From sequence record MT533174.1: a stretch of DNA of 64,000 bases. One strand, given 5' to 3'. Under the pieces are notes generated by a model. The model saw only the letters and a program-made list of their open reading frames with translations, searched no databases and was not told where the DNA came from. This document shows positions 1-64,000 of the stretch, piece after piece (within the stretch, counting starts at the first letter, position 1; the number at the start of each line of letters is the position of its first letter). The translations under genes were made by a program, and so were the position numbers. Source of the stretch: Escherichia phage CJ20.

Positions 1-236
1 TTTAAAGACATTGCAGTTGGTGAAAAATTTGTCCTGGGTAATGGTCAACAACTGATTCGCATTTCGCCTTTAATGGATTCAAATGAACATCCTGTGCGCA
101 CTGAAAACTGTTTGGATTATCCTTTTTATCAGAAGCGTTTTGCAATTGAAAATAATACTGAGTGCTTCACAGTTGATGAACTGATGGAATCATCAGAAGA
201 AGTTGACTTGTGGGATGGTGTGGTAGACCCTGAATA
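1..236 (+). CDS. hypothetical protein, 3' fragment entering from upstream of window
   Basis: Open frame from window edge to TAA at 234-236; next gene follows after GAGGAAAA RBS. Confidence 0.35.
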
Positions 237-252
237 AACTGAGGAAAATATT

Positions 253-597
253 ATGTCTAAAGTATTTTTTGGTAATGCTAAAGTTATGTTCTTTAAACAG
301 ATTAGCCTTCAGGAGGCGTCGGAGGCATTCAATCAAAGTATGATTCCTGACGTACATCCAAAAGTTATGACGAGTGCTGATTTCGTTTTCGTCCAAGACC
401 CGGAAACAGGCTTTTATCGGTTCATTAAATTTCGTATGAGTATGGAGCCAGGTTATCATAGTGCTTACTACGTGAGTTATGAAAATGTTATCAAAGAATT
501 GCGTAATACCTATAAGCGCGCTTTGACCCCGCTGAATAAGGTGTATAATGCTTCCTTTTATACGAGCGGATTTATTTTAGAACAACTTCAAAAATAG
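253..597 (+). CDS. hypothetical early protein (114 aa)
   Basis: ATG preceded by GAGGAAAA RBS; compact spacing with neighbours; no recognisable motif. Confidence 0.5.
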   Translation: MSKVFFGNAKVMFFKQISLQEASEAFNQSMIPDVHPKVMTSADFVFVQDPETGFYRFIKFRMSMEPGYHSAYYVSYENVIKELRNTYKRALTPLNKVYNASFYTSGFILEQLQK

Positions 598-626
598 TGT
601 ACATACTCTTGGGGTCAGAGTATAAT
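597..626 (+). promoter_or_regulatory. T4-type early promoter (-35 GTGTACA 597-603, 17 bp spacer, -10 TATAAT 621-626)
   Basis: Matches T-even early consensus GTTTAC-N17-TATAAT; -10 sits in loop of inverted repeat GGGGTCA/TGACCCC. Confidence 0.6.
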
Positions 627-670
627 GACCCCACTGGAGCACAAAACTTTAACTTACTGAGGAAATTAAT

Positions 671-1120
671 ATGACTACTTACATGACCCGTCGTGACGTA
701 CTGAATGCTGGCGCTACCACTGTTGCTCACATCCATAATGGCAATTATGTTGCAGGGCGTCCAACTAAAGAAGCTATCGCCCAACCAGGTTTTTATTTCG
801 TGGTCAAAGGTGAAGGCGAATCGCGTATTGTTGCCGCACGTTTTTATGTTGGTAACCAACGTTCACAACAAGGGTTTGACACTGTATTAAGTCACATCCG
901 CAAACAGCGTTCACAACTGTCACGCACAATGGCGAACAATGGTGTTATCTATGAAGTCCTGTTTGTTCCAGTTTCTAAAATGAAACCCCTGACAACTGGT
1001 TATGGTAAAGGTCAAATTGCGATGGCGTTCACTCGCTCACATAGTTCTGATTGCCAGACCCTTTCAGAAATGAATCGCATGCTTGCTGATAACTTTAAAT
1101 TCATTCTGCAGAGCTATTAA
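671..1120 (+). CDS. ndd: nucleoid disruption protein Ndd-like (149 aa)
   Basis: Size and position immediately upstream of stp/ac/gene 52 as in T4; C-terminal [10 protein letters not shown] motif recalled from T4 Ndd. Confidence 0.6.
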
Positions 1121-1121
1121 T

Positions 1122-1202
1122 ATGAGTAATTTCCATAACGAACATGTGATGCAATGGCATCGTCATAATCTTAAATTAACTGGCGTCTTTGGACGCCCTT
1201 GA
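1122..1202 (+). CDS. stp: Stp peptide (26 aa), activator of host PrrC anticodon nuclease
   Basis: 26-codon [29 protein letters not shown] closely resembles recalled T4 Stp; lies between ndd and ac as in T4. Confidence 0.6.
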
Positions 1203-1209
1203 GGAAAAT

Positions 1210-1374
1210 ATGACATCAGTTTTTACTTTTATCTGGCTCGTAGCTGTTATCGTTGCTGTGACTCTTTTTGCTACAGGTGTATGGGTCCCAAGTACTCTTT
1301 TTGCAGGATTTATTTGCACATGGTTTGTACTGGATGCCTTAGTTAAATTTCTGGAATCAGCGGTTAATAAATGA
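1210..1374 (+). CDS. ac: small membrane protein, Ac-like (54 aa)
   Basis: ATG after GAGGAAAAT RBS; single hydrophobic helix; position between stp and gene 52. Confidence 0.45.
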   Translation: MTSVFTFIWLVAVIVAVTLFATGVWVPSTLFAGFICTWFVLDALVKFLESAVNK

Positions 1375-1511
1375 TTAAACAAATCTTGGGCTACTCGTTA
1401 GCCCTTGCTACCTTATTGGTAGCGCTGTATTATGGAGTTATGTTTGCATTAGTGCAGGTTGTGCTTTTTATTTCTGATGCTATAATGGCAGTACATTCAC
1501 TGATATGGTAA
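1371..1511 (+). CDS. small hydrophobic protein (46 aa)
   Basis: ATGA start/stop overlap with preceding ORF; predicted TM helix; ends 4 nt before gene 52. Confidence 0.3.
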   Translation: MIKQILGYSLALATLLVALYYGVMFALVQVVLFISDAIMAVHSLIW

Positions 1512-1515
1512 AAAT

Positions 1516-2847
1516 ATGCAACTGAATAAACGTGATTTAAAAGACATTATTGACGTGGAAGCATTGTCATATGCTATCTACACTGTGGAAGGTCGTGCAA
1601 TCCCAAACATGATTGATGGTTTTAAACCAGTTCACAGATTTGTTATGGCGAGAGCATTAGACCTGGCGCGTGGTGATAAGAATAAATTCCATAAGGTTGC
1701 ATCCATCGCCGGCGGCGTGGCTGATTATGGTTATCACCATGGCGAAGCATCAGCGGAAGAAGCAACTTCTGGTCTGGTCGCAACATATAAAAATGAATAC
1801 CCCATGTTTGATGGGCAAGGCAACTTTGGTTCCAGAATGGTGCCAGAAGCATCATCAGCTCGTTATGTATTCGCAAGGGTTTCAAAGAACTTTTATAACT
1901 TGTTTAAGGATACAGAATATGCTCCGGTCCATCCTGATGAAGAACATAAGCCTCCTGCTTTTTATCTTCCTGTTATTCCTACTGTATTACTTAACGCCAC
2001 TTCTGGGATTGCTGTTGGCTTCGCTACTGATATTCTTCCTCATTCGTTCCAGGACGTCAAGGAAGCTGTTAAAGCTATCGTGGAAGGTCGTGAGCCGGTT
2101 GCTCCGAAAGTAAAATATCCAGAATTCCGTGGTGAAGTTGTTGAGCTGGAAGAGCCTGGTAAGTATGAGCTTCATGGCACGTACAAAATGACTTCCAGAA
2201 CTCAAATGGAAATTACTGAAATTCCAGTCCAATGGAACCTGGAAAAGTATACAAGTAAAATCCTGGACCCACTGGAAGAGAAAGGTTTTATCACCTGGAA
2301 AGATAACTGTGGCGAGCATGGTTTTGGGTTTAAGATTAAATTCCGCAAAGAATACAAGCTGGATGGTACTGAAGAAGAGAATCATGAGAAAATCATGAAA
2401 GACTTCGGTCTGATTGAGAAGCTCTCCCAGAACTTAACAGTGCTTAATCACAAAGGTAAACTGGCTGAATACACCAACACGCTTGACCTGATTCGCGATT
2501 TCGTTGATGTCCGTAAGACTTATGTCCAAGTGCGAATTGATAGTAAGATTAAAGAAACTGAAGCAGCATTTAAACTGGCCCGGGCGAAAGTTTTCTTTAT
2601 TAAAGAAGTGATTGACGGCAAGGTTGTTATCCAGGGGAAACCTCGTAAGAAGTTGATTGAGGAGCTCCAGGCAAGCGAAATATATGGTGAGTTTGCAGAG
2701 AAGTTAGTGGCGATGAACATCTACCATATGACCTCTGATGAAGCCAAGAAGCTTGCAGACGAAGCAAAGGCTAAGAAAGCTGAGCATGAGTACTGGAAGG
2801 CAACTGATGTTAAAACTGAATACCTTAATGACTTGGAGGCTCTATGA
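1516..2847 (+). CDS. 52: DNA topoisomerase II medium subunit (GyrA-like cleavage-religation subunit), 443 aa
   Basis: N-terminal GyrA-like region (IPNMIDGFKPVHRFV, NFGS); size matches T4 gp52 (442 aa). Confidence 0.9.
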   Translation: MQLNKRDLKDIIDVEALSYAIYTVEGRAIPNMIDGFKPVHRFVMARALDLARGDKNKFHKVASIAGGVADYGYHHGEASAEEATSGLVATYKNEYPMFDGQGNFGSRMVPEASSARYVFARVSKNFYNLFKDTEYAPVHPDEEHKPPAFYLPVIPTVLLNATSGIAVGFATDILPHSFQDVKEAVKAIVEGREPVAPKVKYPEFRGEVVELEEPGKYELHGTYKMTSRTQMEITEIPVQWNLEKYTSKILDPLEEKGFITWKDNCGEHGFGFKIKFRKEYKLDGTEEENHEKIMKDFGLIEKLSQNLTVLNHKGKLAEYTNTLDLIRDFVDVRKTYVQVRIDSKIKETEAAFKLARAKVFFIKEVIDGKVVIQGKPRKKLIEELQASEIYGEFAEKLVAMNIYHMTSDEAKKLADEAKAKKAEHEYWKATDVKTEYLNDLEAL

Positions 2848-2933
2848 GCATAGAAAATGAATACGCAGTGATTTGTGCTGCTGTAGCTGGCCTGTTGATT
2901 GCCTGGGTTATTGGCAAAGTGATTGATTCTTAA
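2844..2933 (+). CDS. small hydrophobic peptide (29 aa)
   Basis: ATGA overlap with gene 52 stop; single TM-like segment; below ORF-track cutoff. Confidence 0.25.
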   Translation: MSIENEYAVICAAVAGLLIAWVIGKVIDS

Positions 2934-2935
2934 AA

Positions 2936-2965
2936 ACTAGGACCCTTCGGGGTCCTTTTTATTTT
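2936..2965 (+). terminator. rho-independent terminator (GGACCC-UUCG-GGGUCC + U-run)
   Basis: GC stem with UUCG tetraloop followed by T-run downstream of gene 52. Confidence 0.7.
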
Positions 2966-2973
2966 AAAAAGTA

Positions 2974-3003
2974 GTGTACAATCCCCTTGACCTGATGCAT
3001 AAT
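2974..3003 (+). promoter_or_regulatory. T4-type early promoter (-35 GTGTACA, -10 CATAAT) with conserved leader
   Basis: GTGTACA-N17-CATAAT followed by conserved GATTCCATACTGAGTTAC leader shared with other copies. Confidence 0.6.
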
Positions 3004-3052
3004 GATTCCATACTGAGTTACAAACTGAATCACAAAAACTTTGGAGAATAAA

Positions 3053-3268
3053 ATGTTTACTGCACAACAGAATGAAGGTCAAGAATACATTAACGCTAAA
3101 TTCAAATCTAATAAAGAAGCTTGCTATTATTACTTTGACATGTTCAAACTGGCGAATTCTAAAGAAGAACGTAAACAAGCGATTGATGTTATTGTTTCTA
3201 CTTCCCATATGAAGCGTACTGTGGTACAATCATATGCATCCAATTACATGAAATCTATTAAGGGATAA
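3053..3268 (+). CDS. hypothetical small protein (71 aa)
   Basis: ATG with GGAGAATAAA RBS downstream of early promoter; ORF-track start at 3041 uses TTG. Confidence 0.4.
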   Translation: MFTAQQNEGQEYINAKFKSNKEACYYYFDMFKLANSKEERKQAIDVIVSTSHMKRTVVQSYASNYMKSIKG

Positions 3269-3270
3269 TT

Positions 3271-3879
3271 ATGAACAAGTTAAATTATATCGTTAAATGC
3301 TCCCAGAACGCTCTACACGAGACTGATGTCAATGCTCTGGTGTTTGTATACAAAAACAACTTTGTTCGTCCAGAGGTTGTTTTAGACCAGCAGAACACAT
3401 CAATTGATAGCGTACAGACATTGTTGAATAACAACTATGTTGAAGCTTCTGGTGATGGTTTGATGGTTACAGAAAAAGGTGTTGACCTTATTCTGGATGC
3501 GGCTGAACTTTGGGCAAATGAAAATAATCCTGACCTTCTGGAAGTAAAGAAGACAAGAACAAAACGCGGTGTGACTGATGAAATGGAAGCGACTGCAGAA
3601 TATATCAAAGAGCAATTGTTGTCCATTGGTATTGACTTTAAGAGCATTTCAGAAGACCGCAGTAATTTGATTGTGAAGTTCAAGCGTGTCAAGACATTAA
3701 AACAGATTGATGTGCGACGTGATGGTCAGATTCGCGTGCATGCGTATAATACTGAACAAAAGATAGTAAAACAGTTTACAGACGTGGGATTTAGCGTTAA
3801 AGTAGGTGGATTGAATACCTACATTGACAATCATATGTCAACTGAAAACATTCAACATGTTATTAACATCTTAAAGTGA
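3271..3879 (+). CDS. motA: middle transcription activator MotA-like (202 aa)
   Basis: Shares SGDGL(I/M)xT and KQFTDVGxS motifs with recalled T4 MotA; position next to gene 52. Confidence 0.6.
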   Translation: MNKLNYIVKCSQNALHETDVNALVFVYKNNFVRPEVVLDQQNTSIDSVQTLLNNNYVEASGDGLMVTEKGVDLILDAAELWANENNPDLLEVKKTRTKRGVTDEMEATAEYIKEQLLSIGIDFKSISEDRSNLIVKFKRVKTLKQIDVRRDGQIRVHAYNTEQKIVKQFTDVGFSVKVGGLNTYIDNHMSTENIQHVINILK

Positions 3880-3886
3880 GGAAATT

Positions 3887-4231
3887 ATGAATAAGCTGAA
3901 TATTGTTAATGAATTGCGTGCTTGTGTAGAACCTACTCAAGAGGGTTGGGATGTTTGGTATCATGGCGCTTATCTTGGAACTATTATCAAGGTCAAAGCT
4001 GGGTTATATTTAATCATTCGTGAAAATTCTGAATTCCCTAATGGAGTAGCTCCTGGTGGTATTCGCAAGAACTTCATGGCGGCAATTGGTGCCTTTGTTC
4101 CAGCAGCATATGAAGTATATAAAGCTGACTACAAAGAATACCAGGAATCACAACCAGTTATTCGCTCAATTGGTGTTAATAAAGCACAACAGAAAAGTCT
4201 GTGGCAACGTGTTAAAGGTTGGTTCAAATGA
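3887..4231 (+). CDS. hypothetical protein (114 aa)
   Basis: Tightly packed early ORF with RBS; no recognisable domain. Confidence 0.5.
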
Positions 4232-4716
4232 ATCCATTAAAAGGTAAAGAATTATCCTTTAAAGACCGTATGGCCTTATTGGATAAAGCTCTTTCTCGTG
4301 AAACTCCTGAAAGTCTCGCTGCTAAACTACAGGCATATGGTGATTACACTGAATATACAGAAGAGGATGTTTTAGAAGAGGTTCCTGAAATCTGTTGGCA
4401 GATTGCTCATTGGAACAACAATGAAAAATATCAGCGACGGATTGTGTGTGCTGCCAACCGCTTTAAGTTAAAAGATGGTGGGACTCTGGTTATTCCTGGT
4501 GCCAGACATTATTCCAAGGATATGGCAGAAGTGCTTGACCAGGTAAGTGATAAACTCGTGTCAGACCATGTTTGTGGTGACGACCAAGGATTTATTGACC
4601 AATACAGCAATTACTGGACCCGCGAAGAAGCAATGATTATTGCGACTTATGCAAATCAGGTGCGCATTGAACGTGGTGGCAGTGAGAAAGAACTTTATTC
4701 AGAGGACCTTTACTAA
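4228..4716 (+). CDS. hypothetical protein (162 aa)
   Basis: ATGA overlap with upstream ORF; in-frame with track ORF 4219-4716. Confidence 0.5.
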
Positions 4717-4994
4717 TGAACCTTAAACAACTCCAAATTGATGCGATTGAAAACCATATTAATCATATCAAACGTCTGAATACCATGATGGAAGAAAACT
4801 GGGGAACTTATGTTAACCAACCAGCTTGGGATGCCCTAGACCATGAATATATAAAGGATATTAGTGATAACACATATAGAGTTAGAGAAGGTCTGAAGCC
4901 CTTCCTGCGTGATATGTATATTGCGACTAATAAAGAAATTATTAGCTCTCTTGAATACCAATTAAGGAAATTGCATGAACAACCTGGTAGCTAA
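4716..4994 (+). CDS. hypothetical protein (92 aa); size and position compatible with Arn
   Basis: TAATG overlap with upstream ORF; 92 aa lying between motA and asiA; assignment by position only. Confidence 0.4.
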   Translation: MNLKQLQIDAIENHINHIKRLNTMMEENWGTYVNQPAWDALDHEYIKDISDNTYRVREGLKPFLRDMYIATNKEIISSLEYQLRKLHEQPGS

Positions 4995-5094
4995 ACACGA
5001 TTTCAATAAGGCGTCTGTCCATAAGGATAAGAAGAAAACCGAAATGCAGTCCAAACGCAAGCAGAAGCACAAGGAGAATCACTATGAGTCATAA
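4975..5094 (+). CDS. small lysine-rich basic peptide (39 aa)
   Basis: ATG-initiated ORF overlapping end of previous gene; very basic composition; may be non-coding. Confidence 0.2.
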   Translation: MNNLVAKHDFNKASVHKDKKKTEMQSKRKQKHKENHYES

Positions 5095-5248
5095 CTTAGA
5101 GAACACCATCACTGGTCAGCGTACACGCGAGCAGGCTTGCTTTGAGGAATTCCTTGGAGCTGATTTTAAGTTCCAGGAACCAGTTGAACAGTTGTATCAG
5201 GAATATGTTGTACAGATGGAAAATCATGTGTACAACCCAGAGGAATAA
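5084..5248 (+). CDS. small hypothetical protein (54 aa)
   Basis: ATG-initiated ORF filling gap before asiA. Confidence 0.25.
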   Translation: MSHNLENTITGQRTREQACFEEFLGADFKFQEPVEQLYQEYVVQMENHVYNPEE

Positions 5249-5306
5249 TAGTACAATATCCCTACTGAATAATTGAATGTCTTATTGAATACTTGAGTAA
5301 ATTAAA

Positions 5307-5582
5307 ATGACTAAATTTGAAATCGTTTCTGAAATTGTTACTGTAACTTCAATTTTGATTAAAACCGACCGGGAAGATATTACGATGAAGCGTGATGTGT
5401 TTATCGCGTTTTTGAATGAGTTGGGATTGAGGAATGAGAATGGTAATGAGTTAAACAATGTATCGTTTAACAAGTTGTTTAAAAGTTTATCTGAAGATGA
5501 AATTGAACAAATCATTGAACAATTTAACGAAGGATTCGAAGATATACACCGTTATCTTATGATGTATACCTCCGGATTCTAA
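5307..5582 (+). CDS. asiA: anti-sigma70 factor AsiA (91 aa)
   Basis: Strong similarity to recalled T4 AsiA (VTVTSILIK, FIAFLNE, NEGFE, YRYLxMYT). Confidence 0.8.
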   Translation: MTKFEIVSEIVTVTSILIKTDREDITMKRDVFIAFLNELGLRNENGNELNNVSFNKLFKSLSEDEIEQIIEQFNEGFEDIHRYLMMYTSGF

Positions 5583-6232
5583 CGTGTACGCCCGAGCGTA
5601 CGACCTGCTTGTCCACACATAGCAGAAAGCCTATCAAAACTAAGGTCGGGTTTTTGCTTATACCAGTACAACGAGACTGTGCCTGCGTAAACGTTTTCCA
5701 AATTAAAGAATGGGCAGCTGAACATATATTCGAAGCTGCTTTTTTTCTTTGTTGGTAAGAATACAGATTCCGTGCCGGATTCAAAATAATTACCATTAAC
5801 CCCCGCCAAATATTCTGCTGAAGTTTTATCTATTGGAAACCCACCCAAATTTTTTTCATCAACTGATTCAGGCAATATCCCCTCATACCCCACCATATCC
5901 ACAAAGTAGTTAAGGTTAGTTGGTCTAAAGGAATATATCGCCGTGAAGTCAGCTCCGCTTGACGAGTGGACTATCTGGATTTGCTCGATAGCTGCAATTT
6001 TAAATCTGTTATCCTGGTCTTGCCTTATCATTTCTGTGTACGAGGCGTATGAAGCATCCCTGTACGCATCTAAAATTGCATCACCTTTATACCAGATTAC
6101 CGCCATTAAAAATAATAGAACAATAACTAGTACCCGGGAAAAAACAACTTTCCCGGTCGCATTATCTTTAAAAATTCTATCAAGAAGTCCAAAAAGTAGG
6201 TCTGATAATGAAAATCCTACTTTTGGTTCCAT
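5579..6232 (-). CDS. t: holin T (217 aa)
   Basis: Close match to recalled T4 holin T (SDLLFGLLDRIFKDNATGKV, NYFVDMVGYEG, DRLSAMCGQA); one N-terminal TM segment. Confidence 0.85.
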   Translation of the reverse strand: MEPKVGFSLSDLLFGLLDRIFKDNATGKVVFSRVLVIVLLFLMAVIWYKGDAILDAYRDASYASYTEMIRQDQDNRFKIAAIEQIQIVHSSSGADFTAIYSFRPTNLNYFVDMVGYEGILPESVDEKNLGGFPIDKTSAEYLAGVNGNYFESGTESVFLPTKKKSSFEYMFSCPFFNLENVYAGTVSLYWYKQKPDLSFDRLSAMCGQAGRTLGRTR

Positions 6233-6250
6233 ACTTTTCTCCTTTAAAGA

Positions 6251-6258
6251 TATTTATA
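6251..6258 (-). promoter_or_regulatory. late promoter TATAAATA for holin t
   Basis: TATAAATA on minus strand about 19 nt upstream of t start, with AAAGGAG RBS between. Confidence 0.55.
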
Positions 6259-6269
6259 ATACAGAAGTA

Positions 6270-7052
6270 TTACACACGGCTTCCGTGGATGGTTCCTACG
6301 TTCTGCCAAGAAGGAGCATTGCCTGTAACGGCTGCACCGCCGGCCCCACCGCCTGATGTTGAGACTTTCTTGCCCCAACCATTTCCCCCGGCAGCAGCTA
6401 CGTTACCACCATTACCGGCACCCCACTGTCCACCAGCGTTACCACCTGAACCAGCCGCAGTTAGAGACGCGTTACCACCCGGTTGATACCCAACGGAGCC
6501 ACCGAGTCCGAATGGACGGCCGCCACCACCACCACAGGTGGCATTAGTTGGCCATCTATTTTGCAATGATGCAGCGCCGCCGCCACCGCCGCCACCGGCG
6601 ATAGAACCATTATTACGAATACGGAGTTTAGTTCCGGCAGCGTTATGGATTGCTGTACCACCTGCTTGGCCTGCAGAACCATTGGTAGAACCGTTACCTC
6701 CTCGACCATAAACAGTTACACCGCTGTTAATAGTAAGCTGTATATACGCATTAGGTAAGTTGCTAGGGAATTCCAGGCAAGGGTTTCCTCTGCTGTTAGA
6801 TACTAAGTCACCAGTGATTGTAATAACCACTGGCGCACCACCTTGGGCTCTCATCCAGTTAATAAGGGAGTTTCTATCATAATTATGGTTGGCGCCTATA
6901 GATAGATAAATTTCTTTTGATTGTCCTGCCATCGAACCCATCCAACCCGGTACTGCAACTCGCACATCTCGCATTGCCGCATCCATCCAACGTTGTCCCG
7001 TTTCATCTACGGCAGATTGTCCAATCCAACCAGGAACACCTACAATTGCCAT
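6270..7052 (-). CDS. 38: long tail fibre adhesin gp38, T2-type glycine-rich receptor-recognition protein (260 aa)
   Basis: Multiple poly-Gly islands separating short variable segments; located directly downstream of gene 37. Confidence 0.75.
   Translation of the reverse strand: MAIVGVPGWIGQSAVDETGQRWMDAAMRDVRVAVPGWMGSMAGQSKEIYLSIGANHNYDRNSLINWMRAQGGAPVVITITGDLVSNSRGNPCLEFPSNLPNAYIQLTINSGVTVYGRGGNGSTNGSAGQAGGTAIHNAAGTKLRIRNNGSIAGGGGGGGAASLQNRWPTNATCGGGGGRPFGLGGSVGYQPGGNASLTAAGSGGNAGGQWGAGNGGNVAAAGGNGWGKKVSTSGGGAGGAAVTGNAPSWQNVGTIHGSRV
6330..6620. repeat. low-complexity GGN/CCN codon repeats (glycine islands of gp38)
   Basis: Runs of ccgccgccacc-type triplets on plus strand encoding Gly stretches on minus strand. 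Confidence 0.7.
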
Positions 7053-7063
7053 TAAAAATCCTT

Positions 7064-7081
7064 AGAGGGCCGAAGCCCTCT
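7064..7081 (-). promoter_or_regulatory. stem-loop between genes 37 and 38 (AGAGGGC-UUCG-GCCCUCU) just upstream of the gp38 RBS
   Basis: Perfect GC hairpin with UUCG loop in the 31 nt gap between gp37 stop and gp38 start. Confidence 0.5.
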
Positions 7082-7083
7082 TG

Positions 7084-10000
7084 TTAATTAAGTTTTGCTT
7101 CAAGTTCTTTAACTTTAGCCGACAGAGTTTTAACTGCTTCAATTAACAGAGCAACTTGTGCCTGGGTTGAAACGGTAAGAACTTTGTTACCTTTAATGTC
7201 GTCAACTTCACGAATAGCTTCAGGTAATACTTTTTCTAAACTCTGTGCAATAACACCTGCTTCGGTATGAACAACTTCGCCACCAATATAATCAGCTTTA
7301 TCATAGATTAAACCGTCTAGCTGTTCAACCTTATCAAGAGCATTTTCAATCGGTTTGAAGTTAGATTTCAAACGAATATCAGAACGAATATAAACGTTCG
7401 GGGCGTTAATATTCATATCCGAATAAGTATCACCTGACTGGAATCTCATGCGGCGGGCGGCATTAGTAATAATATCAAAAATACCGTCACCGCTCTGTTT
7501 AATACCAGTGTCATTATCACCGATTGCAATCGAGTTGCCACCAAGTGCGTTATTGATGTTAATACCAAATGAATTCATTTGATTAACACCAGATACAGTA
7601 GCGTTATTTAATACAAAGCGGTTAGCCCCGCCTGGAGTTTTTTCAAAGTAAGCAATATAGTTAGTTTCATCGGCAATTTCAATACGGTTACCGCGCGTAC
7701 CATCACCTGCATGAAATATACTCATATGTCTTGGATTAGCACCAGACTTATTAAAGTGAATATAACCATTATCTTTGATAACAATATCATTATAGAATGT
7801 GGCAAAGTCGCGAACAGATATGCCATTATTCATTGATACTTCACCAGTCGACAAGCTAATTGCGAAAGGACGTTTACTGTTCCAATCACCATTGACTGTA
7901 GCTGCGCCATCAGTAGCATTTTTATCTGTAAACAGAATATAAAAACTTCCACCGTCGTTTCGTAACATTGTAGCAACAGAACCAGTTTTATCATAGTTAC
8001 TTCTGATACGAATACCGGTTTGGTTATTAATAGCTATTTCAGAATCAGCTTCATAACGTTTTACTTTACCTGTGTCTACCAGGTTGTTAAGCATGTTAGC
8101 TACTTGGCCTTTAACATGATCAACTGGCAAAGAATCTACTGGGTTTTGAGTAGGACCAAAAGCGCCGATAACTTCTACGGTAGCATTATCAACTGCATGC
8201 CAGGTATAAGCTAATTGGTTGGCATAAGTACCAGATTCAACATAGACATCATATGTATTTCCTGAGGTATTAACTACAGCAATATCAGTAAGACCCGCAG
8301 CTGTTCTGGTATACATCACGGCGTTTAAACCTAATGGGCGGTCATTACCAGTACGAAGAACAATTTCTGTTATAGCACACTGCGTAAACAGTCCAGTATT
8401 AAATCCTTTACCACCAGTTACGGTAAATGAAGCAGTAGAAGTAGATTGTGGCATTGTTACTGTTGCAAACTTATACCATCCAGCAGTTGCACCGTATGTT
8501 ACAAATCCGGAATTGACCTTACGGTTTAATGTGGTATTCAAGTTAACAAAATTACCAGAACCACCTGTAATATTACCAGTTCTATCAAATCTGACTTGGC
8601 CTGCTATTAAATCGCGAGGTGAAATAAAATCACCGTTTTTAATAAATTCCCATCCAAAATCAGCGGTCTGTGGACCTGAAGAACCGTTATCTCCGCCACC
8701 ATGGTAATGAACTCGGAAATTACCATTATTAATTAAAGTCCCCAATGAATAGCAACCGTTACCTTGAACATAACGCTGTTTCAAAATCGGAACATATGTA
8801 CCAGTATCAGCTCTATCAATATTCATATAGAACGGCGCACGGACATTTTCATTATTCTGGGAAGCAAATGAACCCGCACCAGCTGGTCGAACTGCGTCAG
8901 TGCATTCGGCATCAATATACGATGCTTGTCCTATCTGCATACGGAAATTAGGAGAAATGCGACTATTACTAGTAACAACAACAAGTTTGCTATCATTGTC
9001 CACAGTAATCATATTACCGCCAGCTCCATCATCGCCTAACGTAACAGAATGGCGCATTTGTACCATACCATTATTAAGACTAATACTTAGCGGGCGGAGA
9101 TTACTTATTCCACCACTTTCACCAGCGTCTTTAGGAGTTGGAATAATATGCAATGCCGCTTCTGAACGACGGAAAATAGCACCGTATTCAGCGTTCCAAA
9201 TTCTTAATGCATCTGCTGTTCCACCAATTTTTACTTGTCCGGTAATAGAAGAACCACCACGAATAGTAGCCCCATTTTCAAAAGTAACGCCACCGCCAAA
9301 TGTACCTTTACCGGAAGCAGTAATATCACCAAGGCCTATGATATGGCCTGTTTCAACAGTTCCGTTAAACTTAAAGTTGACAGGTCCTATACCTCCGGCA
9401 ACGGCCGGATTTGTACGCTGGGCATAAAAATAATAACCTTGCGAATCTGATACTTCAAATACAGTTTCTCTGTTACCGCCGCCTGCATTAAATGAATTAC
9501 CCCAAGCTTTAAGTGTTACAGTGTTTTTGTTTTGACCGTTACGAAGACCTGCGTCCCAATTGATAGTTTTAGTACCATCAACACCAGAAGGCGCTTTAAA
9601 CGATAAAGCATTAGTATTATCATCACCATTTAAAAACAAGCCCGTACGCATAGAAATACGCTGGGTGGAGTTAATTGTTCCGTCCGCTCTAATAGCAACG
9701 CTATTGGAACCGGTTTTAATATCTAAAATTCCTGGTTCAACAATTAAACCTTCTGCCATACCAACAGCCATACGACCCGTGCCACGGAAATAGTGATACA
9801 TTTTAGAATTGCTGTTATAACCGATATGAGTCTGACCATCACCGTTATTATTACCATCAACCTCGGTACGCGCAGTAAACATTGCTTGGTTGTTATTTGG
9901 GAAATCCCAAGTAGAACCAGAATCTCGACTATAACCAACCATCAATTTTTTAGTACTATTAATACCGTTATTAAGAATAGTTGCAGATGAAATACCATTG

Positions 10001-11016
10001 GCCATTAAATCGATAACGCCGTCACGGACCCATTTAATACCTGTATCGTTATCACCAATGGCAATACCTATAGAAATAGCTGAATCTAATGGATAACGAC
10101 CATTTACGCCACTATCAGGAAGACCTACCGAAATAGATTTACCTGCAGTAATACGCCCACTAGTATCAAACGCCCATTGGAAAGATGAAGGCCCAATACC
10201 AGTCCACCAAGAAATTTCTTGTGGCTTACCTTTGCGACAATCAGCAATTTCATGGAAAATACTTGATGCACTTGATGCGCGTAATTTACGCAAATAGTTT
10301 AAACCGTTAGTAGTATCATCAGAACCATCAGCTGGTGGGTTATAAACCCAGGTCGGTAATGAAACCCAGTCATAGCCGATGTTGGCATTTGCAACAAATG
10401 ATTTTGTACTGAAATTAATATTTTTGGTAACAATTTCAGGTCCAGTGATAATACCGTTGGCCGAGTTAATATTACCCGAAGCCGAAATATTACCTGCGCG
10501 GACCTCAATATTGCCATTATCTACAATAAAACTACCATTACGATTAAAAGTCCAATATTTTGAATCACCCGCTTCATTAATATAATGGAATTTAAAACTG
10601 CCTTCGCTTACTAATGTACCTGCTGAAAAAGTGCCGTCTTTATAACGTTGCTTAATCAAAGGGTGATATTCTGATACTGAGGTAGTTGAACTCAAATCCG
10701 TAAAGATAGGTGCTTTAGTCAGATGTTGGTTTGCCCATGCGCCATTACCGGCGGTCTTAGGTAAAAATTCAATATATTTACCGGCATAAACAAATTGGTT
10801 ACCGTTAAGGTTAAATGTCCCATTTTGAAGAACATCCCCATCAATAGTTCCGCCTTTTGCAAAGCCCAAATCAATAATCTGTCCTTGGTCGGATTTAGTA
10901 AAAATAGTGCGGTCACGCAAGTTAATAGCCAGTTCGCCTTCATCTAACTGAGCTGCAGTAGGCTTGGCTCCTGGTGTTTTACTTCTTTTAAATTGTATCG
11001 ATTTTAAAGTAGCCAT
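7084..11016 (-). CDS. 37: long tail fibre distal subunit gp37 (1310 aa) with C-terminal intramolecular chaperone domain
   Basis: N-terminus and central blocks match recalled T4 gp37; C-terminal SDIRLK motif plus coiled coil. Confidence 0.85.
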   Translation of the reverse strand: MATLKSIQFKRSKTPGAKPTAAQLDEGELAINLRDRTIFTKSDQGQIIDLGFAKGGTIDGDVLQNGTFNLNGNQFVYAGKYIEFLPKTAGNGAWANQHLTKAPIFTDLSSTTSVSEYHPLIKQRYKDGTFSAGTLVSEGSFKFHYINEAGDSKYWTFNRNGSFIVDNGNIEVRAGNISASGNINSANGIITGPEIVTKNINFSTKSFVANANIGYDWVSLPTWVYNPPADGSDDTTNGLNYLRKLRASSASSIFHEIADCRKGKPQEISWWTGIGPSSFQWAFDTSGRITAGKSISVGLPDSGVNGRYPLDSAISIGIAIGDNDTGIKWVRDGVIDLMANGISSATILNNGINSTKKLMVGYSRDSGSTWDFPNNNQAMFTARTEVDGNNNGDGQTHIGYNSNSKMYHYFRGTGRMAVGMAEGLIVEPGILDIKTGSNSVAIRADGTINSTQRISMRTGLFLNGDDNTNALSFKAPSGVDGTKTINWDAGLRNGQNKNTVTLKAWGNSFNAGGGNRETVFEVSDSQGYYFYAQRTNPAVAGGIGPVNFKFNGTVETGHIIGLGDITASGKGTFGGGVTFENGATIRGGSSITGQVKIGGTADALRIWNAEYGAIFRRSEAALHIIPTPKDAGESGGISNLRPLSISLNNGMVQMRHSVTLGDDGAGGNMITVDNDSKLVVVTSNSRISPNFRMQIGQASYIDAECTDAVRPAGAGSFASQNNENVRAPFYMNIDRADTGTYVPILKQRYVQGNGCYSLGTLINNGNFRVHYHGGGDNGSSGPQTADFGWEFIKNGDFISPRDLIAGQVRFDRTGNITGGSGNFVNLNTTLNRKVNSGFVTYGATAGWYKFATVTMPQSTSTASFTVTGGKGFNTGLFTQCAITEIVLRTGNDRPLGLNAVMYTRTAAGLTDIAVVNTSGNTYDVYVESGTYANQLAYTWHAVDNATVEVIGAFGPTQNPVDSLPVDHVKGQVANMLNNLVDTGKVKRYEADSEIAINNQTGIRIRSNYDKTGSVATMLRNDGGSFYILFTDKNATDGAATVNGDWNSKRPFAISLSTGEVSMNNGISVRDFATFYNDIVIKDNGYIHFNKSGANPRHMSIFHAGDGTRGNRIEIADETNYIAYFEKTPGGANRFVLNNATVSGVNQMNSFGININNALGGNSIAIGDNDTGIKQSGDGIFDIITNAARRMRFQSGDTYSDMNINAPNVYIRSDIRLKSNFKPIENALDKVEQLDGLIYDKADYIGGEVVHTEAGVIAQSLEKVLPEAIREVDDIKGNKVLTVSTQAQVALLIEAVKTLSAKVKELEAKLN

Positions 11017-11024
11017 AATGCCTC

Positions 11025-11684
11025 TTAATAATATCCAAAATCTTCAGATGTACCTCTAAGAACAACCTGGTCAATACGAGGAACGTGTTCGTTCAATGTA
11101 CCTGGGTTCCTAGATATGAAATTCGGGGCTGAAAGAACACCAGCCATAGATTGTATGTTACTATTATTTATTTGGACCTGTTTTGCGTTATCCACATCAC
11201 TTAATCCAACTTGTGCTTTTGACGGAGTATTCCCTGGAGAAAACACTCGACCTGATTCGTCTTTAATTTGACGACCAAGGATATCACCCATTACAGTAAG
11301 ACGGTTTGCACCTATAACAGTAGTCGGGTCGAAAATTACAAACGGTGTACCATCCGATGTCTCAAGACCCATACCTTTGCTCATTCTAAATGAGAAAGAA
11401 TATGTAGCAGACATCGGGGAGTTGTTTACTTTACGTCCTAATTTAACCCAATACCCATCAGTGTCTTTAAACTGTAAATCTTTATCAAACCCTACAGTGT
11501 TTAAATATGTCCCACCTGCTGCTTTAGAAACAAAGTCGTTATCTGCTGCTTGCGGTTTATTGAATTCTGTATATACTTTATATGTTTTGTAAAATAAATC
11601 ATTGCTTACGGGCGTCAACGGAAAATTGCCCTGGTGCCATATTACTGACCCGCCAGTCGTTGAGCCTACTCTTAAATCGGCCAT
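11025..11684 (-). CDS. 36: long tail fibre subunit gp36 (219 aa)
   Basis: Size and position between genes 35 and 37 as in T4. Confidence 0.7.
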   Translation of the reverse strand: MADLRVGSTTGGSVIWHQGNFPLTPVSNDLFYKTYKVYTEFNKPQAADNDFVSKAAGGTYLNTVGFDKDLQFKDTDGYWVKLGRKVNNSPMSATYSFSFRMSKGMGLETSDGTPFVIFDPTTVIGANRLTVMGDILGRQIKDESGRVFSPGNTPSKAQVGLSDVDNAKQVQINNSNIQSMAGVLSAPNFISRNPGTLNEHVPRIDQVVLRGTSEDFGYY

Positions 11685-11709
11685 ATTAGTTCCCCTTATT
11701 AGATAGGAG

Positions 11710-11717
11710 TATTTATA
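11710..11717 (-). promoter_or_regulatory. late promoter TATAAATA upstream of gene 36
   Basis: TATAAATA on minus strand about 26 nt upstream of gene 36 ATG. Confidence 0.55.
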
Positions 11718-11720
11718 ACG

Positions 11721-11745
11721 AAAAAAGGACCCGAAGGTCCTTATT
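11721..11745 (-). terminator. rho-independent terminator after gene 35 (GGACC-UUCG-GGUCC + U6)
   Basis: GC hairpin followed by U-run on minus-strand transcript, between gene 35 stop and gene 36 late promoter. Confidence 0.55.
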
Positions 11746-12877
11746 GTTTTTCTCTGAATTCCGCGGCAAATACGAATCCAGCTTGACTGGACCTTGTTGC
11801 ATTTTTATCATTCAATTGTGCAATGACATTACCCATATTACCTGGTTCTCCAGCCACAACCATTCTTATGCCGTTAATACCGATTTCTGCGGATTTAGCC
11901 TGTGTTTCTTGTCGAGCGATTTCTGTAAAGAAAATATTCCTTACTCCACCTTGTCCAGCAGCAACGGTCTTCCTTGCATACAATGTAAATCCATCAGCAT
12001 TCGGTGGAACAACAACATAACGTTCAAACGTCATCCATGCACCAGCCGGTGGACTTGCTTGACCTGTAGATGGGATATCATAATCGTTTGACTGAATCAT
12101 CGTCTGACCATTAAAGAATCGAACAGACATCTGAGTTGTTCCAAGGTCTTTAAGCGCCTGGTCATATGTCAGCTGAAACTTCAGGTAAAAAGTATCACCA
12201 GGGGCCATATTATAATCGGCCGCAGGAGTGATGGGAGAGTCTGTGGGGAAGCGTTTTATTTCTTGTGTACTATTACTATAATATGTGTTTCCGTCTTCCA
12301 CGACGCGCAGAGGGAATCCTGTGCCACCCACATCAGCAAAGTCGTCGTACACCATTTCCAATGGAGTCAATACATCTTCAACAGTTTTCCCGTCATTATA
12401 CAACACATGCTCTTTAACGATTGCATTTCGACCAGAGATATAAAAAGCCGAATACGAAGTATCAACTTGGTCAATCAACCACTTATCCGGAAATGCAGTC
12501 GAGCCGCGTGTTCTGAACCAATCAATTAAAGTTTGGGAAGCATTCAATTTCCCCTGCGATATCAAACAAACAATCCTACCCGCTGGAATGGAATTAATAT
12601 AAGTCACAAAGGCCTGTGAAATGACATCATAGTCTTTTGTGAAACCATAGTTTTTGGTTGCAGTGATTGTATTTGTTACTGGGTCAATCTCAATAAGGTT
12701 TAATCCATTTTGGAAGTTCTGAGGCCCGAAGGCCTCATCTTGAAACTTAACGTAGGGATAGTTTGGCGATTTGGTACAAGTCCCAGCAATCGACAATTTA
12801 TATCTTACTGCGTTATTTTCAGAAAGCACGGGAACTTGGACATATCCCTGTCCAAATTCAGCCATAAATCTTTCCAT
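11741..12877 (-). CDS. 35: long tail fibre hinge protein gp35 (378 aa)
   Basis: Size and position between genes 34 and 36 as in T4. Confidence 0.7.
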   Translation of the reverse strand: MERFMAEFGQGYVQVPVLSENNAVRYKLSIAGTCTKSPNYPYVKFQDEAFGPQNFQNGLNLIEIDPVTNTITATKNYGFTKDYDVISQAFVTYINSIPAGRIVCLISQGKLNASQTLIDWFRTRGSTAFPDKWLIDQVDTSYSAFYISGRNAIVKEHVLYNDGKTVEDVLTPLEMVYDDFADVGGTGFPLRVVEDGNTYYSNSTQEIKRFPTDSPITPAADYNMAPGDTFYLKFQLTYDQALKDLGTTQMSVRFFNGQTMIQSNDYDIPSTGQASPPAGAWMTFERYVVVPPNADGFTLYARKTVAAGQGGVRNIFFTEIARQETQAKSAEIGINGIRMVVAGEPGNMGNVIAQLNDKNATRSSQAGFVFAAEFREKQ

Positions 12878-12885
12878 AATACCTC

Positions 12886-15800
12886 TTATGGTGTATCAAT
12901 CCATTCGAATTTAACGGATTTAGTTACTGGGTCCGGAACAATACGTACGTTACCGATTCTTAACCAATCCCTGATAGTCAGGTTACTCATCGAAGCGTTA
13001 TCAGCAGGCAATGCACCAATATCCGACGGCTGAGGTGGGTTACCGCCATCAAAGACCTGAACAAAACCAGACCATGCGTTTTTGTTCTGCTGCCATGTAC
13101 GAGTCCAACGAGTGGTGCTTGCATTAGCAGTATTCGGATAAGTAATCCAGTCTTGATAGAGTGAATTCAGCGTGTTGCCAAACTGAGTCAATGTACCAGG
13201 TGATTTAACTTCTTCACCACGCTCCAAATAAGGCAGACCAGTTACTTCGTTAGTCTTTTCAACCATTTTGAAATAACCAGGGAATTGCTTATAAGTGGCT
13301 TCGTCATTAACGTCAACGGACCAGAAACCGGTATTATCTGCATTAGGTTTTCTAGAATAAAGGTCCGCAGGTTTAGTACCCTGAGAACGAATTCTCGAGT
13401 TAACAGTTAAACCACCCAAATTTATAGTAGCACCTTTGGCAATGATTAAGCTTTCACCAATCGTTACTTGGCCAGATGTATTACTAATAGCTAATGGTCT
13501 TAATCCGTTAAAGCCACCAGTCTGGTCATTTGCATTTGTAAGCATGAAATAGATGTTCGAGTTATCATTACGAATAAAGAACCCGTACTGTCCATTAATA
13601 GCTCTAAATGCGTTTGCACTATAGGTTATAAATTCACCTTGTGCAGTCACCGAACGTCCAAATGTTGCCGCACCATTAGCATTCAATGTTCCGGATGCAT
13701 TAACGTTAATCGGTTGAACTGTGCCGTTGATACTAAAAGTAATATTACCAAGATTATTCCGTTGCGAATAAAAGTGATTAGATGTTTCATCACCAACTTC
13801 AAACACGGTAGAACGAGTCGTATCCGAACCGCCACCATACTGGTTACCCCACACACGGATGCTCATTGACTGAACCGGGTTTGCACCGGATGCAGGACCT
13901 TTTTCGAAAACGATACGGGTCGGAGTTCCTGTGTTACGTATAGTAAATGTGGAGTTAGCAGCCAACGAGCCACCAAATTCACCGGTACCACCAGTCGCCA
14001 GCTGACCATCAACTCTTATGTTCTTTCTAAGGGTTAATGTACCTTCAACGATTTGGTCAATATCACGACGAATGAACTGCGTGCTATCCAGGTTATCCAG
14101 TTTATCCGAGTCTGCGGCTTTAGCTAAACGCGGCAGGAAGTTACCAAGGGTTTTGTTTAACTCATACGGAGAGATAGCATAGCTATTTTTCTCGTACAGG
14201 TCAAGAGCCTGGGTCGAACCTGCAGTTGCATTACCGACAAAAGTAATTGCACCTTCAGACATCTTAGCAAAGCCGCGGGTCGTCGTGGTTGCTGCCCATG
14301 TTGGTTCGGACTGCGCAATCCATTTCAGACTAACCGGAGAAACAGCCAGAACTGAACTTGTTCCTGCGATAGTTTCTGCGCGAGTAGCGATGCGAACAAT
14401 ACCTTCGGTGCCTTCTGTGGCTTTTTTCGACATCAACTTAAGCGGAGTAACGATTGTTTTATCGTCAGTACCAGTATTAACTTCAAGTTGAGTAGCCAGT
14501 CTTGCAGTGCCACGTTGAGTCTCATTTGCTTCAAGAATATTCAGCGTATAATGGTCCCAGAGCGTCCCTGTTTCTACTAAACCACTTGCTGCAATAACAG
14601 AAGTACGAGCAGTATTATTAAGTCTAGTTTTAATTTTTAATGGCGTTGCGATACGAGTATCATCAGTGCCAGTATCAAATTCTGATTGCGTAGCAATCTC
14701 GGCTATGCCGGATAATGATTCTGTTGCTTTACGGTCATTCAACGTTTTAGGAGTCACAGCTCTGGTATAATCGGTTCCGGCATTAGTTTCAGCCTGAGTT
14801 GCAATCTCGATTAAACCATGGTTTGAATCTGTTGCTCTGCGTGCACCTAATGTTTCCGGAGTCACGACCGAGTTACTGAATCCTGTATTTGTTGCCCCGG
14901 CGTTAACTTCTGACTGAGTAGCCAGATATACAGCACCTTGGTTATTCTGGTCAGCTTTATATTGGTCCAAAGCTTTCGGAGAAATTACCAGAGTGGTTGT
15001 ATTTTTATTATAAACGTTTGTCCCAACAGTTATACGGCTTGCTGCTGGAGTAGTCCCAGTAGTAGGAACATACTTAACGATACCAGATAAGCTTTCGGAG
15101 CCCTGACGAGCTTGTAGCTTGCGTGGAGTGATGATTGTAGTATCATCTATACCTGCATCAGTTTCTTGCTGTGTGGCGATTTCTGCGAGCCCACGTCTTG
15201 TTTCTGTAGCTGTACGTTCGTTTAACTTTTTCGGAGAAACGATAATATCATCCTGGAAAGCAAAAGTCGTATCCTGGTTCACCTGAGCAGTGTTAGCAAT
15301 TCGTGCAATACCACGACGTGATTCAGTAGCCACACGGTTAGCCAAAGTCTGCGGAGTAATTGCTAATTCTTTTTCAGGGTTATTTTCATGGTCAACGTTG
15401 GCCTGTGCCTGGTTAGCCAATGCAATAACACCCAGACGAGCACGGGTCAAATCATCCTTCGAGTCAACTCGTTCTACAGTCGGAACGTTTTGCGCAACAA
15501 CCCAATAGTTAATGTTCTTAACCGTATCTTCAAGATAACTTAATTCGATAACTGGCGTATAACTTATGTTACCATTGAAAGTCAAAGAGTCAACCAATAC
15601 CCATTCAGTATCCGGTGGATATTCCGAACGTTTCGGGAACTGGAGCAGCTGAACAGAAGACGCGATTTTATCAGTAGCCGAAGCTTTAATATTAACAGTC
15701 TGTGCCTTGCGAAGATAGTTCAGAGCAATCTTAACTACGTCCCCTGGACGAACACCCGTCGGAAGGTCGATGTTAATTGTCTGCGAGGTGTTGTTATCAT

Positions 15801-16785
15801 TACCGAACACGATAATACTTTCGTTTGACAGCAATTTCACACTGTCACGGATTACGCGCAGGCGAGTTTTGTTATCACCATCCCAAGTCACCCACAGTTT
15901 TTCAGTGGCATTATAAACGAAGAAGCCATCACCAGTTGTACGGAATTCCATACTGTGCTGACCCTGTTTACCCAGAGAGCTTGACTCGTCAAACGTTTCA
16001 ACATCCAGGTGATATAATGGCCCTAATCCATCTATGTCTACCGATTTGACAATATCACCTTGGTTAGCATACTTAGGAAGAACAAATGTAATTTTTTCTG
16101 CAGTCGTATAATGACGCATAATAAAATCTGATGCTTGAGTTCGATATTTACCAGAGCTTGGTTCAATTCTTATTCCGCGTTCTTCGTTACCGGCTTCCCA
16201 AAACTGCCATAAGCGGTTTGAAAAGATAAGCATGTTATAAGAGAACGGTTTTGTAATTAAAACTTCTGAATACTGATTACCAAAACGAACAATCTTTTGG
16301 TTACCTTGACCAGGTACGTTGCTCGATTGAACTTTGATTTCATTATAACCGGTATTACCACCGATATCTTTAATAACGATGGTATCACCATCAGTCGGGT
16401 TCGGGGGTAATGTAAATGTGGTAAAGCTTGCAGCTGAGTCGACCGCGATAAATTCCCCGGAATTAAGCTGACGAGTCGGAGATGCAACAGTTTCCCATTT
16501 CGGGTCAGTACGGGTTGCAGTCCAATATTGCTGAACAAATGAGCCAGCTGGTTCTGCGATTTCGCGTTGGGAAACCCAAATACGGTTATCATAGATAACT
16601 GCGAAGTTCTTTTTGTATCCACGCGTTGCATCATATTGTTGAACTGTGTTTTCTTCTATAAAGAAATCTACGTTAACGCCGTCTGACAAAACTGAGTAAT
16701 CAGCTTTAGCGACATTAATGACTTTCTCACCAGCAGCATCGAGACCGGATGTTGCTCTGAATGCTGGTTTTAAAATATCGGCCAT
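12886..16785 (-). CDS. 34: long tail fibre proximal subunit gp34 (1299 aa)
   Basis: Size close to T4 gp34 (1289 aa); first gene of 34-38 cluster; internal repeats. Confidence 0.8.
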   Translation of the reverse strand: MADILKPAFRATSGLDAAGEKVINVAKADYSVLSDGVNVDFFIEENTVQQYDATRGYKKNFAVIYDNRIWVSQREIAEPAGSFVQQYWTATRTDPKWETVASPTRQLNSGEFIAVDSAASFTTFTLPPNPTDGDTIVIKDIGGNTGYNEIKVQSSNVPGQGNQKIVRFGNQYSEVLITKPFSYNMLIFSNRLWQFWEAGNEERGIRIEPSSGKYRTQASDFIMRHYTTAEKITFVLPKYANQGDIVKSVDIDGLGPLYHLDVETFDESSSLGKQGQHSMEFRTTGDGFFVYNATEKLWVTWDGDNKTRLRVIRDSVKLLSNESIIVFGNDNNTSQTINIDLPTGVRPGDVVKIALNYLRKAQTVNIKASATDKIASSVQLLQFPKRSEYPPDTEWVLVDSLTFNGNISYTPVIELSYLEDTVKNINYWVVAQNVPTVERVDSKDDLTRARLGVIALANQAQANVDHENNPEKELAITPQTLANRVATESRRGIARIANTAQVNQDTTFAFQDDIIVSPKKLNERTATETRRGLAEIATQQETDAGIDDTTIITPRKLQARQGSESLSGIVKYVPTTGTTPAASRITVGTNVYNKNTTTLVISPKALDQYKADQNNQGAVYLATQSEVNAGATNTGFSNSVVTPETLGARRATDSNHGLIEIATQAETNAGTDYTRAVTPKTLNDRKATESLSGIAEIATQSEFDTGTDDTRIATPLKIKTRLNNTARTSVIAASGLVETGTLWDHYTLNILEANETQRGTARLATQLEVNTGTDDKTIVTPLKLMSKKATEGTEGIVRIATRAETIAGTSSVLAVSPVSLKWIAQSEPTWAATTTTRGFAKMSEGAITFVGNATAGSTQALDLYEKNSYAISPYELNKTLGNFLPRLAKAADSDKLDNLDSTQFIRRDIDQIVEGTLTLRKNIRVDGQLATGGTGEFGGSLAANSTFTIRNTGTPTRIVFEKGPASGANPVQSMSIRVWGNQYGGGSDTTRSTVFEVGDETSNHFYSQRNNLGNITFSINGTVQPINVNASGTLNANGAATFGRSVTAQGEFITYSANAFRAINGQYGFFIRNDNSNIYFMLTNANDQTGGFNGLRPLAISNTSGQVTIGESLIIAKGATINLGGLTVNSRIRSQGTKPADLYSRKPNADNTGFWSVDVNDEATYKQFPGYFKMVEKTNEVTGLPYLERGEEVKSPGTLTQFGNTLNSLYQDWITYPNTANASTTRWTRTWQQNKNAWSGFVQVFDGGNPPQPSDIGALPADNASMSNLTIRDWLRIGNVRIVPDPVTKSVKFEWIDTP
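14390..15380 (-). repeat. internal tandem protein repeats in gp34
   Basis: At least six repeats of a motif like RGIAxIATQxExNxGTDDTxxxTPxxL in the translation. Confidence 0.6.
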
Positions 16786-16815
16786 GTGCTTTATCCTTAT
16801 TGATTGGTATACGTG

Positions 16816-16823
16816 TATTTATA
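16816..16823 (-). promoter_or_regulatory. late promoter TATAAATA upstream of gene 34
   Basis: TATAAATA on minus strand about 31 nt upstream of gene 34 ATG. Confidence 0.6.
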
Positions 16824-16852
16824 TTGCTTTAAAAATTTTATGCTAATATAAT
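16823..16852 (+). promoter_or_regulatory. middle promoter (MotA box ATTGCTTTA + -10 TAATAT/TATAAT) upstream of rnh
   Basis: MotA-box-like TGCTTTA about 12-15 bp upstream of a -10 hexamer; abuts divergent late promoter. Confidence 0.5.
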
Positions 16853-16880
16853 CGAGTCAACTAATTGAACAGAGGTTCAT

Positions 16881-17825
16881 ATGAATTTAGATTTTTTACT
16901 CCCTGAAGAAGACCGTCAAAAAGATGGTTTTCAGTTACTCGATTTTAGTCAGCTCATCATGGCTGCAGCCTTCCAGGAATTCGGCAAAGACGCAGGCTTT
17001 CCGAAGGTAACAACTGCAATGACCCGCCACTTGGTGCTGAACTCTATCCGAAAAAATATCGTGCAGTTCAAGAAGCTCGGTTATACGATTCCAATTATTT
17101 GTGTTGATAACTCGAAGAATGGTTATTGGCGTCGAACGAAATCTTATTATTATAAGAAAAACCGTGCGAAAGCTCGCGAAGAGTCTCAATTCGATTGGGA
17201 AGGTCTACATGCTGCCATGCACATCATCATCGATGAAATGGAAAAACATATGCCTTACATCGTGATGAATATAGATAAAGTCGAGGCTGATGACCATATT
17301 GCAGTATTAACAAAATTGCTCACTGGTCTCGGTCATCCGGTTATGGTTGTTTCTTCAGATGGTGACTTTACCCAGTTGCATAAATTCCCTGGGGTGAAAC
17401 AATGGTCCCCGATGCAGAAAAAATATGTCAAAACTAAATCAGGCGATGCCCTTATGGATTGCGTGACAAAGGTTGTTAAAGGTGACAAAAAAGATAACGT
17501 GTCGAGCATCAAGGTTCGTGGTGATTTTTATTACACTCACGAAGAAGGTGAACGCACTCCACCGACACGTGCAGCCGAGCTTGAACAAATTGCGCTCAAC
17601 TATTACGACCATGACGTGCTGAAAACGCTTTTAACAGAAGAGCAATATAATAGATTCTGTGAAAACCAATTGTTGATTGATATGGACTTTATCCCAACGG
17701 AAATATCCGCTTCAATCTTAGAACGATATAATAACTACGTTATCCCAGCCAAAAGTAAAGTTTATCCTTACTTTGTTAAGTCTGGTCTGTCTAAACTAAC
17801 TGCAAACATTGCTGAATTTTATTAA
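16881..17825 (+). CDS. rnh: RNase H / 5'-3' flap exonuclease (314 aa)
   Basis: Strong similarity to recalled T4 RNase H (GYWRR, YYYKKNRAKAREES, ADDHIAVL, SSDGDFTQLHK, KGDKKDNV). Confidence 0.85.
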   Translation: MNLDFLLPEEDRQKDGFQLLDFSQLIMAAAFQEFGKDAGFPKVTTAMTRHLVLNSIRKNIVQFKKLGYTIPIICVDNSKNGYWRRTKSYYYKKNRAKAREESQFDWEGLHAAMHIIIDEMEKHMPYIVMNIDKVEADDHIAVLTKLLTGLGHPVMVVSSDGDFTQLHKFPGVKQWSPMQKKYVKTKSGDALMDCVTKVVKGDKKDNVSSIKVRGDFYYTHEEGERTPPTRAAELEQIALNYYDHDVLKTLLTEEQYNRFCENQLLIDMDFIPTEISASILERYNNYVIPAKSKVYPYFVKSGLSKLTANIAEFY

Positions 17826-17833
17826 GGTATATT

Positions 17834-18103
17834 ATGAAAGAGAAAAAAGTGAAAGTTGAATTTTGTCCTGATACTCATGGTGCTGAACTGGCCAAGCTGA
17901 TTAAAGCTGCTTCCGATACCAAATTAAAAATGGAAGCATATGCAGACGAAATTAAAGACCTTAAAGATAAGGCAAAAACTGAATTAGGCGTTGACGGTAA
18001 GATGTTCAATACACAGCTCGGCCTGTATCATAAAGGCACTCGTGAGCGTTTTGAAGATGAAAAAACCGAAGCTGTGGAGCTCTATGATGTCCTCTTTAGT
18101 TAA
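17834..18103 (+). CDS. dsbA: dsDNA-binding protein DsbA-like (89 aa)
   Basis: 89 aa as in T4 DsbA; position between rnh and gene 33. Confidence 0.6.
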   Translation: MKEKKVKVEFCPDTHGAELAKLIKAASDTKLKMEAYADEIKDLKDKAKTELGVDGKMFNTQLGLYHKGTRERFEDEKTEAVELYDVLFS

Positions 18104-18377
18104 TTTTGATACACAGAAAACTGAATCGCCTTCTGGGGCGATTAGTAAGCAGCAAAACGGGCTTGATATTGAAGCCATGGTCGAGTCAACTGAAATGTCT
18201 TATCTGGAAGCTACAACTGCCTGGTTGGAAGAACGTGGAATTCCTGAGGGCAATTTTGCGCGATATATCCCTGCGGGAATCGTCGATAAGATTATGAATG
18301 AAGCATATGATGATAACCTGCTTCGTCCGAGTATGTCTCGTACACAGAAAACTAATACGCTGGACTTTTTGTTATGA
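18084..18377 (+). CDS. 33: late transcription co-activator gp33-like (97 aa)
   Basis: Position between dsbA and 59; start chosen at first ATG near dsbA stop (track start 17991 would overlap dsbA by over 100 nt). Confidence 0.45.
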   Translation: MMSSLVNFDTQKTESPSGAISKQQNGLDIEAMVESTEMSYLEATTAWLEERGIPEGNFARYIPAGIVDKIMNEAYDDNLLRPSMSRTQKTNTLDFLL

Positions 18378-19042
18378 TTACGATTCGCATGCCTCCAAAT
18401 AACAACCGATATATAAATGGTAAATCAGTATACCAACTGTACTTATCCATCAAACAGCATTTTTCGGGTCGTTATGATATTATCAAATATAACTGGACCA
18501 TGCGAATCTCCGATAGTGCTTATCAAAAACGTCGCGATAAGTATTTTTTCGAAAAGCTTAGCGATAAGTACACTCTTAAAGAATTAACGTTAATATTCAT
18601 GTCAAACCTGGTTGCGAACCAGGATGCATGGATAGGCGATATAAGTGATGCCGATGCTCTGATATTTTACAGAGAATACATTGGCAGACTTAAAAGAATT
18701 AGACAAGTATACGAAGATGATATAAAGAACATCTATTACTTCAGTAAGAAAGTCGAAGTCAAATCGCTCCAAGAGATTTTCGAGTATAATACTAAAGTGA
18801 ATACAAGTTATATTTTCAAACTTCTCCAATCGAATGTTATCTCATTTGAAACGTTTTGTTTGCTTGATTCATTTTTAGGTATTATAAATAAACATGATGA
18901 ACAGACTAACGACTTGGTTTGGGAAAAGTATTCAACCAAACTAAATGCCTATAAGAAAATCTTAAATATAGATTCTCTTGAAGCTCGTAAATTGTTCATC
19001 GAGACCGTTAAAAACTGTCAAATAACGCTTCAAACACTTTGA
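18374..19042 (+). CDS. 59: helicase loader gp59 (222 aa)
   Basis: Very close match to recalled T4 gp59 (NLVANQDAWIGDISDADAL, YYFSKKVEV, SYIFKLLQSN). Confidence 0.85.
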   Translation: MITIRMPPNNNRYINGKSVYQLYLSIKQHFSGRYDIIKYNWTMRISDSAYQKRRDKYFFEKLSDKYTLKELTLIFMSNLVANQDAWIGDISDADALIFYREYIGRLKRIRQVYEDDIKNIYYFSKKVEVKSLQEIFEYNTKVNTSYIFKLLQSNVISFETFCLLDSFLGIINKHDEQTNDLVWEKYSTKLNAYKKILNIDSLEARKLFIETVKNCQITLQTL

Positions 19043-19102
19043 AGTATAATTAATACGTAATCAAAACAACTGCTAAAAATCAAATAATCTAAGGAAAATC
19101 AT

Positions 19103-20014
19103 ATGTCTATGTTTAAACGTAAAAACCCTGCTGACCTGGCTGCTTCCCTTAACGCTCTTAAAGGTGGTTCTGGTTTCTCTTCTGACGATAAAAAAGAATG
19201 GAAACTGAAAGATACTGATGGCGTCGGCTCTGCGGTTATTCGTTTCCTGCCTTCTAAGAATGAAGAAAATCCATCTCCATTCATCAAGCTCGTTAACCAC
19301 GGCTTTAAAAATGCTGGTCAATGGTATATTGAAAACTGTACTTCTACTCACGGCGATTATGAAAACTGTCCTGTGTGTGCGTACATGAATAAGAATGACC
19401 TGTACAATACAAACGAATCCGAATATCGTAAACTGAAGCGTAATACTTCTTACTGGGCTAACATCCTGGTCATTAAAGACCCTGCTGTTCCGTCTAACGA
19501 AGGTCAAGTATTCAAATATCGCTTTGGTAAGAAAATCATGGACAAAATCAACCAGATGGTTGAAGTCGATGTTGACATGGGCGAAACAGCTATTGATGTA
19601 ACTTGTCCTTTTGAAGGTGCGAACTTCGTACTGAAATCTAAACTGGTTTCCGGTTATAAAAACTACGATGATTCCAAATTCATGAACCAGTCTGAAATCG
19701 CCGGCATCAATGATGAAGCATTCCAGAAAAAACTTTGGGACGACATGTCTGACCTGAATGAATTGCTGGTATTTAAATCTCTTGAAGAGAATCAGAAGAA
19801 ATTCTCTAAAGTAATGGGTACAGCTGCTCTCGGTGGTGCTGCTTCTAAAGCTGCTGCGCAAGCCGATAAACTGGGCGCTGACCTGGACGATTTTGATAAA
19901 GATATGGAAGACTTCACTTCCAGCAAACCTGCTAAGTCTGAACGCGCTGCGACTGCTCCAAGCACTCCAGAGCCTTCTGATGATGGTCTTGACGACCTTC
20001 TGGCTGGCCTTTAA
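19103..20014 (+). CDS. 32: single-stranded DNA-binding protein gp32 (303 aa)
   Basis: MFKRK N-terminus, zinc-site C-x3-H-x5-C-x2-C, acidic C-terminal tail; matches T4 gp32. Confidence 0.9.
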
Positions 20015-20018
20015 TATA

Positions 20019-20046
20019 AGGGGACCTTCGGGTCCCTTTTTTATTT
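20019..20046 (+). terminator. rho-independent terminator after gene 32
   Basis: GGGACC-UUCG-GGUCCC hairpin plus T-run. Confidence 0.75.
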
Positions 20047-20056
20047 TCAAAAAGTA

Positions 20057-20086
20057 GTGTACAAGTCCTTTGAGCTAAGGCATAAT
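20057..20086 (+). promoter_or_regulatory. T4-type early promoter (GTGTACA-N17-CATAAT)
   Basis: Consensus early promoter with conserved leader GATTCCATCAACTACTGAT. Confidence 0.6.
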
Positions 20087-20124
20087 GATTCCATCAACTA
20101 CTGATAACAACTGAGGAAATAAAA

Positions 20125-20487
20125 ATGGAAATCGGCAAAAAATATGAGTTCAATCCACATCGTATTAAATCTTTCATTGATATTAGTTCATCGAATGCTA
20201 GTATGGTCGACATCATCCAAGAAAATGGCGGTTGGTTTGAAGTTAAATCAATATCAAGTGCAGACGGCTATGATTATGTAACCGAAATCATTTGTGCTAA
20301 TGGTGCAATCTATAATGATGATGGCATGGGTGATGATTATTTTGAACTTAGTGAAGAAGAGTTTTATTGCTTCCGCGAATACTCCAGTTATGCAAAAACA
20401 CCTTCAGGGGCGGTTTCTATTAATTGTGTTGTGGATGCTAATAACGTCGACCAAATCATTGAACTTCTACAAAAAGCTTTCAAATAA
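20125..20487 (+). CDS. hypothetical protein (120 aa), member of a small paralogous family
   Basis: RBS + ATG; shares GKKY and DDYFELSEEEFYCF motifs with ORF 20834-21202. Confidence 0.5.
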   Translation: MEIGKKYEFNPHRIKSFIDISSSNASMVDIIQENGGWFEVKSISSADGYDYVTEIICANGAIYNDDGMGDDYFELSEEEFYCFREYSSYAKTPSGAVSINCVVDANNVDQIIELLQKAFK

Positions 20488-20549
20488 CAGTTTACAACGG
20501 GTCTATGGTTGAGATACTATAGGCCTATCAACTACATGAGGAAAATAAA

Positions 20550-20777
20550 ATGGCTAAAGTTAATATTGATATCGTTGATTTTGAATACACTTACGAAGTT
20601 ATCCGCAATCGTTATCCTTCTTTGTGTATGACTTACATTAAAGATACCCAATTCTTTAGTGTTCAAATTGAAGTCCAGGGTCCTCTTGAAGACCTTACCC
20701 GCTTTATGCAAAATGAATATTGCGAAGGGATGCACCCGGAAGACGCTAAATTTTATATGAATTTGATTGAAGCTTAG
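20550..20777 (+). CDS. hypothetical protein (75 aa)
   Basis: GAGGAAAATAAA RBS; own early promoter upstream (GTTTACA 20490-20496). Confidence 0.5.
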
Positions 20778-20833
20778 TATACAAACCAACGGGAACATGC
20801 TAATATGTTCCCAACTGAAATGAGGAAATTAAA

Positions 20834-21202
20834 ATGATGGAAACTGGTAAATTTTACGTATTAGACCCTGCTGCTAAAAAACAATTCATCGCTGGTAGTC
20901 CTGATGATAATTCGTGCATAGTCAAGCTGATGGAACAGCATGGCAGTTCCTTCAAAGTCCTGGATATGTGCTTTATTGATGGCGATTATTTTGTTGAAAA
21001 AGTTGAAATGAAAGATGGCACCATCCTGAATAGTATGGGGGATTCTGATGAGTACTTTGAACTCGCTGAATGGGAATTCTGTCACTTCCTGGAAGTTGAT
21101 GGCGATGCTCCTTATGTTGATACCCAAACCATTCATGTGCAGGTAAATCATAAAAATGCCGCAGAAGTCATTGCACTGATTAAAGCAACTTTTGGGGTCT
21201 AA
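20834..21202 (+). CDS. hypothetical protein (122 aa), paralogue of 20125-20487 and 33097-33639
   Basis: Shares GKFY...AKKQFIAG with ORF 33097 and DEYFELAEWEF with ORF 20125. Confidence 0.5.
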   Translation: MMETGKFYVLDPAAKKQFIAGSPDDNSCIVKLMEQHGSSFKVLDMCFIDGDYFVEKVEMKDGTILNSMGDSDEYFELAEWEFCHFLEVDGDAPYVDTQTIHVQVNHKNAAEVIALIKATFGV

Positions 21203-21203
21203 T

Positions 21204-21458
21204 ATGACTAAAGATGATTTCCTGGATGCAGTAGAAAAAGCAAGCGAACAATTTGAAGTAATGGGTGTACGAGTTCATAAAGACAGAAATTATGGCCTCG
21301 ATGTTCAAACATACTCATTGTGGCTTGTTGGTGAACACAGTCTTGCAACCAATCTTGTTATGGGGGTTGATACTCATCCTTTATTAGTTAAGTTCAGAAG
21401 TATGGAAAAAGCCACCAAGGAAATGATTAAACTTGGCAAATGGCTTGATAAAATTTAA
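21204..21458 (+). CDS. hypothetical protein (84 aa)
   Basis: First ATG in frame; ORF-track start at 21192 is TTG. Confidence 0.45.
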   Translation: MTKDDFLDAVEKASEQFEVMGVRVHKDRNYGLDVQTYSLWLVGEHSLATNLVMGVDTHPLLVKFRSMEKATKEMIKLGKWLDKI

Positions 21459-21464
21459 AAAGTA

Positions 21465-21494
21465 GTGTACAACCAAATGGGGCTATGACATAAT
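21465..21494 (+). promoter_or_regulatory. T4-type early promoter (GTGTACA-N17-CATAAT)
   Basis: Conserved cassette AAAAAGTAGTGTACAA...CATAATGGTCCCATACTGAGTTAC. Confidence 0.6.
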
Positions 21495-21531
21495 GGTCCC
21501 ATACTGAGTTACCAAATAACTGGAGAATAAA

Positions 21532-21771
21532 ATGAAATTACAACGTGAGAGCATCAAAGATTCAGAAGTTAAAGGTAAATGGTACTTCACAATCCAGGGT
21601 AACAATCCAGAAGCTCTGGAAAAAGCTGAACAAGCTTTGTGTGAAATGGGTTGGAAAGATGAGTGTGATGGTTGTCCTCTTTATGAAGATGGCAGCTCGT
21701 CTGGTTTCTGGATTCACCACTCTGATGTTGACCAATTTAAAGCTGACTGGAAAGTTGCTAAGAAAGCGTGA
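21532..21771 (+). CDS. hypothetical protein (79 aa), Cys-containing
   Basis: RBS GGAGAATAAA; CEMGWKDECDGCP motif may bind metal. Confidence 0.5.
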   Translation: MKLQRESIKDSEVKGKWYFTIQGNNPEALEKAEQALCEMGWKDECDGCPLYEDGSSSGFWIHHSDVDQFKADWKVAKKA

Positions 21772-21781
21772 GGAAAATATA

Positions 21782-22119
21782 ATGCTTGCTGAATACACTT
21801 GTTTTGCTAAAGATGATGCACATCCTGAACTGATTCTTGAAGTTAAGGTTAATACTCTTGAACAAAAATTTGATTGGAGCCTTTACATCTATCCTAAAAA
21901 TAATATTGATGGTCCACAGAAATATACGCTTAATGACAAGTGCATTAGTGGTATCATTGGATATGGTACAAGTGAAAGCAAATATTCATTAGAAGATATT
22001 CGCCAATCACGTTGCGCGGTATCATATTTTGATACAGATACAATTAAACATCTTTACAAATTGATTCTCGATATTCGCAAAGATTTTACTGCCATTAAAA
22101 AGACAGTTAAGGAATTAAA

Positions 22120-22123
<4 letters not shown>
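21782..22123 (+). CDS. hypothetical protein (113 aa)
   Basis: ATG after GAGGAAAATATA RBS; track ORF 21545-22123 is the same frame extended upstream. Confidence 0.45.
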
Positions 22124-23785
<1,662 letters not shown>

Positions 23786-23916
23786 TGCAAATTCAAATTG
23801 CTGGCATTTTATTTTTGGTCGTAATGGTCAGACTTAACTTCCTTCTATAAATACGATTCCGCTCCAGGGGTCATGTGTTAGTATAAGCATGACCCCATTT
23901 TATAACAGAGGAAAAC

Positions 23917-26172
23917 ATGCAAGTACAAAAAAGTAGTGGCGTATCTCAAGATTTTGATGGCCAGAAAATTATTAAAGTTCTTTCCTGGTCATGTGAAGGA
24001 ACCAATATCGACCCGTATGAATTATACGAAACAATCAAACCACATCTGCGCGATGGTATGACTACTCGTGATATTCAGACGGTTATCATCAAAGTGTCTG
24101 CTGGGCTTATCTCGGTTGAAGAACCAGATTACCAATACGTTGCAGCGAAGGCTACGATGTTTGCTCTGCGTAAAGATGTTTATGGCCAGTTTGAGCCACG
24201 TTCTTTTATTGACCAGATTTCTTATTGTGTTAATGAAGGCAAATATGACCCGGAGCTGTTGTCAAGCTACTCGGCTGAAGAGATTACTTATCTGGAATCT
24301 CGTATCAAGCACGAACGCGATTTTGACCTGACTTATGCAGGCGCGATGCAGTTGAAAGAGAAATACCTGGTTAAAGATAAAACCACTGGGAAAATCTACG
24401 AGACTCCACAATTCGCTATCATGGCTATCGGAATGGCACTGCACCAGGATGAACCAACGGACCGTCTGAAGCACGTTTGCCGTTTTTATGATGCAGTATC
24501 CACTCGACAGGTTTCGTTGCCTACACCTATCATGGCGGGCGCCAGAACACCTACCAGGCAGTTCAGTTCCTGCGTGGTTATCGAAGCTGCTGACTCCCTG
24601 AAGTCAATCAATAAGACTGCCAATTCAATCATCGAATATATCAGTAAGCGTGCGGGTATCGGCATCAACGTTGGTATGATTCGTGCCGAAGGTTCGAAAA
24701 TCGGTATGGGTGAAGTCAAGCATACTGGTGTTATTCCGTTCTGGAAACATTTCCAAACGGCTGTTAAATCCTGTTCACAAGGTGGAATCCGTGGCGGCGC
24801 TGCTACTGCTTATTATCCTATTTGGCATTTGGAAGTTGAAAATTTACTCGTTCTGAAGAACAACAAAGGCGTTGAAGAAAACCGTATCAGGCATATGGAC
24901 TATGGTGTCCAGTTGAATAACCTGATGATGGAACGACTGGCCAAGAATGATTACATCACTCTGTTTAGTCCACACGAAGCTGGCGGTGAATTGTATTATT
25001 CATATTTTGATAACCCGGATAAATTCCGTGAGTTATATGAAGCCTTAGAAAAAGACCCGACAGTTCGTAAGAAACGTATCAAAGCAAAAGATGTATTTGA
25101 ATTATTCATGACCGAACGTTCCGGTACAGCCAGGGTTTATCCGCAGTTCGTCGATAACGTGAATGACTACACTCCGTTCATCCGCGATAAGGCTCCGATT
25201 CGTCAATCAAACCTTTGCTGCGAAATTGCAATCCCGACTACTGATGTGAACAGCGAAGACGCTGAAATCGGATTGTGCACCCTCTCTGCATTTGTTCTGG
25301 ATAGTTTTGACTGGCAGGACCAAGATAAGATTAACGAGCTAGCCGAAGTTCAAGTTCGTGCTCTTGATAATCTGTTGGACTACCAGGGTTATCCGGTTAA
25401 AGAAGCTCTGAAAGCCAAAAAACGCCGCAACCTGGGTGTTGGGGTTACTAACTATGCTGCATGGTTGGCAAGCAATTTCGCTTCCTACACTGATGCAAAC
25501 GATTTAACGCATGAACTGTTCGAGAGATTACAATATGGCCTTATCCGTGCATCAATCAAACTCGCCAAAGAAAAAGGACCTTGCGAATATTATTCAGACA
25601 CTCGTTGGGCTCGAGGCGAATTACCTATCGACTGGTACAATAAAAAGATTGACCAAATCGCAGCTCCAAACTACGTTTGTGACTGGGCGCAGTTGCGGGA
25701 AGACCTGGTTGCGCATGGCATCCGTAATAGCACATTATCAGCACTTATGCCTTGTGAGTCATCTTCCCAAGTTTCTAACAGTACAAACGGTATCGAACCT
25801 CCGCGTGGACCAGTCTCTATTAAAGAGTCAAAAGAGGGTTCCTTTAATCAAGTCGTGCCCAATATTGAGCACAATAAAGGATTGTACGATTACGCATGGG
25901 TGCTAGCTAAGCAAGGTAACAAACCTTATCTGACACAAGTCGCGATTATGTTGAAATGGATTTGTCAGTCAGCATCAGCCAATACATATTATGACCCGCA
26001 GAATTATCCGAAAGGAAAAGTTCCGATGTCAGTTATGCTTGACGACCTGATGTACTTCTGGTATTTTGGTGGAAAAAACCTTTATTATCATAACACTCGA
26101 GATGGTTCCGGAACAGACGATTACGAAATCGAAGCTCCTAAAGCAGAAGACTGCTCCGCCTGTAAACTTTGA
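23917..26172 (+). CDS. nrdA: ribonucleotide reductase large subunit NrdA (751 aa)
   Basis: Class I RNR active site SNLCCEIAIP; C-terminal CSACKL redox pair; length close to T4 NrdA. Confidence 0.9.
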   Translation: MQVQKSSGVSQDFDGQKIIKVLSWSCEGTNIDPYELYETIKPHLRDGMTTRDIQTVIIKVSAGLISVEEPDYQYVAAKATMFALRKDVYGQFEPRSFIDQISYCVNEGKYDPELLSSYSAEEITYLESRIKHERDFDLTYAGAMQLKEKYLVKDKTTGKIYETPQFAIMAIGMALHQDEPTDRLKHVCRFYDAVSTRQVSLPTPIMAGARTPTRQFSSCVVIEAADSLKSINKTANSIIEYISKRAGIGINVGMIRAEGSKIGMGEVKHTGVIPFWKHFQTAVKSCSQGGIRGGAATAYYPIWHLEVENLLVLKNNKGVEENRIRHMDYGVQLNNLMMERLAKNDYITLFSPHEAGGELYYSYFDNPDKFRELYEALEKDPTVRKKRIKAKDVFELFMTERSGTARVYPQFVDNVNDYTPFIRDKAPIRQSNLCCEIAIPTTDVNSEDAEIGLCTLSAFVLDSFDWQDQDKINELAEVQVRALDNLLDYQGYPVKEALKAKKRRNLGVGVTNYAAWLASNFASYTDANDLTHELFERLQYGLIRASIKLAKEKGPCEYYSDTRWARGELPIDWYNKKIDQIAAPNYVCDWAQLREDLVAHGIRNSTLSALMPCESSSQVSNSTNGIEPPRGPVSIKESKEGSFNQVVPNIEHNKGLYDYAWVLAKQGNKPYLTQVAIMLKWICQSASANTYYDPQNYPKGKVPMSVMLDDLMYFWYFGGKNLYYHNTRDGSGTDDYEIEAPKAEDCSACKL

Positions 26173-26210
26173 TATAATTATGCTCATGGATGAGCTATTG
26201 AGGAAATAAA

Positions 26211-27389
26211 ATGAGTACAGTTTTTAATACCACTCCAGTGGATGTTTTAGCTGAGCCGATGTTTTTTGGTTCAGGATTGGGGATTGCCCGTTATGATATC
26301 CAGCGCCATAAAGTTTTCGAAGAATTAACAGAAAAGCAATTATCATTCTTCTGGCGACCTGAGGAAGTAAACCTGATGATGGATGGAGCCCAATTTAATA
26401 AGCTTCCTGAACATCAACAAAATATTTTTACCAACAACCTGAAATACCAATCACTTCTGGATAGTATTCAGGGTCGTGCTCCAGCTGCAGCATTAGCCGC
26501 ATTAGTTTCTGACCCGAGTCTTGATACATGGATTCAGACCTGGACATTCAGCGAGACAATTCACTCTCGTTCTTATACGCACATAATGCGAAATCTCTAT
26601 ACGGACCCGGCGAAGGTATTCGACGAAATCCTGTTAGATGATGCAATCATGAAGCGTGCAGAATCCATTGGTCATTACTATGATGATGTTCTGAATAAAA
26701 CTCGTCAATGGCAAAACCAGATTGCTTTTGTTGAACTGGCCAAAGAAACTCCCGAAGCGGACGAACGTTTGGAACGAGCTATCAAACAAGAAGCTATCGC
26801 CAAACGAGTATTGATGAAGTCTCTTTATCTCTGCCTGCATGTTATTAACGCGCTGGAAGCTATTCGTTTTTATGTATCTTTTGCATGTACTTTCAACTTC
26901 CATAAGAACATGGAAATCATGGAAGGTAACGCGAAGATAATGAAGTTCATCGCCCGTGATGAACAGCTCCATCTTAAGGGGACCCAATATATTCTTCGTC
27001 AGCTGCAGACTGGTGTTGACGGTGACGAATGGGTTAAAATTGCTCACGAATGTGAAGCAGAAGCCGCAGCTATTTTCATGGAAGTCAATCGCCAGGAAAA
27101 GGAATGGGCTGTACATCTGTTTAAAGATGGTGGACTCCCCGGGCTGAGCGTCGAGATTCTTAACCGGTTCATCGATTACCTGACGGTTTCTCGTATGAAG
27201 CAATGTGGTCTCCCGTGTGAAATCGTGTTAGAATCTACTAAGCACCCGATTCCATGGATTCGCGAATATCTTAACTCTGATAATGTGCAATCTGCACCAC
27301 AAGAAGTTGAGTTGTCTGCTTACCTGGTAGCCCAGATTGACAATGACGTCGATGAGAATGTTCTTGCTGGTTTCCGTAAATATCTATAA
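26211..27389 (+). CDS. nrdB: ribonucleotide reductase small subunit NrdB (392 aa), uninterrupted
   Basis: Di-iron ligand motifs (SETIHSRSYTHI, DEQLHL); continuous ORF. Confidence 0.9.
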   Translation: MSTVFNTTPVDVLAEPMFFGSGLGIARYDIQRHKVFEELTEKQLSFFWRPEEVNLMMDGAQFNKLPEHQQNIFTNNLKYQSLLDSIQGRAPAAALAALVSDPSLDTWIQTWTFSETIHSRSYTHIMRNLYTDPAKVFDEILLDDAIMKRAESIGHYYDDVLNKTRQWQNQIAFVELAKETPEADERLERAIKQEAIAKRVLMKSLYLCLHVINALEAIRFYVSFACTFNFHKNMEIMEGNAKIMKFIARDEQLHLKGTQYILRQLQTGVDGDEWVKIAHECEAEAAAIFMEVNRQEKEWAVHLFKDGGLPGLSVEILNRFIDYLTVSRMKQCGLPCEIVLESTKHPIPWIREYLNSDNVQSAPQEVELSAYLVAQIDNDVDENVLAGFRKYL

Positions 27390-27390
27390 G

Positions 27391-27412
27391 GAAAGGGCTT
27401 CGGCCCTTTTTG
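27391..27412 (+). terminator. rho-independent terminator after nrdB (GGGC-UUCG-GCCC + U5)
   Basis: GC hairpin with UUCG loop and T-run; ends 4 nt before denA ATG. Confidence 0.65.
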
Positions 27413-27415
27413 CCC

Positions 27416-27826
27416 ATGAAACAAATCGCTGATGAATACAGTTTTATAAAATACGCGGAGTTAGAGTTAGTCGATGGTAAAATCCCTATCCTTACTCTCG
27501 CAAACAAGAAAAATGTTATCTATGCTATTTCAGTTGATGATGAACTAGTGTATATTGGTAAGACGAACAACCTTAAGAAGCGTATCAACTATTACCGGAC
27601 TGCGATTAACCGAATCGACCAGACGAGTGATTCAAACAAATCCCGGATGATACATGAAGCTTTACAAGAAGGTAAAAAGGTGGTATTCTATGCACGACAA
27701 TGTTTCAATCTGTCAATGACCAATGAACTTGGCACAATGTCAGTCGAAACGATGTCTCTGGAAGAGCCGATGTTCATCAAGCTTTTTAATCCCCCGTGGA
27801 ATTACCAACATAAGGTGAAGAAATGA
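27416..27826 (+). CDS. denA: endonuclease II DenA-like (136 aa), GIY-YIG-type
   Basis: 136 aa as T4 DenA; N-terminus and VYIGKT...LKKR motif; position after nrdB. Confidence 0.6.
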   Translation: MKQIADEYSFIKYAELELVDGKIPILTLANKKNVIYAISVDDELVYIGKTNNLKKRINYYRTAINRIDQTSDSNKSRMIHEALQEGKKVVFYARQCFNLSMTNELGTMSVETMSLEEPMFIKLFNPPWNYQHKVKK

Positions 27827-28959
27827 TTGAATTATATGATAACTTAATGAAGCTTTGCGCCGAATCCGATAAAGGTAAGTTTTTCTATACGGATTTTGTT
27901 TCTCCATTTGAAACTAAGTTCCGCATCTTCAGCTATAACTATGCTTCCTATAGTGATTGGCTTCTTGATGATGCACTGGAGTGTCGTGGCATTATGTTTG
28001 AAATGGATGACAATGGTCCAGTTCGCATTGCTGCCCGTCCTATGGAAAAATTCTTTAATCTGGGTGAGAACCCAATGACCATGGACCTTAACCTTGATGA
28101 AGTTGTCCTGGTTACTGCAAAAGCTGATGGTAGCTTGGTTTCTACTTATATGGACCAGACCAATATTGCTTTTAAATCCAAAGGGTCAATTAAAAGCTCC
28201 CAAGCTGCTGAATCTCTGCAGGTGTTTAAACAACCGCACCGTGAAGCGTTCAGGGCTCGTGTGACTGAAATCACTGAAGCTGGTTATACATGCAATATGG
28301 AATATGTTGCACCAACCAACCGCATTGTTTTGCCTTACCAGGAACGTGACCTGATTTTACTGAACGTTCGTCATAATGAAACTGGCGAATATATTCCTTA
28401 TCCTGAGCTGTTCAAAGATGCTGCACTCCGTCCTTTCCTGGTTGAAGCATATGACCTGGTGAGCATTGAGAATGTTCGTGGTATGAAAGAGATTGAAGGT
28501 TTCGTCTACGAGCTGGCAAGTGGTCAGAAGTTCAAGCTGAAAACAGAATGGTATTGTGCTCTGCACCATACTAAAGACTCCATTAATAATAATGAGCGCC
28601 TGTTTGAAGTTGTTGTTGCCGGCGGCGCAGATGATGTTATTGCCATGTTTACTGGTGATGATTATGCTCGCGAAAAAGTTAATGCCTTTACCATTGTACA
28701 TCTGGATTATCTGTCTAATACGCTGGGATTGTTGCTTGATGCCCAGAAACAGTTAGCAGGAAAAGACCGTCGCGAGTTTGCGATTAAAGGTCAAGAGTTG
28801 TGTAAACCATACCCGGGATTGTTCTCCGTATTAATGAACACATATCAACGCCCGCAGGAAACCGAACAAACGATTGCTCAAATCAATAAAGTTTTCCTTA
28901 AAAATCATAAACTTTACATTCCGTCGGACTACCAAGCGGAAGTAATCCTTCCTGAATAA
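27823..28959 (+). CDS. rnlA: RNA ligase 1 (378 aa)
   Basis: Adenylylation motif KADGSL; extensive similarity to recalled T4 Rnl1. Confidence 0.85.
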   Translation: MIELYDNLMKLCAESDKGKFFYTDFVSPFETKFRIFSYNYASYSDWLLDDALECRGIMFEMDDNGPVRIAARPMEKFFNLGENPMTMDLNLDEVVLVTAKADGSLVSTYMDQTNIAFKSKGSIKSSQAAESLQVFKQPHREAFRARVTEITEAGYTCNMEYVAPTNRIVLPYQERDLILLNVRHNETGEYIPYPELFKDAALRPFLVEAYDLVSIENVRGMKEIEGFVYELASGQKFKLKTEWYCALHHTKDSINNNERLFEVVVAGGADDVIAMFTGDDYAREKVNAFTIVHLDYLSNTLGLLLDAQKQLAGKDRREFAIKGQELCKPYPGLFSVLMNTYQRPQETEQTIAQINKVFLKNHKLYIPSDYQAEVILPE

Positions 28960-28969
28960 TAAAAAAGGG

Positions 28970-28999
28970 GTGTACAAGCCCCTCCTTTCTATACATAAT
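28970..28999 (+). promoter_or_regulatory. T4-type early promoter (GTGTACA-N17-CATAAT); -35 lies in loop of GGGG/CCCC hairpin
   Basis: Consensus spacing; leader GGTTCCATCAACTACTGAT shared with promoter at 20057. Confidence 0.55.
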
Positions 29000-29030
29000 G
29001 GTTCCATCAACTACTGATGAGGACTAAAAC

Positions 29031-29264
29031 ATGTTAAACTTAATTACAAATGAAAGAGTTACACAGGCATATGGTGACAGTAATGACGGAATCTATGTCT
29101 ACAAGGGAGACCGCCGGATTGGTTTCATTACTGACCTGAAGGCCAAATTGTTAAAAGAACTGAAAGCTCAAACAGGTGATTCTGGGTTTAGAGCAAGAGC
29201 CAAAAAGAAAGATGAACGCCTGGGTGCCAACTCTTTTGGTCCCCGGGGTTACAACCGCTACTAA
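29031..29264 (+). CDS. hypothetical protein (77 aa), tandem paralogue of next ORF
   Basis: Shares YGDxxDGIYVYKGxxxIGxxTDL N-terminal motif with ORF 29278. Confidence 0.45.
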   Translation: MLNLITNERVTQAYGDSNDGIYVYKGDRRIGFITDLKAKLLKELKAQTGDSGFRARAKKKDERLGANSFGPRGYNRY

Positions 29265-29277
29265 TGAGGAAAATATT

Positions 29278-29781
29278 ATGGATATGCAACTGATTTCAAA
29301 TGAAATGATTGTCAATGAATATGGTGACCGTCATGACGGAATTTATGTCTATAAAGGGACCAAGAAAATTGGTCTCATGACTGACTTGCGGAAAAAACTC
29401 GCCTCCAATAAAAAGTTGAAGGCGAAACAAAAAGAATATCGCGATAAAAAATCAGAAGAGCGGAAAGAAGCACTGCATGAATCTGTTCCTGAAATGGTTG
29501 ACTTCTTAAAGAACCATTTGGTTAAATATGATGCAGAAGTGTTCATCAATCAGACCCAACCTAATGTGCATATCAATGGATGTGTTTGTTATGTTGTGGT
29601 TGAACCCCTGACACTTCAACACCGCCTGGGAATTAAACACCCAGTGTTAACCCAGGATGATATGGCGGATGAAGTTGGTAATCAGTTCCGCATTTCAGCA
29701 TCTGACAGTACAAATCACATCCTCCTGAATGGTTTATCCCAGGATGATATTGTTGAGGTAATCATCAAGTTATGCAAATAA
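29278..29781 (+). CDS. hypothetical protein (167 aa)
   Basis: GAGGAAAATATT RBS + ATG; N-terminal third paralogous to ORF 29031. Confidence 0.5.
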   Translation: MDMQLISNEMIVNEYGDRHDGIYVYKGTKKIGLMTDLRKKLASNKKLKAKQKEYRDKKSEERKEALHESVPEMVDFLKNHLVKYDAEVFINQTQPNVHINGCVCYVVVEPLTLQHRLGIKHPVLTQDDMADEVGNQFRISASDSTNHILLNGLSQDDIVEVIIKLCK

Positions 29782-30125
29782 GTAATCTCACTGCAGGGCT
29801 TATGCTCGCCCTGATAGTAACTGCTGGTAGTGGTTTCTATCTAAAAGCAAAAGTGGATAATCTCAAGACAGCGGTGGCGGAAGTCACCAAAGTCGCAGAA
29901 GATAATGCGAAAAATCTGCAATCAGTAAAAGACCAGGTTAATCAAATTAATCTCCTTGACCAACAGCGCCAGGAATATGTTGAACTCCTGCAGAAGGAAA
30001 ATGATAAACTTCGCGCAGATGCAAAACGTGCTAAGGTTGTGGCTGCGAAGCCTAAATTAGTTGAAAAACAGATTAATCAGTCATTTGATAAGTTCGCCCA
30101 GGACTTCCAGGAGCTCACCAAATGA
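29772..30125 (+). CDS. putative i-spanin (Rz-like), 117 aa
   Basis: N-terminal TM helix then coiled-coil-like periplasmic region; directly precedes a lipoprotein ORF. Confidence 0.55.
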   Translation: MQISNLTAGLMLALIVTAGSGFYLKAKVDNLKTAVAEVTKVAEDNAKNLQSVKDQVNQINLLDQQRQEYVELLQKENDKLRADAKRAKVVAAKPKLVEKQINQSFDKFAQDFQELTK

Positions 30126-30412
30126 TGAAATCTATCATGGCAGTATGTTTGGCTATTGGACTCGTTTCATGCGCCCAGAAGCCCGTTGTGGAGCCCACAA
30201 TCCAAGTTCATCCTAATTGGCCTGTTGCATTGGCTGATTACAAACAGCAATGGGAAGTTAAGGTAATTGATGGTCAAGTCTGGGTTGGTATGCCTTTTGA
30301 AGCATCGCAAGAATTCAGGATTTGGATGAATGATGTAAAAAGGTATGTACATGACCAAAAAGGTATGTTATGTTATTATCGTTCTGAACTAAAAGAGGAA
30401 CGTTGCAAATGA
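30122..30412 (+). CDS. putative o-spanin (Rz1-like outer-membrane lipoprotein), 96 aa
   Basis: Signal peptide with lipobox LVSC; ATGA overlap with i-spanin; several Cys. Confidence 0.55.
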   Translation: MMKSIMAVCLAIGLVSCAQKPVVEPTIQVHPNWPVALADYKQQWEVKVIDGQVWVGMPFEASQEFRIWMNDVKRYVHDQKGMLCYYRSELKEERCK

Positions 30413-30516
30413 TTGAGTCTTGTATCGATGGGTCGGATGTCATTCTATTTGGCTTTACATGCTTTTGTTTTGGAATCGTGCTTAGCATGTGTATAAATGG
30501 TATTTTTGGAAAGTAG
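30409..30516 (+). CDS. small Cys-rich hydrophobic peptide (35 aa)
   Basis: ATGA overlap with o-spanin stop; may be non-coding. Confidence 0.2.
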   Translation: MIESCIDGSDVILFGFTCFCFGIVLSMCINGIFGK

Positions 30517-30545
30517 TTTACAAACTCTTGGGAGCAGAGTATAAT
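30516..30545 (+). promoter_or_regulatory. T4-type early promoter (GTTTACA-N17-TATAAT) with -10 inside GGAGCA/TGCTCC hairpin
   Basis: Consensus elements and 17 bp spacer; same loop sequence GAGTATAA as promoter at 597. Confidence 0.6.
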
Positions 30546-30573
30546 GCTCCTACGGATTATAAAATTTGAGGAA

Positions 30574-31058
30574 ATGACTATGACATTACGTGATAACAGT
30601 TTTGTGGCTAAGCCTGAATACATTTCAGGTGTTAAATCCCCTGCATTACAAAAGCTCTTAAAATTAGGGTCCTGTGCAAGTACACCAATTGAAAAGAAGG
30701 CAACTTTTGATTTTGCTTGGGCTATGGTGGACGGTATTGATGTAGTAAGACAGGTAACTTTTTATGCTCCGGGCGCTATTAAGCCTTCGCAAATTATTAA
30801 TCTGGATGGAAGTAATTATATTACTATTCAGCATTGGTATCGTATGATGCGACCTGTTTGGGAATACCCGGAATTTATTGAAGAATACAATGAAAAAGAA
30901 CGTATTCGTGAGCTAGTAAAAAGTTTTGAATACGCGGCTAAACGCCATGGTCAAATGCAATCTGCCGCTGCACTTGGTGATGTTTCTGAAAGTGCAGCTT
31001 ATGAAACTGGTAAAATCCTTAAAACCTGTCGCGAAGAACTTTATAAGGAGCTTGGCGT

Positions 31059-31062
<4 letters not shown>
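30574..31062 (+). CDS. hypothetical protein (162 aa); position compatible with Alc
   Basis: ATG after GAGGAAATGACT RBS; placement before pseT resembles T4 alc; no diagnostic motif. Confidence 0.4.
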
Positions 31063-32280
<1,218 letters not shown>

Positions 32281-32281
<1 letters not shown>

Positions 32282-32478
32282 TGAATAATATCGAAAAGAT
32301 TTTTCGTACAATCGAAGAAATTGAAAAACGTAAATGCTTTTTCTTCGGAGTATGGCCTTTAACTGATGGACGTATTGGCCTGGATGTTATGGACTATAAA
32401 GATGAAGACAAGGTCGATGGTGGTATTTTTAAATCCGCTCCAGAACTCTTAGCCTTCTTGGAAGAACATTATGTATAA
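32281..32478 (+). CDS. hypothetical protein (65 aa)
   Basis: ATGA overlap with pseT. Confidence 0.45.
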
Positions 32479-32686
32479 CAAACACCATGAAGTTGAAGAA
32501 GAAGCTTATAAAGAGCTTCAGAAACTGGTAGGGCAGAATATGTCTCCTGCTCTTATCAACAACCTGGCTGCACTGCGCAATGATATCAACGAACGATACA
32601 AGGGCGAATATTATGTTGAATTCGTTCCGCTGACTGAAGTCATTGACCGATTTATCGTTAATGTCAAGGTGCATACCGTCCATTAA
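32471..32686 (+). CDS. hypothetical protein (71 aa)
   Basis: Overlapping start with previous ORF. Confidence 0.45.
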   Translation: MYNKHHEVEEEAYKELQKLVGQNMSPALINNLAALRNDINERYKGEYYVEFVPLTEVIDRFIVNVKVHTVH

Positions 32687-32711
32687 CGCTTTAAAAATTT
32701 TATGTTATAAT
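32685..32711 (+). promoter_or_regulatory. middle promoter (MotA-box-like AACGCTTTA, 12 bp spacer, -10 TATAAT) followed by GGGGTCTAGGTCC palindrome
   Basis: Same architecture as promoters at 51303 and 56051. Confidence 0.45.
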
Positions 32712-32757
32712 GGGGTCTAGGTCCTTTGGATACCCCAATAACTAAGCGAGAAAAGAA

Positions 32758-33036
32758 ATGTTTCCTACATATTCTGAAATTGTTAAAGTAGTTTTTAGTC
32801 AGATTGTATCTGATTATCTATACGAAAGCGTCGACGTGTCGACTGAACTAAAGGTGCATGGTCGTTTGTCTGCTATTCTGGAAATCATGTTCCCGGATGC
32901 AGTTGATGCAATCACTGTTCAACTCACGCCTGGCGCAGCATTTGCAATTGTTCCATTTAAAATTGATAACCACATTTTGGCTATTTCATGCAAAATGGAC
33001 TTCCAGAAACAAACGGTAGTTGTCGAAGCAATTTAA
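32758..33036 (+). CDS. hypothetical protein (92 aa)
   Basis: RBS + ATG downstream of middle-type promoter. Confidence 0.5.
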   Translation: MFPTYSEIVKVVFSQIVSDYLYESVDVSTELKVHGRLSAILEIMFPDAVDAITVQLTPGAAFAIVPFKIDNHILAISCKMDFQKQTVVVEAI

Positions 33037-33096
33037 GTGTTTACTTTCACCACGGATGGTGTATAATGAATTTCATCAACACATGAGGAAAACAAA

Positions 33097-33639
33097 ATGA
33101 GTAATTTCTTTGAAGAAGGAAAGTTTTACAAGTTCGCATCTGAAAATGCCAAAAAACAGTTTATTGCCGGAGGCTGGGCAGCTAATTACCAAATTGCCAA
33201 ATACATCGGTATGACTCCGTTTGAAGTGAAAATTGTACCTGATACCGCGAGCGGTGGAAGAAAAGTTTGTGAGATTCGTTTGATTGATGAAAAGAATTTT
33301 GTGGATTTGGCAAAAATATCTGGTGCACAGAACAGGCATCATGGAGCAATGTTTGTTTCTGCTGGTCCATTGTCTGATGAATTTGATTATTTCATCCAAG
33401 CGGAAGTTGGTGTTAAGCCAGAAGTTGAACCTGTGCCAGTGAAACTTGCATCAGTTTGGAAATTGCTTGTGGTTAAAAATGGCAAGATTGAGATTAACTC
33501 TCGTCATGTGTCAAAAGAATATGCGGAAGGCGAAGCAGAGCGTCTGTTAAACCGTGGTACTGTTGAAGATTGCTATATTATCAAAGGCGATATCACAAAA
33601 GCTTCTATCATTAAACAAGTAAAACAGGAGACAATCTGA
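33097..33639 (+). CDS. hypothetical protein (180 aa), paralogue of ORF 20834
   Basis: GAGGAAAACAAA RBS; N-terminal GKFY...AKKQFIAGG motif shared with ORF 20834. Confidence 0.5.
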   Translation: MSNFFEEGKFYKFASENAKKQFIAGGWAANYQIAKYIGMTPFEVKIVPDTASGGRKVCEIRLIDEKNFVDLAKISGAQNRHHGAMFVSAGPLSDEFDYFIQAEVGVKPEVEPVPVKLASVWKLLVVKNGKIEINSRHVSKEYAEGEAERLLNRGTVEDCYIIKGDITKASIIKQVKQETI

Positions 33640-33884
33640 TGCTTAGCGAAACCCCAATTACTGTTGAAGAGTTCCACGAAAAAGTGAAGGCATTTGCTCA
33701 AGCGATGATTAATCGCGTATCAGAGCGATTCCCTGCTGCGACTTTGCAAGTTATTCAGGAATCTGCACGCAGTTTTATGATTGTCATTAATCCGAAAATT
33801 ACTCTAAAAGGTGGTGACCAATTGACCCAACTGAAATTGGGTTCTGACGGTCTGGTTGAAGCGCAGCGAGTGTATATTCAATGA
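33639..33884 (+). CDS. hypothetical protein (81 aa)
   Basis: ATGA overlap with neighbours. Confidence 0.45.
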   Translation: MLSETPITVEEFHEKVKAFAQAMINRVSERFPAATLQVIQESARSFMIVINPKITLKGGDQLTQLKLGSDGLVEAQRVYIQ

Positions 33885-34216
33885 TGAATTTAATGGATAT
33901 TTTCAAAGAAGCACTTAAAAATGATTTAGGTGACCATCGTAAGTTGGACCCAGAAACAACTGCATTTATCAAAGTAACGCTTGCAAATGATGCTCTGTTT
34001 AAAAGTATTCACCCAAGTAATTATGATGCGGTTGTTATTACAGAAGCTCCTGTAGAAATTGGTGAGCGAATGTTTGGGGTGATTTTTGGCGATAAGAAAA
34101 AACGCTTCAGCGACGGTGATAGTATAATTACAACACATGTTAAGAGCATTACTAAATTGCGACATGAATTATATCGTGTTGAAACTATTAAAACCAATTA
34201 TCTCGTGGTGATGTAA
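33881..34216 (+). CDS. hypothetical protein (111 aa)
   Basis: ATGA overlap with neighbours. Confidence 0.45.
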   Translation: MMNLMDIFKEALKNDLGDHRKLDPETTAFIKVTLANDALFKSIHPSNYDAVVITEAPVEIGERMFGVIFGDKKKRFSDGDSIITTHVKSITKLRHELYRVETIKTNYLVVM

Positions 34217-34798
34217 ATGAAACCAACTACTGTTCTGCAAATCGCATACCTTGTATCTCAAGAATCAAAATGTTGCTCCTGGAAAGTGGGAGCTGTTATT
34301 GAAAAGAATGGCCGCATTATTTCTACAGGGTATAATGGTTCCCCTGCAGGTGGGGTTAACTGTTGCGAGCATGCGGAAGAGCAAGGTTGGTTACTGAATA
34401 AACCTAAACCTGTTCTCGTCCCTGGACATAAGCCAGAATGCGTGAGATTCGGTCAGGTTGACCGTTTTGTATTGGCGAAAGCTCATCGCGAAGAACATTC
34501 TGCATGGTCAAAGAACAACGAAATTCATGCCGAGCTTAATGCGATTCTGTTTGCAGCCAGAATGGGTTCATCAATTGAAGGCGCTACTATGTATGTGACG
34601 CTTTCTCCTTGCCCTGATTGTGCAAAGGCAATTTCTCAATCAGGAATCAAGAAATTGGTTTACTGTGAAACGTATGATAAGAATATTCCTGGTTGGGATG
34701 ATATCCTGAAGAATGCAGGAATTGAAGTGTTCAATGTGCCTAAGCGTAGTCTAGACAAATTGAACTGGGAAAACATTAACGAATTTTGTGGTGAATAA
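34217..34798 (+). CDS. cd: dCMP deaminase (193 aa)
   Basis: Zinc-site HAELNAI and PCxxC motifs; length equals T4 Cd. Confidence 0.8.
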   Translation: MKPTTVLQIAYLVSQESKCCSWKVGAVIEKNGRIISTGYNGSPAGGVNCCEHAEEQGWLLNKPKPVLVPGHKPECVRFGQVDRFVLAKAHREEHSAWSKNNEIHAELNAILFAARMGSSIEGATMYVTLSPCPDCAKAISQSGIKKLVYCETYDKNIPGWDDILKNAGIEVFNVPKRSLDKLNWENINEFCGE

Positions 34799-35031
34799 TG
34801 AAATTTCGTCTAGTTAAATTTTCAGGGCTAAACTCAAAAGGCGAAAGCTTAGTAGCCTATTCAGTAGAATACAAAAAGTACTTTTTCTCTCGCTGGAAAT
34901 CGTACTATAAATCCGAGTGGGTTCGCGCCGAAACGAACTATAAAACGGTGCCTATTCTTGAAAATTGTCACCATCTATTGCGTGCTCTAAAAGAGCGTAA
35001 TGCAACCACTATTAAAACTGTTTTGGAATAA
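34798..35031 (+). CDS. hypothetical protein (77 aa)
   Basis: Start overlaps cd stop. Confidence 0.45.
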   Translation: MKFRLVKFSGLNSKGESLVAYSVEYKKYFFSRWKSYYKSEWVRAETNYKTVPILENCHHLLRALKERNATTIKTVLE

Positions 35032-35033
35032 TT

Positions 35034-35333
35034 ATGATTTTAACTGAACAAGAAACAATTCGTCTTCGTGAAAAAGTCAAGACTATCTTGTCTGTTGGCT
35101 TTCATGAAGTTCTGTTTGAAAAAGCAGATGGCAGCGTTCGTCGTATGACTTGTACTCGCGACCTGGACCTGCTTCCATATAAAGAAATCCAGACCCCTGG
35201 ACCAGAAGCTCATAAAGAACCAGTTAGCTATATCCGGGTATTTGATACCAAGCTTAATGAATGGCGTTCATTCTGTTTCAATAAATTGATTTCCGTGAAT
35301 GGGCTACAGACCGAGACTCTGCTTGTCCTTTAA
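35034..35333 (+). CDS. hypothetical protein (99 aa)
   Basis: Compact spacing after previous ORF. Confidence 0.45.
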   Translation: MILTEQETIRLREKVKTILSVGFHEVLFEKADGSVRRMTCTRDLDLLPYKEIQTPGPEAHKEPVSYIRVFDTKLNEWRSFCFNKLISVNGLQTETLLVL

Positions 35334-35364
35334 TGCTTCAAACGGTGCGTGTTATTATTAATAC

Positions 35365-35712
35365 ATGACCAAACAACATGGATTAAATATGGAATTACCA
35401 ATTAAAGCAGTAGGTGAATATATTATTTTGGTTTCTGAGCCAAAGCAAGCTGGTGATGAAGAAACTACGGCATCAGGTATCGTTATCGGAAAACTCCATC
35501 AGGGTGAAATCCCAGAGATGTGTGAAGTATTTTCGGTTGGTCCAGATGTTCCTGAAGGTTTCTGTGAAGTAGGTGATTTGACTCCTCTTCCGGTTGGCAA
35601 GATTGCAAACGTTCCACATCCTCTGGTTGCTCTGGGACTTAAGCAGGCTAAAGAAGTTAAGCAGAAATTTGTGACCTGCCATTATAAAGCTGTTCCTTGT
35701 CTTTATAAGTAA
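35365..35712 (+). CDS. 31: co-chaperonin gp31 (GroES analogue), about 111-115 aa
   Basis: Close match to recalled T4 gp31 (AVGEYxILVSEP, [25 protein letters not shown](V/I)PCLYK); alternative start at 35389. Confidence 0.8.
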
Positions 35713-35883
35713 AATTAGCGTTATAAATAATAATATGGATTGGTTGATGTCATACAGAGCTTTGCTGGTGTATGGGGTTAGCTAATCCTAAACGGTGGAC
35801 TACAACTGAGAGACTTGCCGCAAGGAAGTGAAATTCAGAAGAACGTGTCCACCAAATATTCACCTCATATTGAGGCTTCTAAA

Positions 35884-36138
35884 ATGTCTTTAAACAAACA
35901 ATTACAACACGCTCTCGAACTGCAACGCACTGCATGGAATAACGGTCACGAAAACTACGGCGCATCTATTGATGTTGAAGCCGAAGCACTGGAAATTCTG
36001 CAGTATTTCAAACATCTTAACCCGGTTCAAACCGACCTTCGCGCAGTGCTCGAAGCAAAAGATGAACTGAAATTTGCTAAGCCGCTGGCATCTGCTGCCC
36101 GTAAAGCTGTTCGCCATTTTGTCGTAACCCTGAAGTAA
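35884..36138 (+). CDS. rIII: rIII-like lysis-inhibition accessory protein (84 aa)
   Basis: C-terminal FAKPLxSAARKAVRHFVVTLK and EALEILQYFKHLNP resemble recalled T4 rIII; position after gene 31. Confidence 0.5.
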   Translation: MSLNKQLQHALELQRTAWNNGHENYGASIDVEAEALEILQYFKHLNPVQTDLRAVLEAKDELKFAKPLASAARKAVRHFVVTLK

Positions 36139-36200
36139 GCTGTAGGTGATTCGCTACCTTAGTGCGGCTAGAAAATCGAGGAGCCGTCGAACTGCCTGAT

Positions 36201-36220
36201 TAATGATTCGCGAATCATTA
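36201..36220. repeat. perfect 20 bp palindrome TAATGATTCG/CGAATCATTA
   Basis: Exact inverted repeat inside an ORF-free GC-rich intergenic region. Confidence 0.9.
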
Positions 36221-36434
36221 TAGTTTTAAGACCCCAGCAGTTTTACGGTGTACCTCTTGAATGTATTTTGTACTATCACGCGTCAGAAAAAGGTTATCTG
36301 TCTAAGCCGTGGTTGGTATGATGACGAGGTTTATGGTTATCCTGTCGTTAAATATCCGAAACCTAATGTTCCCTTCGAGGGCTTGCGCAGGCAACGTCAA
36401 TAAGTCCTGCATTCTATTTTAAAGAGAATTTAAT

Positions 36435-36596
36435 ATGGCTAAGAAAGAAGTTAAAGTTGTTGATGGCTCCTCCAAACGCGCTGGTTACAAGCGTGCGTCC
36501 AACAAGCGAATCAATCAGGTAACTGATAAACTTCAGGCTCGTGCTCGTGCGGTATTGCGTGCCGATGCAGCTTGCTTTGGTAAGCCGAAAGCATAA
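36435..36596 (+). CDS. small basic protein (53 aa), Lys/Arg-rich
   Basis: ATG-initiated ORF followed directly by a strong terminator; may be non-coding. Confidence 0.3.
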   Translation: MAKKEVKVVDGSSKRAGYKRASNKRINQVTDKLQARARAVLRADAACFGKPKA

Positions 36597-36601
36597 GTTC
36601 A

Positions 36602-36629
36602 GGGACTCTTCGGAGTCCCTTTTTTATTT
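36602..36629 (+). terminator. rho-independent terminator (GGGACUC-UUCG-GAGUCCC + U-run)
   Basis: GC hairpin with UUCG loop and T-run. Confidence 0.75.
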
Positions 36630-36640
36630 TCCATAAAGGG

Positions 36641-36670
36641 GTTTACAACAGGGTTTGACCAGTGCATAAT
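36641..36670 (+). promoter_or_regulatory. T4-type early promoter (GTTTACA-N17-CATAAT) with conserved leader
   Basis: Cassette GTTTACA...CATAATGATTCCATACTGAGTTAC. Confidence 0.6.
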
Positions 36671-36711
36671 GATTCCATACTGAGTTACACAATAAAACAC
36701 TGGAGAATAAA

Positions 36712-37080
36712 ATGAAAATCAATCTTAACTCATACATCAAAGGTAAAGACCACGACGGTTACAAAGCCATTGAAACTAAAGAAATGCAATGGCACTTGTA
36801 TAAAGAACAGTTTGAATTCGTTTCTTGTATGACTCCAGAAGGTCCTTCTGATGACTTCTCCTGGAAAATTATGGTAACAAACTTTTTTACTGGTGATACC
36901 TACGAACTGAAAACTTTGATTCTTGGCAAGATTCGTTGTAAGACCTATGAAGATGAAGAAACTGGTTATTCTGAAGATGTTACATGGTATCAAAATGGTC
37001 GCACCACTGCTGATGATTTGATTGAAAAAATGAAAGCTAAGGGTGAATTAAATTTAGATAATTGGATTAAAGTCGCATAA
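36712..37080 (+). CDS. hypothetical protein (122 aa)
   Basis: GGAGAATAAA RBS + ATG after early promoter. Confidence 0.5.
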   Translation: MKINLNSYIKGKDHDGYKAIETKEMQWHLYKEQFEFVSCMTPEGPSDDFSWKIMVTNFFTGDTYELKTLILGKIRCKTYEDEETGYSEDVTWYQNGRTTADDLIEKMKAKGELNLDNWIKVA

Positions 37081-37151
37081 AACAGTTTACTTTGGTACAG
37101 GTTATGATATTATAGACCTGTACCAACAAATGAAAACAACTGGAGAATAAA

Positions 37152-37517
37152 ATGAACTACATCAACTTTGAACGCAAATATGTTTCTAACTGCATCCCAG
37201 GTTCTTCTGAAGTTATTTGCCTGTGGAAACATAAAAATGGTTCAGTGTGCGAAATTGAACAGTATATGACTCCTAACTACGTTTATATGCGATTTGAAAA
37301 TGGTATCACTCTTTCAATCACTATGACCGGTTCAACCTTTAAAATTGCTTTAGATGATGATTTCCGTGAACGTGATTTAGGGACTCATCCTTGCTGGAAT
37401 GGTGTTAATCGCAAGCCGTTGGTTAAAACTTGGATTCGTCATATCCTGGGTAACAAAGCAAAACCTGAACACCTGGAAGCAATCTTTGATGTAGTTCTTA
37501 ATGAATTTGATATCTAA
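37152..37517 (+). CDS. hypothetical protein (121 aa)
   Basis: GGAGAATAAA RBS + ATG; own early-type promoter upstream (GTTTACT 37085-37091). Confidence 0.5.
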   Translation: MNYINFERKYVSNCIPGSSEVICLWKHKNGSVCEIEQYMTPNYVYMRFENGITLSITMTGSTFKIALDDDFRERDLGTHPCWNGVNRKPLVKTWIRHILGNKAKPEHLEAIFDVVLNEFDI

Positions 37518-37553
37518 TCTTAAACGGGGCGAAAGCCCCTTGAGGAAAATACT

Positions 37554-37841
37554 ATGTTTATGACTACTTACTTTGATACACGTAAAAATTTCTGTGAAGT
37601 TGTCTTTTCTAAAGCAAGCCCAGGCGTACCTGCTGATAAGCAACCAACTAAAGAATCCATTAAAAACTATGCGGATATAGTTTGCCCAGTTGAATTCAGG
37701 ACTGTTAATGGACGTGATACTCTGGCAATCACCAAGCTTAGCCGCGACATTGATATTGACCCAATTGCAGCACGTGAAGTCAATTCGTCTGATATTAATG
37801 GCGGTAATGTTAAATCACACGGTTTCCAGATGAGGTTCTAA
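37554..37841 (+). CDS. hypothetical protein (95 aa)
   Basis: GAGGAAAATACT RBS + ATG immediately after a GNRA-loop hairpin. Confidence 0.45.
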   Translation: MFMTTYFDTRKNFCEVVFSKASPGVPADKQPTKESIKNYADIVCPVEFRTVNGRDTLAITKLSRDIDIDPIAAREVNSSDINGGNVKSHGFQMRF

Positions 37842-38035
37842 TGAAACTATTTCTATCGCAAACCGTCCAGTTAAAAGGCGTAGGTATTCCTGGAATGATT
37901 TCTAAGGTCTTGCCTGCTTTTCAATTAGGCAATATTTCCATTAAAGAAGCATATGCAGTCCTGTGGGTTGACGGAACAGAAGACGTTCGCATGGGTGGTG
38001 AGTTGTCTGTAATCAAATGTTTAAAGCGAGGATAA
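37841..38035 (+). CDS. hypothetical protein (64 aa)
   Basis: Overlapping start/stop with previous ORF. Confidence 0.4.
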   Translation: MKLFLSQTVQLKGVGIPGMISKVLPAFQLGNISIKEAYAVLWVDGTEDVRMGGELSVIKCLKRG

Positions 38036-38036
38036 T

Positions 38037-38249
38037 ATGTTTAAGAAACTGATTCAGAAAATTTTGGGAACAGAAATGGTTGAAGTTACTTATCGCGTAA
38101 CTGACGTGAGTCCATGGGCCCGAAATATTGAACCATATACTAAAACAATTAAAATGCTGAAATCTGACGGTGGATTATCTATTAAAGACCGTCTACCTGG
38201 TTATGGTCATTGGGCTGATGTAGATATTATCAGCGTCAAAGATATTTAA
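38037..38249 (+). CDS. hypothetical protein (70 aa), tandem paralogue 1
   Basis: Shares EMVEVTYRVxD...SIKxRLPxxGxWxxxxIISVKD with next ORF. Confidence 0.45.
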   Translation: MFKKLIQKILGTEMVEVTYRVTDVSPWARNIEPYTKTIKMLKSDGGLSIKDRLPGYGHWADVDIISVKDI

Positions 38250-38258
38250 GGAACCTTC

Positions 38259-38471
38259 ATGATTAAGAAATTATTTAAAAAGCTGTTTGGCTTGGAAATG
38301 GTTGAAGTTACTTATCGTGTTATTGATTTATCACCTCCATATGCTTGTGATGAAGATGCTATTAAGACTGTTGTAATGCGAAAAACATATCGCGGGCGGT
38401 CAATTAAATCCAGATTACCGGACCACGGTATGTGGTATGCAACCAAGATTATCAGTGTCAAAGATGTCTGA
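38259..38471 (+). CDS. hypothetical protein (70 aa), tandem paralogue 2
   Basis: Same length and conserved motif blocks as ORF 38037. Confidence 0.45.
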   Translation: MIKKLFKKLFGLEMVEVTYRVIDLSPPYACDEDAIKTVVMRKTYRGRSIKSRLPDHGMWYATKIISVKDV

Positions 38472-38922
38472 GTTAGAAATCAGAAGCAATTTCCCATGGC
38501 CGTCATGTGCATTAAGTAACTTTGCTAAACGGCCTTTTGTTATGGAGGGCATCCAGTTTGGGGGTCTTGAAGGCTTCCTTCAAGGGTGTAAGGTGAAAAA
38601 TCATGAACAACAAAAACGTATATTTGGGATGTCCGGCTTGGCCGCCCAGCAAAGTGGAAGAGCTTATGCAAGAGCTGCGGACCGTGGGACGCTTTTCTGG
38701 CTTGGAATTCCCTTTTCAAGATACTCTGCAGCATGGAAAGAGTTGTATACAAATGCATATTTTGAAGCAGCGCTCCAAAACAGAGGGTTTCGCGATGCGT
38801 TACAATCCACAAAAGGCAAAGTTTTAAAGCATTCGATGGCGAGCCACCTTACTGTTCATGATACAATATTGACTGAACAAGAATTTATTGACATACTTAA
38901 CCAATTGAGAGATGCATTATGA
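38464..38922 (+). CDS. NADAR (YbiA/DUF1768)-like domain protein (152 aa)
   Basis: N-terminal LSNFA...P...EG..F...EGFLQGCK pattern resembles the NADAR/YbiA signature; motif-level only. Confidence 0.45.
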   Translation: MSELEIRSNFPWPSCALSNFAKRPFVMEGIQFGGLEGFLQGCKVKNHEQQKRIFGMSGLAAQQSGRAYARAADRGTLFWLGIPFSRYSAAWKELYTNAYFEAALQNRGFRDALQSTKGKVLKHSMASHLTVHDTILTEQEFIDILNQLRDAL

Positions 38923-39743
38923 AACCCGTTATTTTAACAGATATTGATGGCGTATGTTTGTCATGGCAGTCAGGCTTGCCTTATTTCGCCCAAAAATACA
39001 ATTTACCCCTGGAACATATCCTTAAGATGATTCAGGATGAAAAATTTGTGACCCCTGGTAAACTGTTCAATTGTGATGAAGAGTTGGGAGCACAGTTGAT
39101 TGAGAAATATAACTGTTCAGATTTTATTCGCTATTTGTCTCCTTACGCAGATGCGTTAAGGGTTATTAATAACCTCAAAGAGCAATATGATTTTGTGGCT
39201 GTTACTGCCCTAGGTGATTCCATTGACGCCCGTCTGAATCGTCAATTCAACCTGAATGCTTTGTTCCCTGGTGCATTTAAAGAAGTGATGATGTGTGGCC
39301 ATACAGCCTCTAAAGAAGAGTTATTCCAGAAAGCGAAGACCAAATATAATGTCGTTTGTTATATTGATGACCTTGCACACCATTGCGACCATGCGAGTGA
39401 AATCCTTGAAGTCCCGGTTTATTGGATGGCCCGTGGCGAACGTGATGCTATTCCTAAAACAGCTTCCAAAGTTTTTAATTGGGACGATATTGCTGGACAG
39501 CTTAAACTGAAACACAAAGATGAACCAGTCAAACCAGAATTCACCCCTGATGAACTCCGTAAACTGGAAGAGTTGTTTCGTGAAACTCGCCGTCTTCAAC
39601 AACAAATGCAACAAGGCTGGCAGCCAGGTCAACCATGGACCCCTGGATATAATCCAGCATATCCATATCAATATGGCCCACGCGTAGGTACTGGCATTGA
39701 ATATTGGTACAATCAACCGACTGGTGGCCAAGGGGGTAATTGA
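38919..39743 (+). CDS. HAD-superfamily hydrolase-like protein with Gln/Pro/Gly/Tyr-rich C-terminal tail (274 aa)
   Basis: N-terminal LTDIDGV (DxDG HAD motif I); low-complexity tail QQQMQQGWQPGQPWTPGYNPAYPYQYGP. Confidence 0.45.
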   Translation: MKPVILTDIDGVCLSWQSGLPYFAQKYNLPLEHILKMIQDEKFVTPGKLFNCDEELGAQLIEKYNCSDFIRYLSPYADALRVINNLKEQYDFVAVTALGDSIDARLNRQFNLNALFPGAFKEVMMCGHTASKEELFQKAKTKYNVVCYIDDLAHHCDHASEILEVPVYWMARGERDAIPKTASKVFNWDDIAGQLKLKHKDEPVKPEFTPDELRKLEELFRETRRLQQQMQQGWQPGQPWTPGYNPAYPYQYGPRVGTGIEYWYNQPTGGQGGN

Positions 39744-40021
39744 TGTTTGTCGTTCATACTATTTCTGATTACGGTCCTACTACTACCATGGATTATGGCC
39801 ATGTTAATCAGTTTATTCGTCATGTGAATCATGATTACTCGTTTGATATTAACCCAGCCAAAGACCATCCGGTTTGGCGTGAATGTGTTGAGCAAGGGTT
39901 TATCTATGTTCACTTTATGTCTAAGTTTAAACCAGATGGGCGAATGAGATTTGTGTTCACTTATCACAAACGCCTGGATTTGCTTTTGGAAGATGTGGCA
40001 TATAATAGAGCCAACGACTAA
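39740..40021 (+). CDS. hypothetical protein (93 aa)
   Basis: ATGA overlap with previous ORF. Confidence 0.45.
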   Translation: MMFVVHTISDYGPTTTMDYGHVNQFIRHVNHDYSFDINPAKDHPVWRECVEQGFIYVHFMSKFKPDGRMRFVFTYHKRLDLLLEDVAYNRAND

Positions 40022-40030
40022 GAGGTGATT

Positions 40031-41563
40031 ATGATTTTAGATATTTTAAATGAAATTGCTGCAACCGATTCCACTAAAGAGAAACAAGCTATCCTGGAAT
40101 CATATTCTGACAATGAAACCCTTAAACGCGTGTATCGTTTGACATATTCCAAAGGCATCCAGTTCTATATTAAGAAATGGCCAAAACCTGGGACAACGAC
40201 TCAAAGCTTTGGTATGCTGAATATCGATGATATGCTTGACTTTATCGAATTCACATTAGCCTCTCGTAAATTAACAGGTAATGCTGCAATCGAGGAATTA
40301 TCTGGCTATATTGCTGATGGTAAAAAGGCTGATGTTGAAGTCCTGCGGCGTGTTATGATGCGTGACCTGGAATGTGGGGCATCCGTATCAATTGCAAATA
40401 AGGTTTGGAAAGGTTTAATTCCTGAACAACCGCAGATGCTCGCTTCTTCCTATGATGAAGCCGGTATTGCCAAGAACATTAAGTTCCCGGCCTTTGCGCA
40501 ATTGAAAGCCGACGGCGCTCGGTGTTTTGCAGAAGTTCGTGGCGATGAGTTGGATGATGTTCGATTGTTATCCCGAGCTGGCAACGAATACCTCAAGCTT
40601 GACCTTCTTAAAAAGGAATTGATTGAAGCTACCCGTGAAGCGCGTGAGAGACATCCTGAGGGCGTTTTGATTGACGGTGAGTTAGTATATCATGAACAGA
40701 AAATAGCTCCCCAGAATGACGGTTTGGGCTTCCTTTTTGACGATTCAGATGAGATTGCCCCTGCACAAGAAACTGCGGAATCAAGAACCTTTTCAAATGG
40801 TCTGGCAAACAAATCATTGAAAGGAACTATTTCGGCAGCAGAAGCTTCTTGCATGAAATTCCAGGTTTGGGATTATGTTCCGCTGATTGAAGTCTATTCT
40901 GATGTTAAGATTCTCAATCCGTTGAAATACGATGTGCGTTTTGCTGTTCTGGAAAAAATGATTGCAGATAACGTGGTGCTGCATGGTTTTGACCGCATGA
41001 TTCTGATTGAAAACCATGTTGTTAACAATCTCGATGAAGCGAAGGTTATCTATAAGAAATATGTGGATGAAGGTCTTGAAGGTATTATCCTTAAGAACAT
41101 GGCATCGATTTGGGAAAACAAGCGCTCAAAGAACTTGTACAAGTTCAAAGAAGTAATTGACATTGCAATGGAAATCATTGGATATTACGAGCACGATAAA
41201 GACCCGGATAAGATTGGCGGTGTTGTGCTTCGTTCTTCTTGTGGTAAGATTACAAATAACTGTGGTTCTGGGTTTAAAGACACAACTCAAGTTAAAGATA
41301 AGAAAACCAAAAAATGGGTTACTATTCCGATTGAGGAGCGTCATGAAATGGACCGTGAAGCCTTGATGGTTAAAGCTCGTAAAGGTGAATTGGTTGGAAT
41401 GATTGCTGACTGTGAATGTAATGGTTGGTTGACTTCCGAAACTCGTAAAGATAATACGGTTGCATTGTTCCTGCCGATTATCAAAGGGTTCCGTTTCGAT
41501 AAAGACCATGCAGACACATTCGAAGATGTATTTGGCGACTGGGCAAAGACCGGGTTAAAATAA
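40031..41563 (+). CDS. 30: ATP-dependent DNA ligase (510 aa)
   Basis: Adenylylation motif KADGAR; long blocks matching recalled T4 gp30; ATG at 40031 preferred over GTG at 40025. Confidence 0.9.
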   Translation: MILDILNEIAATDSTKEKQAILESYSDNETLKRVYRLTYSKGIQFYIKKWPKPGTTTQSFGMLNIDDMLDFIEFTLASRKLTGNAAIEELSGYIADGKKADVEVLRRVMMRDLECGASVSIANKVWKGLIPEQPQMLASSYDEAGIAKNIKFPAFAQLKADGARCFAEVRGDELDDVRLLSRAGNEYLKLDLLKKELIEATREARERHPEGVLIDGELVYHEQKIAPQNDGLGFLFDDSDEIAPAQETAESRTFSNGLANKSLKGTISAAEASCMKFQVWDYVPLIEVYSDVKILNPLKYDVRFAVLEKMIADNVVLHGFDRMILIENHVVNNLDEAKVIYKKYVDEGLEGIILKNMASIWENKRSKNLYKFKEVIDIAMEIIGYYEHDKDPDKIGGVVLRSSCGKITNNCGSGFKDTTQVKDKKTKKWVTIPIEERHEMDREALMVKARKGELVGMIADCECNGWLTSETRKDNTVALFLPIIKGFRFDKDHADTFEDVFGDWAKTGLK

Positions 41564-41565
41564 CA

Positions 41566-41586
41566 AAGGGCTTCGGCCCTTTTTAG
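41566..41586 (+). terminator. rho-independent terminator after gene 30 (GGGC-UUCG-GCCC + U-run)
   Basis: GC hairpin with UUCG loop and T-run. Confidence 0.65.
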
Positions 41587-41619
41587 TATAAATACATCAT
41601 ATTTTATAAGGAACCTATT

Positions 41620-43680
41620 ATGTCTGAACAATTAAATGAACTCTTTGACAAATATATCGAAGCCTTCGGTTATCCTGTCATTAATATGAACCCAAAATAC
41701 AAGGTCCCACAGGTTTGGCAATTCGGTGTTCCTGGGACCAATTCTCTTATGGCTCGTTTGATGCAATTCACGGGCAAAGAAACAGTTAAACAGTATAAAC
41801 GCGGTGATGCAATTGCCGAGGTATTCCTGCTCTCCGGGACTTCACATGGCCATGCTGTTCCTCTGAAGGGTGGTCTAGGTGAAAAACCTCTTGATGCAAT
41901 TAACCTGATTTTTGTTACAGTGTGGGAAAGCATTAAACTGGGCAAACCTGATGTAGTCTTGTTCCGTTTCCCATCCAAAAAGATGAAAGGACAAGACCAA
42001 GCTGTTATTCGTATTATGAATCGACTGATTCAAATGAAAACCAGCGGGCGTTATCATGTTCTTCCGAATGCTTCTGGCCTCGGTAAAAAGAACGCTTATG
42101 TAATTATGTACAAAAAGGGTGTTGACCTGCTTTCGGTTGATGGTATGCCACCAGTCCCTGAGAAATATCAAAAAGTTGAAACTAAAGTTGGCGATGTATT
42201 CACCAATAAAGATACAGGTGCTCAAGTCTCCAAACAAGAAATCGCAGCCGAAGTTCTGATTGACGCAGCAAACAAAAAGACCGACGCTGCTGTTGCCCAG
42301 AAAACTAAAATCAGTCGCCGAGCTATTGCACAAGCCCAGTACGCACCAAGTGATTCCGTGCCAGAAGGTTGGGACGAAATTGATGCAGAAGCTGCTAAGT
42401 TTAGTCGACCGGCTACGGCAGAACTTATCGATGATTATGAAGAACTGGAAATTTTTGTTCGACCTTCCGAAACGAATACTATGGCTCGTATGCGCGCAGC
42501 AGATGAGGCTATGCGAGCAAATGGTGTTTGGAAAGAAGAAATTCGTGTTGAAGACTCTGACCCAATTTTTAACCGTATGCATCGTGAACTTAAACGTGCC
42601 CCTGTTGGCAGTATGAAGCAGATGCAGATTTTTGCCGAATCATGTGCCGAGATTCTTAACCTTCGCAAAGCTGCATTTATCGAAAGAAAAATGAATGATG
42701 CTCCTCCTAACCTGGATGCAGCCACTTATGCAGCCTCGCTCTGGGAAAAAGAATACACAAGCGCCATTCGTGTTGCAGTTAAAGACTTTGCCGAAGAAGC
42801 ATCAGAAAACACTCTTAATTTCACAGCAGGGTATACTGACAACCGTTTCCATTATGGCCAGCGAGAAGCAATTGCAGATTATTGTGGAGCAAACTATGCT
42901 GATATTAATAATTATTTGATGGGCAAATATTATGAAGAAGAAGCTGAATTCCTAAATCTAGACAGAGTTGTCGAAACAATTAAGGAATTGGATTCGGCCT
43001 TTGAAATTGGACATAAGTTGCCGCCTAATACAACTCTTTGGCGTGGTCAATATTTAAATGTTCCTACATTTGATAAAATTAAGCAATCGAAATTATTTTA
43101 TTTCAGGAACTATGTATCAACGTCGTTTAAACCGATTATCTTTGGTGGTTGGGTGGCGAACGTTGCTATGGCTGCAGTTCATCAGGACTATCGTGATGGG
43201 ACATCTTTCCAGGCTGATGACGAAATTGTTTTACCAGATATGCCGGATGCACGCCGCGACCACGTAATGATGCATGTTGGTTGGAAAATTTCTGGGGCGG
43301 ACTTAATTAACGTAATTGTTCCTGGGGAATTGTCAGGCAACCCATCCGAGCAGGAAGTTATTCTTCCGCGTGGAACTGTAGTTAAGATTACCAAAATTAC
43401 TGATGCTTCGTATCAAGGAAACGCGAACGTCAAAATGCTGGAAGCTGATATCCAGACTACGGACCAACTGGATGAAAATGCAGTTATCTATGATGGTGAT
43501 GTGTTGATGGAAACTGGTGAGCTTGTCGTTTATCAGGGCAAGGAAACAGAAGAGCCAGCAGAATCTGTTGACTTTGCATCGTTTGCATCCTCTGGGGTAA
43601 CGAAGAAAGTCAATCAAGGTCTTGGTATTCTTGCTAGTTGTATTAATTTGGAAGCTATTCCTCCTAAATTCCTTTCGTAG
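41620..43680 (+). CDS. alt: Alt-like ADP-ribosyltransferase (686 aa)
   Basis: C-terminal ART triad R (LWRGQ) / STS (YVSTSF) / ExE-like (SEQEVILPRG); size and position next to gene 30 as T4 Alt. Confidence 0.65.
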   Translation: MSEQLNELFDKYIEAFGYPVINMNPKYKVPQVWQFGVPGTNSLMARLMQFTGKETVKQYKRGDAIAEVFLLSGTSHGHAVPLKGGLGEKPLDAINLIFVTVWESIKLGKPDVVLFRFPSKKMKGQDQAVIRIMNRLIQMKTSGRYHVLPNASGLGKKNAYVIMYKKGVDLLSVDGMPPVPEKYQKVETKVGDVFTNKDTGAQVSKQEIAAEVLIDAANKKTDAAVAQKTKISRRAIAQAQYAPSDSVPEGWDEIDAEAAKFSRPATAELIDDYEELEIFVRPSETNTMARMRAADEAMRANGVWKEEIRVEDSDPIFNRMHRELKRAPVGSMKQMQIFAESCAEILNLRKAAFIERKMNDAPPNLDAATYAASLWEKEYTSAIRVAVKDFAEEASENTLNFTAGYTDNRFHYGQREAIADYCGANYADINNYLMGKYYEEEAEFLNLDRVVETIKELDSAFEIGHKLPPNTTLWRGQYLNVPTFDKIKQSKLFYFRNYVSTSFKPIIFGGWVANVAMAAVHQDYRDGTSFQADDEIVLPDMPDARRDHVMMHVGWKISGADLINVIVPGELSGNPSEQEVILPRGTVVKITKITDASYQGNANVKMLEADIQTTDQLDENAVIYDGDVLMETGELVVYQGKETEEPAESVDFASFASSGVTKKVNQGLGILASCINLEAIPPKFLS

Positions 43681-43682
43681 GG

Positions 43683-43712
43683 GTTTACAAGCACAAGGAA
43701 GTGCGATACAAT
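43683..43712 (+). promoter_or_regulatory. T4-type early promoter (GTTTACA-N17-TACAAT)
   Basis: Consensus -35 and spacing, weaker -10. Confidence 0.5.
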
Positions 43713-43743
43713 GTTCATATCAATTGCACATGAGGAAAATAAA

Positions 43744-44034
43744 ATGAAATCATCTTTTCGCTTTAATGGTCAGGAACTGGTAGTTGAGAATGTTATCCCG
43801 GCTTCAGAAGAGTTTGACAGCGCGGTGGGTAATGAACTGCGGCGCGTGTTTGGCGAAGATAAGAAGTTTGACCTTCGCCCTGTTGAAAACTTTGTAAATT
43901 CTGAACAAACAGAAAATATTTTTAATGGTGTAGTAACTGGGCAACTTGAATCTGAAGCACCAATTGCAATTACAGTATTTGTTAAGAAAGAAGCTGTCAT
44001 GACTGCAACAGGTTTCATTTCATTCCGCAAATAA
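43744..44034 (+). CDS. hypothetical protein (96 aa)
   Basis: GAGGAAAATAAA RBS + ATG after early promoter. Confidence 0.45.
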   Translation: MKSSFRFNGQELVVENVIPASEEFDSAVGNELRRVFGEDKKFDLRPVENFVNSEQTENIFNGVVTGQLESEAPIAITVFVKKEAVMTATGFISFRK

Positions 44035-44064
44035 AAAAGGGACCTTCGGGTCCCTTTCTTTTTA
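44033..44064. terminator. bidirectional rho-independent terminator (A-run, GGGACC-UUCG-GGUCCC, T-run)
   Basis: Sits between convergent ORF 43744-44034 (+) and gene 54 (-). Confidence 0.75.
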
Positions 44065-44073
44065 TAATATACG

Positions 44074-45006
44074 TTAACTTCTCCCAGAACCAGTAAACGT
44101 ATTGTATAGACTTGTTAATCCAGATTGAGCACCAGACAAGCGACTCAATTTGGCAACTTCTGCGTTCAAGTTGTTATCTGAACTAATACCAGATACACCT
44201 TTAATAACCTTATCTTCCAACCATTCCAATGCAGCAGCTCTTCCCACCGCACCAGTTGACATAACGCGATAAGCAAAAGTTACATCAAATGTAGCTATCT
44301 GATTATCCCCTTCATAGCTCAATTCAGGCGCTGATACACTTACAGGAACACAACCGGTTAACATAACAACCGTATGTGGTAACCCATTACGCGAATGAAG
44401 GTTAACCTGAATATCAGCTTCAACGTCTTCAGGCAAAGCCCTTAGTTGGGTAACTGGGTCCTGTACAGAGTTAACCCAATCGTTAAATGCTCTGAAGTTC
44501 CCCGCCTCTGAATCCATTCTAAAGCTCAATACCAACGGAGAATATTCTCTCCCTGTTATCTTGATATTTGGCGCATTATGGTTAAGGTCCATTTCGTAGT
44601 TCAATGTGTTATCCGGAAGCTTAACAGAGTGAACTAATAGACCAGCCGTTGGATAAGCCATATTAAAGAAATCAAGCAGGTAAGTACCAACCTCAAATTC
44701 CCCTAATAATGATTGCACAACACGGTTACTCATTGCACCGATAAGATATTTGCTTATCCCTGATTTACGAATAAGCTTTTGTGTTCCGGCAGTAACAAGA
44801 GTTGTTATCCCTTGAGTTAAGTCACCTTGTGTTAATCCGAACCAATCTGAGTTAACAGGAAGGTTGCTGAATAATGCGCCACCAAACTGGTCCAGAAGAT
44901 TCTGAGATTTAGAGGAAGGTGCGGTCGCGAAGACCACACTAAAAAGGTTATTCCTTTGCAAGTCGATATTAATCGCTTGTGTTTGAAATTCTTGTAAAGT
45001 AAACAT
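44074..45006 (-). CDS. 54: baseplate tail-tube initiator gp54 (310 aa)
   Basis: Size and order 54-48-29-28-27-51 as in T4. Confidence 0.75.
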   Translation of the reverse strand: MFTLQEFQTQAINIDLQRNNLFSVVFATAPSSKSQNLLDQFGGALFSNLPVNSDWFGLTQGDLTQGITTLVTAGTQKLIRKSGISKYLIGAMSNRVVQSLLGEFEVGTYLLDFFNMAYPTAGLLVHSVKLPDNTLNYEMDLNHNAPNIKITGREYSPLVLSFRMDSEAGNFRAFNDWVNSVQDPVTQLRALPEDVEADIQVNLHSRNGLPHTVVMLTGCVPVSVSAPELSYEGDNQIATFDVTFAYRVMSTGAVGRAAALEWLEDKVIKGVSGISSDNNLNAEVAKLSRLSGAQSGLTSLYNTFTGSGRS

Positions 45007-46100
45007 TAGAAACCTTCCGCATATAATGAGCCACGGTTAAGCGTAATGATTTCACGGAAAGTGATTTCAAGTACAAAAGTCGATGGCAGGTTAGGAGCAA
45101 TAGCCAATCCACCGAAATGACCATCTGGGGATTTATCGAATCTTATGCTCTGAATCTGACACGGCCCAAATAGCTCCCCGCGACCATCATACGAGCTTGT
45201 ATCGCCAAAGTTGCGGATATACCAAATGGTAGGGTTAGAGACCACCAGAACGTTCGTTAGGAAGCTTGTTATCTCTTCACCGAGCAACTTGCCGTCAAAG
45301 TTATCGATTGCTTCCTTTTTGAAGGTGGATTTATACCATGTATCGATTTTTTCTTTCAGCTCGGAAGCAAACGAACTTTTACCAGTTTCCCCATAGGAGT
45401 AATAGTTAAAAATCTCGTATATCTTCACTATCTGGATTAAGTCCTGGGCTGAACGTGGTGTCATTTCCCATGTGTAAACTTTTGTCCTGTTATCCGGGCC
45501 AGCGTACATGCTTCTTGCCGTTGTGTAAATCTGTTCACCGTGGTCGGCCATTACACCGTTTGTAACTGATTCGAGTGCGCCGAAAACTGCAGTCGATGCA
45601 ATGTTACTAAGAATGCCAGTAGCTGAGCCACCACCTTTCGTAATAAGAGACTCACCAACATCGTTGAATCGATGCGATACGGATTCTACATCAGACTTCG
45701 AACGAGGCAACAGGATATTTGCAACAGCGTTCGAATCAAAACTTTTACCTGTTGAACCGGCTCCGGTTAATTTTGATTTAGCAAAAGATGTTAAACTTTT
45801 AACCGGGTTAAATGAAGCACCGTTGGAAACTTTCTTTAATGAAGTCAATTGGCTTGACCTGTCTGAGCGTAATTCCGGAGATGTTCTTGAACTGAAATTG
45901 TATGCCGTGAATAACAGACCATTTTTATAAAGGTCATTAACTCGCATATCATCTGAAGAATCATTACCGGAAGCTCGTTCTGCTGGATATTGCGCCACAA
46001 TAGTAGCTTGAGTCTGGGCAGCTTTTGACTGCCCAGCGGAGGTCTTAGAACCTCCGTTAAATAAACCCGCAATATCAATATCGAGTTCTTTTACTTTCAT
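45006..46100 (-). CDS. 48: baseplate tail-tube cap gp48 (364 aa)
   Basis: Same length as T4 gp48; position. Confidence 0.75.
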   Translation of the reverse strand: MKVKELDIDIAGLFNGGSKTSAGQSKAAQTQATIVAQYPAERASGNDSSDDMRVNDLYKNGLLFTAYNFSSRTSPELRSDRSSQLTSLKKVSNGASFNPVKSLTSFAKSKLTGAGSTGKSFDSNAVANILLPRSKSDVESVSHRFNDVGESLITKGGGSATGILSNIASTAVFGALESVTNGVMADHGEQIYTTARSMYAGPDNRTKVYTWEMTPRSAQDLIQIVKIYEIFNYYSYGETGKSSFASELKEKIDTWYKSTFKKEAIDNFDGKLLGEEITSFLTNVLVVSNPTIWYIRNFGDTSSYDGRGELFGPCQIQSIRFDKSPDGHFGGLAIAPNLPSTFVLEITFREIITLNRGSLYAEGF

Positions 46101-46108
46101 GTTATTCC

Positions 46109-47854
46109 TTAGTTAATTCTCGTGGCCTGTCTCATGCCAGGGGCAGGGGTTGAACTTTGAGGAGGCATATTGTATTGCGTCCTGGAAGTCTTCTGAATAT
46201 TATTGACCGTGTTAATTTGTGCCTGAGCCGGTGCATCCTTGTATTTATTTTCTTTGGCCTTCATGCCTTCGTCAACCTTCGCAGCTTGTTGTGCATCCGG
46301 AGAAGTCTTAACATCCGGCGGTTTAACTTTCGGTTCGTCTTTGAACTTCTCAAGAGACTTATCAAGTTTTTCCAACAGGGCGCGCATATTCAGGTCTTTC
46401 GGAGCTCCACCTTTTGCCATAGCAGGGTCAGCTAATTGTTTTTCAATGTTAGCTCTCATTTCCAGCGCATTCTTTTTATCGGTTGCGTCTGGCTTCATTA
46501 GATTGTCGGCAGTTTGGGTCAAACGAATAATATCAGCCTGTGCTTTGTCACGCTTCTTGAAATAGTCCAGACGTTCTTCTTCCGGAAGGTCTCTGAAGCT
46601 TGTGTCAATACCGCCTGCGCGAAGTTGGTCAGCTTGTTCCTTGGTAAGATTACCATATTTTTCGGCTTGATTAATTAGTTCAGGTTTATCCTTATACTTC
46701 TTATTCATCTTCTCTGCAGCTTCCATTGCTTCAGCCGAACGTTTGTCATGATATTTTGCTATCTTGGTTTGGTCTTCATCATCCAGAGTTGCCCCTGTAT
46801 TTTGCTGATAAGACATCAAAGCCGAGGCTTCCACATTATCGGCTAAATCGCCCATCCCAGGGATTTTGCTTAAGATAGCTGAAATCAGTTTCGAAATCCC
46901 AAGCATAAGAAGTTGAGCCATGTTCTTCGTTAAGTTGACCATCCCACGGATAATAGCTTCAGCTAATCCCAACCAATTCTTTTGACTAAACATCGCTTCG
47001 GCGTTCTTAGCCCAGGTCATTAGTCCTTCGAGCAACGGGCCCCATTCTTTGAACTTATTATTAAATTCAACCCATCCTTTTTCGAATTGCTTCATGAAAT
47101 ATTGGAAGTAAACTCGTATCGCATCGATACCGAATACCAACAACAATAATCCACCAATAAGCTTGGCTGCTTCGGCTGCTGCCGTAATTGTATATTTGAA
47201 CAGCATCCCGGAGATTCGGTCAGCTACAGAAATCGATGCCTTAAATCCTTTTTCGGTTATCTTCGAAAGGGTATCAAGCTTATCGCCGAGAGACCAAGTG
47301 TTAGTCTCTTTACCTTCTGCATCATTCTTTGGCTGCTCCGGTTCCGGTATGAAGTCTGCCTCTGGCTTTTGTTCTTCAGGCGGTATGAGCGCCGGAACGC
47401 TCGCTGTGGGCTTATTCTCTTCAGGCTCTGGTAATGCATCCTCAACGGGTTTAAGGCTTTCAGAACCAGCCACAGGAGACGTGACGCCTATTTTACCGCT
47501 TATCATTGCGCTGAGTTTGTCGAGCTTATCTGAGAGAATATCCGTAAGGTTTTTAATCCCTTGTTGAGTCTTCTCGGTGGCTTCGGCCGTCAGTTCGACC
47601 CCAGCACTGATATCCTGGAGAACTCCATTATTGGTTTGGATATTCTCTATAATCTGATTACCCTTATCCTCAATAGCTTCCGATACAAGTTCGGTCGCAG
47701 CCTGAGTATTTGTAAGAGTCGTATTCAGATTCGATAGTTCATCATTCTGTTCAGCAGAGAGGGCTTCCGCCCTCCTTTGTGGTGCTAATTCTTCGATAAG
47801 CTTTTTATTCGGTCCACCACGTCTGAAGCTCGTTTGTTCGGAGTTCTTATTCAT
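46109..47854 (-). CDS. 29: tail tape-measure / baseplate hub protein gp29 (581 aa)
   Basis: Size close to T4 gp29 (590 aa); charged coiled-coil-rich composition; position. Confidence 0.75.
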   Translation of the reverse strand: MNKNSEQTSFRRGGPNKKLIEELAPQRRAEALSAEQNDELSNLNTTLTNTQAATELVSEAIEDKGNQIIENIQTNNGVLQDISAGVELTAEATEKTQQGIKNLTDILSDKLDKLSAMISGKIGVTSPVAGSESLKPVEDALPEPEENKPTASVPALIPPEEQKPEADFIPEPEQPKNDAEGKETNTWSLGDKLDTLSKITEKGFKASISVADRISGMLFKYTITAAAEAAKLIGGLLLLVFGIDAIRVYFQYFMKQFEKGWVEFNNKFKEWGPLLEGLMTWAKNAEAMFSQKNWLGLAEAIIRGMVNLTKNMAQLLMLGISKLISAILSKIPGMGDLADNVEASALMSYQQNTGATLDDEDQTKIAKYHDKRSAEAMEAAEKMNKKYKDKPELINQAEKYGNLTKEQADQLRAGGIDTSFRDLPEEERLDYFKKRDKAQADIIRLTQTADNLMKPDATDKKNALEMRANIEKQLADPAMAKGGAPKDLNMRALLEKLDKSLEKFKDEPKVKPPDVKTSPDAQQAAKVDEGMKAKENKYKDAPAQAQINTVNNIQKTSRTQYNMPPQSSTPAPGMRQATRIN

Positions 47855-48365
47855 TTAGGAGTTCCATTATTTTCAGTAACCCCTTAACAGGACCATTCGG
47901 GCCCGGGATTGCTAATGTGCTTGTGATATCGTCTGCCCACTTAGCAACAAAAGCAGGCATATCCAGAAAGTCTGGAACATCTTCCCCGAGATAAAGGGTC
48001 TCCAGGAGATTGTCAACTGGTCCGAATTCTTCATACGGTTTATTGGAGCGGAATTTAAATGTCTTTCCTTGATAAGAGAATTCAAGGCGCTGACAGATAT
48101 AAACATCATCCAGCTTATATGTAAATCCATTAATCTCGCGTTTGTCTTTTAGCTTACCATTGAATTCCAGAAGATGTAAAGATACAAAGTCGGATTCGGC
48201 TGCTGTAAGATTAGGGAATATCGATTGCATAATCTTTCTTAATGCAACATAAGGATTAGGTTCGTTTTTAATCAGATTGTGATGCTTGAGTCCAAGCTTG
48301 GGCACATGAATCTCTTTATCACCCAGCTGTATTTTCTTCGTCGGCAGAATCAGTTTTAAGTTCAT
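47847..48365 (-). CDS. 28: baseplate hub distal subunit gp28 (about 172 aa)
   Basis: Start at internal Met (MNLKLILP) to limit overlap with gene 27; track ORF extends to 48407. Confidence 0.55.
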
Positions 48366-49488
48366 TTTTAACCTTCGGTGGTTCTTCAACTTCGATAGGC
48401 TTACCATTGGTAAACATATAGAGGTTTGTAATTGATGTATTGTTACTCACTTCATGAATAACTTCGTCTACGTAAAAATCATATTTGAATTGGTTCTTCG
48501 GGTCATAGAAATTTATCTTATCACCCGGGGTTAATTCAAAGTTCCCGTATGTTTTGCAGTGCGCGTAACCATCATATTGAGACATGGTTATTAATCGTTG
48601 TGCTTCCTCGAAACCATTTCGGTATGTGTAATCTGCATAGCCCCCGGAACGAGATACCAGAATGCTGTTTTGTCCTTCCCCAAAAGTTATTCTGGTTGCG
48701 TTCTTATCAAGGAATGAATGCGCGTACACGGTTGCGTTTTCATATGGTTTTCTTGTATGTTGGTTTGCTTTTGTTAACCATTCAAAATCGAAGGCTAACG
48801 GAGTCTCGAGGTTTTGTACAAACTGACCAACCAATCGAGGTTCACCCACCACAAAATTAATCGGCTCTTGTGTGGTTAACCATTCATAATCCTGAATACT
48901 TATGCCATCGATATCTTCCCATACAAATACAAATTTATCAGACTCAACCGCAAGACCTACTTCCCTTATGAATTCCATATATTGGTTCATCGAATCACAC
49001 CATGGAACATTAGGAGCATAAACGTTTATGCCGTTTATCGGAGGAGCAAGTAATGGTCGGTCCTGATAAATTACCCCGGTCATTTCTACTAATGTTTCTT
49101 GTACACTCGGGTAAAACATACGACTAAATTTCAGGTCTTCAATTTCGTGAATAGGCGCCAGTTGAATTGTAATTATGTTATCACCCTTTGAATCCACAGA
49201 AACTGCAAAGTGTTTGCTTCCATATATTCTGGATTGAGTTCGGTCAGAGTTGGCATTCTTAACGGAGACCTGAATAATTTGTTCACCGTTCATTTTTGTA
49301 TGTAAGTTCTTTGTGTCGTAGAATTGCAACAGACCTTCATTTCTTCCGTAAAGAGAATCACGCATGGTCATAGTTGTAAATGTCGCAGCCAGTTCTACAA
49401 AACGGTGTTCGAGCCAGGCATCATAATCTTCGTAAAGGCGTATGCTGATATTAGGAAAGCCTTCACGCTGCATAGATTTAGCTGTCAT
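48319..49488 (-). CDS. 27: baseplate hub subunit gp27 (389 aa)
   Basis: Extensive similarity to recalled T4 gp27 ([33 protein letters not shown]). Confidence 0.85.
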
Positions 49489-50237
49489 TTCTTCAAGTCC
49501 TTCTCAACTAACGATAAAGCAATACCTCGTTCGATGGGAATCATATGCATGATGCTATCGAGCGTATATTGGTTCTTTACCAGCAAGTGGTTAATTTGAT
49601 AAAATACAAAGACTTCATCCGGGTTAAGGATAAGCTTAAAGACATCAATCAAGTCTGTATATTCGGTTTTGTGTTTTTCGCAGCAACCATATGTAAATGG
49701 AATATAAACTGAATGCATTTTCTTAAGGAGCTCTTCGAGACTCTCTATATCAATTGCATCAATAACCTGCATCTTCGTTTCTTCAGGAAGGTCTTCCCAA
49801 TTGTACTTTTGTTCTGAGTCTTCGACAGTCTGGATGGTGTTTAGAACAAGCTCCGACTTATCTTTATATTCCACTTCAGGGAACTTAAATTGTATTTTTA
49901 TCCCTGCAGTTTCCATTGTCGGATTTATCAATGGACCTTGACTCATATTAAACAAAGTCTGCTTTGTCTTTTTACATTTTTGACATTCGAACGCTACCGG
50001 GACTTTTGTCTTACCGATAGAGGAAGTGAATACCTTCAGGAATATATAAGGTCTCCATGCTTTCGGATACTCTCCAAAATAATCTTCCAACAGTTCGTCT
50101 AATAATTGTTTTTGTTCTTCGACGGATTTGTTGTTCATGTCGTTCCGCACAAGCAGTAAATCACGGTAATCAGCGACTGTAAACGGTTTGAAACGATGAA
50201 CTCCGTCTGGCATTTCACATCTTACGATATTGGCCAT
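49485..50237 (-). CDS. 51: baseplate hub assembly catalyst gp51 (250 aa)
   Basis: Size equals T4 gp51 (249 aa); position between 27 and 26; Cys-rich segments. Confidence 0.65.
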
Positions 50238-50261
50238 AGAATCCCCTTTTATCTTTATTGA

Positions 50262-50273
50262 TATTTATAAATA
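50262..50273. promoter_or_regulatory. overlapping divergent late promoters (TATTTATAAATA) for gene 51 (-) and gene 26 (+)
   Basis: TATAAATA reads on plus strand at 50266-50273 and on minus strand at 50262-50269. Confidence 0.55.
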
Positions 50274-50290
50274 CAGTAAAGGAGCAAATT

Positions 50291-50914
50291 ATGACTTATG
50301 AATTTATTGTCCAAATTAAAAATAAAACTATAAATTGTAGGGCTTTTACCTTGCGCGAATACAAAGATTTGCTTCAGGCAAAATTAGAAAAGCGTATGGA
50401 ACCTGCAATAATTGAACTGCTTAATAAATGCACTGATGCTAAAGGGTTAAACAAACAGGAAGCTGAACTGCTTCTTATTAATCTCTGGGCAAATAGTCTC
50501 GGAGCTGTTAATGTCGAGCATACATGGGTATGCGAGTGTGGAAAGGAACAAGATATTCCTGTGACTATAAGTCGCGCAAGCATCGTGGATGAGTCTGAAG
50601 TTATTCGTGATTTCGGGGCGTTTAAAATTAAATTCCGTTATCCTGGACTGTTTGAAGATGGCGATAAAGGAAAAATGATTGCTTGTTGTATCGAATATAT
50701 TATCACGGAAGGCGGCGAGCGCATCGTTGTTGATGACTTAAATGAAGCCGAAATCGAGGACCTGTACAATGCAATTACCCTCGATGATATAAATGCACTA
50801 ACGGAAGAACTTCTCAAGCCACAGGTCCAAATGGCTATTCCTATCTCTTGCGAGTGTGGAGCGCATTCTGTCCATGTAATTAAGGGGCTTAAAGAATTCT
50901 TTAAGTTTATGTAA
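50291..50914 (+). CDS. 26: baseplate hub subunit gp26 (207 aa)
   Basis: ATG after AAAGGAGCAAATT RBS gives a length near T4 gp26 (208 aa); position. Confidence 0.65.
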   Translation: MTYEFIVQIKNKTINCRAFTLREYKDLLQAKLEKRMEPAIIELLNKCTDAKGLNKQEAELLLINLWANSLGAVNVEHTWVCECGKEQDIPVTISRASIVDESEVIRDFGAFKIKFRYPGLFEDGDKGKMIACCIEYIITEGGERIVVDDLNEAEIEDLYNAITLDDINALTEELLKPQVQMAIPISCECGAHSVHVIKGLKEFFKFM

Positions 50915-51304
50915 ATGAATATAAACAAAATGTATAGCGATGTATCTCCTGACTTGTCAATGAGTTGGGATAAAGACGTTGCTAAAGTAACTGGCGCAAG
51001 GTCCGTTAAGAACAGCCTTCTGGGAATAATCACCACAAGAAAAGGGTCAAGGCCTTTTATGCCTGAATTTGGATGTGATATAAGTAATCAGCTTTTTGAG
51101 AATATCACTCCATTAATCACAGATACCATTAAACGCAACATCGTCTCCGCGGTGCGGAACTTCGAACCGAGGATAAGCAATCTACAGGTTGCAGTTGTCC
51201 CTATGTATGATGATAACTCCATTATCGTAACGGTTCAGTTCAGCATTGTTGATGACCCTGATACCCTCGAACAAATCAGGATTCAGCTAAGTCAAAACGG
51301 TTAA
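50915..51304 (+). CDS. 25: baseplate wedge protein gp25 (129 aa)
   Basis: Strong similarity to recalled T4 gp25 (KNSLLGIITTRKGSRPF, PEFGCD, QLFEN). Confidence 0.85.
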   Translation: MNINKMYSDVSPDLSMSWDKDVAKVTGARSVKNSLLGIITTRKGSRPFMPEFGCDISNQLFENITPLITDTIKRNIVSAVRNFEPRISNLQVAVVPMYDDNSIIVTVQFSIVDDPDTLEQIRIQLSQNG

Positions 51305-51329
51305 TGCTTTAATTTTATGGCTGTATAAT
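51303..51329 (+). promoter_or_regulatory. middle promoter (MotA box AATGCTTTA, 12 bp spacer, -10 TATAAT) followed by GGTTCTAGACCC palindrome
   Basis: Sequence architecture upstream of uvsY. Confidence 0.55.
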
Positions 51330-51357
51330 GGTTCTAGACCCTTACATTGGATACATT

Positions 51358-51792
51358 ATGAAAACAGAGATTGAATATAAGTTGGAAGTATTTCAGGACG
51401 AGTTAGATGCAGATTTAAAAATTGATGGTACACAACTTCAATATGAAACACAAAACAACGTTTTGTTGCATAGCAAATGGTTGAGATTGTATACTAACTG
51501 CAAGAAAGAAATAATGCGTCTTGAGATTCAGAAGAAAACTGCACTGAAAAAACGACTAGACCATTATACAGGAAGGGGTGACCCAGGGGAAGAAGTATGC
51601 ATGGATGTATACGAGAAGTCAGAATTGAAAACAGTCATGGCCGCGGATTCAAGCGTGCTGAAGATTGATACTTCAATTCAATATTGGGCACTACTCCAGG
51701 ACTTCTGTAGCGCTGCATTAGATGGTGTTAAGTCACGAAGTTTCGCACTTAAACATATGTTAGAAATAAGACAATTCGAGGCAGGTAAATGA
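51358..51792 (+). CDS. uvsY: recombination mediator UvsY (144 aa)
   Basis: Strong similarity to recalled T4 UvsY (TQLQYE, LYSKWL, YSGRGD, DTSIQYW, LDGVKSRSFALKH). Confidence 0.8.
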   Translation: MKTEIEYKLEVFQDELDADLKIDGTQLQYETQNNVLLHSKWLRLYTNCKKEIMRLEIQKKTALKKRLDHYTGRGDPGEEVCMDVYEKSELKTVMAADSSVLKIDTSIQYWALLQDFCSAALDGVKSRSFALKHMLEIRQFEAGK

Positions 51793-51933
51793 TGAAACAG
51801 AATATTAGTAAGATTCTCGACGAGATGGTTATCTCTGCAAACTGAATAACTGAAATTGTTAATGAGATGAAAGCTCGTGCTGCTATTATGAAGAGTACTA
51901 AATAGATATGTAAGTTTAACTGAGGAGACAATC

Positions 51934-52101
51934 ATGTCAGATAAGATTTGTGTTGTCTGTAAAACTCCAATCGATTCTGCGTTGGTTGTGGATACAGACC
52001 AAGGTCCGGTGCATCCGGGCGCTTGTTATAATTATGTTCAGAGTTTGCCAGTTACGGAAAATACAGAAGAGCAACTGAACGAGACCCAACTTTTAATTTA
52101 G
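51934..52101 (+). CDS. small Cys-containing protein (55 aa), possible zinc ribbon
   Basis: CVVC...C motif; lies between uvsY and the terminator, as the uvsY.-x genes do in T4. Confidence 0.3.
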   Translation: MSDKICVVCKTPIDSALVVDTDQGPVHPGACYNYVQSLPVTENTEEQLNETQLLI

Positions 52102-52125
52102 CTAGTGTTGTTAACCATTTTGGTT

Positions 52126-52156
52126 TTGCCCCTTCCTTTTGGTTGGGGCCTTTTTA
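52126..52156 (+). terminator. rho-independent terminator (GCCCC / GGGGC stem, 12 nt loop, U-run)
   Basis: Hairpin plus T5 run between convergent uvsY operon and uvsW.1. Confidence 0.5.
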
Positions 52157-52157
52157 T

Positions 52158-52385
52158 TTAGAAATCTTCGTCTTCTTCATCGTCCATATCCTCAAGCTCG
52201 GCACGTTTACCGGCAAGAGCGTCACGAACACTGATATCATCGGAATCTTTCAATTCAGCTTCTTTGCTGCGCTTTTTATAATAACCTTCCAGCTCCTTCA
52301 GACCGTCCATGGTCTGACAAGAACCTATCTTAGACATGAAGCTTTCAATTGCCGCTTCATACATAATTTCTTCAAATGACTTCAT
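52158..52385 (-). CDS. uvsW.1: UvsW.1-like acidic protein (75 aa)
   Basis: Small ORF immediately downstream of uvsW with acidic C-terminus, as T4 UvsW.1. Confidence 0.55.
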   Translation of the reverse strand: MKSFEEIMYEAAIESFMSKIGSCQTMDGLKELEGYYKKRSKEAELKDSDDISVRDALAGKRAELEDMDDEEDEDF

Positions 52386-53884
52386 TATATTTCCACCTGT
52401 TTAATGATATAATTGAATTTTTCGTCTGCATACCGCTGAATACGTTCTAATGCGTGTTTCAGTGCAAAGTTAATATGAACATATTTCTTTTTAGCGTTTG
52501 CTGATTTGGGTTTGACCCCCATATCATCCACGATGTCCCACACGTTTGCGGTCGATTTGGATTCATGTTTTCGAAGTACACGACCAATTGTCTGGAGTAC
52601 AATTACCTTTGACTTGACCGGGTGAGCGAAAATAATATGATGGAGGTTTTTAACGGAAATCCCCGTTGAGAATACACCGTATGAAGCTACAACAATAATT
52701 CCCTTTCCATTCTCTGCCATGACCTTCAGAGCATTACGGGTTTCGGTATCAACTTCCCCGGAAACATAATACACATTCTCATGACCGGCTTCCTTAAGCA
52801 TTTCAAACATCGATTTACCGTGCTCGATATTCTTAAACATCAAAAAGACGTTTTCATCTTTTTTAGCAAGCTTAAGTGCAAGGTTTGTTACCCATTTATT
52901 TCTACGCGTAGCTTTCGTAATTACCTTGATTTCATCCTGATAAGTTTTACCTTTCATTTTAACGGTGAATTCATCAGGATATCGAAGGAAAATACTATTT
53001 ATCTTAAGGTCAGTAACTTGTCCTTCATCCATTAATTGGGATGTGGATACTGGTTTAAAGATATCACCAAACAGACCCATATATTGCATAAGGTTTGCTT
53101 TGCCGTCACGGAGAGAACCAGAGAGACCAAATTTAAACATACAATTAGTCAGGCCTTCGATAACGGTCGAAATGGATTTACCAGTAGCCATATGGCATTC
53201 ATCATTCATAAACTGACCGAACTGTGAAAACCATTCTTTAGGTTGTTTTACTGCCGTCTGATAAGTAGACACATAAATCATTGCATCCGAATCACGTTTA
53301 GTTCCGGAACGGATACCGAGACAAGCTTCTCGAGGGAACAATCTATAATCAACAAAGTCATTAATCATCTGGTCAACGAGCGCAGTTGTAGGTACAAGGA
53401 TAAGAACCTTGCCTTCATAGTTCTCGAGATAATATCGCGCCAGAAGCGCCTGGATGAGGCTTTTACCTGCAGATGTAGGTAAGTTCAATATTTTTCTTCT
53501 GTTGACCAGACCGTCGTATACGGCGTCTGTTTGGTACCAATGGGGAGTAATCTTGGTATGGCCTGAATAGATTTCTTTTGACTCGACCCATTTGTCGAAT
53601 TCTTCGCGAGAGATTTCTTCTTTCTCGGTGATTTGCGGGTCAATCCAAAATGAATAACCAAACTGGTCAGCGAATTTTTTAATCTGGTTAACTAAGCCGT
53701 ACGGTAATTTACGGTTATAATCCAGGAGACGGATACGTCCGTCCCAAACTCCCGCTTTGAATTTAGGGTTAAACCGATAGTTTTCGGCTTCAAAACTGAA
53801 ATAGTCACGGAGTTCATAGAAGATGCTATCTTCACATTCAACATGTACATGACTAAAATTTAAAAAGTTGATTTTGATATCCAT
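52385..53884 (-). CDS. uvsW: SF2 DNA helicase UvsW (about 499 aa)
   Basis: Walker A PTSAGKS, DECH box, helicase motifs; start at MDIKINF as in T4; track start 53923 adds 13 codons. Confidence 0.85.
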   Translation of the reverse strand: MDIKINFLNFSHVHVECEDSIFYELRDYFSFEAENYRFNPKFKAGVWDGRIRLLDYNRKLPYGLVNQIKKFADQFGYSFWIDPQITEKEEISREEFDKWVESKEIYSGHTKITPHWYQTDAVYDGLVNRRKILNLPTSAGKSLIQALLARYYLENYEGKVLILVPTTALVDQMINDFVDYRLFPREACLGIRSGTKRDSDAMIYVSTYQTAVKQPKEWFSQFGQFMNDECHMATGKSISTVIEGLTNCMFKFGLSGSLRDGKANLMQYMGLFGDIFKPVSTSQLMDEGQVTDLKINSIFLRYPDEFTVKMKGKTYQDEIKVITKATRRNKWVTNLALKLAKKDENVFLMFKNIEHGKSMFEMLKEAGHENVYYVSGEVDTETRNALKVMAENGKGIIVVASYGVFSTGISVKNLHHIIFAHPVKSKVIVLQTIGRVLRKHESKSTANVWDIVDDMGVKPKSANAKKKYVHINFALKHALERIQRYADEKFNYIIKQVEI

Positions 53885-53912
53885 GATGATTCCAAGGTAA
53901 TAAATATATCTA

Positions 53913-53920
53913 TATTTATA
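53913..53920 (-). promoter_or_regulatory. late promoter TATAAATA upstream of uvsW
   Basis: TATAAATA on minus strand about 30 nt upstream of uvsW ATG. Confidence 0.5.
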
Positions 53921-53938
53921 CAATAACCGAGGTTCATT

Positions 53939-54607
53939 ATGATTGATAAGAACTATATTGAGGAAATTCGTGTCCTCGAGAAAAAAGAAGCCAAAGAAAA
54001 ATTAGCCAAATATGCAGCATCACTTGGTGTTGATGTTAAGAAAACAAAAACCTTTGATAATATGTTGACTGACCTGGAAGCAGGACTTAAAGCATTTGCT
54101 GACATGCCTATGCCTGATGATAATGAAGGCCTGAGCATCACTGACCTTATCGATGCCGATGATGAATTGTCAGGTGCTAAATTTGATGGCGATGAGTCAG
54201 CTAAAGAAGAAGCTAAACTCTTATTTGATGCTCCAACCGAAGCAAAGGTTGAAGTTGTTGAAATCGAAGAACCAACAGTTGTTGTGGTTGAAGAAGACGT
54301 TCCTTTTGTCGAAGAAAAGTTCGAAGCTGCTGTTGCTAAGGTTATCGAATCTGAAAAACCTGTATTTGCTCTGCCAAAAAACTTTAGTCCAAATCTTATG
54401 CTTATTGGCAAGAACCCTGGATTCTGTACTGTTCCATGGTGGATTTATCAGTGGATTGCCGAGACTCCAGATTGGAAAGAACGTCCAACTGCTTTCCCAC
54501 ATCCCACCGCGCACCAAACTCTATTTAGTTTGATTTATTACATCAATCGTAATGGGTCTGTTCTAGTACGAGAAACTCGTAACTCATCTTTTGTCACTTT
54601 AAAATAA
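53939..54607 (+). CDS. hypothetical acidic protein (222 aa); position and size compatible with Inh
   Basis: Size near T4 Inh (226 aa) and position next to hoc; acidic central region; by position only. Confidence 0.4.
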   Translation: MIDKNYIEEIRVLEKKEAKEKLAKYAASLGVDVKKTKTFDNMLTDLEAGLKAFADMPMPDDNEGLSITDLIDADDELSGAKFDGDESAKEEAKLLFDAPTEAKVEVVEIEEPTVVVVEEDVPFVEEKFEAAVAKVIESEKPVFALPKNFSPNLMLIGKNPGFCTVPWWIYQWIAETPDWKERPTAFPHPTAHQTLFSLIYYINRNGSVLVRETRNSSFVTLK

Positions 54608-54616
54608 GGGTTTATT

Positions 54617-55465
54617 ATGGCTTATACCGTAACTATTGCTCCTTTGGCGGCTACGGCCGTTATTGGAGCAACAACCAATTTCACTGCGACCGGTTCCGGT
54701 GCTGCAGCTGAAGGTACCGAATCATTTGTCTGGACCGTTGATGGCGTTCCTCAATCTTCTGTGACTGCTGCAATGGATTATGTTGCTGTTGGTCCAGCAG
54801 GCAGTAAGACTATTAAAGTTGTTGCAACAACTACACCAGCGGACGGCGGACCAGAAACAGCTGAAGCCGAAACAACTTTAACTATCCAGAATAAAACAAT
54901 GTCTGGTGTTTCTGTGACATTAACCCCAGCTTCGATTAATGTTCCGGAAGACACCATAGCTTCATTTAAAGCAGATGTAGTTGGCGCACCGAGTGGAGCT
55001 ACTTTTGCCTATTCTTGGAAGAAAGACGGTTCTCCTGTAGTTGGCACCACGGATACTTTAGCAATCGATACAAGCGCCGAAGGTTCCCAGTTAATTGAAG
55101 TTTCTGTTGTTGTATCTGCTACAGATTATAATCCTGTTACAGTTACCAAAACCGGTAATGTAACTATCACAGCCAAAGTCGCGCCAGTTCCAGAGGGTGA
55201 ACTACCTTACGTTCATCCGCTGCCAGTTCGTAATTCAGCTTATATCTGGTGTGGTTGGTGGGTTATGGACGAAATTCAGAAAATGACTCTTGCTGGGCAA
55301 GACTGGAAAACTGATGCTCCAGATAGCCCGTATTATTTGCACCGATATACCCTTCAAAAAATGATTACCGACTATCCAGAGGTTGATGTACAGGAATCTC
55401 GTAATGGTCGAATTATTCATCGCACCGCTTTAGAAGCTGGTATTATATACGATTACGTTTATTAA
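54617..55465 (+). CDS. hoc: Hoc-like outer capsid decoration protein with Ig-like repeats (282 aa)
   Basis: Thr/Val/Ala-rich beta-strand repeats typical of Ig-like domains, then Trp-rich C-terminal domain; position after inh. Confidence 0.5.
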   Translation: MAYTVTIAPLAATAVIGATTNFTATGSGAAAEGTESFVWTVDGVPQSSVTAAMDYVAVGPAGSKTIKVVATTTPADGGPETAEAETTLTIQNKTMSGVSVTLTPASINVPEDTIASFKADVVGAPSGATFAYSWKKDGSPVVGTTDTLAIDTSAEGSQLIEVSVVVSATDYNPVTVTKTGNVTITAKVAPVPEGELPYVHPLPVRNSAYIWCGWWVMDEIQKMTLAGQDWKTDAPDSPYYLHRYTLQKMITDYPEVDVQESRNGRIIHRTALEAGIIYDYVY

Positions 55466-55469
55466 TTAA

Positions 55470-55498
55470 AAAGGGACCTTCGGGTCCCTTTGTTTTTA
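55470..55498 (+). terminator. rho-independent terminator after hoc (GGGACC-UUCG-GGUCCC + U-run)
   Basis: Canonical hairpin and T-run. Confidence 0.75.
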
Positions 55499-55581
55499 TG
55501 GTACTGTACAAACGTTGCCTGGCATAAAAACCCTGTTTACAAGTTAAAAATTCCATGTTAAGATAGCTTCACTAACTCAAC

Positions 55582-55785
55582 ATGAGAATCATTATGGATA
55601 AGGTTAAAGTACATTTTCTGCATGAATCTGGTATGACATTTATTGAAATCGCCAAGGTATTAGGCGGGACTGCTAAAGAGATGGCAAAAGCCTGGGTTGA
55701 TGTAGAACAAGCTAAAGCTAAATTTAAAGCGAAAGAAAAGATTGTTTATCGTAAACGTTTGAATAACAAAAAGGTGAAGAAATGA
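55582..55785 (+). CDS. hypothetical small basic protein (67 aa)
   Basis: ORF with basic C-terminus; GMTFIEIAKVLGGTAKEMAKAW resembles a helix-turn-helix by eye. Confidence 0.4.
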   Translation: MRIIMDKVKVHFLHESGMTFIEIAKVLGGTAKEMAKAWVDVEQAKAKFKAKEKIVYRKRLNNKKVKK

Positions 55786-56045
55786 CATTTGCAGAAGAAC
55801 TACGCCAAATAGCCAAAGAGTCACAAGATAAAGTTGCAAATGACTTTATTGCTATATTTCGCAAAGTGGCTATTGCCGCTGCCGAGAATGGCAAAGATGC
55901 TGTTAATATGGCAGTTTCTGAAAAAGAGTATGAAGAAGGAAACCGTGCAAAGATATCTGAATTTCTGCGGGCAGAAAAATTTACATCATTTACCTGGAAT
56001 TATGACTGGCAAGAAGCCAAGCCCATGCTGTATGTAAAATTCTGA
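55782..56045 (+). CDS. hypothetical protein (87 aa)
   Basis: ATGA overlap with previous ORF. Confidence 0.45.
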   Translation: MTFAEELRQIAKESQDKVANDFIAIFRKVAIAAAENGKDAVNMAVSEKEYEEGNRAKISEFLRAEKFTSFTWNYDWQEAKPMLYVKF

Positions 56046-56050
56046 CCCTT

Positions 56051-56078
56051 TTTGCTTCAAATAAAAATGCGGTATAAT
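56051..56078 (+). promoter_or_regulatory. middle promoter (MotA box TTTGCTTCA, 13 bp spacer, -10 TATAAT) followed by GGTTCTAGACCC palindrome
   Basis: Same architecture and identical downstream palindrome as the uvsY promoter. Confidence 0.5.
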
Positions 56079-56174
56079 GGTTCTAGACCCTTTGTGACTA
56101 TTAATTCCTTTCAGAGAAAGAAAGTATAGTGGGTCTAATTTATAATGATATTTATAACATCAAAGTGAGAGATT

Positions 56175-57182
56175 ATGTTTAAAAAATACAACAGCCTTGA
56201 AAATCACTATAACAACAAGTTCATTGAAAAGATTCGTCTACAAGGCTTCACCAGCGGTGAATGGGTAGCTCGTGAAAAGATTCATGGTACCAATTTTTCA
56301 TTAATTATTGAACAAGACAATGTGACATGCGCGAAACGCACTGGACCTATCCTACCCGCAGAAGATTTCTATGGTTATGAAATTGTATTAAAGAACTACG
56401 CAGATTCTATTAAATCTGTGCAGAAACTTTTGCAGGATATTAATTACCAGGCTTACCAGATTTATGGCGAGTTTGCCGGGGCAGGTATCCAGAAGAATGT
56501 GGATTACGGTGATAAAGATTTCTATGTGTTTGATATCCGCGTTACTAAGGAAGATGGCTCTGAATCCGTCCTGACTGACACACTTATGGAAGCCTTCTGC
56601 ATTATTCATAAGTTTAAAGTTGCTCCGCGCCTGGCTACCGGAAGCTTTGAAGACCTTATTAAACTCCCTAATGACCTGGATTCTGTGGTCCCTGATTACA
56701 ATTTTACAGTGGATAACGCAGGATTGACTACAGCAAATACCACTGATTTTGATGCAAAGGTGGAAGGTAAAGTATTCACTGCTGAAGGATTTGTATTAAA
56801 ACCTGATGTTCCTGCCTGGTTACCTAACGGCGAGCGTGTAGCGATTAAATGTAAGAACTCTAAATTCAGTGAAAAGAAAAAGTCTGATAAACCTATTAAG
56901 GCTGCTGTTGTGTTGTCCCAGGAAGACCTGGATATTTTATGGAAGTTCACTGATTATGTGACTGTTAACCGTATTAATAATGTTATCAGTAAGATTGGTG
57001 AAGTATCTCCGAAAGACTTTGGAAAGGTAATGGGTTTGACTGTCCAGGATATCCTGGAAGAAGCTGGTCGTGAAGGCCTTGAATTGACCCAGTCAGAAAA
57101 TCCTGTTGAAGTTAAAAAGCAACTTATCACAAATGTAAGAGAAACATTAAGACATGTTTGGATTGCATTAATTAGTGAATAA
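56175..57182 (+). CDS. rnlB: RNA ligase 2 (335 aa)
   Basis: Motif I KIHGTN; near-identical N-terminus to recalled T4 Rnl2. Confidence 0.85.
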
Positions 57183-57185
57183 AAA

Positions 57186-57212
57186 AAGGGCCGCAAGGCC
57201 CTTATTCTTTTT
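57186..57212. terminator. bidirectional terminator (GGGCC-GCAA-GGCCC flanked by A7 and T-rich runs)
   Basis: Between convergent rnlB (+) and gp24 paralogue (-). Confidence 0.7.
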
Positions 57213-58485
57213 CCAGTGGTGGAAGTTTAACACCAAGATAAGAACTCAATTGGCTTTGGTTAGCCATCTTATCCATATCAGCCCCATCAATAAGGCGGGC
57301 TTCTTTATCATCTTTAGCAACGGTGTAGGGGTTAGCTGTCAAAGCATAACGAGCTAACAGTGCAACCGTAGGCTGTAAGCTTTCAGGGTCAACAATAACC
57401 TTGAATTCCCCAACCGATGTATCACCCTCATCATCAACTTCGCTAAGCCCTTCCGTATAAGGCGCATAATACAAAGATGCGACCGTCTGACCCTCGCCCA
57501 TATCCGCATTTACGCCAACAATAACATAATCGCATGGACTATTCATATCTGCATAAAGAGGCAAACCGTTCTTCAGAACACCATAGGCCAATTCATCCTG
57601 GTCTTCCTTTTTCTCAACCCAGCCAGAAGCGGCTAAAATAGCTGCACAACGGGAAGAAGCAACCGCATATGTACCAGCAAACGAAGTCTGACGTTGAACT
57701 GCAGAATTCATTTCACACATATAATAATACAGGGTTCGTGCGCGGTCCTGTGCGTTATCATATTTCGGGTCAGTGAGATTCAACACACCTTTTTCAGAAA
57801 CACCTTGTACCTTGAAGCGAGAACTAACAGTAATAAGGGATTGCAATACATCCTTATTAATTTCCTCTGCCATTTGAATGCCGAGAATATTATCGATGAA
57901 GTCTGTTGCATCGAAACCGTTTGCTTCCAGGTCCTGAGCAAGCTCGACAGTTAAAGAAGTTTTCAACTTTCTGGATTTAACTTCAGTCTGCCATTTATCG
58001 ATACGGAAACCAGCTTCAGCAATTTCAGGATGCCCCTTTTCAAATTTATCAGTGAAAGCAGCATCTGACATCATTCTTATATGTCCAGCAGCAATGGCTT
58101 CAGAAATAACTTCACCTAAATCAGTTTCGAGTGTCCCGGCAAAGGGGGAAGCTTCCAGAACTTTGAATACAACGCTTTCAAACTGAAACATATCGCCGAC
58201 TGCATAAGCTTCGTCTTTGTTCGTAAATTCTGGGATATTCTTACGCTCGAACATACCAATCTGGCCCGCGAATGTCGCTCCACCAAGATATGTCATTTTA
58301 TCATCTGGGGTCAGAACACGAACACCATACAACGCTGCAACAGGCTGGGTAGTTTTCTGTTCGGCAACGAGTGCTTTAAAAATTCGTTTATTCGTGGCCT
58401 GGGTATAAGAAAGCAAATTAGGACGGGCGACCTGGTTGGCCGCCGTTAATGTTGATTCGTGAATTAGTGCGTTAATCTTTTGCAT
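57202..58485 (-). CDS. head vertex protein gp24 paralogue (427 aa), second tandem copy
   Basis: gp23/gp24-fold signature blocks shared with upstream copy; GAGG RBS; start abuts upstream stop (TAAATG). Confidence 0.75.
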   Translation of the reverse strand: MQKINALIHESTLTAANQVARPNLLSYTQATNKRIFKALVAEQKTTQPVAALYGVRVLTPDDKMTYLGGATFAGQIGMFERKNIPEFTNKDEAYAVGDMFQFESVVFKVLEASPFAGTLETDLGEVISEAIAAGHIRMMSDAAFTDKFEKGHPEIAEAGFRIDKWQTEVKSRKLKTSLTVELAQDLEANGFDATDFIDNILGIQMAEEINKDVLQSLITVSSRFKVQGVSEKGVLNLTDPKYDNAQDRARTLYYYMCEMNSAVQRQTSFAGTYAVASSRCAAILAASGWVEKKEDQDELAYGVLKNGLPLYADMNSPCDYVIVGVNADMGEGQTVASLYYAPYTEGLSEVDDEGDTSVGEFKVIVDPESLQPTVALLARYALTANPYTVAKDDKEARLIDGADMDKMANQSQLSSYLGVKLPPLEKE

Positions 58486-59766
58486 TTACGCCTCATAAAT
58501 GATTGGCGGAAGTTTAACACCGAGCAGATAAGACATATTGCTCTGGCCGGCCATTAAATCCATATTAGTTGCATCGATAATACGAGCTTCTTTGTCGTCT
58601 TTAGCAACGGTGTAAGGGTTAGCTGAAAGTGCATATCGAACCATCAGGGAGATAGATGGCTGCAAACTGTCTGGGTCCACAATGACCTTAAACGCACCTA
58701 CGTGTTCTTCATCATCTAAGTCCAGGCCTTCGGTATAAGGAGCATAGAAGATTGAGCCTACGACTTCGTTTCCACCGTAATTTTCTTTAACGCCAACGGT
58801 TACATAATCCAATGGACTGTTAACATCACAGAATACAGGAAGACCATTAATCAAATAACCGTACGCTGTTTCAGGAAGCCATTGCTCGTCTTCAGGTTTA
58901 TGCTTCAGCCAGCCAGAACCAGCCAACATAGCAGCAACACGGCTAGAGGCAACAACAAAGGTACCGGAATAAGATGTAGTTTTCTGAATTTCGGAGTTCA
59001 TTTCGCAAACCAGTTCGTACAGTTTACGTGCACCTTCTGGAGCTGCATCATATGTTAAATCGATGGTGCCATTGTCAGAAACGCCAGTTACTTTATAACG
59101 CTTGGAAACGGTAATAAGAGACTGAAGAACATCTTTGTTAATTTCATCTGCCATAATAGTGGCAAGCAGGTCTTCCAAGAAAGCAGGAGCGTTAAACCCA
59201 TTTGCTTCCATATCCTGAGCAAGTTCAACAGTTAGTGCAGTTTTCAATTTACGTGTTTTAACCGGAGCATTCCATTTATTAACCTGGAATACAGCATTAC
59301 TAATCTCAACATCACCGGCTTCAAATTTCTCGGTGTGTGCCGCATCAGGAACCAAACGAATGGTTAATGCAATAAGACCTTCTTGCAGAACATCAGATAA
59401 CACTGTTTCTTTGGTCGATGCAAATGGATTATCAACCAGAGCTTTATAAACGGTATTTTGATATTTTACATATTCACCTTTAGCTACAGGCTGAGTGGCT
59501 GTAGTTAATTCTGGAATAGTTGTACGGTCTTTAGAACCGACTTCGCCACCATAAGTAGCACCAGTCTGGAAACTGAATTCATTATCAGGAGTAAGATATT
59601 TAACACCGTACAGAGCCGCAACTGGCTGGTTAGTACGTTGTTCAGCGATAATATCGCGGTAAATCAATTTGGTTGTAGCACGGGTCAAAGCAACAAGATT
59701 CGGGCGGCCCAAGGAGTTGCTGGTAGTGGTAGTTGACTCGCGCAGTAATTTGTTAATCTTTGCCAT
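58486..59766 (-). CDS. 24: head vertex protein gp24 (426 aa)
   Basis: Similarity to gp23 core blocks; size equals T4 gp24 (427 aa); late promoter upstream; position next to gene 23. Confidence 0.8.
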   Translation of the reverse strand: MAKINKLLRESTTTTSNSLGRPNLVALTRATTKLIYRDIIAEQRTNQPVAALYGVKYLTPDNEFSFQTGATYGGEVGSKDRTTIPELTTATQPVAKGEYVKYQNTVYKALVDNPFASTKETVLSDVLQEGLIALTIRLVPDAAHTEKFEAGDVEISNAVFQVNKWNAPVKTRKLKTALTVELAQDMEANGFNAPAFLEDLLATIMADEINKDVLQSLITVSKRYKVTGVSDNGTIDLTYDAAPEGARKLYELVCEMNSEIQKTTSYSGTFVVASSRVAAMLAGSGWLKHKPEDEQWLPETAYGYLINGLPVFCDVNSPLDYVTVGVKENYGGNEVVGSIFYAPYTEGLDLDDEEHVGAFKVIVDPDSLQPSISLMVRYALSANPYTVAKDDKEARIIDATNMDLMAGQSNMSYLLGVKLPPIIYEA

Positions 59767-59792
59767 TTGCGCTTTCCTTTTGTGATATACTT

Positions 59793-59800
59793 TATTTATA
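59793..59800 (-). promoter_or_regulatory. late promoter TATAAATA upstream of gene 24
   Basis: TATAAATA on minus strand about 27 nt upstream of gp24 ATG. Confidence 0.6.
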
Positions 59801-59806
59801 AAAGTT

Positions 59807-59836
59807 GTTTACAACCCGATTAAGATAAGACATAAT
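59807..59836 (+). promoter_or_regulatory. T4-type early promoter (GTTTACA-N17-CATAAT) with conserved leader
   Basis: Cassette shared with promoters at 2974, 21465 and 36641. Confidence 0.6.
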
Positions 59837-59872
59837 GATTTCATACTGAGTTACCAAACAATGGAGTCTAAA

Positions 59873-60154
59873 ATGAACAAAGTATCTTTCCTTCGGAATA
59901 CCTTTAAAAATCTGGAAATTGAAGTTGTTGCATTGGTCAACAAATACCCAAATGGTGTTAATGGTAATGCTCTGAACAAACTAGTTAAAAAATATGAAAA
60001 CTTAGCATATGATACTGATTTTTGGTGGAATGGTAATTATTCTACTCACACCAAAGACAAATCAGGTAACTGGTTGAAACTTCAAGAGAACAGTGTTAAT
60101 TTCAGAGACCTCATCAAGCGCCGGGTAGAAGTTCATTTAAATGGTATGGTATGA
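59873..60154 (+). CDS. hypothetical early protein (93 aa) between late genes 24 and 23
   Basis: GGAG RBS + ATG after early promoter; opposite strand to flanking late genes. Confidence 0.45.
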   Translation: MNKVSFLRNTFKNLEIEVVALVNKYPNGVNGNALNKLVKKYENLAYDTDFWWNGNYSTHTKDKSGNWLKLQENSVNFRDLIKRRVEVHLNGMV

Positions 60155-60162
60155 AAACAAGA

Positions 60163-60187
60163 AAGGGACCTCAAGGGTCCCTTTTTA
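60163..60187. terminator. rho-independent terminator (GGGACC...GGUCCC + U-run)
   Basis: Hairpin between convergent ORF 59873-60154 (+) and gene 23 (-). Confidence 0.65.
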
Positions 60188-60204
60188 TTTAACTTAATCT
60201 AAGA

Positions 60205-61764
60205 TTAAATTCCCTTAACATATACACGTCTAAAGTAACCGTTCAAGCCGAGGCTGTTAACGATGTCCGGCATACCGTTTTGAATACGCTTGGTCGGAGC
60301 CTGAGCTGCCGGGTCAGCGAACGGGTTAATACCGATACCGTAACGGGTTTTGAAGCCCATAACCGGCTGGAAGTTTTTCGGGTCAGAGCCACGCAGCGGG
60401 GTCAGTGCAACATATGGTGCGTAGTAGATACCAGCATCCATTTCGTTAGCGCCTTTGTAACCGATGGTGAAGTAATCTGCGCGAGCATACTGGTCGATGT
60501 AGACACGGTATTTGCCACCCAGAACACCAGCGAACACAGCTTTAGTGGTGTCAACGTTGAAACCTTTACCCAGACCCTGAGCAGCATAAGATACGGAGGT
60601 ATCAACTGCAGCCAGTACGTTAACTACGTTACGGGAAGCGATGATGAAGTTACCTGCACCACGACCGGTCTGACGAGCGATTTCAGCGGCTTCTTTATCA
60701 ATCTGGAACAGTAAAGCTTTGAAGCTTTCACCAGCCCAACGAGCACCACGGATATCAATCGGGTCCTGGAAGTCAAACACACCAGCTTTAGCGCCAACGG
60801 TGTTGGTCATACCAGATTTACCAACCTGAGCGGAGTAGTTAATCCAATCGATAACTTCACGGTTGATTTCCAGCATAATTTCGGTAGCCAGAATACCACT
60901 CAATTCGGCATCAGCATCCATACCATGAACAGCGCGCAGGTCCTGTGCCAGTTCGATGGAGTAGCTTGCTTTCAGCTGACGGGATTTAGCTTCGATAACT
61001 TGTTTATCGATACGGAAGCCCATTTCGTTCCACGGGTTATCAGTAGAACCGTTAAAGCCTTCCTGCAATTCGGCGATAGAAGTAGCCATACCTTCAGCGA
61101 TTTCTGCCAACTTACCAGCTTCGAGCAGTTTGGTAACTTCAGCGTCAAGTTTAGCAGCATCAGTAGCACCAGCATCAACGGTTACAGCTTCAACAGCCTG
61201 GTAGTGTGCAGAACCGGTTGCTTCGAAGAAGTGAGAATAAATTTTACCAACAGTAAGCAGTTTGCCTGCAGCCAGTGCTTCGAAAGTTTTAGCAGCGCCC
61301 TGACCAGAGAACATAGCGTTCGGAGCATACATCGGGTGGAAAGCTTCTTTAGCACCAGATGCAACAGGGTCTTTACCGTAAACTGCACGCAGGGCAAATA
61401 CCTGGCCAGTTGGGTTGTTCAGAGGCTGTACGCCACAAATATCAAACGCAATCAGATGCGGGATAGCACGACGAACCATACCCATAACTGCCGGCCCAAT
61501 CTGAGTTACTGCACCAGAGGTCTGGCCAGCAGCGATATTGGTAGCATCATAACCATGGTCACCACCGATTTCAGCTTCAGTCAGGAAAGAACCAAATGCT
61601 TCGGAGATTTTTTCGTCACGGTATTCAGGAGCGGTCAGGATATCTTGTTCCTGGTTTTCAAAGATTTTAGCGATGATAGCTTGTTTAGAAGCACCAACGA
61701 TTTCAGGAAGAGCTTCGTTTTCCAGCAGAGCGGACCATTTTTGAACTAATGCATTCTTTTTCAT
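60205..61764 (-). CDS. 23: major capsid protein gp23 (519 aa)
   Basis: Long near-identical blocks to recalled T4 gp23 (AIIAKIFENQE, GSFLTEAEIGGDHGY, NPWNEMGFRIDKQVIEAKSRQLKA, C-terminal YFRRVYVKGI). Confidence 0.9.
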   Translation of the reverse strand: MKKNALVQKWSALLENEALPEIVGASKQAIIAKIFENQEQDILTAPEYRDEKISEAFGSFLTEAEIGGDHGYDATNIAAGQTSGAVTQIGPAVMGMVRRAIPHLIAFDICGVQPLNNPTGQVFALRAVYGKDPVASGAKEAFHPMYAPNAMFSGQGAAKTFEALAAGKLLTVGKIYSHFFEATGSAHYQAVEAVTVDAGATDAAKLDAEVTKLLEAGKLAEIAEGMATSIAELQEGFNGSTDNPWNEMGFRIDKQVIEAKSRQLKASYSIELAQDLRAVHGMDADAELSGILATEIMLEINREVIDWINYSAQVGKSGMTNTVGAKAGVFDFQDPIDIRGARWAGESFKALLFQIDKEAAEIARQTGRGAGNFIIASRNVVNVLAAVDTSVSYAAQGLGKGFNVDTTKAVFAGVLGGKYRVYIDQYARADYFTIGYKGANEMDAGIYYAPYVALTPLRGSDPKNFQPVMGFKTRYGIGINPFADPAAQAPTKRIQNGMPDIVNSLGLNGYFRRVYVKGI

Positions 61765-61785
61765 GTGTTGTATAACCTTATTAAA

Positions 61786-62604
61786 TTAAGAAATTCGTGA
61801 TGCTGCGAGAGCAGACAAGTCCGCGAAGGACAGGGTAGGCTTGGCGCCTTTTTCTTCAACTGCTTCTGAGATGTAATTCAGTGCCGCAGCATCGTCTACA
61901 GAATTATTTATAGCTGCTTCGGTGATAGGTTTTTCGGCGGTGTCTACCTGACCTTTAACCATTTCAACGATAGCGCCAATTTTGGTACCGAACGCATCGG
62001 AATAATCCATACCTTCTACCAGAGAACCAACTTTTTCTTTCTGAGATTCGGTCAGGTCTTTGGTCGCTTCAGTCAACGCAACTTCACGTTGGACATAATT
62101 GATATAAGCATCACGCTTAGCAACTTCTTCGAACAGATTAGCGGTTTCTTCTTTCTGTTCAGCCAGTTCTTCCTGCATTTCTGCAACAACATCAACAGAT
62201 TCTTCTGGAACAACAACGTTGTGCTCAACGAACAGTTCTTTCATGCCAGTAAACATGGATTCGAACAGGTCAGCTTTAATGCCACGGTCGACAGCCAGTT
62301 TGTTTTCAGCAAGCCATTCTTTAGCAACGTGGTCCAGGAATTTAGCTGCAGATTCTTTCAGTTTTTTCTCTGCTTTTTCGTCGGATTCTTCTTTATTCTT
62401 TTCGACTTCTTCTTCAGCTTTTTCAGCAATTTTCTGAATGTGAGATTCTGCCAGTTTGATGGCGTGTTGCTTGACGGTAGCTTCGAATACAGTGCCGAAG
62501 GTAGCTTTCGCTTCCGGGGACAAATTAACTGATTCGAAAATACTATCGAGAGCAACGGAAGCATCGATGTTTTGAGCTTCAGAAATGAGTTGTTCTTTAA
62601 GCAT
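61786..62604 (-). CDS. 22: prohead core scaffold protein gp22 (272 aa)
   Basis: Acidic coiled-coil-rich protein of T4 gp22 size, between 21 and 23; late promoter upstream. Confidence 0.75.
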   Translation of the reverse strand: MLKEQLISEAQNIDASVALDSIFESVNLSPEAKATFGTVFEATVKQHAIKLAESHIQKIAEKAEEEVEKNKEESDEKAEKKLKESAAKFLDHVAKEWLAENKLAVDRGIKADLFESMFTGMKELFVEHNVVVPEESVDVVAEMQEELAEQKEETANLFEEVAKRDAYINYVQREVALTEATKDLTESQKEKVGSLVEGMDYSDAFGTKIGAIVEMVKGQVDTAEKPITEAAINNSVDDAAALNYISEAVEEKGAKPTLSFADLSALAASRIS

Positions 62605-62633
62605 TTTGTAGTCCTGTTGTTAAGATATACATT

Positions 62634-62641
62634 TATTTATA
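62634..62641 (-). promoter_or_regulatory. late promoter TATAAATA upstream of gene 22
   Basis: TATAAATA on minus strand about 30 nt upstream of gp22 ATG. Confidence 0.55.
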
Positions 62642-63275
62642 ACGTCTTTAAAGCCTCTGCGAGAGCCATAAAGGCGTCATCGGCACTGGTATCGGCTTCC
62701 GCCGTTTGTGATTCTGTAATCTGCTTTGGTTTGACCCAAGCGTCCGGAGCACTTGGCCCCCATACTGCGTCTACTCCAACCGTCAATTTAAAACCTTCAT
62801 TAACGATGCTATAACCTTTTGCTGATTTAGTCAGGGAACCAAGTCCACGACTAGATACGCCAGGAATCCAACCTGCTCTTATATTCGCAGCAAGTTTATC
62901 ACCTGGACCATGGTCGCCTTCGATAATACGCGCGCGGCCATATACATCATTCCCTTTCCACCACATTTCCTCGATAATAATTGCTGCCTGCATAGGGTCA
63001 ACGTTTGCGCGAGGTGGATGGTTTAATTCTCCAAGAGACTGCTTGGTTTCAACCTGTTCGGCGATATAGTCCGCAACGGCTTTTTCCAAAATATGTTTAG
63101 GATAAAGTCGTTTATTACGGTTAACAACTTCAGCTTGTAGGAAAATACCTTCAATATAAAGTCCTGGCTTTAAACCGCTGCTGGAACCATCATGAGATTC
63201 CAACATCGGTACACCATCTTTAATTTCGCCCGGTTGACCCCAGTGTTCGATTAGTAACTCTGGTTTCTGTTCCAT
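62637..63275 (-). CDS. 21: prohead protease gp21 (212 aa)
   Basis: Same length as T4 gp21; position between 68 and 22. Confidence 0.75.
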   Translation of the reverse strand: MEQKPELLIEHWGQPGEIKDGVPMLESHDGSSSGLKPGLYIEGIFLQAEVVNRNKRLYPKHILEKAVADYIAEQVETKQSLGELNHPPRANVDPMQAAIIIEEMWWKGNDVYGRARIIEGDHGPGDKLAANIRAGWIPGVSSRGLGSLTKSAKGYSIVNEGFKLTVGVDAVWGPSAPDAWVKPKQITESQTAEADTSADDAFMALAEALKTL

Positions 63276-63703
63276 TAATCAAGTCCGAATGCTTTACGCT
63301 TAGCTCGAGCTTTTTTGCGCTTGCGCTCTGCTCTGATTTGCGTAGATGGGTTTGCTCTTTTCGTTTTAGTAGCCAGACGGGCAATTTGACGACGTTTAGC
63401 TTTAGAAAGACCAGTTGTTTGGAAAGCATTACGCTTACGAGTAGCTCGGTCTTTTGTGCGGGTTAACTCACCGCGAGACGATACATGTTTAACGATAAAT
63501 TCGTTAAGCTGAACACCTTCATTCAGAGCGCCGATAACCGTTGCTTTTTCGTATTCACCGGCTGCAAACATGTTTTCTACAATAATATTTATATCGTCTT
63601 TTTCTAAGGCTTCAGATAATGAATCAAATTGTCCCTGAGCTTCTTCGGAAACACTTTCGATGTTTTCAAGAGTTAATTCGTAATCATCAGGGATAATAAA
63701 CAT
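63275..63703 (-). CDS. 68: prohead core protein gp68 (142 aa)
   Basis: Size and position as T4 gp68; basic C-terminal half. Confidence 0.6.
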
Positions 63704-63963
63704 TATTCATCGTCCTCATCATCATCATCGTCGCCTTCGTCAGCGTCATCAGATTCTTTTTTGTCTTTCTTTTCTGCTTTACCGTCGTCCTTGCCTTCAT
63801 CTTCATCTTCTTTAGGCTCTTCGCCTTCAATCATGATGGAACGTGCAATTTCAATCTTACGTTCTTCAATCAAACTACCGCATACTGGGCCAATGTTTTC
63901 AGCAAAATATTTGCGAACGGCTACGAGGTCGTTTGATTTAATGGCTTCAAATAAATCATCCAT
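63703..63963 (-). CDS. 67: prohead core protein gp67 (86 aa) with poly-acidic C-terminus
   Basis: Size and position as T4 gp67; Asp/Glu-rich tail. Confidence 0.6.
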
Positions 63964-64000
63964 TAGAAATCCTCTTCTTCTTCTTCAGGGTTTTGGAAAC
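63963..64000 (-). CDS. 20: portal vertex protein gp20, 3' fragment (continues beyond window)
   Basis: Open minus-strand frame ending ...EEEEEDF-stop with TAATG overlap onto gene 67; identity inferred from T4 order 20-67-68-21. Confidence 0.4.
   Translation of the reverse strand, partial: FQNPEEEEEDF

What the first reader, a model, noticed from the sequence alone, without database searches (positions are those of the whole stretch)
597..632. Early promoters whose -10 element sits in the loop of a GC-clamped hairpin
In a second promoter class the -10 hexamer is flanked by a perfect inverted repeat: GGGGTCA-gagTATAAt-TGACCCC (611-632) and GGAGCA-gagTATAAt-TGCTCC (30531-30550), both with the same loop sequence, plus GGGAACAT-gcTAATAT-ATGTTCCC (20791-20812) and GGGGTCATG...CATGACCCC (23867-23896). 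This could modulate promoter melting or act as an RNA processing or stability element in read-through transcripts.
Basis: seen in the sequence. Interest (0 to 1): 0.45.

Follow-up and report, generated by a model that had tools for sequence, protein, structure and literature searches.

The report
Known promoter-plus-hairpin cassettes (PeSLs)
These are compact control cassettes of a T4-type phage in which an early promoter overlaps an RNA hairpin; the arrangement is real and under selection, but it was already described in T4-type phages as "PeSLs", so the finding is ordinary.

Summary
All four inverted repeats are at the stated coordinates. Seven of 15 promoter regions tested fold far better than shuffles (z -2.4 to -4.8); the other early promoters do not fold. 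The window is a T4-type myovirus close to Shigella phage SP18 and Escherichia phages VR7/VR26. I found three more members (hairpins 20499-20526, 21477-21502, 37092-37126) and two promoters with a hairpin over the -35. Site 4 (23867-23896) is a hairpin but not an early promoter. Stems differ between orthologous and paralogous copies while keeping pairing. G.U pairs make the sense strand the better folder in 12 of 13 families. In more distant phages the hairpin persists at the same junction without any promoter. Promoters without an embedded hairpin mostly sit behind a UUCG terminator. Gene cassettes are permuted between relatives, with breakpoints at these elements. This matches the published PeSL (promoter-early stem-loop) class (Arbiol 2010; Comeau 2014), which explicitly includes stem-loops overlapping the -10 box. 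The most likely mechanism is an RNA hairpin acting on read-through transcripts from upstream (attenuation or 3'-end protection), with the overlapping promoter restarting transcription. It is not a modulator of promoter melting. The hairpins lack U-tracts, so they are not canonical intrinsic terminators. Low novelty.

The parts
597..626 (+). Early promoter upstream of ndd: -35 GTGTAC 597-602, 18-nt spacer, -10 TATAAT 621-626. The 25 nt upstream are 84% A+T, and the upstream ORF's stop (TAG 595-597) abuts the -35.
   Evidence: gene identity from the SP18 annotation
610..633 (+). Hairpin TGGGGTCA/gagtataa/TGACCCCA with the -10 in the loop. In read-through RNA the stem extends to 606-639 (CUCU pairs with GGAG), -18.3 kcal/mol. 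No T-run follows.
30516..30545 (+). Early promoter: -35 GTTTAC, -10 TATAAT. It is a paralogous copy of the ndd promoter (31/38 identical; 4 of the 7 differences are two compensatory stem pairs).
30530..30551 (+). Hairpin (G)GGAGCA/gagtataa/TGCTCC(T), -13.7 kcal/mol, z -3.3, no T-run.
20777..20812 (+). Early promoter (-35 GTATAC 20777-82, -10 TAATAT 20801-06) with hairpin GGGAACAT/gctaat/ATGTTCCC at 20791-20812, -12.3 kcal/mol, z -4.2.
23867..23896 (+). Hairpin GGGGTCATG/12 nt/CATGACCCC between the 286-aa ORF (ends 23785) and the 751-aa ORF (starts 23917). These are td and nrdA by my assignment from ORF sizes and T4 gene order, consistent with RB49's td-nrdA annotation. -18.2 kcal/mol, z -4.1. 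It has no -35, the loop hexamer is TATAAG, it is followed by ATTTTAT, and it lies 22 nt downstream of a late-promoter-like TATAAATA (about 23838-23845). It is not an early promoter.
20490..20526 (+). Additional member: -35 GTTTAC 20490-95, -10 TACTAT 20515-20, hairpin GGGTCTATGGT/tgagat/ACTATAGGCCT 20499-20526. The -10 lies in the 3' arm. Three G.U pairs. -15.0 kcal/mol sense versus -5.2 antisense.
21465..21502 (+). Additional member: -35 GTGTAC, -10 CATAAT 21489-94, hairpin ATGGGGCTAT/gacata/ATGGTCCCAT 21477-21502. Two G.U pairs. -14.6 sense versus -7.0 antisense.
37085..37126 (+). Additional member: -35 GTTTAC, -10 TATTAT 37108-13, 11-bp perfect stem TTGGTACAGGT...ACCTGTACCAA 37092-37126, -17.4 kcal/mol, z -4.8.
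5207..5236 (+). Related subclass: hairpin GTTGTACA/14 nt/TGTACAAC whose 3' arm covers the -35 (GTGTAC 5228-33) of an early promoter.
28966..28983 (+). Related subclass: hairpin AGGGGT/gtacaa/GCCCCT with the -35 (GTGTAC 28970-75) in the loop. About -9.5 kcal/mol.

Best explanation
These are PeSLs (promoter-early stem-loops): compact intergenic cassettes of T4-type phages in which a host-sigma70 early promoter and a stable stem-loop share the same ~40 bp.

The two functions are separable and act on different transcripts.
- The hairpin forms in RNA made from promoters further upstream. It marks the 3' boundary of the upstream message. Either it attenuates read-through, or (my preferred variant, because there is no U-tract) it blocks 3'-to-5' exonucleases and so stabilises the upstream cistron after processing.
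- The promoter restarts transcription for the downstream gene. Its transcripts begin in or just after the 3' arm and never contain the hairpin.

The overlap arises because the intergenic gap is only ~70 nt. The 3' arm is the promoter's own -10/discriminator sequence (T-G-r-y-y-C-C, also present in hairpin-less promoters). The free spacer has evolved to complement it.

A by-product is that the repeated cassettes act as recombination points for shuffling small early genes.

Shown here: structure, selection on pairing, sense-strand bias, separability from the promoter, breakpoint association. Inferred: the RNA-level activity itself (attenuation versus 3' protection).
For: 1. Bimodal folding: 7 regions at z -2.4 to -4.8, versus 8 hairpin-less early promoters at z about 0.
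2. Orthologues keep a hairpin with a different stem at the same place. ndd upstream: GGGGTCA/TGACCCC here versus CGAGAATC/GGTTCTCG in JS98-like phages. Site 4: GGGGTCATG versus GGTTCTAT.
3. The paralogous sites 1 and 2 differ by two double compensatory changes.
4. Formal count on 13 in-register sequences: 96% of cells paired versus 42-48% when slid, 5 of 8 pairs with changes on both sides, 0/500 shuffles.
5. Sense-strand bias: sense is more stable than antisense in 24 of 27 strongly folding promoters and in 12 of 13 families. The 42 weakly folding promoters show the opposite bias. One example as DNA: -4.3 sense versus -1.9 antisense.
6. The hairpin is independent of the promoter. T4 and RB69-type phages have GGCCGY...GCGGCC upstream of ndd with no promoter. 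Distant site-2 orthologues have a UUCG hairpin with no promoter. In the window, promoter-less hairpins without T-runs also sit just upstream of SD sequences at 1182-1197 and 37526-37539.
7. Complementary distribution: 0 of 6 promoters with a -10 hairpin have a terminator-type hairpin upstream, whereas 5 of 8 others have one upstream or over the -35. Of those, 2974, 20057 and 36641 follow UUCG+T-run terminators (Fisher P=0.03).
8. Site-3 orthologues swap between an embedded hairpin and an upstream UUCG terminator plus plain promoter.
9. Strong hairpins precede 10 of 41 + strand gene starts, versus 3.7% of coding windows.
10. Literature: PeSLs are defined with stem-loops 'most commonly between -35 and -10 or overlapping the -10 box', often polyG...polyC. 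One stem-loop reduced downstream lacZ like the rrnB T1 terminator (PMC2839356). They are extended to T4/PST and KVP40/nt-1 in PMC4122927. RB49 itself contains identical architectures, e.g. GGGGATATagCATAATATCCCC.
11. Cassettes are permuted relative to VR25, with breakpoints at the elements.
Against: - No hairpin in the -10 class is followed by a T-run (0-3 T in the next 8 nt), and the terminator scan does not call them on the + strand. Canonical intrinsic termination is therefore not expected. The only experimental 'terminator' result in the literature is a reporter decrease for one RB49 stem-loop, which also lacks a U-tract and does not distinguish termination from RNA processing or decay.
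- There are no transcript-end data for this phage.
- Promoters are consensus predictions, not mapped start sites.
- The covariation alignment was assembled from sequences chosen because they fold (ascertainment bias), and orthologues are not independent.
- In RB49 the stems are near-perfect palindromes and show no sense-strand bias. The RNA-level argument therefore rests on the SP18/VR7/JS98 group.
Confidence: 0.62

Rival explanations
1. DNA-level role: the inverted repeat extrudes as a cruciform, or otherwise alters melting of the -10, tuning promoter strength or supercoiling sensitivity.
For: Sites 1, 2, 3 and 37085 are perfect palindromes that fold equally on both strands. The 3' arm is a G+C-rich discriminator, which in E. 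coli promoters affects open-complex lifetime (general knowledge).
Against: - Several members fold only on the sense strand because of G.U pairs: 20490 is -15.0 versus -5.2, and 21465 is -14.6 versus -7.0.
- Stems are 6-11 bp with 4-12 nt loops and only -4 to -8 kcal/mol as DNA, which is poor for cruciform extrusion.
- The 5' arm lies upstream of the region melted in an open complex.
- The same discriminator (GATTCC, GGTTCC) occurs in hairpin-less promoters.
- The hairpin persists where no promoter exists.
Confidence: 0.07
2. The primary role is genomic. The cassettes are recombination or mobility signals (PeSL-mediated modular shuffling, mini-circles), and the stem-loop is the crossover or resolution site rather than an RNA element.
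For: - Cassettes 20478-20759 and 20775-21472 are permuted in VR25, with all breakpoints at promoter/hairpin elements.
- SP18 and VR26 carry an extra copy between ndd.1 and the next ORF.
- There are indels next to site 4 in VR20 and VR26.
- Arbiol 2010 mapped one crossover to the loop of a stem-loop.
Against: - Homologous exchange needs shared sequence, but the stems are the most variable part of the cassettes and covary to keep pairing. Selection is on structure, not on sequence identity.
- The sense-strand G.U bias is not expected for a duplex-DNA crossover site.
- Breakpoints at promoters would arise from the conserved promoter consensus alone.
- This reading is compatible with, rather than exclusive of, the main explanation.
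Confidence: 0.15
3. Palindromic operator: a dimeric phage or host DNA-binding protein binds the inverted repeat over the -10 and shuts off this subset of early promoters.
For: Four families share the outer GGG...CCC and inner CA...TG (GGGGTCA, GGGAGCA, GGGAACA, GGGGCTA). The mechanism of early-promoter shut-off in T4 is not fully explained (PMC2988021).
Against: - Variable positions change on both sides so as to stay complementary, which base pairing requires and protein recognition does not.
- Other members have unrelated arms and registers (CGAGAATC; GGGTCTATGGT with the -10 in the arm; TTGGTACAGGT).
- G.T appositions make the half-sites asymmetric.
- The hairpin occurs without a promoter in relatives.
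Confidence: 0.04
4. T4 gene e / soc / 49-type translational control: the hairpin hides the ribosome-binding site in long read-through transcripts, and the promoter inside the hairpin makes a shorter RNA that is translatable.
For: The promoter-inside-a-hairpin geometry is the same in principle (PMC3014915).
Against: - The SD lies 22-32 nt downstream of the hairpin end.
- Mean unpaired probability of SD..AUG is not consistently different between read-through and promoter-initiated RNA. The seven pairs are 0.58/0.70, 0.67/0.54, 0.49/0.50, 0.77/0.77, 0.34/0.54, 0.78/0.81 and 0.30/0.56.
Confidence: 0.03

Closest known systems
PeSLs (promoter-early stem-loops) of RB49/phi1 (Arbiol et al. 2010, Genome Biol Evol 2:140, PMC2839356)
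   Same: - Intergenic position: stop codon, AT-rich stretch, -35, -10, then SD-ATG.
- A stable stem-loop with a G-run 5' arm and C-run 3' arm placed between or over the promoter boxes. The -10-overlapping subclass is explicitly described.
- No U-tract after the stem.
- Located among small early genes of unknown function and at indel or shuffling breakpoints.
- RB49 examples with identical geometry were found here.
   Different: - The -35 here is the T4-type GTTTAC/GTGTAC with 18-nt spacing, not TTGACA-N17.
- The dominant RB49 form has the stem-loop filling the spacer; here most enclose the -10.
- Stems here are more varied and contain G.U pairs.
- There is no sequence homology between the two sets; it is the same design, not the same sequence family.
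PeSLs/PmSLs of T4/PST and KVP40/nt-1 (Comeau et al. 2014, PMC4122927) and the PeSL-like elements at T-even IP loci (Repoila 1994, as cited in PMC2839356)
   Same: The same concept, extended to T-even phages with the TTTACW-N17-TAYWAT promoter consensus. Middle-promoter versions (PmSL) resemble the JS98-like orthologue of site 4, which has aTGCTTaa-N12-TAGAAT inside a hairpin.
   Different: T4/PST stem-loops are described as weaker and more AT-rich (AGNA-loop-TCNT). The three T4 promoters I scanned fold at only -2 to -7 kcal/mol, whereas the ones here are G+C-clamped at -12 to -18 kcal/mol.
Intrinsic (Rho-independent) terminators, including the UUCG-tetraloop terminators of T4-type phages
   Same: A G+C-rich hairpin placed right after a stop codon, occupying the position that UUCG terminators occupy in front of the hairpin-less promoters.
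   Different: There is no U-tract and the loops are 4-12 nt rather than tetraloops. The consensus terminator scan does not call them on the + strand.
T4 genes e, soc, 49, I-TevI: RBS-sequestering hairpin with an internal late or middle promoter (reviewed in PMC3014915)
   Same: The promoter lies within the DNA encoding a hairpin, so the transcript's origin decides whether the hairpin exists.
   Different: Here the hairpin does not include the SD or AUG, and predicted RBS accessibility is unchanged.
3'-end stabilising stem-loops (e.g. bacterial REP-type or intercistronic hairpins that block PNPase/RNase II)
   Same: Short G+C-clamped hairpins without U-tracts at cistron boundaries. This is the activity I infer.
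   Different: No sequence relation, and the activity is not demonstrated for these elements.

Membership tests
PeSL (promoter-early stem-loop) | Intergenic position, from the upstream gene's stop codon to the SD/ATG of the downstream gene | tested here: met
   The stop abuts or overlaps the -35 (e.g. TAG 595-597 with GTGTAC 597-602). The SD-ATG lies 22-32 nt after the hairpin.
PeSL (promoter-early stem-loop) | Sigma70-type -35 and -10 boxes at proper spacing (the group-specific early promoter consensus) | tested here: met
   GT[GTA]TAC-N17/18-TAnnnT for six elements. This is a consensus match only. Site 4 does not meet it.
PeSL (promoter-early stem-loop) | [quoted passage not shown] | tested here: met
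   72-84% A+T in the 25 nt upstream, versus 59% for the window.
PeSL (promoter-early stem-loop) | Stable stem-loop between or overlapping the promoter boxes, often G-run...C-run | tested here: met
   -12 to -18 kcal/mol, z -2.4 to -4.8. 5' arms are GGGG/GGGA/GGG..., 3' arms ...CCC(C).
PeSL (promoter-early stem-loop) | Association with variable early-gene regions and with indel or shuffling breakpoints between close relatives | tested here: met
   Permuted cassettes versus VR25 with breakpoints at about 20106, 20478, 20759/20775, 21472 and 21522. An extra copy is present in SP18 and VR26.
PeSL (promoter-early stem-loop) | Promoter activity and terminator/attenuator activity in reporter assays; formation of mini-circles | not testable with these tools
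   Experimental. Reported only for selected RB49/phi1 elements.
Intrinsic terminator | G+C-rich hairpin immediately followed by a U-rich tract | tested here: not met
   The hairpin is present. There are 0-3 T in the 8 nt after the stem for the six promoter-embedded hairpins, and they are not called on the + strand. Site 4 (ATTTTAT) is borderline.
T4 gene e/soc-type RBS-sequestering hairpin with internal promoter | The hairpin includes the SD/start codon, so read-through RNA is untranslatable | tested here: not met
   The SD is outside the hairpin, and unpaired probabilities are similar in long and short RNAs.
Any curated RNA family (Rfam 15) | Match at the gathering threshold | tested here: not met
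   0 matches in the whole window.

The most novel reading that the evidence does not exclude
At sites 1 and 2 the hairpin's extended stem pairs with a RegB-type motif placed 2-3 nt after it: GGAGCACAAAA at 636-646 and GGATTATAAAA at 30554-30564, each matching 6 of the 7 positions after GGAG/U in the published strong-site consensus GGAGRAYARAA.

The motif would then be hidden in read-through RNA but exposed at +4 of RNA started at the embedded promoter. The same leader would be cut or spared depending on which promoter made it, giving promoter-of-origin-specific mRNA decay. More broadly, these could be U-tract-independent 3'-end-forming signals specific to T4-type infection.
Probability: 0.08. 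Interest if true: 0.5.

Novelty: new member of a known kind. Interest (0 to 1): 0.15.

Why it matters
It matters little beyond annotation. It extends the published PeSL design to the SP18/VR7/JS98 group of T4-type phages.

It adds comparative evidence that the stem-loop is selected as a sense-strand (RNA) structure and is separable from the promoter. It also underlines an unresolved point in the PeSL literature: the stem-loops are called terminators but lack U-tracts.

For genome annotation, these elements mark early transcription-unit boundaries and likely recombination breakpoints.

Tried and rejected
- Rfam scan of the whole window: no family.
- Consensus terminator scan: it calls the UUCG+T-run hairpins but not the -10 hairpins on the + strand. 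Site 3 is called only on the - strand, where no gene exists, so I treated that as coincidence.
- RBS-sequestration model: rejected.
- Cruciform / promoter-melting model: rejected on strand asymmetry and weak DNA energies. In one search the pair window:20508-20540 was mis-specified (it cuts off the 5' arm of the 20499-20526 hairpin) and should be ignored.
- Palindromic operator model: rejected on covariation and on the diversity of arms.
- Site 4 as an early promoter: rejected (no -35; TATAAG).
- One related-loci run failed on a frame error, and one scan failed on a range limit.
- The gene-start list is crude. For example, it uses 30544 instead of 30580 and so misses site 2. I used it only for a rough enrichment estimate.
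- I did not use the protein-search, structure or metagenome tools. The question is about non-coding elements, and relatives were sufficient.

Full report
**Identity of the window.** The first 6 kb match Shigella phage SP18 and Escherichia phages VR26, VR7, VR20 and VR25 at 92-96% identity. These are T4-type myoviruses; SP18 is classified as Straboviridae, Tevenvirinae, Gaprivervirus. The early genes run on the + strand here. Site 1 lies directly upstream of ndd.

**Observation.** All four inverted repeats are present at the stated coordinates.
- Sites 1-3 have a T4-type -35 (GTGTAC, GTTTAC, GTATAC) 18 nt upstream of a TATAAT/TAATAT hexamer. The last one or two bases of that hexamer belong to the 3' arm.
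- Site 4 (23867-23896) has no -35 and its loop hexamer is TATAAG. It lies downstream of a late-promoter-like TATAAATA that is conserved in relatives.
- Folding 15 regions (14 early-promoter regions plus site 4) gives a bimodal result. Seven fold at -12.3 to -18.3 kcal/mol (z -2.4 to -4.8; 0-7 of 200 shuffles as good). Eight fold at 0 to -5.3 kcal/mol (z -0.4 to +1.8). The binomial P for that excess is about 8e-7.
Two of them contain G.U pairs.
- Two further promoters (5228, 28970) carry a hairpin over the -35.

**Selection on pairing.**
- Orthologous junctions keep a hairpin but change the stem. Upstream of ndd, this phage and VR20/25/26 have GGGGTCA/TGACCCC, while JS98-like phages have CGAGAATC/GGTTCTCG (one G.U) around the same TATAAT.
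- Upstream of the 751-aa ORF (nrdA by my assignment from ORF size and gene order), GGGGTCATG/CATGACCCC is replaced by GGTTCTAT/ATAGAACC.
- Sites 1 and 2 are paralogous copies, 31/38 identical. Four of the seven differences are two double compensatory changes in the stem.
- In an alignment of 13 distinct in-register sequences, 96% of cells pair versus 42-48% when the partner is slid. Five of eight pairs change on both sides, and no shuffle of 500 reaches the observed score.
- Caveat: those sequences were picked because they fold, and they are related to one another. The orthologue comparisons are the less biased evidence.

**Which strand.** From the window plus 58 loci of relatives I collected 69 distinct promoter sequences.
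- Among the 27 that fold strongly, the sense strand is more stable than the antisense strand in 24 (Wilcoxon P=4e-5) and in 12 of 13 families.
- The 42 weak folders show the opposite baseline bias.
- Examples: 20490 is -15.0 versus -5.2, and 21465 is -14.6 versus -7.0.
- G.U pairs become C.A mismatches on the other strand, so the structure is selected on the sense strand. That means RNA made from upstream, because the embedded promoter's own start (about 7 nt after the -10) falls in or after the 3' arm.
- As DNA the hairpins are worth only -4 to -8 kcal/mol.

**Separability from the promoter.**
- T4 itself and the T4/RB69-type loci have a GGCCGY...GCGGCC hairpin at the ndd.1-ndd junction. It has no promoter-like boxes and no T-run.
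- Distant orthologues of site 2 have a UUCG-tetraloop hairpin and no promoter.
- Some site-3 orthologues have an upstream UUCG+T-run terminator followed by a plain promoter instead of an embedded hairpin.
- Within the window, none of the six promoters with a -10 hairpin has a terminator-type hairpin upstream. Five of the eight others have one upstream or over the -35 (Fisher P=0.03).
- Strong hairpins precede 10 of 41 crude + strand gene starts versus 3.7% of coding windows. These include promoter-less, T-run-less hairpins at 1182-1197 and 37526-37539.
- The 3' arm coincides with the discriminator motif T-G-r-y-y-C-C that hairpin-less promoters also carry. It is therefore the spacer that has evolved to complement the promoter.

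**What the hairpin is not.**
- It is not a canonical intrinsic terminator: 0-3 T in the 8 nt after the stem, and no + strand call by the terminator scan.
- It is not an RBS-sequestering hairpin of the T4 gene e/soc kind: the SD lies 22-32 nt downstream and its predicted accessibility does not change consistently (background in PMC3014915).
- It is not in Rfam.
- It is unlikely to be an operator or a cruciform, for the covariation and strand-asymmetry reasons above.

**Comparison with the literature.**
- Arbiol et al. 2010 (PMC2839356) defined PeSLs in RB49/phi1. [quoted passage not shown]
- They proposed a terminator/attenuator role, showed a lacZ decrease for one stem-loop, and proposed PeSL-mediated modular shuffling.
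- Comeau et al. 2014 (PMC4122927) extended the class to T4/PST and KVP40/nt-1, including middle-promoter versions.
- Scanning RB49 myself, I recovered the type elements. They include -10-enclosing ones with the same geometry as here (GGGGATATagCATAATATCCCC; GGGTGTATatCATAATACACCC; GGGAGTGTCgctaaGATACTCCC). The tested stem-loop PeSL211/210 also lacks a U-tract.
- The shuffling signature is present here too. Relative to VR25, the blocks 20478-20759 and 20775-21472 are permuted, with all breakpoints at the cassettes. SP18 and VR26 have an extra cassette between ndd.1 and the next ORF.

**Verdict.** The elements are new members, in another genus, of an already described class. The precise RNA-level activity (attenuation versus 3'-end protection) remains inferred, and it is the only open question of any interest. 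A speculative link to RegB sites at two of the seven elements is noted below.

Noticed in passing
window 636-646 and 30554-30564; T4 locus L059 about 2573-2560 (- strand): A RegB-type motif sits 2-3 nt after hairpins 1 and 2: GGAGCACAAAA and GGATTATAAAA. T4's promoter-less ndd hairpin is likewise followed by GGAGTAGAAAA. The published strong-site consensus is GGAGRAYARAA (PMC3014915). In the predicted read-through fold, the GGA(G) pairs with CUCU/UCU of the spacer, so it would be exposed only in RNA started at the embedded promoter. Only 2 of 7 elements have this.
   Followed up: partly
window 2998-3021, 21489-21512, 36665-36688, 59831-59854 (also 20081-, 28994-): The hairpin-less early promoters share a conserved -10 and leader, CATAATGATTCCATACTGAGTTAC (variant ...CCATCAACTACTGA). 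It extends well past +1 and forms a repeated 5' leader of unknown role.
   Followed up: no
window 19300-22300 versus L028 (VR25), L029-L033: Small early-gene cassettes are permuted or replaced between close relatives. For example, blocks 20478-20759 and 20775-21472 are in the opposite order in VR25, with breakpoints at the promoter elements.
   Followed up: partly
L001 733-812 (SP18) and L005 1011-1089 (VR26) versus window about 237-253: SP18 and VR26 carry an extra promoter/hairpin cassette (GGGAGCA/gagtataa/TGTTCCC, with a G.U pair) between ndd.1 and the next ORF. In the window the two ORFs are only 15 nt apart with no promoter.
   Followed up: partly
window 23838-23845; L037-L040, L052: A late-promoter-like TATAAATA is conserved about 22 nt upstream of the site-4 hairpin. 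In JS98-like phages the same hairpin encloses a middle-promoter-like aTGCTTaa-N12-TAGAAT (a 'PmSL'-like arrangement). VR20 and VR26 have an insertion between the ORFs I assign as td and nrdA, and VR26 lacks the hairpin.
   Followed up: partly
window 32706-32740, 51324-51345, 56073-56095: Middle-promoter-like sites (TGCTT-type box plus TATAAT) are followed by a conserved near-palindromic GGTTCTAGACCC / GGGGTCTAGGTCC at the start of the transcript.
   Followed up: no
window 2939-2956, 20021-20036, 27392-27409, 36601-36620, 41565-41582, 44036-44057, 55470-55491; - strand 7064-7081, 11725-11742, 12720-12737: There are many G+C-clamped UUCG tetraloop hairpins (CGAA on the + strand for - strand genes). 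Most have T-runs, i.e. the classic T4-type terminators. Three of them sit immediately upstream of hairpin-less early promoters.
   Followed up: partly
window 37109-37137 (- strand): The near-palindromic loop of the 37092-37126 hairpin also gives a good sigma70-like match on the minus strand (TTTTCA-16-TATAAT, 10/12). It is probably a by-product of the palindrome.
   Followed up: no
window 522-549: A second sigma70-like match (TTTGAC-16-TATAAT) lies inside the 3' end of the ORF upstream of site 1. Transcripts from it would carry the site-1 hairpin near their 5' end.
   Followed up: no

What the first reader, a model, noticed from the sequence alone, without database searches (positions are those of the whole stretch)
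6270..7052. T2-type glycine-island adhesin gp38 as the host-range determinant
The 260 aa gp38 has several poly-Gly islands (for example GGGGGGGAAS, CGGGGGRPFGLGG) separating short variable segments. The coding DNA is a GGN/CCN repeat tract (about 6330-6620) that would favour slippage and recombination. Its length and layout resemble the T2/K3/Ox2 adhesin type, not the smaller T4 gp38 chaperone.
Basis: partly seen in the sequence, partly recalled or inferred. Interest (0 to 1): 0.5.

Follow-up and report, generated by a model that had tools for sequence, protein, structure and literature searches.

The report
T2-type gp38 tail-fibre adhesin gene
This is the ordinary receptor-binding tip protein (gp38 adhesin) of a T2-like coliphage's long tail fibre; the gene is already annotated in GenBank, and its only notable feature is an uncharacterised set of receptor-contact loops that appears to have arrived by recombination.

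Summary
The ORF is real: minus strand, 6270-7052, 260 aa. It is a T2-type gp38 adhesin. It matches Pfam GP38 (2e-82) and Gp38_N. It is 84% identical to T2 gp38 and shows no similarity to the T4 gp38 chaperone. An AlphaFold model (pLDDT 91) superposes on the crystal structures of PP01 and S16 gp38.

It lies between a T2-type gp37, which carries a self-cleaving S74 chaperone domain, and holin t. The phage is VR20-like (Gaprivervirus). The exact protein is in GenBank as "long tail fiber adhesin [Escherichia phage CJ20]".

The glycine tract is real. 38 of 97 codons are GGN, and it is the GC maximum of the 64 kb window. It encodes the polyglycine-II sandwich that displays the receptor loops. It is not a true DNA repeat, and slippage is not supported.

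Recombination is supported. The gene is a mosaic, and only the specificity region (about 6254-6553) falls to 63-68% identity with VR20, inside flanks that are 94-100% identical. Loops C and D differ from T2 (FadL/OmpF), so the receptor cannot be assigned.

The parts
6270..7052 (-). gene 38: T2-type long-tail-fibre adhesin, 260 aa plus TAA stop
   Evidence: ORF listed. Pfam GP38 and Gp38_N. Exact match to QMP18670.1 (phage CJ20).
6915..7052 (-). N-terminal attachment domain (residues 1-46): three short helices, each preceded by a Trp (W9, W22, W37)
   Evidence: Gp38_N matches residues 1-42. The model has helices at 10-18, 23-29 and 38-41. The three Trp align with those of S16 gp38 and are invariant in A1. 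DNA of codons 1-40 is 95.8% identical to VR20.
6708..6914 (-). First part of the central beta-helix (residues 47-115)
   Evidence: Strands in the AF2 model. Fold match to 9V85 and 6F45.
6657..6707 (-). First polyglycine insert (residues 116-132: GRGGNG-STNGSA-GQAGG), containing loop A (122-127, window 6672-6689)
   Evidence: Aligned to PP01 loop-A W119-I124 (loop definitions from PMC12892980). Loop sequences compared.
6597..6656 (-). Beta-helix rungs (residues 133-152)
   Evidence: Model strands at 135-137, 143-147 and 150-152.
6333..6596 (-). Specificity region (residues 153-240): glycine-rich motifs (Gly7 at 153-159, CGGGGGRPFG at 173-182, and others) alternating with variable loops. Loop B is residues 163-172 (window 6537-6566), C is 186-190 (6483-6497), D is 205-210 (6423-6440), E is 225-231 (6360-6380).
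   Evidence: DSSP assigns almost no helix or strand here, as expected for polyglycine-II helices. 68-70% aa identity to the T2 group against 93% to Logan contig L009. dS is about 1.1 against T2/VR20.
6273..6332 (-). Conserved C-terminal segment (residues 241-260, AVTGNAPSWQNVGTIHGSRV) that returns to the beta-helix
   Evidence: Strands at 242-244, 248-251 and 254-256. Near-identical DNA to AnYang and IME341.
7053..7083 (-). g37-g38 spacer: 7-bp hairpin with a UUCG loop (7064-7081), then AAGGA Shine-Dalgarno (7059-7063) 6 nt before the ATG
   Evidence: The hairpin is conserved with compensatory changes in T2, VR20, AnYang, fDHCT2 and T4.
7084..11016 (-). gene 37: distal long-tail-fibre subunit, 1310 aa, the partner that carries gp38
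   Evidence: The last 60 residues of the predicted mature protein (window 7384-7563) are 93% identical to VR20, 65% to T2 and 15% to Ox2.
7087..7383 (-). gp37 C-terminal intramolecular chaperone (Peptidase_S74, residues 1212-1310). Self-cleavage is predicted before S1212 (YIR|SDIRLK).
   Evidence: Pfam PF13884 7.5e-15 at residues 1212-1268. Motif position. 100% identical to VR20. The cleavage itself is inferred from family knowledge.
11710..11717 (-). TATAAATA (T4 late-promoter consensus) upstream of g36. This is the nearest such site upstream of g38, so it is the likely promoter of a g36-g37-g38 late transcript.
   Evidence: 15 sites in the window against 4.5 expected, and none between 7053 and 11709 on the minus strand. 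Its function is inferred.
5579..6232 (-). Holin t, the downstream neighbour, with its own TATAAATA at 6251-6258
   Evidence: Pfam Phage_holin_T 3e-67..

Best explanation
Gene 38 encodes the monomeric receptor-binding adhesin that caps the long tail fibre of a T2-type (Gaprivervirus, VR20-like) coliphage.

Proposed mechanism:
1. gp37 trimerises with the help of its own C-terminal S74 chaperone domain, which then cuts itself off before S1212 (inferred).
2. The three-helix N-terminal domain of gp38 plugs its three tryptophans (W9, W22, W37) into the threefold tip of gp37 (inferred from S16).
3. The glycine-rich motifs fold into a three-layer polyglycine-II sandwich on top of a small beta-helix. 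This is shown at the level of a confident model that matches the two crystal structures.
4. Five short loops (A-E) at the far end of the sandwich contact the extracellular loops of an E. coli outer-membrane beta-barrel protein. This gives the reversible first step of adsorption and sets host range (inferred from family knowledge).

The GGN-rich DNA is therefore simply the coding image of the scaffold.

This allele has T2-like loops A, B and E, but loops C and D are replaced: SVGYQ instead of KIGSDSILS, and NAGGQW instead of TT-FQY. The specificity region has a different ancestry from the rest of the gene. That points to acquisition by homologous recombination between related phages.

The receptor is most likely a porin-type protein present in both K-12 and B strains. 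FadL and/or OmpF, as for T2, is the single best guess (about 35-40%), but it cannot be transferred with confidence.
For: Family and fold:
- Pfam GP38 2e-82 and Gp38_N; PHROG 2056.
- PDB sequence hits 9V85 (1.7e-47) and 6F45_D (1.4e-45).
- AF2 model with mean pLDDT 91.2. Foldseek gives 9V85 at E 5e-23, TM 0.93 and rmsd 1.4 A over 217 columns, and 6F45_D at TM 0.83/0.87.
- Identity 84% to T2 and 86% to VR20.

Context:
- The order g35-g36-g37-g38-t, with asiA on the opposite strand, is the same as in T2, VR20 and T4.
- The gp37 tip and the gp38 N-domain are both of the T2 subtype. This matches the lock-and-key pairing described in PMC3157838.

Selection:
- dN/dS is 0.05-0.2 in the gp38 frame.

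Recombination:
- Best-donor segmentation gives VR20 (codons 1-40, 95.8%), T2 (41-88, 95.8%) and Logan L009 (88-260, 90.3%). The cost is 70 against 91.9 +/- 0.5 in 200 column shuffles, minimum 88.
- Identity to VR20 is 94-100% in 6954-7553 and 5154-6253, but 63-68% in 6254-6553.
- dS against Logan is 0.73 in codons 1-152 and 0.29 in 153-240. The reverse holds against T2/VR20: about 0.5 and then about 1.1.

Loops as determinants:
- The loop-region positions that vary among the six near-identical cluster members (161, 166, 171, 188, 190, 207, 210, 229, 231, 232) lie in or next to loops B-E; further differences at 219, 224, 234 and 238 lie in the neighbouring glycine-rich segments.
- T2 D190G, in loop C, escapes a receptor blocker (PMC12529663).
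- A single HVS3 change switches OmpF to OmpW (bioRxiv 10.64898/2026.04.02.716166).
- PP01 loops D and E cross-link to OmpC (PMC12892980).

Identity of the phage:
- The exact protein is QMP18670.1 of phage CJ20.
- CJ20 plaques on DH5alpha, BL21 and three of seven FC-series E. coli test strains (PMC7492175).
Against: There is no adsorption or virion-composition data for this protein. The receptor is unassigned, because the nearest characterised adhesin (T2) is only 68% identical in the specificity region and differs in loop length. The structure is a prediction, and loop B has low confidence (mean pLDDT 64 for residues 161-170). The mosaic breakpoints at codons ~40 and ~88 lie in the N-terminal half rather than in glycine motifs, so the specific idea that glycine motifs are the crossover sites is only weakly supported. 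Only the right-hand boundary, near codons 238-240, sits in one. That the window is CJ20 rests on one identical protein; the CJ20 genome could not be fetched.
Confidence: 0.93

Rival explanations
1. It is a T4-type gp38: a non-structural chaperone that helps gp37 fold and is absent from the virion, so that gp37 itself binds the receptor.
For: It has the same gene name and the same position between g37 and t as in T4.
Against: There is no sequence similarity to T4 gp38 (BLASTP E=45). The length is 260 aa against 183 aa. There are strong matches to the adhesin family and to its crystal structures. gp37 here ends in an S74 self-chaperone and a T2-type tip, and shares only 8-13% identity with the T4 gp37 C-terminus.
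Confidence: 0.01
2. The GGN tract is a contingency locus. Slipped-strand mispairing in the glycine codon runs frequently adds or removes glycines and so switches host range.
For: There is a perfect 9-nt tandem, (GGTGGCGGC)x2.3, in the Gly7 run. The longest Gly run ranges from 4 to 9 across 121 homologues. Another annotator flagged the same small repeat in phage TB34 (H178).
Against: Only 21 nt are tandem. The other runs use mixed codons. Gly7 and Gly5 have constant length in all 14 sequences of A1 and in the six close cluster members. Where T6 and M1 have longer runs, the alignment shows A-to-G substitutions without gaps. The glycine motifs are the buried scaffold, and deleting them abolishes function in T6 (PMC3157838). 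Host-range variation maps to the loops, not to run lengths.
Confidence: 0.03
3. The adhesin has exactly T2's specificity (FadL plus OmpF), and the loop differences are neutral.
For: It belongs to the T2 subtype overall at 84% identity. Loops A, B and E are close to those of T2. If the phage is CJ20, it grows on both K-12 and B strains, which carry both receptors (PMC7492175; my own knowledge for receptor presence).
Against: Loop C is three residues shorter and unrelated in sequence, and it spans T2 D190, a known functional site (PMC12529663). Loop D is replaced and one residue longer. dS of about 1.1 shows an old, separate allele lineage. In this family, one or two loop substitutions are enough to change the receptor: T2 versus SV76 (PMC3157838), and RB51 versus RB68 (bioRxiv 2026.04.02.716166).
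Confidence: 0.35
4. The open frame is a by-product of GC-rich low-complexity DNA, or the real gene is one of the overlapping plus-strand ORFs (6208-6486, 6356-6547, 6538-6711).
For: Several Pro/Ala-rich ORFs of 57-92 aa lie antisense to the tract.
Against: Those ORFs are simply CCN read from the complement of GGN. Their lengths are not conserved among relatives: the longest stop-free stretch per frame varies from 35 to 140 aa. Substitutions are overwhelmingly synonymous in the minus-strand frame (dN/dS 0.05-0.2). The minus-strand product has hundreds of homologues and two solved structures.
Confidence: 0.01

Closest known systems
Phage T2 gp38 (receptors FadL and OmpF)
   Same: 84% aa identity over the full length. 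Same subtype of N-terminal attachment domain (87%) and of gp37 tip (65%). Same gene order. Same glycine motifs. Loops A, B and E are similar.
   Different: The specificity region is only 68% identical, with dS of about 1.1. Loop C is SVGYQ instead of KIGSDSILS, so it is 3 residues shorter and lacks T2 D190. Loop D is NAGGQW instead of TT-FQY. The segment after loop E is TSGGGAGG instead of TSEGGAAG. The receptor is therefore not transferable.
gp38 of Gaprivervirus VR20 and of the Dhakavirus phages AnYang, IME341 and IME08, plus the unclassified phage fDHCT2
   Same: VR20 is the nearest genome backbone: 93.5% identity over 20 kb. Its gp37 chaperone domain is identical, and its gp38 codons 1-40 are 95.8% identical. 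All of these phages carry T2-type adhesins.
   Different: They all carry the T2-like loop set (IGSDAILSG, TTVQY). Across 6254-6553 they are only 63-71% identical in DNA to the window.
Salmonella phage S16 gp38 (PDB 6F45; OmpC)
   Same: Same three-domain architecture. The sequence E-value is 1.4e-45 over residues 8-258 and the model TM-score is 0.83/0.87. The three tryptophans are conserved. The polyglycine-II sandwich of glycine-rich motifs is as described for S16 in PMC6851490.
   Different: 45% identity. All distal loops differ. The host and receptor are different.
Phage PP01 gp38 receptor-binding domain (PDB 9V85; OmpC of E. coli O157)
   Same: Best structural match: TM 0.93 normalised by target length, rmsd 1.4 A. 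The PGGNASLT motif and a short loop C are shared.
   Different: 49% identity. Loops B, D and E are unrelated, including the loop E residue (Tyr230) that contacts OmpC in PP01 (PMC12892980).
Ox2 and M1 gp38 (OmpA) and T6 gp38 (Tsx)
   Same: Same family and layout; 48-53% identity.
   Different: They have a different N-domain subtype (61%) and a different gp37 tip (15% for Ox2). All their loops are unrelated to the window's. K3 itself could not be retrieved.
T4 gp38 (tail-fibre assembly chaperone)
   Same: Only the gene name and the position between g37 and t.
   Different: The sequence is unrelated (E=45), the protein is 183 aa, and it matches no Pfam GP38 model. Per the literature it is not a virion protein.
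Uncharacterised alleles: the Krischvirus-type P0007 group and Dhakavirus UP19
   Same: Same lengths and similar sequences for loops C and D (STSYR or ATSYR; DAGGQF). 65-70% identity in the specificity region.
   Different: Different N-terminal domain (46-59%). No receptor is known. The middle of P0007's gene is absent from GenBank Krischvirus phages at megablast level.

Membership tests
T2-type gp38 adhesin (Pfam PF05268 GP38 plus PF21721 Gp38_N) | Sequence match to both family models above the curated cut-offs | tested here: met
   GP38 scores 276.7 bits (cut-off 25) over residues 47-260, covering the full model. Gp38_N scores 61.5 bits (cut-off 25) over residues 1-42.
T2-type gp38 adhesin | Three-domain fold: N-terminal helical attachment domain, small beta-helix, and polyglycine-II sandwich | tested here: met
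   The AF2 model has pLDDT 91.2. Foldseek matches 9V85 at TM 0.93 and rmsd 1.4 A, and 6F45_D at TM 0.83/0.87. This rests on a predicted structure, not a solved one.
T2-type gp38 adhesin | Conserved glycine-rich motifs alternating with hypervariable segments in the C-terminal half | tested here: met
   Invariant or >=90% conserved Gly columns occur at 116-121, 128-132, 153-159, 175-185, 201, 213-216, 222 and 236-239. The columns between them are variable.
T2-type gp38 adhesin | Three tryptophans at the apices of the N-terminal helices, which dock into gp37 | tested here: met
   W9, W22 and W37 each precede a model helix. They align with the S16 tryptophans and are invariant in A1. The docking itself was not tested.
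T2-type gp38 adhesin | Encoded directly downstream of g37, whose tip is of the matching subtype and which ends in a removable S74 chaperone | tested here: met
   The gene order is g37-g38-t. Peptidase_S74 matches gp37 residues 1212-1268. The tip is 65% identical to T2 and 15% to Ox2, while the gp38 N-domain is 87% identical to T2 and 61% to Ox2.
T2-type gp38 adhesin | Present as a single copy at the fibre tip of the virion | not testable with these tools
   This needs virion proteomics, immuno-EM or cryo-EM.
T2-type gp38 adhesin | Binds a specific outer-membrane protein and thereby sets host range | not testable with these tools
   The evidence is indirect only: the specificity region is the strongly diverged patch against VR20 in g38 and downstream of it, and variation among close alleles concentrates in or next to the loops.
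T4-type gp38 chaperone | Sequence similarity to T4 gp38 (183 aa) | tested here: not met
   BLASTP gives E=45, 18% identity over 40 residues.
Simple-sequence contingency locus (slippage-driven phase or antigenic variation) | A long, perfect tandem repeat whose copy number varies among close relatives | tested here: not met
   The longest tandem array is 21-23 nt. The Gly7 and Gly5 run lengths are invariant among the 14 sequences of A1 and the six cluster members.

The most novel reading that the evidence does not exclude
The CJ20-type loop set has T2-like loops A, B and E combined with replaced loops C and D. So far it is seen only in this phage and five metagenomic sequences. It may direct the fibre to an outer-membrane protein other than FadL/OmpF, possibly one not yet recorded as a T-even receptor. 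The private R166 in loop B may be a further host-range adaptation.
Probability: 0.15. Interest if true: 0.4.

Novelty: already known. Interest (0 to 1): 0.15.

Why it matters
The finding matters little for biology in general, because it confirms a textbook module. The practical value is modest. This allele is a natural example of a specificity-region swap on a nearly unchanged VR20-like backbone. It adds an uncharacterised loop combination to the gp38 catalogue that receptor-prediction models are being trained on. Determining its receptor would test whether loops C and D alone can retarget a T2-subtype adhesin.

Tried and rejected
- tblastn with the whole protein covered only residues 1-173, because the low-complexity filter masks the glycine region. 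I therefore compared the specificity region by explicit alignment instead.
- I looked for a characterised phage carrying the same loops. A 'distant' blastn of 6333-6620 found nothing above 75% identity. The closest loop-C/D relatives (P0007, UP19) are themselves uncharacterised, and the middle of P0007's gene is absent from GenBank Krischvirus phages.
- A literature search for Gaprivervirus or Dhakavirus gp38 receptors gave only LHE83 (OmpA) and Bp7 (LamB/OmpC), which carry different alleles.
- The CJ20 genome (MT533174) is not in the local collections. The exact-protein contig look-up also returned nothing.
- K3 gp38 was not retrieved: guessed neighbouring accessions failed. Ox2 was retrieved.
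- The Rfam scan of 5400-7400 found nothing near a gathering score.
- I considered the antisense ORFs and rejected them.
- I considered the slippage hypothesis and rejected it.

Full report
**Observation**

The window has an ATG-to-TAA ORF of 260 aa at 6270-7052 on the minus strand.
- Glycine makes up 24% of the protein and 36% of residues 116-245.
- In 6330-6620, 37 of 97 in-frame codons are GGN.
- Scanning all six frames of the 64 kb window, the richest 97-codon stretch is 6321-6611 on the minus strand, with 38 GGN. The mean for that frame is 3.8, sd 3.3.
- The same place is the GC maximum of the window: 62% in 6310-6600 against 41% overall.

The tract is therefore real and far beyond chance. 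It is a codon-composition feature and not a repeat array. Tandem Repeats Finder reports only a 21-23 nt array in the Gly7 run, encoded GGT GGC GGC GGT GGC GGC GGC, and a 20-nt array at 6929-6948. The dispersed direct repeats are 13-21 nt long at 76-86% identity.

**What it is**

The product matches Pfam GP38 (2e-82, full model) and Gp38_N (7.6e-17). It also matches PHROG 2056, 'tail fiber protein; host specificity' (6e-97).

By sequence it matches the two solved gp38 adhesins: PP01 (9V85, 1.7e-47) and S16 (6F45 chain D, 1.4e-45, residues 8-258).

An AlphaFold2 model built on 120 homologues has mean pLDDT 91.2. Foldseek places it on 9V85 (E 5e-23, TM 0.93 by target length, rmsd 1.4 A over 217 columns) and on 6F45_D (TM 0.83/0.87). 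Nothing else scores below E=1.

The model shows three short N-terminal helices, each preceded by a tryptophan (W9, W22, W37). These align with the S16 residues that dock into gp37 (PMC6851490). The model then has beta-helix strands, and a region at residues 153-240 that is almost free of helix and strand, as expected for polyglycine-II helices.

Identity is 84% to T2 gp38, 86% to VR20, 88% to fDHCT2, 51% to M1 and 48% to T6 (alignment A1), and 48% to Ox2 (pairwise). BLASTP against T4 gp38 gives E=45.

**Context**

On the minus strand the order is:
- g35 (11741-12877)
- g36 (11025-11684)
- g37 (7084-11016, 1310 aa)
- g38
- holin t (5579-6232)

An AsiA-like ORF lies on the plus strand (5307-5582), by synteny with the asiA gene annotated just beyond t in T2, VR20 and AnYang. 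This arrangement matches T2, VR20, AnYang and T4.

gp37 ends in a Peptidase_S74 intramolecular chaperone (residues 1212-1268, 7.5e-15). The motif YIR|SDIRLK predicts self-cleavage before S1212. The cleavage itself is inferred from what is known of S74 domains.

The 60 residues before that point are 93% identical to VR20, 65% to T2 and 15% to Ox2. The gp38 N-domain is 100% identical to VR20, 87% to T2 and 61% to Ox2. This matched pairing of tip and attachment subtypes is what Trojet et al. describe (PMC3157838).

A 7-bp hairpin with a UUCG loop and an AAGGA ribosome-binding site fill the g37-g38 spacer. The nearest TATAAATA late-promoter consensus upstream of g38 is at 11710-11717, before g36. 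g38 is therefore probably part of a g36-g37-g38 late transcript (inferred).

The first 20 kb of the window is 93.5% identical to Gaprivervirus VR20.

The exact gp38 protein is in GenBank as QMP18670.1, 'long tail fiber adhesin [Escherichia phage CJ20]', from a 169,884-bp genome. CJ20 (MT533174) was reported to plaque on three of seven FC-series E. coli test strains, on DH5alpha and on BL21 (PMC7492175). The genome itself could not be fetched here.

**The specificity region and its history**

I mapped the PP01 loop definitions (PMC12892980) through the alignment. The loops in this protein are:

| Loop | Residues | Sequence |
|---|---|---|
| A | 122-127 | STNGSA |
| B | 163-172 | LQNRWPTNAT |
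| C | 186-190 | SVGYQ |
| D | 205-210 | NAGGQW |
| E | 225-231 | GWGKKVS |

Compared with T2:
- Loops A and B are similar: STNSSA and LKNSYPTNGS.
- Loop E is similar: GWGKNVY.
- Loop C is replaced and three residues shorter. T2 has KIGSDSILS, which includes D190, the site of the T2 escape mutation in PMC12529663.
- Loop D is replaced and one residue longer. T2 has TT-FQY.

The only close relatives of this loop set are five metagenomic proteins in the same 90% cluster. The next nearest are uncharacterised alleles of a Krischvirus-type adhesin (P0007, 70%) and of Dhakavirus UP19 (65%).

Among the six cluster members, the loop-region differences are at positions 161, 166, 171, 188, 190, 207, 210, 229, 231 and 232, in or next to loops B-E. 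Further differences at 219, 224, 234 and 238 lie in the adjacent glycine-rich segments. R166 is private to the window.

**Recombination versus slippage**

A codon-based DNA comparison with nine relatives shows a mosaic:
- Codons 1-40 are closest to VR20 (95.8%).
- Codons 41-88 are closest to T2 (95.8%).
- Codons 88-260 are closest to the Logan contig L009 (90.3%).

The best-donor segmentation costs 70, against 91.9 +/- 0.5 (minimum 88) in 200 column shuffles.

Against the VR20 backbone, identity is 94-100% across the end of g37 and the first 100 bases of g38. It falls to 82-91% in 6554-6953 and to 63-68% in 6254-6553. It returns to 94-100% from 6253 down through t and the asiA region to about 5154.

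Synonymous divergence tells the same story. Against T2/VR20, dS is about 0.5 in codons 1-152 and about 1.1 in codons 153-240. Against the Logan contig the values are reversed, 0.73 and 0.29.

The specificity region therefore has a separate, old ancestry and was brought in by recombination. This is the cassette-exchange behaviour long proposed for this family (PMC3157838) and reproduced experimentally from HVS2 onwards (bioRxiv 10.64898/2026.04.02.716166).

The right-hand boundary, near codons 238-240, lies in a glycine motif. The other breakpoints do not. The claim that glycine motifs are the crossover sites is thus only weakly supported here.

Slippage is not supported. The tandem array is 21 nt long. 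Gly-run lengths are constant in the T2 group and in the close cluster. Longer runs in distant adhesins align as substitutions rather than indels.

dN/dS of 0.05-0.2 in the gp38 frame also dismisses the antisense Pro/Ala-rich ORFs.

**Mechanism**

Most of the mechanism is inferred from the family.
1. After gp37 trimerises and its S74 domain is removed, one gp38 caps the fibre through its three-tryptophan N-domain.
2. The glycine motifs form the rigid sandwich.
3. Loops A-E bind extracellular loops of an outer-membrane beta-barrel, giving reversible adsorption. The rest of adsorption follows the T-even pathway.

Shown here: family membership, predicted fold, genomic partner and mosaic ancestry. 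Not shown: virion location, receptor identity, and the effect on host range.

Receptor: T2's FadL/OmpF is the best single guess, at about 35-40%. Loops C and D are different, and single loop substitutions can retarget these adhesins. Examples are T2 versus SV76 (PMC3157838) and RB51 versus RB68 (the 2026 bioRxiv preprint). If the phage is CJ20, growth on BL21 argues against exclusive use of OmpC. That rests on my own knowledge that E. coli B strains lack OmpC.

**Verdict**

The feature is a well-understood module and is already correctly annotated in GenBank. Its one open point is the receptor of this uncharacterised loop combination. Interest is low.

Noticed in passing
window 7064-7081 (- strand): The g37-g38 spacer holds a 7-bp hairpin with a UUCG tetraloop (AGAGGGC-UUCG-GCCCUCU; -15.6 kcal/mol for the 61-nt context, z = -2.2). 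An equivalent hairpin, with compensatory stem changes, sits at the same place in T2, VR20, AnYang, fDHCT2, the Logan contig and T4. It looks like the classic T4 intercistronic C(UUCG)G hairpin; its role here was not tested.
   Followed up: partly
window 6251-6258, 11710-11717, 16816-16823 and 12 other sites: The T4 late-promoter consensus TATAAATA occurs 15 times, against 4.5 +/- 2.0 expected. One site lies just upstream of holin t and one just upstream of g36. None lies directly before g38.
   Followed up: partly
window 7554-8553 (g37 distal shaft, - strand): gp37 is itself a mosaic. This part is only 47-74% identical to the VR20 backbone, with AnYang-like patches (79-87% in 7854-8053 and 80% in 7654-7753). 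The last ~500 nt return to 91-100% identity with VR20. The fibre shaft has therefore also been exchanged, separately from the gp38 cassette.
   Followed up: partly
window 6555-6557 (codon 166 of g38): R166 in loop B is private to the window. The other five members of the 90% cluster and all T2-group adhesins examined have Ser or Asn at this position, and one cluster member (P0122) differs from the window at this residue only. It may be a host-range adaptation or a laboratory mutation.
   Followed up: no
window 6937-6953 and 7021-7037: A 17-nt direct repeat (82% identity) encodes the twice-occurring VPGW(M/I)G motif of the N-terminal attachment domain. This reflects the pseudo-threefold design that matches the trimeric gp37 tip.
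   Followed up: no
window 11741-12877 (g35, - strand): The gp35 hinge protein matches the Pfam ILEI domain (interleukin-like EMT inducer, 2e-9, residues 57-128). The gp35 on Logan contig L009 has the same hit on record.
   Followed up: no
window 6543-6662 (+ strand): There is a weak Rfam match to the E. coli sRNA C0719 (23 bits against a gathering score of 50, E=0.0045), antisense to the glycine tract. It is almost certainly a compositional artefact.
   Followed up: no
locus L014 (GCA_023098545.1 contig JALMHA010000052.1), 1501-2277: A Krischvirus-type gp38 (P0007) sits in a contig of an assembly labelled E. coli. The middle of the gene (its HVS region) has no megablast match in any GenBank Krischvirus phage. 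Its loops C and D resemble those of the window. This is another uncharacterised specificity allele, shared across genera.
   Followed up: partly

What the first reader, a model, noticed from the sequence alone, without database searches (positions are those of the whole stretch)
7084..7400. gp37 ends in an apparent self-cleaving intramolecular chaperone domain
The last ~100 residues of the 1310 aa distal tail fibre protein contain SDIRLK followed by a coiled-coil-like segment (VALLIEAVKTLSAKVKELEAKL). This resembles the autoproteolytic C-terminal chaperone domains of other phage fibres and tailspikes. It fits a T2-type fibre tip in which the C-terminus is removed and the separate gp38 adhesin binds the tip.
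Basis: partly seen in the sequence, partly recalled or inferred. Interest (0 to 1): 0.45.

Follow-up and report, generated by a model that had tools for sequence, protein, structure and literature searches.

The report
Self-cleaving chaperone domain ending gp37
The last 99 residues of this T2-like phage's distal tail-fibre protein are a standard self-cleaving folding-helper domain that is cut off so the separate gp38 adhesin can cap the fibre tip; this has been known for phages T2 and S16 for years, so the finding is correct but ordinary.

Summary
The ORF at 7084..11016 (- strand) encodes a 1310-aa gp37. SDIRLK lies at aa 1212-1217, and a heptad-patterned terminal helix lies at about aa 1284-1309.

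- Pfam Peptidase_S74 ("chaperone of endosialidase") matches aa 1212-1268 with E=7.5e-15 (55 bits, cutoff 22).
- All 97 database homologues carry that domain.
- The dyad lysine (K1217) is invariant, and the dyad serine (S1212) is present in 91 of 93 aligned sequences.
- A homologue profile hits solved chaperone domains: S16 gp37, MyRF ICA, a T5-type L-shaped fibre and GA-1.
- An AlphaFold model (pLDDT above 90 across the domain) finds only such domains as its top 11 PDB matches.

The next gene (6270..7052, -) is a T2/S16-type gp38 adhesin. The cleavage-site sequence NVYIR^SDIRLKSNFKPIENALDKV is identical in phage T2, whose gp37 is reported in the literature to be C-terminally processed. The terminal 138 aa are 100% identical to phage VR20 (Gaprivervirus).

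The predicted cut is R1211^S1212. It would release a 10.8 kDa fragment and leave a 129.6 kDa mature gp37. Cleavage itself was not and cannot be tested here.

Novelty: already known. Interest: low.

The parts
7084..11016 (-). Gene 37, the long tail fibre distal subunit precursor: 1310 aa, 140.4 kDa.
   Evidence: ORF list and translation. PHROG 1699 'long tail fiber protein distal subunit', E=3.6e-298. Molecular weight.
7384..11016 (-). Predicted mature gp37, aa 1-1211, 129.6 kDa, ending ...NAPNVYIR.
   Evidence: Inferred from the cleavage position of homologues. S16 is cut at DLNVS^SDRRIKK and the fPS phages at DVYIR^SDGRLKI (PMC7917993). T5 is cut at T1263^S1264 (PMC4690869). The GA-1 crystal chain 3GUD begins at SDERHK, aligned to S1212. 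Molecular weight.
7087..7383 (-). C-terminal intramolecular chaperone / autoprotease domain (Peptidase S74), aa 1212-1310: 99 aa, 10.8 kDa, predicted to be released after trimerisation.
   Evidence: Pfam PF13884, E=7.5e-15. Profile hits to 6F45_A, 7DC3, 8JOV, 8HQZ and 3GUD. AF2 model with block-mean pLDDT 92-98 across the domain. Foldseek top 11 matches are 7DC3, 3GW6 and 3GUD chains.
7213..7383 (-). Stretch matched by the Pfam Peptidase_S74 profile, aa 1212-1268.
   Evidence: profile positions 1-57 of 58, 55.4 bits.
7381..7383 (-). Codon of Ser1212, the predicted catalytic nucleophile and first residue of the released fragment. The scissile bond is R1211-S1212.
   Evidence: Coordinates. Ser in 91 of 93 aligned homologues. 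Equivalent to endoNF S911, T5 pb1 S1264 and MyRF S587 (PMC4690869 and PMC8326128).
7366..7368 (-). Codon of Lys1217, the predicted general base of the Ser-Lys dyad.
   Evidence: Coordinates. Lys in 93 of 93 aligned homologues. Equivalent to endoNF K916, T5 K1269 and MyRF K592.
7090..7167 (-). C-terminal alpha-helix, aa 1284-1309, with a 3-4 heptad pattern; predicted to form the trimeric coiled coil of the chaperone.
   Evidence: AF2 helix H112-137 of the 138-aa query, pLDDT 94-98. Heptad spacing. A trimeric coiled coil is described for the T5 and MyRF domains.
7498..7524 (-). Conserved fibre-tip motif IGDNDTGIK, aa 1165-1173, just upstream of the cleavage site; part of the gp38-bearing tip module.
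   Evidence: Aligns with SIAIGDNDTGLRWGGDGI of the S16 gp37 construct crystallised with gp38 (6F45_A). Position.
6270..7052 (-). Gene 38, a T2/S16-type tail-fibre adhesin (260 aa) with an N-terminal attachment domain and polyglycine-rich receptor-binding domain; predicted to dock on the tip exposed by the cleavage.
   Evidence: Pfam GP38 E=2e-82 and Gp38_N E=7.6e-17. PDB 6F45_D E=1.4e-45 and 9V85_A. 83% identical to T2 gp38.
7064..7081 (-). Intercistronic hairpin AGAGGGC-UUCG-GCCCUCU between the gene 37 stop codon and the gene 38 ribosome-binding site.
   Evidence: RNA fold -15.6 kcal/mol, z=-2.2. The 33-nt stretch aagagggcttcggccctctaaggatttttaatg that contains it is identical in phage T2.

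Best explanation
The last 99 residues of gp37 (aa 1212-1310; window 7087-7383, - strand) are a Peptidase-S74 intramolecular chaperone domain.

Proposed mechanism, in steps:
1. Three gp37 chains are brought into register by the domain, chiefly through its C-terminal helix (about aa 1284-1309), which forms a three-stranded coiled coil. This nucleates folding of the trimeric fibre tip from the C-terminal end.
2. Once the trimer is formed, Lys1217 activates the hydroxyl of Ser1212, which attacks the R1211-S1212 peptide bond.
3. Each chain cuts itself, and the 3 x 10.8 kDa chaperone trimer dissociates.
4. This leaves a 129.6 kDa mature gp37 ending in ...NVYIR. [quoted passage not shown]

Shown here: domain membership, conservation of the Ser/Lys dyad, the fold, the gp38 type, and identity of the site to T2. 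Inferred from homologues: the chaperone role, the exact scissile bond, release of the domain, and gp38 docking.
For: - Pfam PF13884: E=7.5e-15, 55.4 bits against a cutoff of 22, profile positions 1-57 of 58, beginning exactly at S1212.
- 97 of 97 homologues found in the 5.8-billion-protein search carry PF13884.
- In their alignment K1217 is invariant (93/93), S1212 is present in 91/93 and D1213 in 86/93.
- The profile of that alignment hits S16 gp37 (6F45_A, E=7e-22), MyRF ICA (7DC3, 4e-16), tail fibre 8JOV (2e-14), L-shaped tail fibre 8HQZ (2.6e-5) and the GA-1 neck appendage chaperone 3GUD (1.2e-4). The 3GUD crystal chain starts at the aligned Ser.
- The AF2 model has 10-residue block means of pLDDT 92-98 across the domain.
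- The top 11 Foldseek PDB matches are all intramolecular chaperone structures, with probability 0.87-1.00: 7DC3, 3GW6 and 3GUD.
- T2 gp37 has the identical NVYIRSDIRLKSNFKPIENALDKV and is 74% identical over the terminal 138 aa.
- Processing of T2/T6 gp37 and capping by gp38 are documented (PMC3157838, citing Drexler et al. 1986).
- S16 autocleavage at S^SDRRIKK, exposing the gp38 dock, and the analogous DVYIR^SDGRLKI site are described in PMC7917993.
- The Ser-Lys dyad mechanism was verified by mutagenesis in T5 pb1 and MyRF (PMC4690869 and PMC8326128).
- The downstream gp38 is the adhesin type.
- The gp37 tip plus chaperone (aa 1150-1310) and the gp38 N-terminus are 92-100% identical to VR20, while the preceding 350 aa of gp37 are only 38-72% identical. 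This fits a co-inherited lock-and-key module.
Against: - No experimental data exist for this phage. Cleavage, release and gp38 docking are all inferred.
- The neighbouring-subunit arginine that senses correct folding in endoNF (R897) and T5 (R1250) lies 14 residues upstream of the Ser. It has no counterpart at that spacing here. The arginines present are at -1, -21, -23 and -24, so the trigger for cleavage may differ in detail.
- At 99 aa the domain is shorter than the T5 (133 aa) and S16 (113 aa) versions. In the monomer model it has only a short hairpin where T5 has 50 Å 'tentacles'.
- The model is a monomer, so the trimeric coiled coil was not tested.
Confidence: 0.93

Rival explanations
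1. The S74-like domain is present but is a non-cleaving relic. It stays on the mature fibre as a permanent coiled-coil end piece, and gp38 binds elsewhere or to it.
For: Cleavage was not observed here. The upstream sensor arginine is not at the canonical -14 spacing.
Against: Both dyad residues are intact and sit in a strongly conserved motif. T2 gp37, with an identical site, is reported to be processed. In S16 the gp38 docking face is created only by removal of the domain. [quoted passage not shown]
Confidence: 0.04
2. The domain is removed by a host or other phage protease rather than by autoproteolysis. This was the open reading of the 1986 T2 observation.
For: The original T2 work, as cited, showed processing but not its mechanism.
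Against: Homologous domains self-cleave when expressed alone in E. coli, and cleavage is abolished by the Ser-to-Ala change (T5) or by either the Ser-to-Ala or the Lys-to-Ala change (MyRF). The same dyad is conserved here.
Confidence: 0.02
3. The SDIRLK-plus-helix resemblance is a chance motif in an ordinary fibre C-terminus.
For: None found.
Against: Pfam E=7.5e-15, PDB profile hits, fold matches, and 1536 phage records with a homologous C-terminus.
Confidence: 0.01

Closest known systems
Phage T2 gp37 C-terminus (Tequatrovirus T2, AP018813.1)
   Same: It occupies the same position in the same gene, followed by the same type of gp38 and the t holin gene. It is 74% identical over the last 138 aa, with an identical NVYIRSDIRLKSNFKPIENALDKV around the cut site and an identical intercistronic hairpin. 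T2 gp37 is reported to be proteolytically processed at its C-terminus and capped by gp38.
   Different: There are a few substitutions in the chaperone body. The gp37 shaft and the hypervariable loops of gp38 differ.
Escherichia phage vB_EcoM_VR20 gp37 (Gaprivervirus vr20, KP007360.1)
   Same: The terminal 138 aa are 100% identical. The 24 kb of window backbone tested (20000-44000) is about 95% identical.
   Different: VR20 gp37 is 1322 aa and only 38-72% identical over aa 800-1150. gp38 differs in aa 180-240. The record annotates the protein only as a 'long tail fiber protein', with no domain note.
Salmonella phage S16 gp37-gp38 tip (PDB 6F45)
   Same: The gp37 construct aligns from the IGDNDTG tip motif through the SDxRxK site to the terminal helix. 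The gp38 aligns over nearly its full length, E=1.4e-45. The last 113 residues of S16 gp37 are autocleaved, exposing the gp38 dock.
   Different: The residues before the cut differ: DLNVS in S16, NVYIR here, as in the fPS Yersinia phages. The S16 chaperone is 113 aa against 99 aa here.
Endosialidase (K1F endoNF) and T5 pb1 C-terminal intramolecular chaperone domains (PDB 3GW6, 4UW8-type; MEROPS/Pfam S74)
   Same: They share the Ser-Lys dyad at the domain's N-terminal boundary, the alpha/beta body and the C-terminal trimeric coiled coil.
   Different: They are longer (T5: 133 aa) and have long beta-hairpin 'tentacles' that grip the mature domain. They carry a sensor Arg 14 residues upstream that has no equally spaced counterpart here. 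Structural overlap with 3GW6 is partial (TM 0.36).
MyRF ICA domain (PDB 7DC3)
   Same: It is the best structural match (probability 1.00, TM 0.57) and matches the profile at E=4e-16. The Ser-Lys dyad and the coiled-coil-driven trimerisation are the same.
   Different: It is a eukaryotic membrane transcription factor, in which cleavage releases a DNA-binding trimer rather than maturing a fibre.

Membership tests
Peptidase S74 / C-terminal intramolecular chaperone domain (Pfam PF13884) | Profile match above the curated gathering score | tested here: met
   55.4 bits against a cutoff of 22, E=7.5e-15, profile positions 1-57 of 58 at aa 1212-1268. 58.4 bits for the isolated C-terminus.
Peptidase S74 / C-terminal intramolecular chaperone domain (Pfam PF13884) | Catalytic Ser at the N-terminal edge of the domain, with Lys five residues downstream (Ser-Lys dyad; endoNF S911/K916) | tested here: met
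   S1212 and K1217. Ser in 91/93 and Lys in 93/93 aligned homologues. They align with the SD(R/E)R(I/H)K of S16 and GA-1. The role of the dyad is taken from PMC4690869 and PMC8326128.
Peptidase S74 / C-terminal intramolecular chaperone domain (Pfam PF13884) | Location at the extreme C-terminus of a trimeric phage fibre or tailspike protein | tested here: met
   The domain occupies the last 99 of 1310 aa of a protein matching the long tail fibre distal subunit family.
Peptidase S74 / C-terminal intramolecular chaperone domain (Pfam PF13884) | Characteristic alpha/beta fold ending in a long helix | tested here: met
   AF2 model with block-mean pLDDT 92-98 over the domain. The top 11 Foldseek PDB matches are 7DC3, 3GW6 and 3GUD chains.
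Peptidase S74 / C-terminal intramolecular chaperone domain (Pfam PF13884) | C-terminal helices form a trimeric coiled coil that drives trimerisation | tested here: inconclusive
   There is a clean 3-4 heptad pattern at 1288/1291/1295/1298/1302/1305/1309 and a confident 26-residue helix. Only a monomer could be modelled, so the oligomeric state was not tested.
Peptidase S74 / C-terminal intramolecular chaperone domain (Pfam PF13884) | Folding-sensor Arg from a neighbouring subunit upstream of the cut (endoNF R897, T5 R1250, at -14) | tested here: inconclusive
   There is no Arg at -14. Arginines lie at 1211 (-1), 1191, 1189 and 1188. MyRF also lacks this interaction, so it is not universal. A trimer structure is needed.
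Peptidase S74 / C-terminal intramolecular chaperone domain (Pfam PF13884) | Actual autoproteolytic release of the domain | not testable with these tools
   This needs protein chemistry. It has been shown for T5 and MyRF, is reported for S16, and processing is reported for T2 with an identical site.
T2/S16-type long tail fibre tip (processed gp37 capped by gp38 adhesin) | A gp38 adhesin gene immediately downstream of gene 37, with an N-terminal attachment domain and a polyglycine-rich receptor-binding domain | tested here: met
   Pfam GP38 (E=2e-82) and Gp38_N (E=7.6e-17). PDB 6F45_D and 9V85_A. Poly-Gly runs are visible in the translation. The gene order 37-38-t matches T2 and VR20.
T2/S16-type long tail fibre tip (processed gp37 capped by gp38 adhesin) | Conserved tryptophans in the gp38 N-terminus that plug into the gp37 tip | tested here: inconclusive
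   W9, W22 and W37 lie within the Gp38_N match. The first 40 aa are 100% identical to VR20 gp38, and the first 20 aa and the next 20 aa are 90% and 80% identical to T2 gp38. Their equivalence to the S16 'prong' tryptophans (PMC7917993) is inferred, not checked residue by residue.
T4-type gp37 (receptor-binding needle on gp37 itself, with gp38 acting as a separate chaperone) | No self-cleaving C-terminal domain, and a gp38 that is a chaperone absent from virions | tested here: not met
   gp37 ends in an S74 domain, and the gp38 matches the adhesin families. The T4 arrangement is described as a distinct, lambda-derived replacement (PMC3157838).

The most novel reading that the evidence does not exclude
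This 99-aa domain is a minimal S74 chaperone. In the monomer model it lacks the long 'tentacle' hairpins, and it has no sensor arginine at the canonical -14 spacing. It might therefore couple cleavage to trimer folding by a different trigger, for example R1211 at P1 or coiled-coil formation alone, as in MyRF. Alternatively, the released trimer might have a further role, such as timing gp38 loading.
Probability: 0.08. Interest if true: 0.3.

Novelty: already known. Interest (0 to 1): 0.08.

Why it matters
The main value is correct annotation. Mature gp37 in this phage should end at R1211, and the receptor-binding part is gp38, not the gp37 C-terminus. This matters when host range is engineered or predicted, because chimeric fibres must keep the gp37 tip, the chaperone domain and the gp38 N-terminus together. 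No open question is advanced. Processing has been reported for T2 since 1986, the mechanism has been established for the family since 2010, and the gp37-gp38 tip structure has been known for S16 since 2018.

Tried and rejected
- A single-sequence phmmer search of the last 105 aa against the PDB found only S16 gp37 with confidence (E=1.8e-4) and MyRF weakly. A profile of 93 homologues was needed to reach 8JOV, 8HQZ and 3GUD.
- EndoNF (3GW6) was not reached by sequence, only by fold.
- The Dunne et al. 2018 S16 structure paper could not be fetched. Its content is cited second-hand through PMC7917993.
- tRNA and Rfam scans of the whole window found nothing.
- The T4-type arrangement, with gp38 as chaperone, was considered and rejected on the Pfam evidence.
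- A chance motif was considered and rejected.

Full report
**Observation**

The window carries a 1310-codon ORF on the - strand at 7084..11016. It matches the long tail fibre distal subunit family, PHROG 1699, over its full length with E=3.6e-298.

- SDIRLK occurs once, at aa 1212-1217. The Ser codon is 7381-7383 and the Lys codon is 7366-7368.
- The segment VALLIEAVKTLSAKVKELEAKL is aa 1288-1309.
- Its strongly hydrophobic residues at 1288, 1291, 1295, 1298, 1302, 1305 and 1309 follow a regular 3-4 heptad spacing.
- The pattern S-D-x-R-x-K occurs only three times in all six frames of the window. The other two cases lie in stop-interrupted frames.

**What it is**

Four independent lines of evidence agree.

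- Profile: Pfam Peptidase_S74 (PF13884, "chaperone of endosialidase") matches aa 1212-1268 with E=7.5e-15, 55.4 bits against a gathering score of 22. The match covers profile positions 1-57 of 58 and begins exactly at S1212.
- Homologues: a search of 5.8 billion proteins with the last 138 aa returned 97 homologues, all carrying PF13884.
- Conserved residues: in an alignment of 93 sequences K1217 is invariant, S1212 is present in 91 and D1213 in 86.
- Solved structures by sequence: the profile of that alignment hits five PDB entries.
  - The S16 gp37 construct 6F45_A (E=7e-22)
  - The MyRF ICA domain 7DC3 (4e-16)
  - A tail fibre, 8JOV (2e-14)
  - An L-shaped tail fibre, 8HQZ (2.6e-5)
  - The GA-1 neck-appendage chaperone 3GUD (1.2e-4), whose crystallised (released) chain begins at the Ser of SDERHK, aligned to S1212
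- Fold: an AlphaFold2 model built on the alignment has 10-residue block means of pLDDT 92-98 across the domain. It shows a short helix, two beta-hairpins separated by a helix, and a 26-residue terminal helix at aa 1284-1309.
- Fold search: the top 11 Foldseek matches in the PDB are all intramolecular chaperone structures, namely 7DC3, 3GW6 (endoNF) and 3GUD, with probabilities of 0.87-1.00. Nothing else scores below E=0.3.

**Context**

The gene immediately downstream (6270..7052, - strand, 260 aa) matches Pfam GP38 (E=2e-82) and Gp38_N (E=7.6e-17). It also matches the S16 gp38 chain 6F45_D with E=1.4e-45 and is 83% identical to T2 gp38. This is the adhesin type of gp38, not the T4-type chaperone.

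The gene order 35-36-37-38-t is that of T2 and VR20. The 24 kb of window backbone tested (20000-44000) is about 95% identical to Escherichia phage vB_EcoM_VR20, a Gaprivervirus in the Tevenvirinae.

The last 138 aa of gp37 are 100% identical to VR20 gp37 and 74% identical to T2 gp37. T2 has the identical sequence NVYIRSDIRLKSNFKPIENALDKV around the site. Homologous C-termini occur in 1536 phage records.

**Mechanism**

The literature on homologues gives the mechanism.

- In T5 pb1 and endoNF the domain is a trimer built around a central alpha-helical coiled coil. The Ser at its N-terminal edge is activated by the Lys five residues downstream and cleaves the preceding peptide bond. Ser-to-Ala blocks cleavage, and the Ser leaves with the chaperone (PMC4690869).
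- In MyRF, S587A and K592A each abolish cleavage, and the C-terminal coiled coil drives trimerisation (PMC8326128).
- In S16, the last 113 residues of gp37 are autocleaved at DLNVS^SDRRIKK after trimerisation, which exposes the gp38 docking surface. In the fPS Yersinia phages the aligned site is DVYIR^SDGRLKI (PMC7917993).
- In T2 and T6, gp37 is proteolytically cleaved at the C-terminus and capped by gp38 (PMC3157838, citing Drexler et al. 1986).

Applied to this protein, I predict the following. The chaperone-driven trimer forms first. Each chain then cuts itself at R1211^S1212. A 99-aa (10.8 kDa) fragment is released from each chain. The mature gp37 is 129.6 kDa and ends in ...NVYIR, and gp38 binds this end (masses).

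Domain membership, the dyad, the fold, the gp38 type and identity to the T2 site are shown here. The chaperone role, the exact bond, release of the domain and gp38 docking are inferred.

**Points of difference or doubt**

- The domain is short: 99 aa against 113 in S16 and 133 in T5. In the monomer model it has only a short hairpin where T5 has 50 Å tentacles.
- The neighbouring-subunit Arg that senses correct folding in endoNF and T5 lies 14 residues upstream of the Ser. It has no equally spaced counterpart here. The arginines present are at -1, -21, -23 and -24. MyRF also lacks that interaction, so it is not a defining feature of the family.
- The trimeric state could not be modelled with the available tools.

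**Rivals**

- A non-cleaving relic domain is unlikely. The dyad is intact, and T2, with an identical site, is processed.
- Cleavage by an external protease is unlikely, because homologues self-cleave in isolation.
- A chance motif is excluded by the profile and fold results.

**Verdict**

It belongs to a curated Pfam/MEROPS family. The same domain has been described for T2-like gp37 proteins, and the identical sequence is already deposited in VR20. Interest is low.

**Seen in passing**

- Relative to VR20, gp37 is mosaic. Residues 800-1150 are 38-72% identical, whereas the tip plus chaperone (aa 1150-1310) and the first 40 aa of gp38 are 92-100% identical. This is consistent with the lock-and-key co-inheritance of the gp37 C-terminus and the gp38 N-terminus proposed by Trojet et al..
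- gp38 differs from both VR20 and T2 mainly in aa 180-240, which corresponds to hypervariable loops.
- A C(UUCG)G hairpin sits between genes 37 and 38 and is identical in T2.

Noticed in passing
window 7064-7081 (- strand): A 7-bp hairpin with a UUCG tetraloop (AGAGGGC-UUCG-GCCCUCU) lies between the gene 37 stop codon and the gene 38 Shine-Dalgarno sequence and ATG. It folds at -15.6 kcal/mol, and the 33-nt stretch containing it is identical in phage T2. It looks like one of the classic T-even intercistronic CUUCGG hairpins (that attribution is from my own knowledge). Its role here, whether mRNA stability or translational coupling, was not tested.
   Followed up: partly
window 7566-8616 (- strand; gp37 aa ~800-1150): gp37 is mosaic relative to its closest relative VR20. 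Identity falls to 38-72% over aa 800-1150. It is 90-100% over most of aa 1-800 (82% in the aa 550-600 block) and 92-100% over aa 1150-1310. This suggests a recombinational swap of the distal shaft that spared the tip, chaperone and gp38-attachment module.
   Followed up: partly
window 6330-6512 (- strand; gp38 aa ~180-240): gp38 differs from both VR20 and T2 gp38 mainly in this stretch between the glycine-rich motifs: 52-70% identity, including a 3-residue deletion. This stretch corresponds to hypervariable receptor-binding loops, so receptor specificity may differ from VR20 and T2.
   Followed up: no
window 10033-10059 and 7498-7524 (- strand): The motif IAIGDNDTGIK occurs twice in gp37, at aa 320-328 and aa 1165-1173, each time followed by a similar (W/Q)xxDG(V/I)xD(L/I) stretch. 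The second copy aligns with the S16 gp37 tip in 6F45.
   Followed up: no
window 9082-9477 (- strand; gp37 aa 514-645): Pfam Gp34_trimer, the trimerisation domain of the proximal fibre subunit, matches inside gp37 with E=3.3e-8 and two stretches. This indicates shared shaft modules between the proximal and distal half-fibres.
   Followed up: no
window 1-64000: The 24 kb tested (20000-44000) is about 95% identical to Escherichia phage vB_EcoM_VR20 (Gaprivervirus), so the phage is a close relative but not identical. No tRNA genes and no Rfam families above gathering score were found in the 64 kb.
   Followed up: partly

Follow-up and report, generated by a model that had tools for sequence, protein, structure and literature searches.

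The rIII-30.9 spacer

The DNA analysed here, referred to as the window, is a stretch of 64,000 nucleotides of Escherichia phage CJ20 (MT533174.1), a T4-like phage of the genus Gaprivervirus. The 951 bases around the gap studied here show at most 98% identity to T4-like coliphages (DK-13, P896 and the VR7/VR25 group). On the + strand the genes follow one another in the order cd, 31.2, 31.1, gp31, rIII, the gap, 30.9, 30.8 and 30.7. The upstream neighbour of the gap belongs to PHROG 1457 (lysis inhibition accessory protein, E 2.4e-42) and is annotated as rIII in VR7, JS98, T4 and RB69; the downstream neighbour goes by the name 30.9 in the annotation of relatives and has a match in PHROG 1427 but none in Pfam. 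The features of the locus are as follows.

35884-36138, + strand: rIII coding sequence, from the ORF list; stop codon TAA at 36136-36138; upstream neighbour of the gap
36144-36177, + strand: ToxI-like unit AGGUGAUUCGCUACCUUAGUGCGGCUAGAAAAUC, from BLAST to toxI arrays and a covarying pseudoknot
36178-36256, + strand: block A, an extended irregular stem-loop, from an RNAalifold consensus and a pair count
36201-36220, + strand: palindrome forming the apical 8-bp hairpin of block A (UAAUGAUU-CGCG-AAUCAUUA), an exact palindrome
36268-36321, + strand: M5 module, from alignments, with its structure read by eye
36322-36363, + strand: H-type pseudoknot PK, from covariation in 19 T4-like variants
36371-36381, + strand: small hairpin CCCU-UCG-AGGG, by eye
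36387-36410, + strand: hairpin GCAGG...CCUGC with loop CAACGUCAAUAAGU, by eye
36422-36596, + strand: ribosome-binding region and coding sequence of 30.9, a small basic protein (ATG at 36435, coding sequence 36435-36596)
36601-36620: strong terminator after 30.9, from a terminator scan; the nearest one to the gap

The gap (36139-36434) contains no open reading frame of 60 aa or more on either strand, as the original prediction had it, the longest being 51 aa (36248-36403) and 37 aa (36309-36422). Simple scans likewise placed neither a sigma-70-like promoter nor an intrinsic terminator inside it, in line with the same prediction. The visibly higher GC content that had been ascribed to the gap was not borne out, since its value of 0.422 compares with a window mean of 0.409, falls at the 62nd percentile of 296-nt windows and is lower than that of both rIII (0.455) and 30.9 (0.481). 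No tRNA or tmRNA was found in the 64-kb window.

A conserved non-coding mosaic

Used as a query, the 296-nt gap matched 775 phage records, including T4 and RB69, in which the spacer is mostly unannotated or filled with arbitrary short 'hypothetical proteins'. The distance between rIII and 30.9 is 244 nt in T4, 263 nt in RB69, 352 nt in JS98 and 204 nt in S16. Two parts of the spacer are better conserved than both flanking genes. Block A is 90% identical to T4 and 96% to RB69, and the block running from PK to the last hairpin is 88% and 93% identical, respectively, compared with 83% for rIII and 65-67% for 30.9 against the same two phages. Single-nucleotide indels are frequent in the spacer, each candidate small ORF shifts its frame or stop among relatives, and neither gap ORF has a PHROG match. 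Neither a gene in decay nor a conserved micro-protein can therefore be the main explanation. The gap had also been proposed to be a gene remnant, and a decaying ORF in homologous phages was the outcome that would have pointed that way; alignment of those phages revealed a conserved non-coding spacer instead, leaving the remnant idea unsupported.

Our comparison of spacers covered the region that follows rIII in 35 viral contigs and that of VR7, P8, pEC-M719, JS98, T4, RB69, S16, SA21RB and PM2. The spacer proved to be a mosaic in which modules are present, absent or reordered, with rIII and 30.9 constant in place. The first module, the ToxI-like unit, is missing from the RB69 and JS98 spacers and from about half of the sampled T4-like spacers. 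T4 lacks the M5 module (36268-36321), which in JS98, SA21RB and pEC-M719 is replaced by an unrelated module of ~140 nt, and S16 lacks the palindromic hairpin yet keeps the outer helix of block A. The pseudoknot PK comes first in the spacer of some genera, and in some T4-like genera (contigs L185 and L234) it directly abuts the ToxI-like unit.

The first module resembles one unit of ToxI

In ToxIN abortive-infection systems the ToxN endoribonuclease is normally kept inactive by ToxI, a pseudoknot RNA. Prompted by the literature on type III toxin-antitoxin pseudoknots, we compared positions 36139-36185 with plasmids by BLAST (7.3-Gb database). The matches (85.4% identity over ~40 nt, E 5e-3) fall in toxI arrays on plasmids of Pectobacterium atrosepticum (13 places), E. 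coli, E. albertii, Lelliottia (10) and Hafnia (7). Two of these arrays were inspected, and both consist of 36-37-nt repeats of the form AGGTGATTCGCTACCTT(T)AAGTGCGGGACGAAAATCC, followed by a terminator and then by an annotated toxin of the ToxN/AbiQ family; judged by this sequence arrangement, they are bona fide toxI antitoxin arrays. The window reads AGGTGATTCGCTACCTT-AGTGCGGCTAGAAAATCG at 36144-36178 in the sense orientation, and the VR7 version has AAGTG. By our own count, ~31 of 35 positions are identical to the pPA21A and E. coli repeat. When the whole gap was searched against 5,426 E. coli genomes, only two plasmids matched, in the ToxI-like part only, one of them being an inspected toxIN plasmid.

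The phage unit (34 nt, against 36-37 nt in the real repeats) shares with ToxI of P. atrosepticum and E. coli an H-type pseudoknot made of stem 1 GGU/ACC, a 4-nt loop, stem 2 NGC/GCN', a 1-nt loop and a long third loop. In the window, stem 1 joins 36145-47 to 36156-58 (GGU/ACC) and stem 2 joins 36152-54 to 36164-66 (CGC/GCG). The strand sense and the A-rich tail, AAAAU at 36172-36176, are also common to both, and within this tail lies AA^AU, which we take to be the ToxN cleavage site motif. The unit agrees with the loop-length pattern of ToxI-family pseudoknots, 3-4 / 1-2 / long (PMC3401426).

Pairing was assessed in an alignment of 29 units, comprising real ToxI, the window, VR7, T4 and other viral contigs. 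The pseudoknot (GGU/ACC plus NGC/GCN') has 94.3% of cells paired, and stem 2 is paired in 100% despite carrying C-G, U-A, A-U and G-C at one position and G-C or A-U at the next. None of 500 shuffles reached the observed value, and slid controls had at most 63% of cells paired. The homology of the first module to ToxI is thus well supported, as are the covarying RNA folds.

The phage unit differs from the plasmid arrays in being single, without a toxN gene or array terminator downstream and without a cleavage motif on its 5' side, and in its position between two phage genes, within what would be a phage message. The window and its T4-like relatives have one unit only and no tandem array. A ToxN gene is absent, and 3' of the unit come the other RNA modules and then 30.9. 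The 8 nt that separate the unit from the rIII stop codon contain no AAAU. With a single unit and no 5' AAAU site, a mature 36-nt ToxI would not be releasable by two ToxN cuts. The unit reads in the direction of rIII and 30.9, two genes of an apparent transcription unit, between which the scans placed neither a promoter nor a terminator.

Covariance models of Rfam 15 gave nothing credible on the gap at E up to 10, including the preQ1-I riboswitch, whose pseudoknot has a similar shape. The whole window had nothing at the gathering threshold, and related loci were likewise without a credible match. The same models detected nothing on a genuine toxI array, so the silence of Rfam is uninformative on type III antitoxins, and Rfam appears to hold no model able to detect ToxI.

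ToxI-like units in other phages

A query of three real toxI repeats matched 96 phage records, mostly T4-like coliphages with one unit, and among these records a ToxI-like feature is annotated only in PhiTE ('pseudo-ToxI'). T4 has its own unit, GGAGATTCACTGCCTTAGTGTGAGCTAAATCG, a divergent ToxI-like member; similar units stand beside canonical ones in a 342-kb contig (L228). Compared with plasmids, this divergent unit gave one chance-level match (E = 9), and a matching array was not found. A pattern scan of viral contigs revealed single ToxI-like units in many unrelated phages. Runs of non-identical units occur in L236 (four) and L227 (two, one of them by a looser pattern only), L228 carries four units over ~400 nt and L244 has two that are near-identical. 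That single and heterogeneous units are scattered among many unrelated phage contigs speaks for selection and against accident.

In PhiTE, pseudo-ToxI is expressed in infection and suppresses ToxN once expanded: the wild-type phage has 1.5 repeats and does not escape from ToxIN, escape comes about by expansion to 4.5-5.5 repeats or by capture of toxI, and one cloned repeat failed to neutralise over-expressed ToxN (PMC3475682). Like the unit described here, PhiTE pseudo-ToxI (Blower et al. 2012, PMC3475682) is phage-borne, non-coding and intergenic, has no toxin gene and is present in wild type at a sub-functional copy number (1.5 repeats in PhiTE, 1 here). However, PhiTE belongs to another lineage, whereas the present unit is found in T4-like Straboviridae, directly after the rIII stop codon and joined to conserved RNA modules. 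Expansion, expression and ToxN inhibition are known from PhiTE.

Wild-type T4 is restricted by E. coli toxIN, and RB69 plaques on toxIN cells, which has been attributed to TifA (PMC10853763). As T4 with its divergent unit is restricted while RB69, with no unit in its spacer, forms plaques, presence of the unit does not track resistance. TifA (gp61.4) belongs to the same phage group and has the same presumed target, ToxN (PMC10853763), but it is a protein encoded elsewhere in the genome, whereas the element here is an RNA. TifA is the only anti-ToxIN factor named for T4-like phages in three papers, which do not mention a ToxI-like RNA (PMC10853763, PMC5449768, PMC5086642). In T4-like phages we found neither an annotation of this orphan ToxI mimic nor a literature report of such an RNA.

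The palindrome is the tip of a longer RNA helix

The palindrome TAATGATTCGCGAATCATTA (36201-36220) is, as predicted, perfect. No other perfect 20-bp palindrome occurs in the 64-kb window, for which we estimate a chance expectation of ~0.06. An RNAalifold consensus of 11 colinear spacers places it at the apex of block A, which is built from three further helices: P1 (GAGG 36178-81 with CCUC 36253-56), P2 (GCCGU 36183-87 with ACGGU 36245-49; four sequences have an A-U variant and VR7 a C-G swap) and P3 (36189-96 with 36236-43), an 8-bp helix of the AAYYRYC type in which VR7 and contig L182 show several double changes. On the 3' side of the apical hairpin there is an asymmetric loop, UAGUUUUAAGACCC. 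The pair count on 14 distinct variants gave 98.6% of cells paired, with seven pairs changed on both sides; again 0 of 500 shuffles reached the observed value and slid controls had at most 63% of cells paired. The minimum free energy fold of the single sequence predicts the same helix. Block A has two invariant G.U pairs, which would be C.A mismatches on the other strand, indicating that the folded molecule is the + strand RNA.

The palindrome is perfect in this phage only. Its middle reads TTTGCG, TTTACG, TTTGTG or TTTGAG in relatives, where the apical hairpin has an RNA stem of 8 bp and a 4-nt loop of UGCG, UACG, UGUG or UGAG; the perfect symmetry here is due to a T-to-C change in the loop. 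In L182 the hairpin is AUCGAUU/AAUCGGU, with U.G and C-G in place of A-U and U-A. The site for a dimeric protein that had been suggested is unlikely in view of this imperfect symmetry in relatives and of compensatory changes of the RNA type. Further stem-forming pairs had been proposed between CGGCT (36165-36169) and AGCCG (36182-36186). Both sequences are present, but the comparative data do not support their pairing with each other: the CGG of the former contributes to stem 2 of the ToxI pseudoknot, and the GCCG of the latter to helix P2 of block A.

A second pseudoknot and smaller structures

PK has a stem 1 of UGACG(A)GG (36322-29) with CCUGUCG (36341-47), a stem 2 of GGUU (36335-38) with AACC (36360-63) that is longer in other genera, and a third loop reading UUAAAUAUCCGA. 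An invariant 16-mer, GGTTTATGGTTATCCT, occupies 36328-36343. In 19 T4-like variants, 79.5% of cells are paired, compared with 37-53% in slid controls; the covariation score of 0.339 compares with 0.142 at most in controls, and none of 500 shuffles reached the observed value. Examples of the covarying stems are GUGG/CCAC, GUUGGUU/AACCAAC, CAAGGUU/AAUCUUG, GUGAG/CUCAC and GGUAG/CUACU.

The 16-mer is also found in at least seven unrelated families of viral contigs, one of which consists of contigs of 200-400 kb. In these non-T4 copies a variable loop or hairpin comes next and then AAAACC(A/T)T, and a compact form can be written (A/G)GG-UUU-AUGGUU-AU-CCU-loop-AAA-AACCAU. Three of the unrelated families carry the 16-mer in a tRNA-rich stretch, two of them directly beside a tRNA gene. 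ORFs downstream of PK in unrelated phages have no toxin-like Pfam match, and searching the text of papers for 12-15-mers of PK returned unrelated papers only.

We considered whether PK is a copy from a tandem antitoxin array and rejected this, since we found no plasmid, genome or metagenome array that matches it. BLAST of PK against plasmids gave no match. A tandem-PK pattern returned only Gly-Tyr-Pro coding repeats and unrelated repeats from 185,579 species genomes, and two matches, judged to be chance, from metagenomes. Nothing connects block A, M5 or PK with a defence system, as all three have no plasmid or E. coli genome match and no tandem arrays in genomes or metagenomes. The shape of PK nonetheless resembles that of TenpI/CptI, which share with it the H-type fold, a short stem 1, a first loop of 3-5 nt, a second loop of 2 nt and a long third loop that closes with several A residues adjoining stem 1 (PMC3401426, PMC12283969). 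Some phage PK copies have a hairpin inserted in the third loop, as has also been described for one ToxI. We found no sequence similarity of PK to any antitoxin array; the resemblance to TenpI/CptI is one of shape only and we do not claim membership. PK has a ToxI-like topology, and we take it to be another protein-binding or decoy RNA.

M5 has a conserved core, GCGUCAGAAAAAGGUUAUCUGUCUAAG (36280-36306), within an enclosing stem whose sequence varies between genera. Read by eye, its inner helix is CAGA/UCUG, or CAGC/GCUG in relatives, and GGUUAUCUGUC within the module resembles the core of PK downstream. Outside T4-like contigs, matches to the M5 core among viral contigs look coding or due to chance. 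The hairpin at 36371-36381 is kept across T4-like genera, with the variants CCUCUUAGAGGG, CCCUAUGGGG and GCCUUCGAGGC. The stem at 36387-36410 becomes GAACUGG/CCAGUUC in S16 and GGGAGC/GCUCCC, with a long insert, in other genera. By eye, both small hairpins show compensatory substitutions across genera.

Folding of the whole spacer showed no thermodynamic excess over shuffled sequence (minimum free energy z: + strand, -0.27; - strand, -1.09), and the case for structure rests on covariation. The suggestion of a structured small RNA gains support from three sub-structures with compensatory changes, namely the ToxI-like unit, block A and PK.

A proposed orphan antitoxin mimic and its alternatives

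Our best explanation, to which we give a probability of roughly 0.6, is that the spacer is a non-coding structured RNA region carrying an orphan ToxI antitoxin mimic of the PhiTE pseudo-ToxI type. The spacer RNA would most likely be made as part of a rIII-30.9 message, as self-contained modules that T4-like phages keep, lose and reshuffle. Shut-off of host transcription by the phage would let the unstable host ToxI decay and so free ToxN, which would then bind phage transcripts bearing the ToxI-like pseudoknot and its A-rich AAAAU tail. If ToxN also cuts the tail, it may, we assume, stay on the product. With or without this cut, part of the ToxN would be titrated, the principle being that of PhiTE pseudo-ToxI. 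By analogy with PhiTE we infer an anti-ToxN activity for the unit, which probably helps the phage to disarm a host suicide-defence nuclease.

Alternatively, the spacer could act in cis as an untranslated region that protects the 3' end of the rIII mRNA and the 5' end of the 30.9 mRNA from RNases (RNase E, RegB) or sets the translation rate of 30.9, with the likeness to ToxI a by-product of past recombination with toxIN plasmids. T4 is known for mRNA-level control of this kind, and the spacer does lie between co-oriented genes without a promoter or terminator of its own. It also has an invariant GGAG at 36180-83, a RegB-type motif, and the neighbouring gp31-rIII spacer closes with a hairpin in which CCUC is paired to the ribosome-binding GAGG of rIII. 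However, the modules come, go and reorder while rIII and 30.9 stay, a long module found upstream of 30.9 in other genera is upstream of rIII here, and the PK core in unrelated phages adjoins different genes and also occurs among tRNA genes. About 25 nt separate the 30.9 start from the end of the closest structured element, which leaves the ribosome-binding site uncovered, and compensatory changes across genera have preserved both stems of the ToxI-like unit, unlike in a recombination relic. We therefore regard a role in cis, and with it the by-product origin of the ToxI likeness, as conceivable but rather unlikely.

The spacer might instead encode one or more very small proteins, either the 37-aa ORF at 36309-36422 (MVGMMTRFMVILSLNI...) or a MVIL...KNH mini-ORF overlapping PK. 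Some automatic annotations call ORFs here, and by our own translation T4 has a -1 and a +1 indel, 27 nt apart, that together bring a 34-aa ORF back into frame, its C-terminus being similar. Furthermore, the distance from ATGGTT to AACCAT/AACCTT is a multiple of three in seven unrelated families (9, 12, 9, 18, 18, 27 and 33 nt). Coding is nevertheless improbable, because the stop or frame differs in RB69 (19 aa), JS98 (13 aa), SA21RB (10 aa), S16 and PM2, and because PM2 and several genera lose the ATG or stop early (AUG UAG in L176, MMWSL* in L188) with base-pairing kept; the shared core also shows no synonymous variation, 1-nt indels are common and a PHROG match is missing. Even less can be said for the palindrome acting as DNA, whether as a dimeric-protein site, a recombination or nicking site, or a replication or packaging signal. 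Its perfection and uniqueness in the window would fit such a site, but the central T.G of relatives is a wobble pair in RNA only, the arms are 0-4 nt apart as befits a hairpin loop, and the whole is embedded in the longer helix with its invariant G.U pairs. We consider it equally far-fetched that the hairpin and the following UAGUUUU form an intrinsic terminator of rIII. Four U do follow the hairpin, 80 nt past the rIII stop codon. In some relatives a program-made annotation has a terminator in the spacer, though inside the 140-nt insert. Scanning the gap for a G+C-rich hairpin followed by at least five T found none, the palindrome stem being followed by 'ATAG' and four T, and the strong terminator comes after 30.9. 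Moreover, the stem has one G-C pair (two with the loop-edge C.G), the U-run is interrupted, and S16 has dispensed with the hairpin altogether.

The reading of the spacer as a structured region with an orphan ToxI mimic can be extended, more speculatively, to the other modules. The rIII-30.9 spacer would then be an 'RNA anti-defence island' of orphan single-copy decoy RNAs in T-even-type phages, its members being the ToxI-like unit, PK, M5, the long stem-loop and the 140-nt module of relatives, each with an RNA-binding abortive-infection toxin or nuclease of its own as target. We consider this extension unlikely as it stands, both as to the island and as to the separate targets of its members.

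Implications for T4-like phages

No lytic phages have been studied more thoroughly than T4 and its relatives, and the action of toxIN against T4 serves at present as a model for abortive infection. A ToxI-like pseudoknot lies right after rIII in T4 itself, and in a form closer to ToxI in VR7-type phages. If our main reading is true, T4-like phages have an RNA route against ToxIN besides the protein TifA, and this route could be raw material for escape by unit expansion, as in PhiTE. Among T-even phages long 'empty' spacers are few, and this one is packed with structured RNAs that are constrained more strongly than the neighbouring genes, and one of these RNAs, the PK motif, is common to T4-like and unrelated phages. 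If the decoy-island reading were true as well, PK would represent a new and widespread class of phage decoy RNA.

Distribution of the pseudoknot motif

The pseudoknot of the rIII-30.9 spacer contains a 16-mer, GGTTTATGGTTATCCT (window 36328-36343), that recurs in identical form in at least seven unrelated families of viral contigs (loci L012, L033, L026, L054, L035/L074/L097, L081, L072 and L085), one of which is represented by dozens of loci on contigs of 200-400 kb. In all these families the 16-mer is followed on its 3' side by a loop or hairpin and then by AAAACC(A/T)T. A tRNA gene directly adjoins it in L081 and L072, and many tRNA genes are also present in L035. Rfam holds no family for the motif. 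The distance from ATGGTT to AACCAT or AACCTT is 9, 12, 9, 18, 18, 27 and 33 nt in the seven non-T4 families, a multiple of three in every case, and the motif is therefore readable there as a mini-ORF, MVIL...(K/E/Q)N(H/L). The frame of this mini-ORF is broken in the T4-like copies of the pseudoknot.

Contig L035 also carries a full-length ROOL RNA at 4179-4758 (Rfam RF03087, 311.7 bits) in tRNA-rich surroundings, with its pseudoknot motif approximately 7 kb beyond.

Structured modules on either side of rIII

The place of M5, the module at 36268-36321, is taken in many T4-like phages, which belong to several genera, by a conserved module of approximately 140 nt (CGGCAAGUGCAUGCUACCCCGAGG...GCUAACGGUGUGCAACAGAUAAGAG), found in L003 (about 1309-1460), L004, L008, L176, L178, L180 and L185-L192. 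Its stems, for example AUAUAU...UAUAUAU and CCCGAGG, show apparent compensatory changes, and a comparison with Rfam returned no match. In SA21RB an annotated terminator lies inside this module.

The gp31-rIII spacer (window 35713-35883) is a second structured spacer and contains the following features:

35723-35730, late-promoter-like sequence TATAAATA
about 35795-35853, module GUGGAC-UACAACUGAGAGACUUGCCGCAAGGAAGUGAAAUUCAGAAGAACGU-GUCCAC
about 35866-35877, 3' of this module, hairpin in which CCUC is paired with GAGG of the rIII ribosome-binding site

The GUGGAC-UACAACUGAGAGACUUGCCGCAAGGAAGUGAAAUUCAGAAGAACGU-GUCCAC module has homologues in other T4-like genera (L176 and L185 among them), where they are located upstream of 30.9 and have stems that differ from it by compensatory changes. 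Elsewhere in the 64-kb window, the only other perfect 18-bp palindrome lies at 50888-50905.

ToxI-like units, tRNA genes and multi-unit loci

In some T4-like genera a ToxI-like unit directly follows the pseudoknot on its 3' side, with the junction ..GAAACCUUCA/GGUGAUUCGC.. at these positions:

L234 2560-2680, - strand
L185 1800-1875

This junction is similar to that between the repeats of real toxI arrays, ..GAAAAUCCA/GGUGAUUCGC...

In two further T4-like contigs, L194 and L195 (1501-1940), rIII is reduced to its C-terminal half, which is joined at TTTATTGGAGATT to an apparent cluster of tRNA genes. The T4-type ToxI-like unit and the first tRNA-like sequence both begin with GGAGATT, a microhomology that suggests recombination at this point. 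In phage PhiTE (L230, about 2920-3050), the annotated pseudo-ToxI lies, as judged by eye, between a tRNA-like 5' part (..TATAGCTCAGCA) and a tRNA-like 3' part (..GGTTCGAACCC..CCACCA), as if it had been inserted in a tRNA gene.

The unrelated viral contigs L236, L228 and L227 each have a set of two or four ToxI-like units of differing sequence, and a near-identical pair is present in L244:

L236 1915-2050, four units in a row, then a terminator-like hairpin
L228 about 3500-3940, - strand, four units across approximately 400 nt
L227 1864-1935, two units
L244 4638-4710, two near-identical units

These multi-unit loci look like broad-spectrum arrays of antitoxin mimics.
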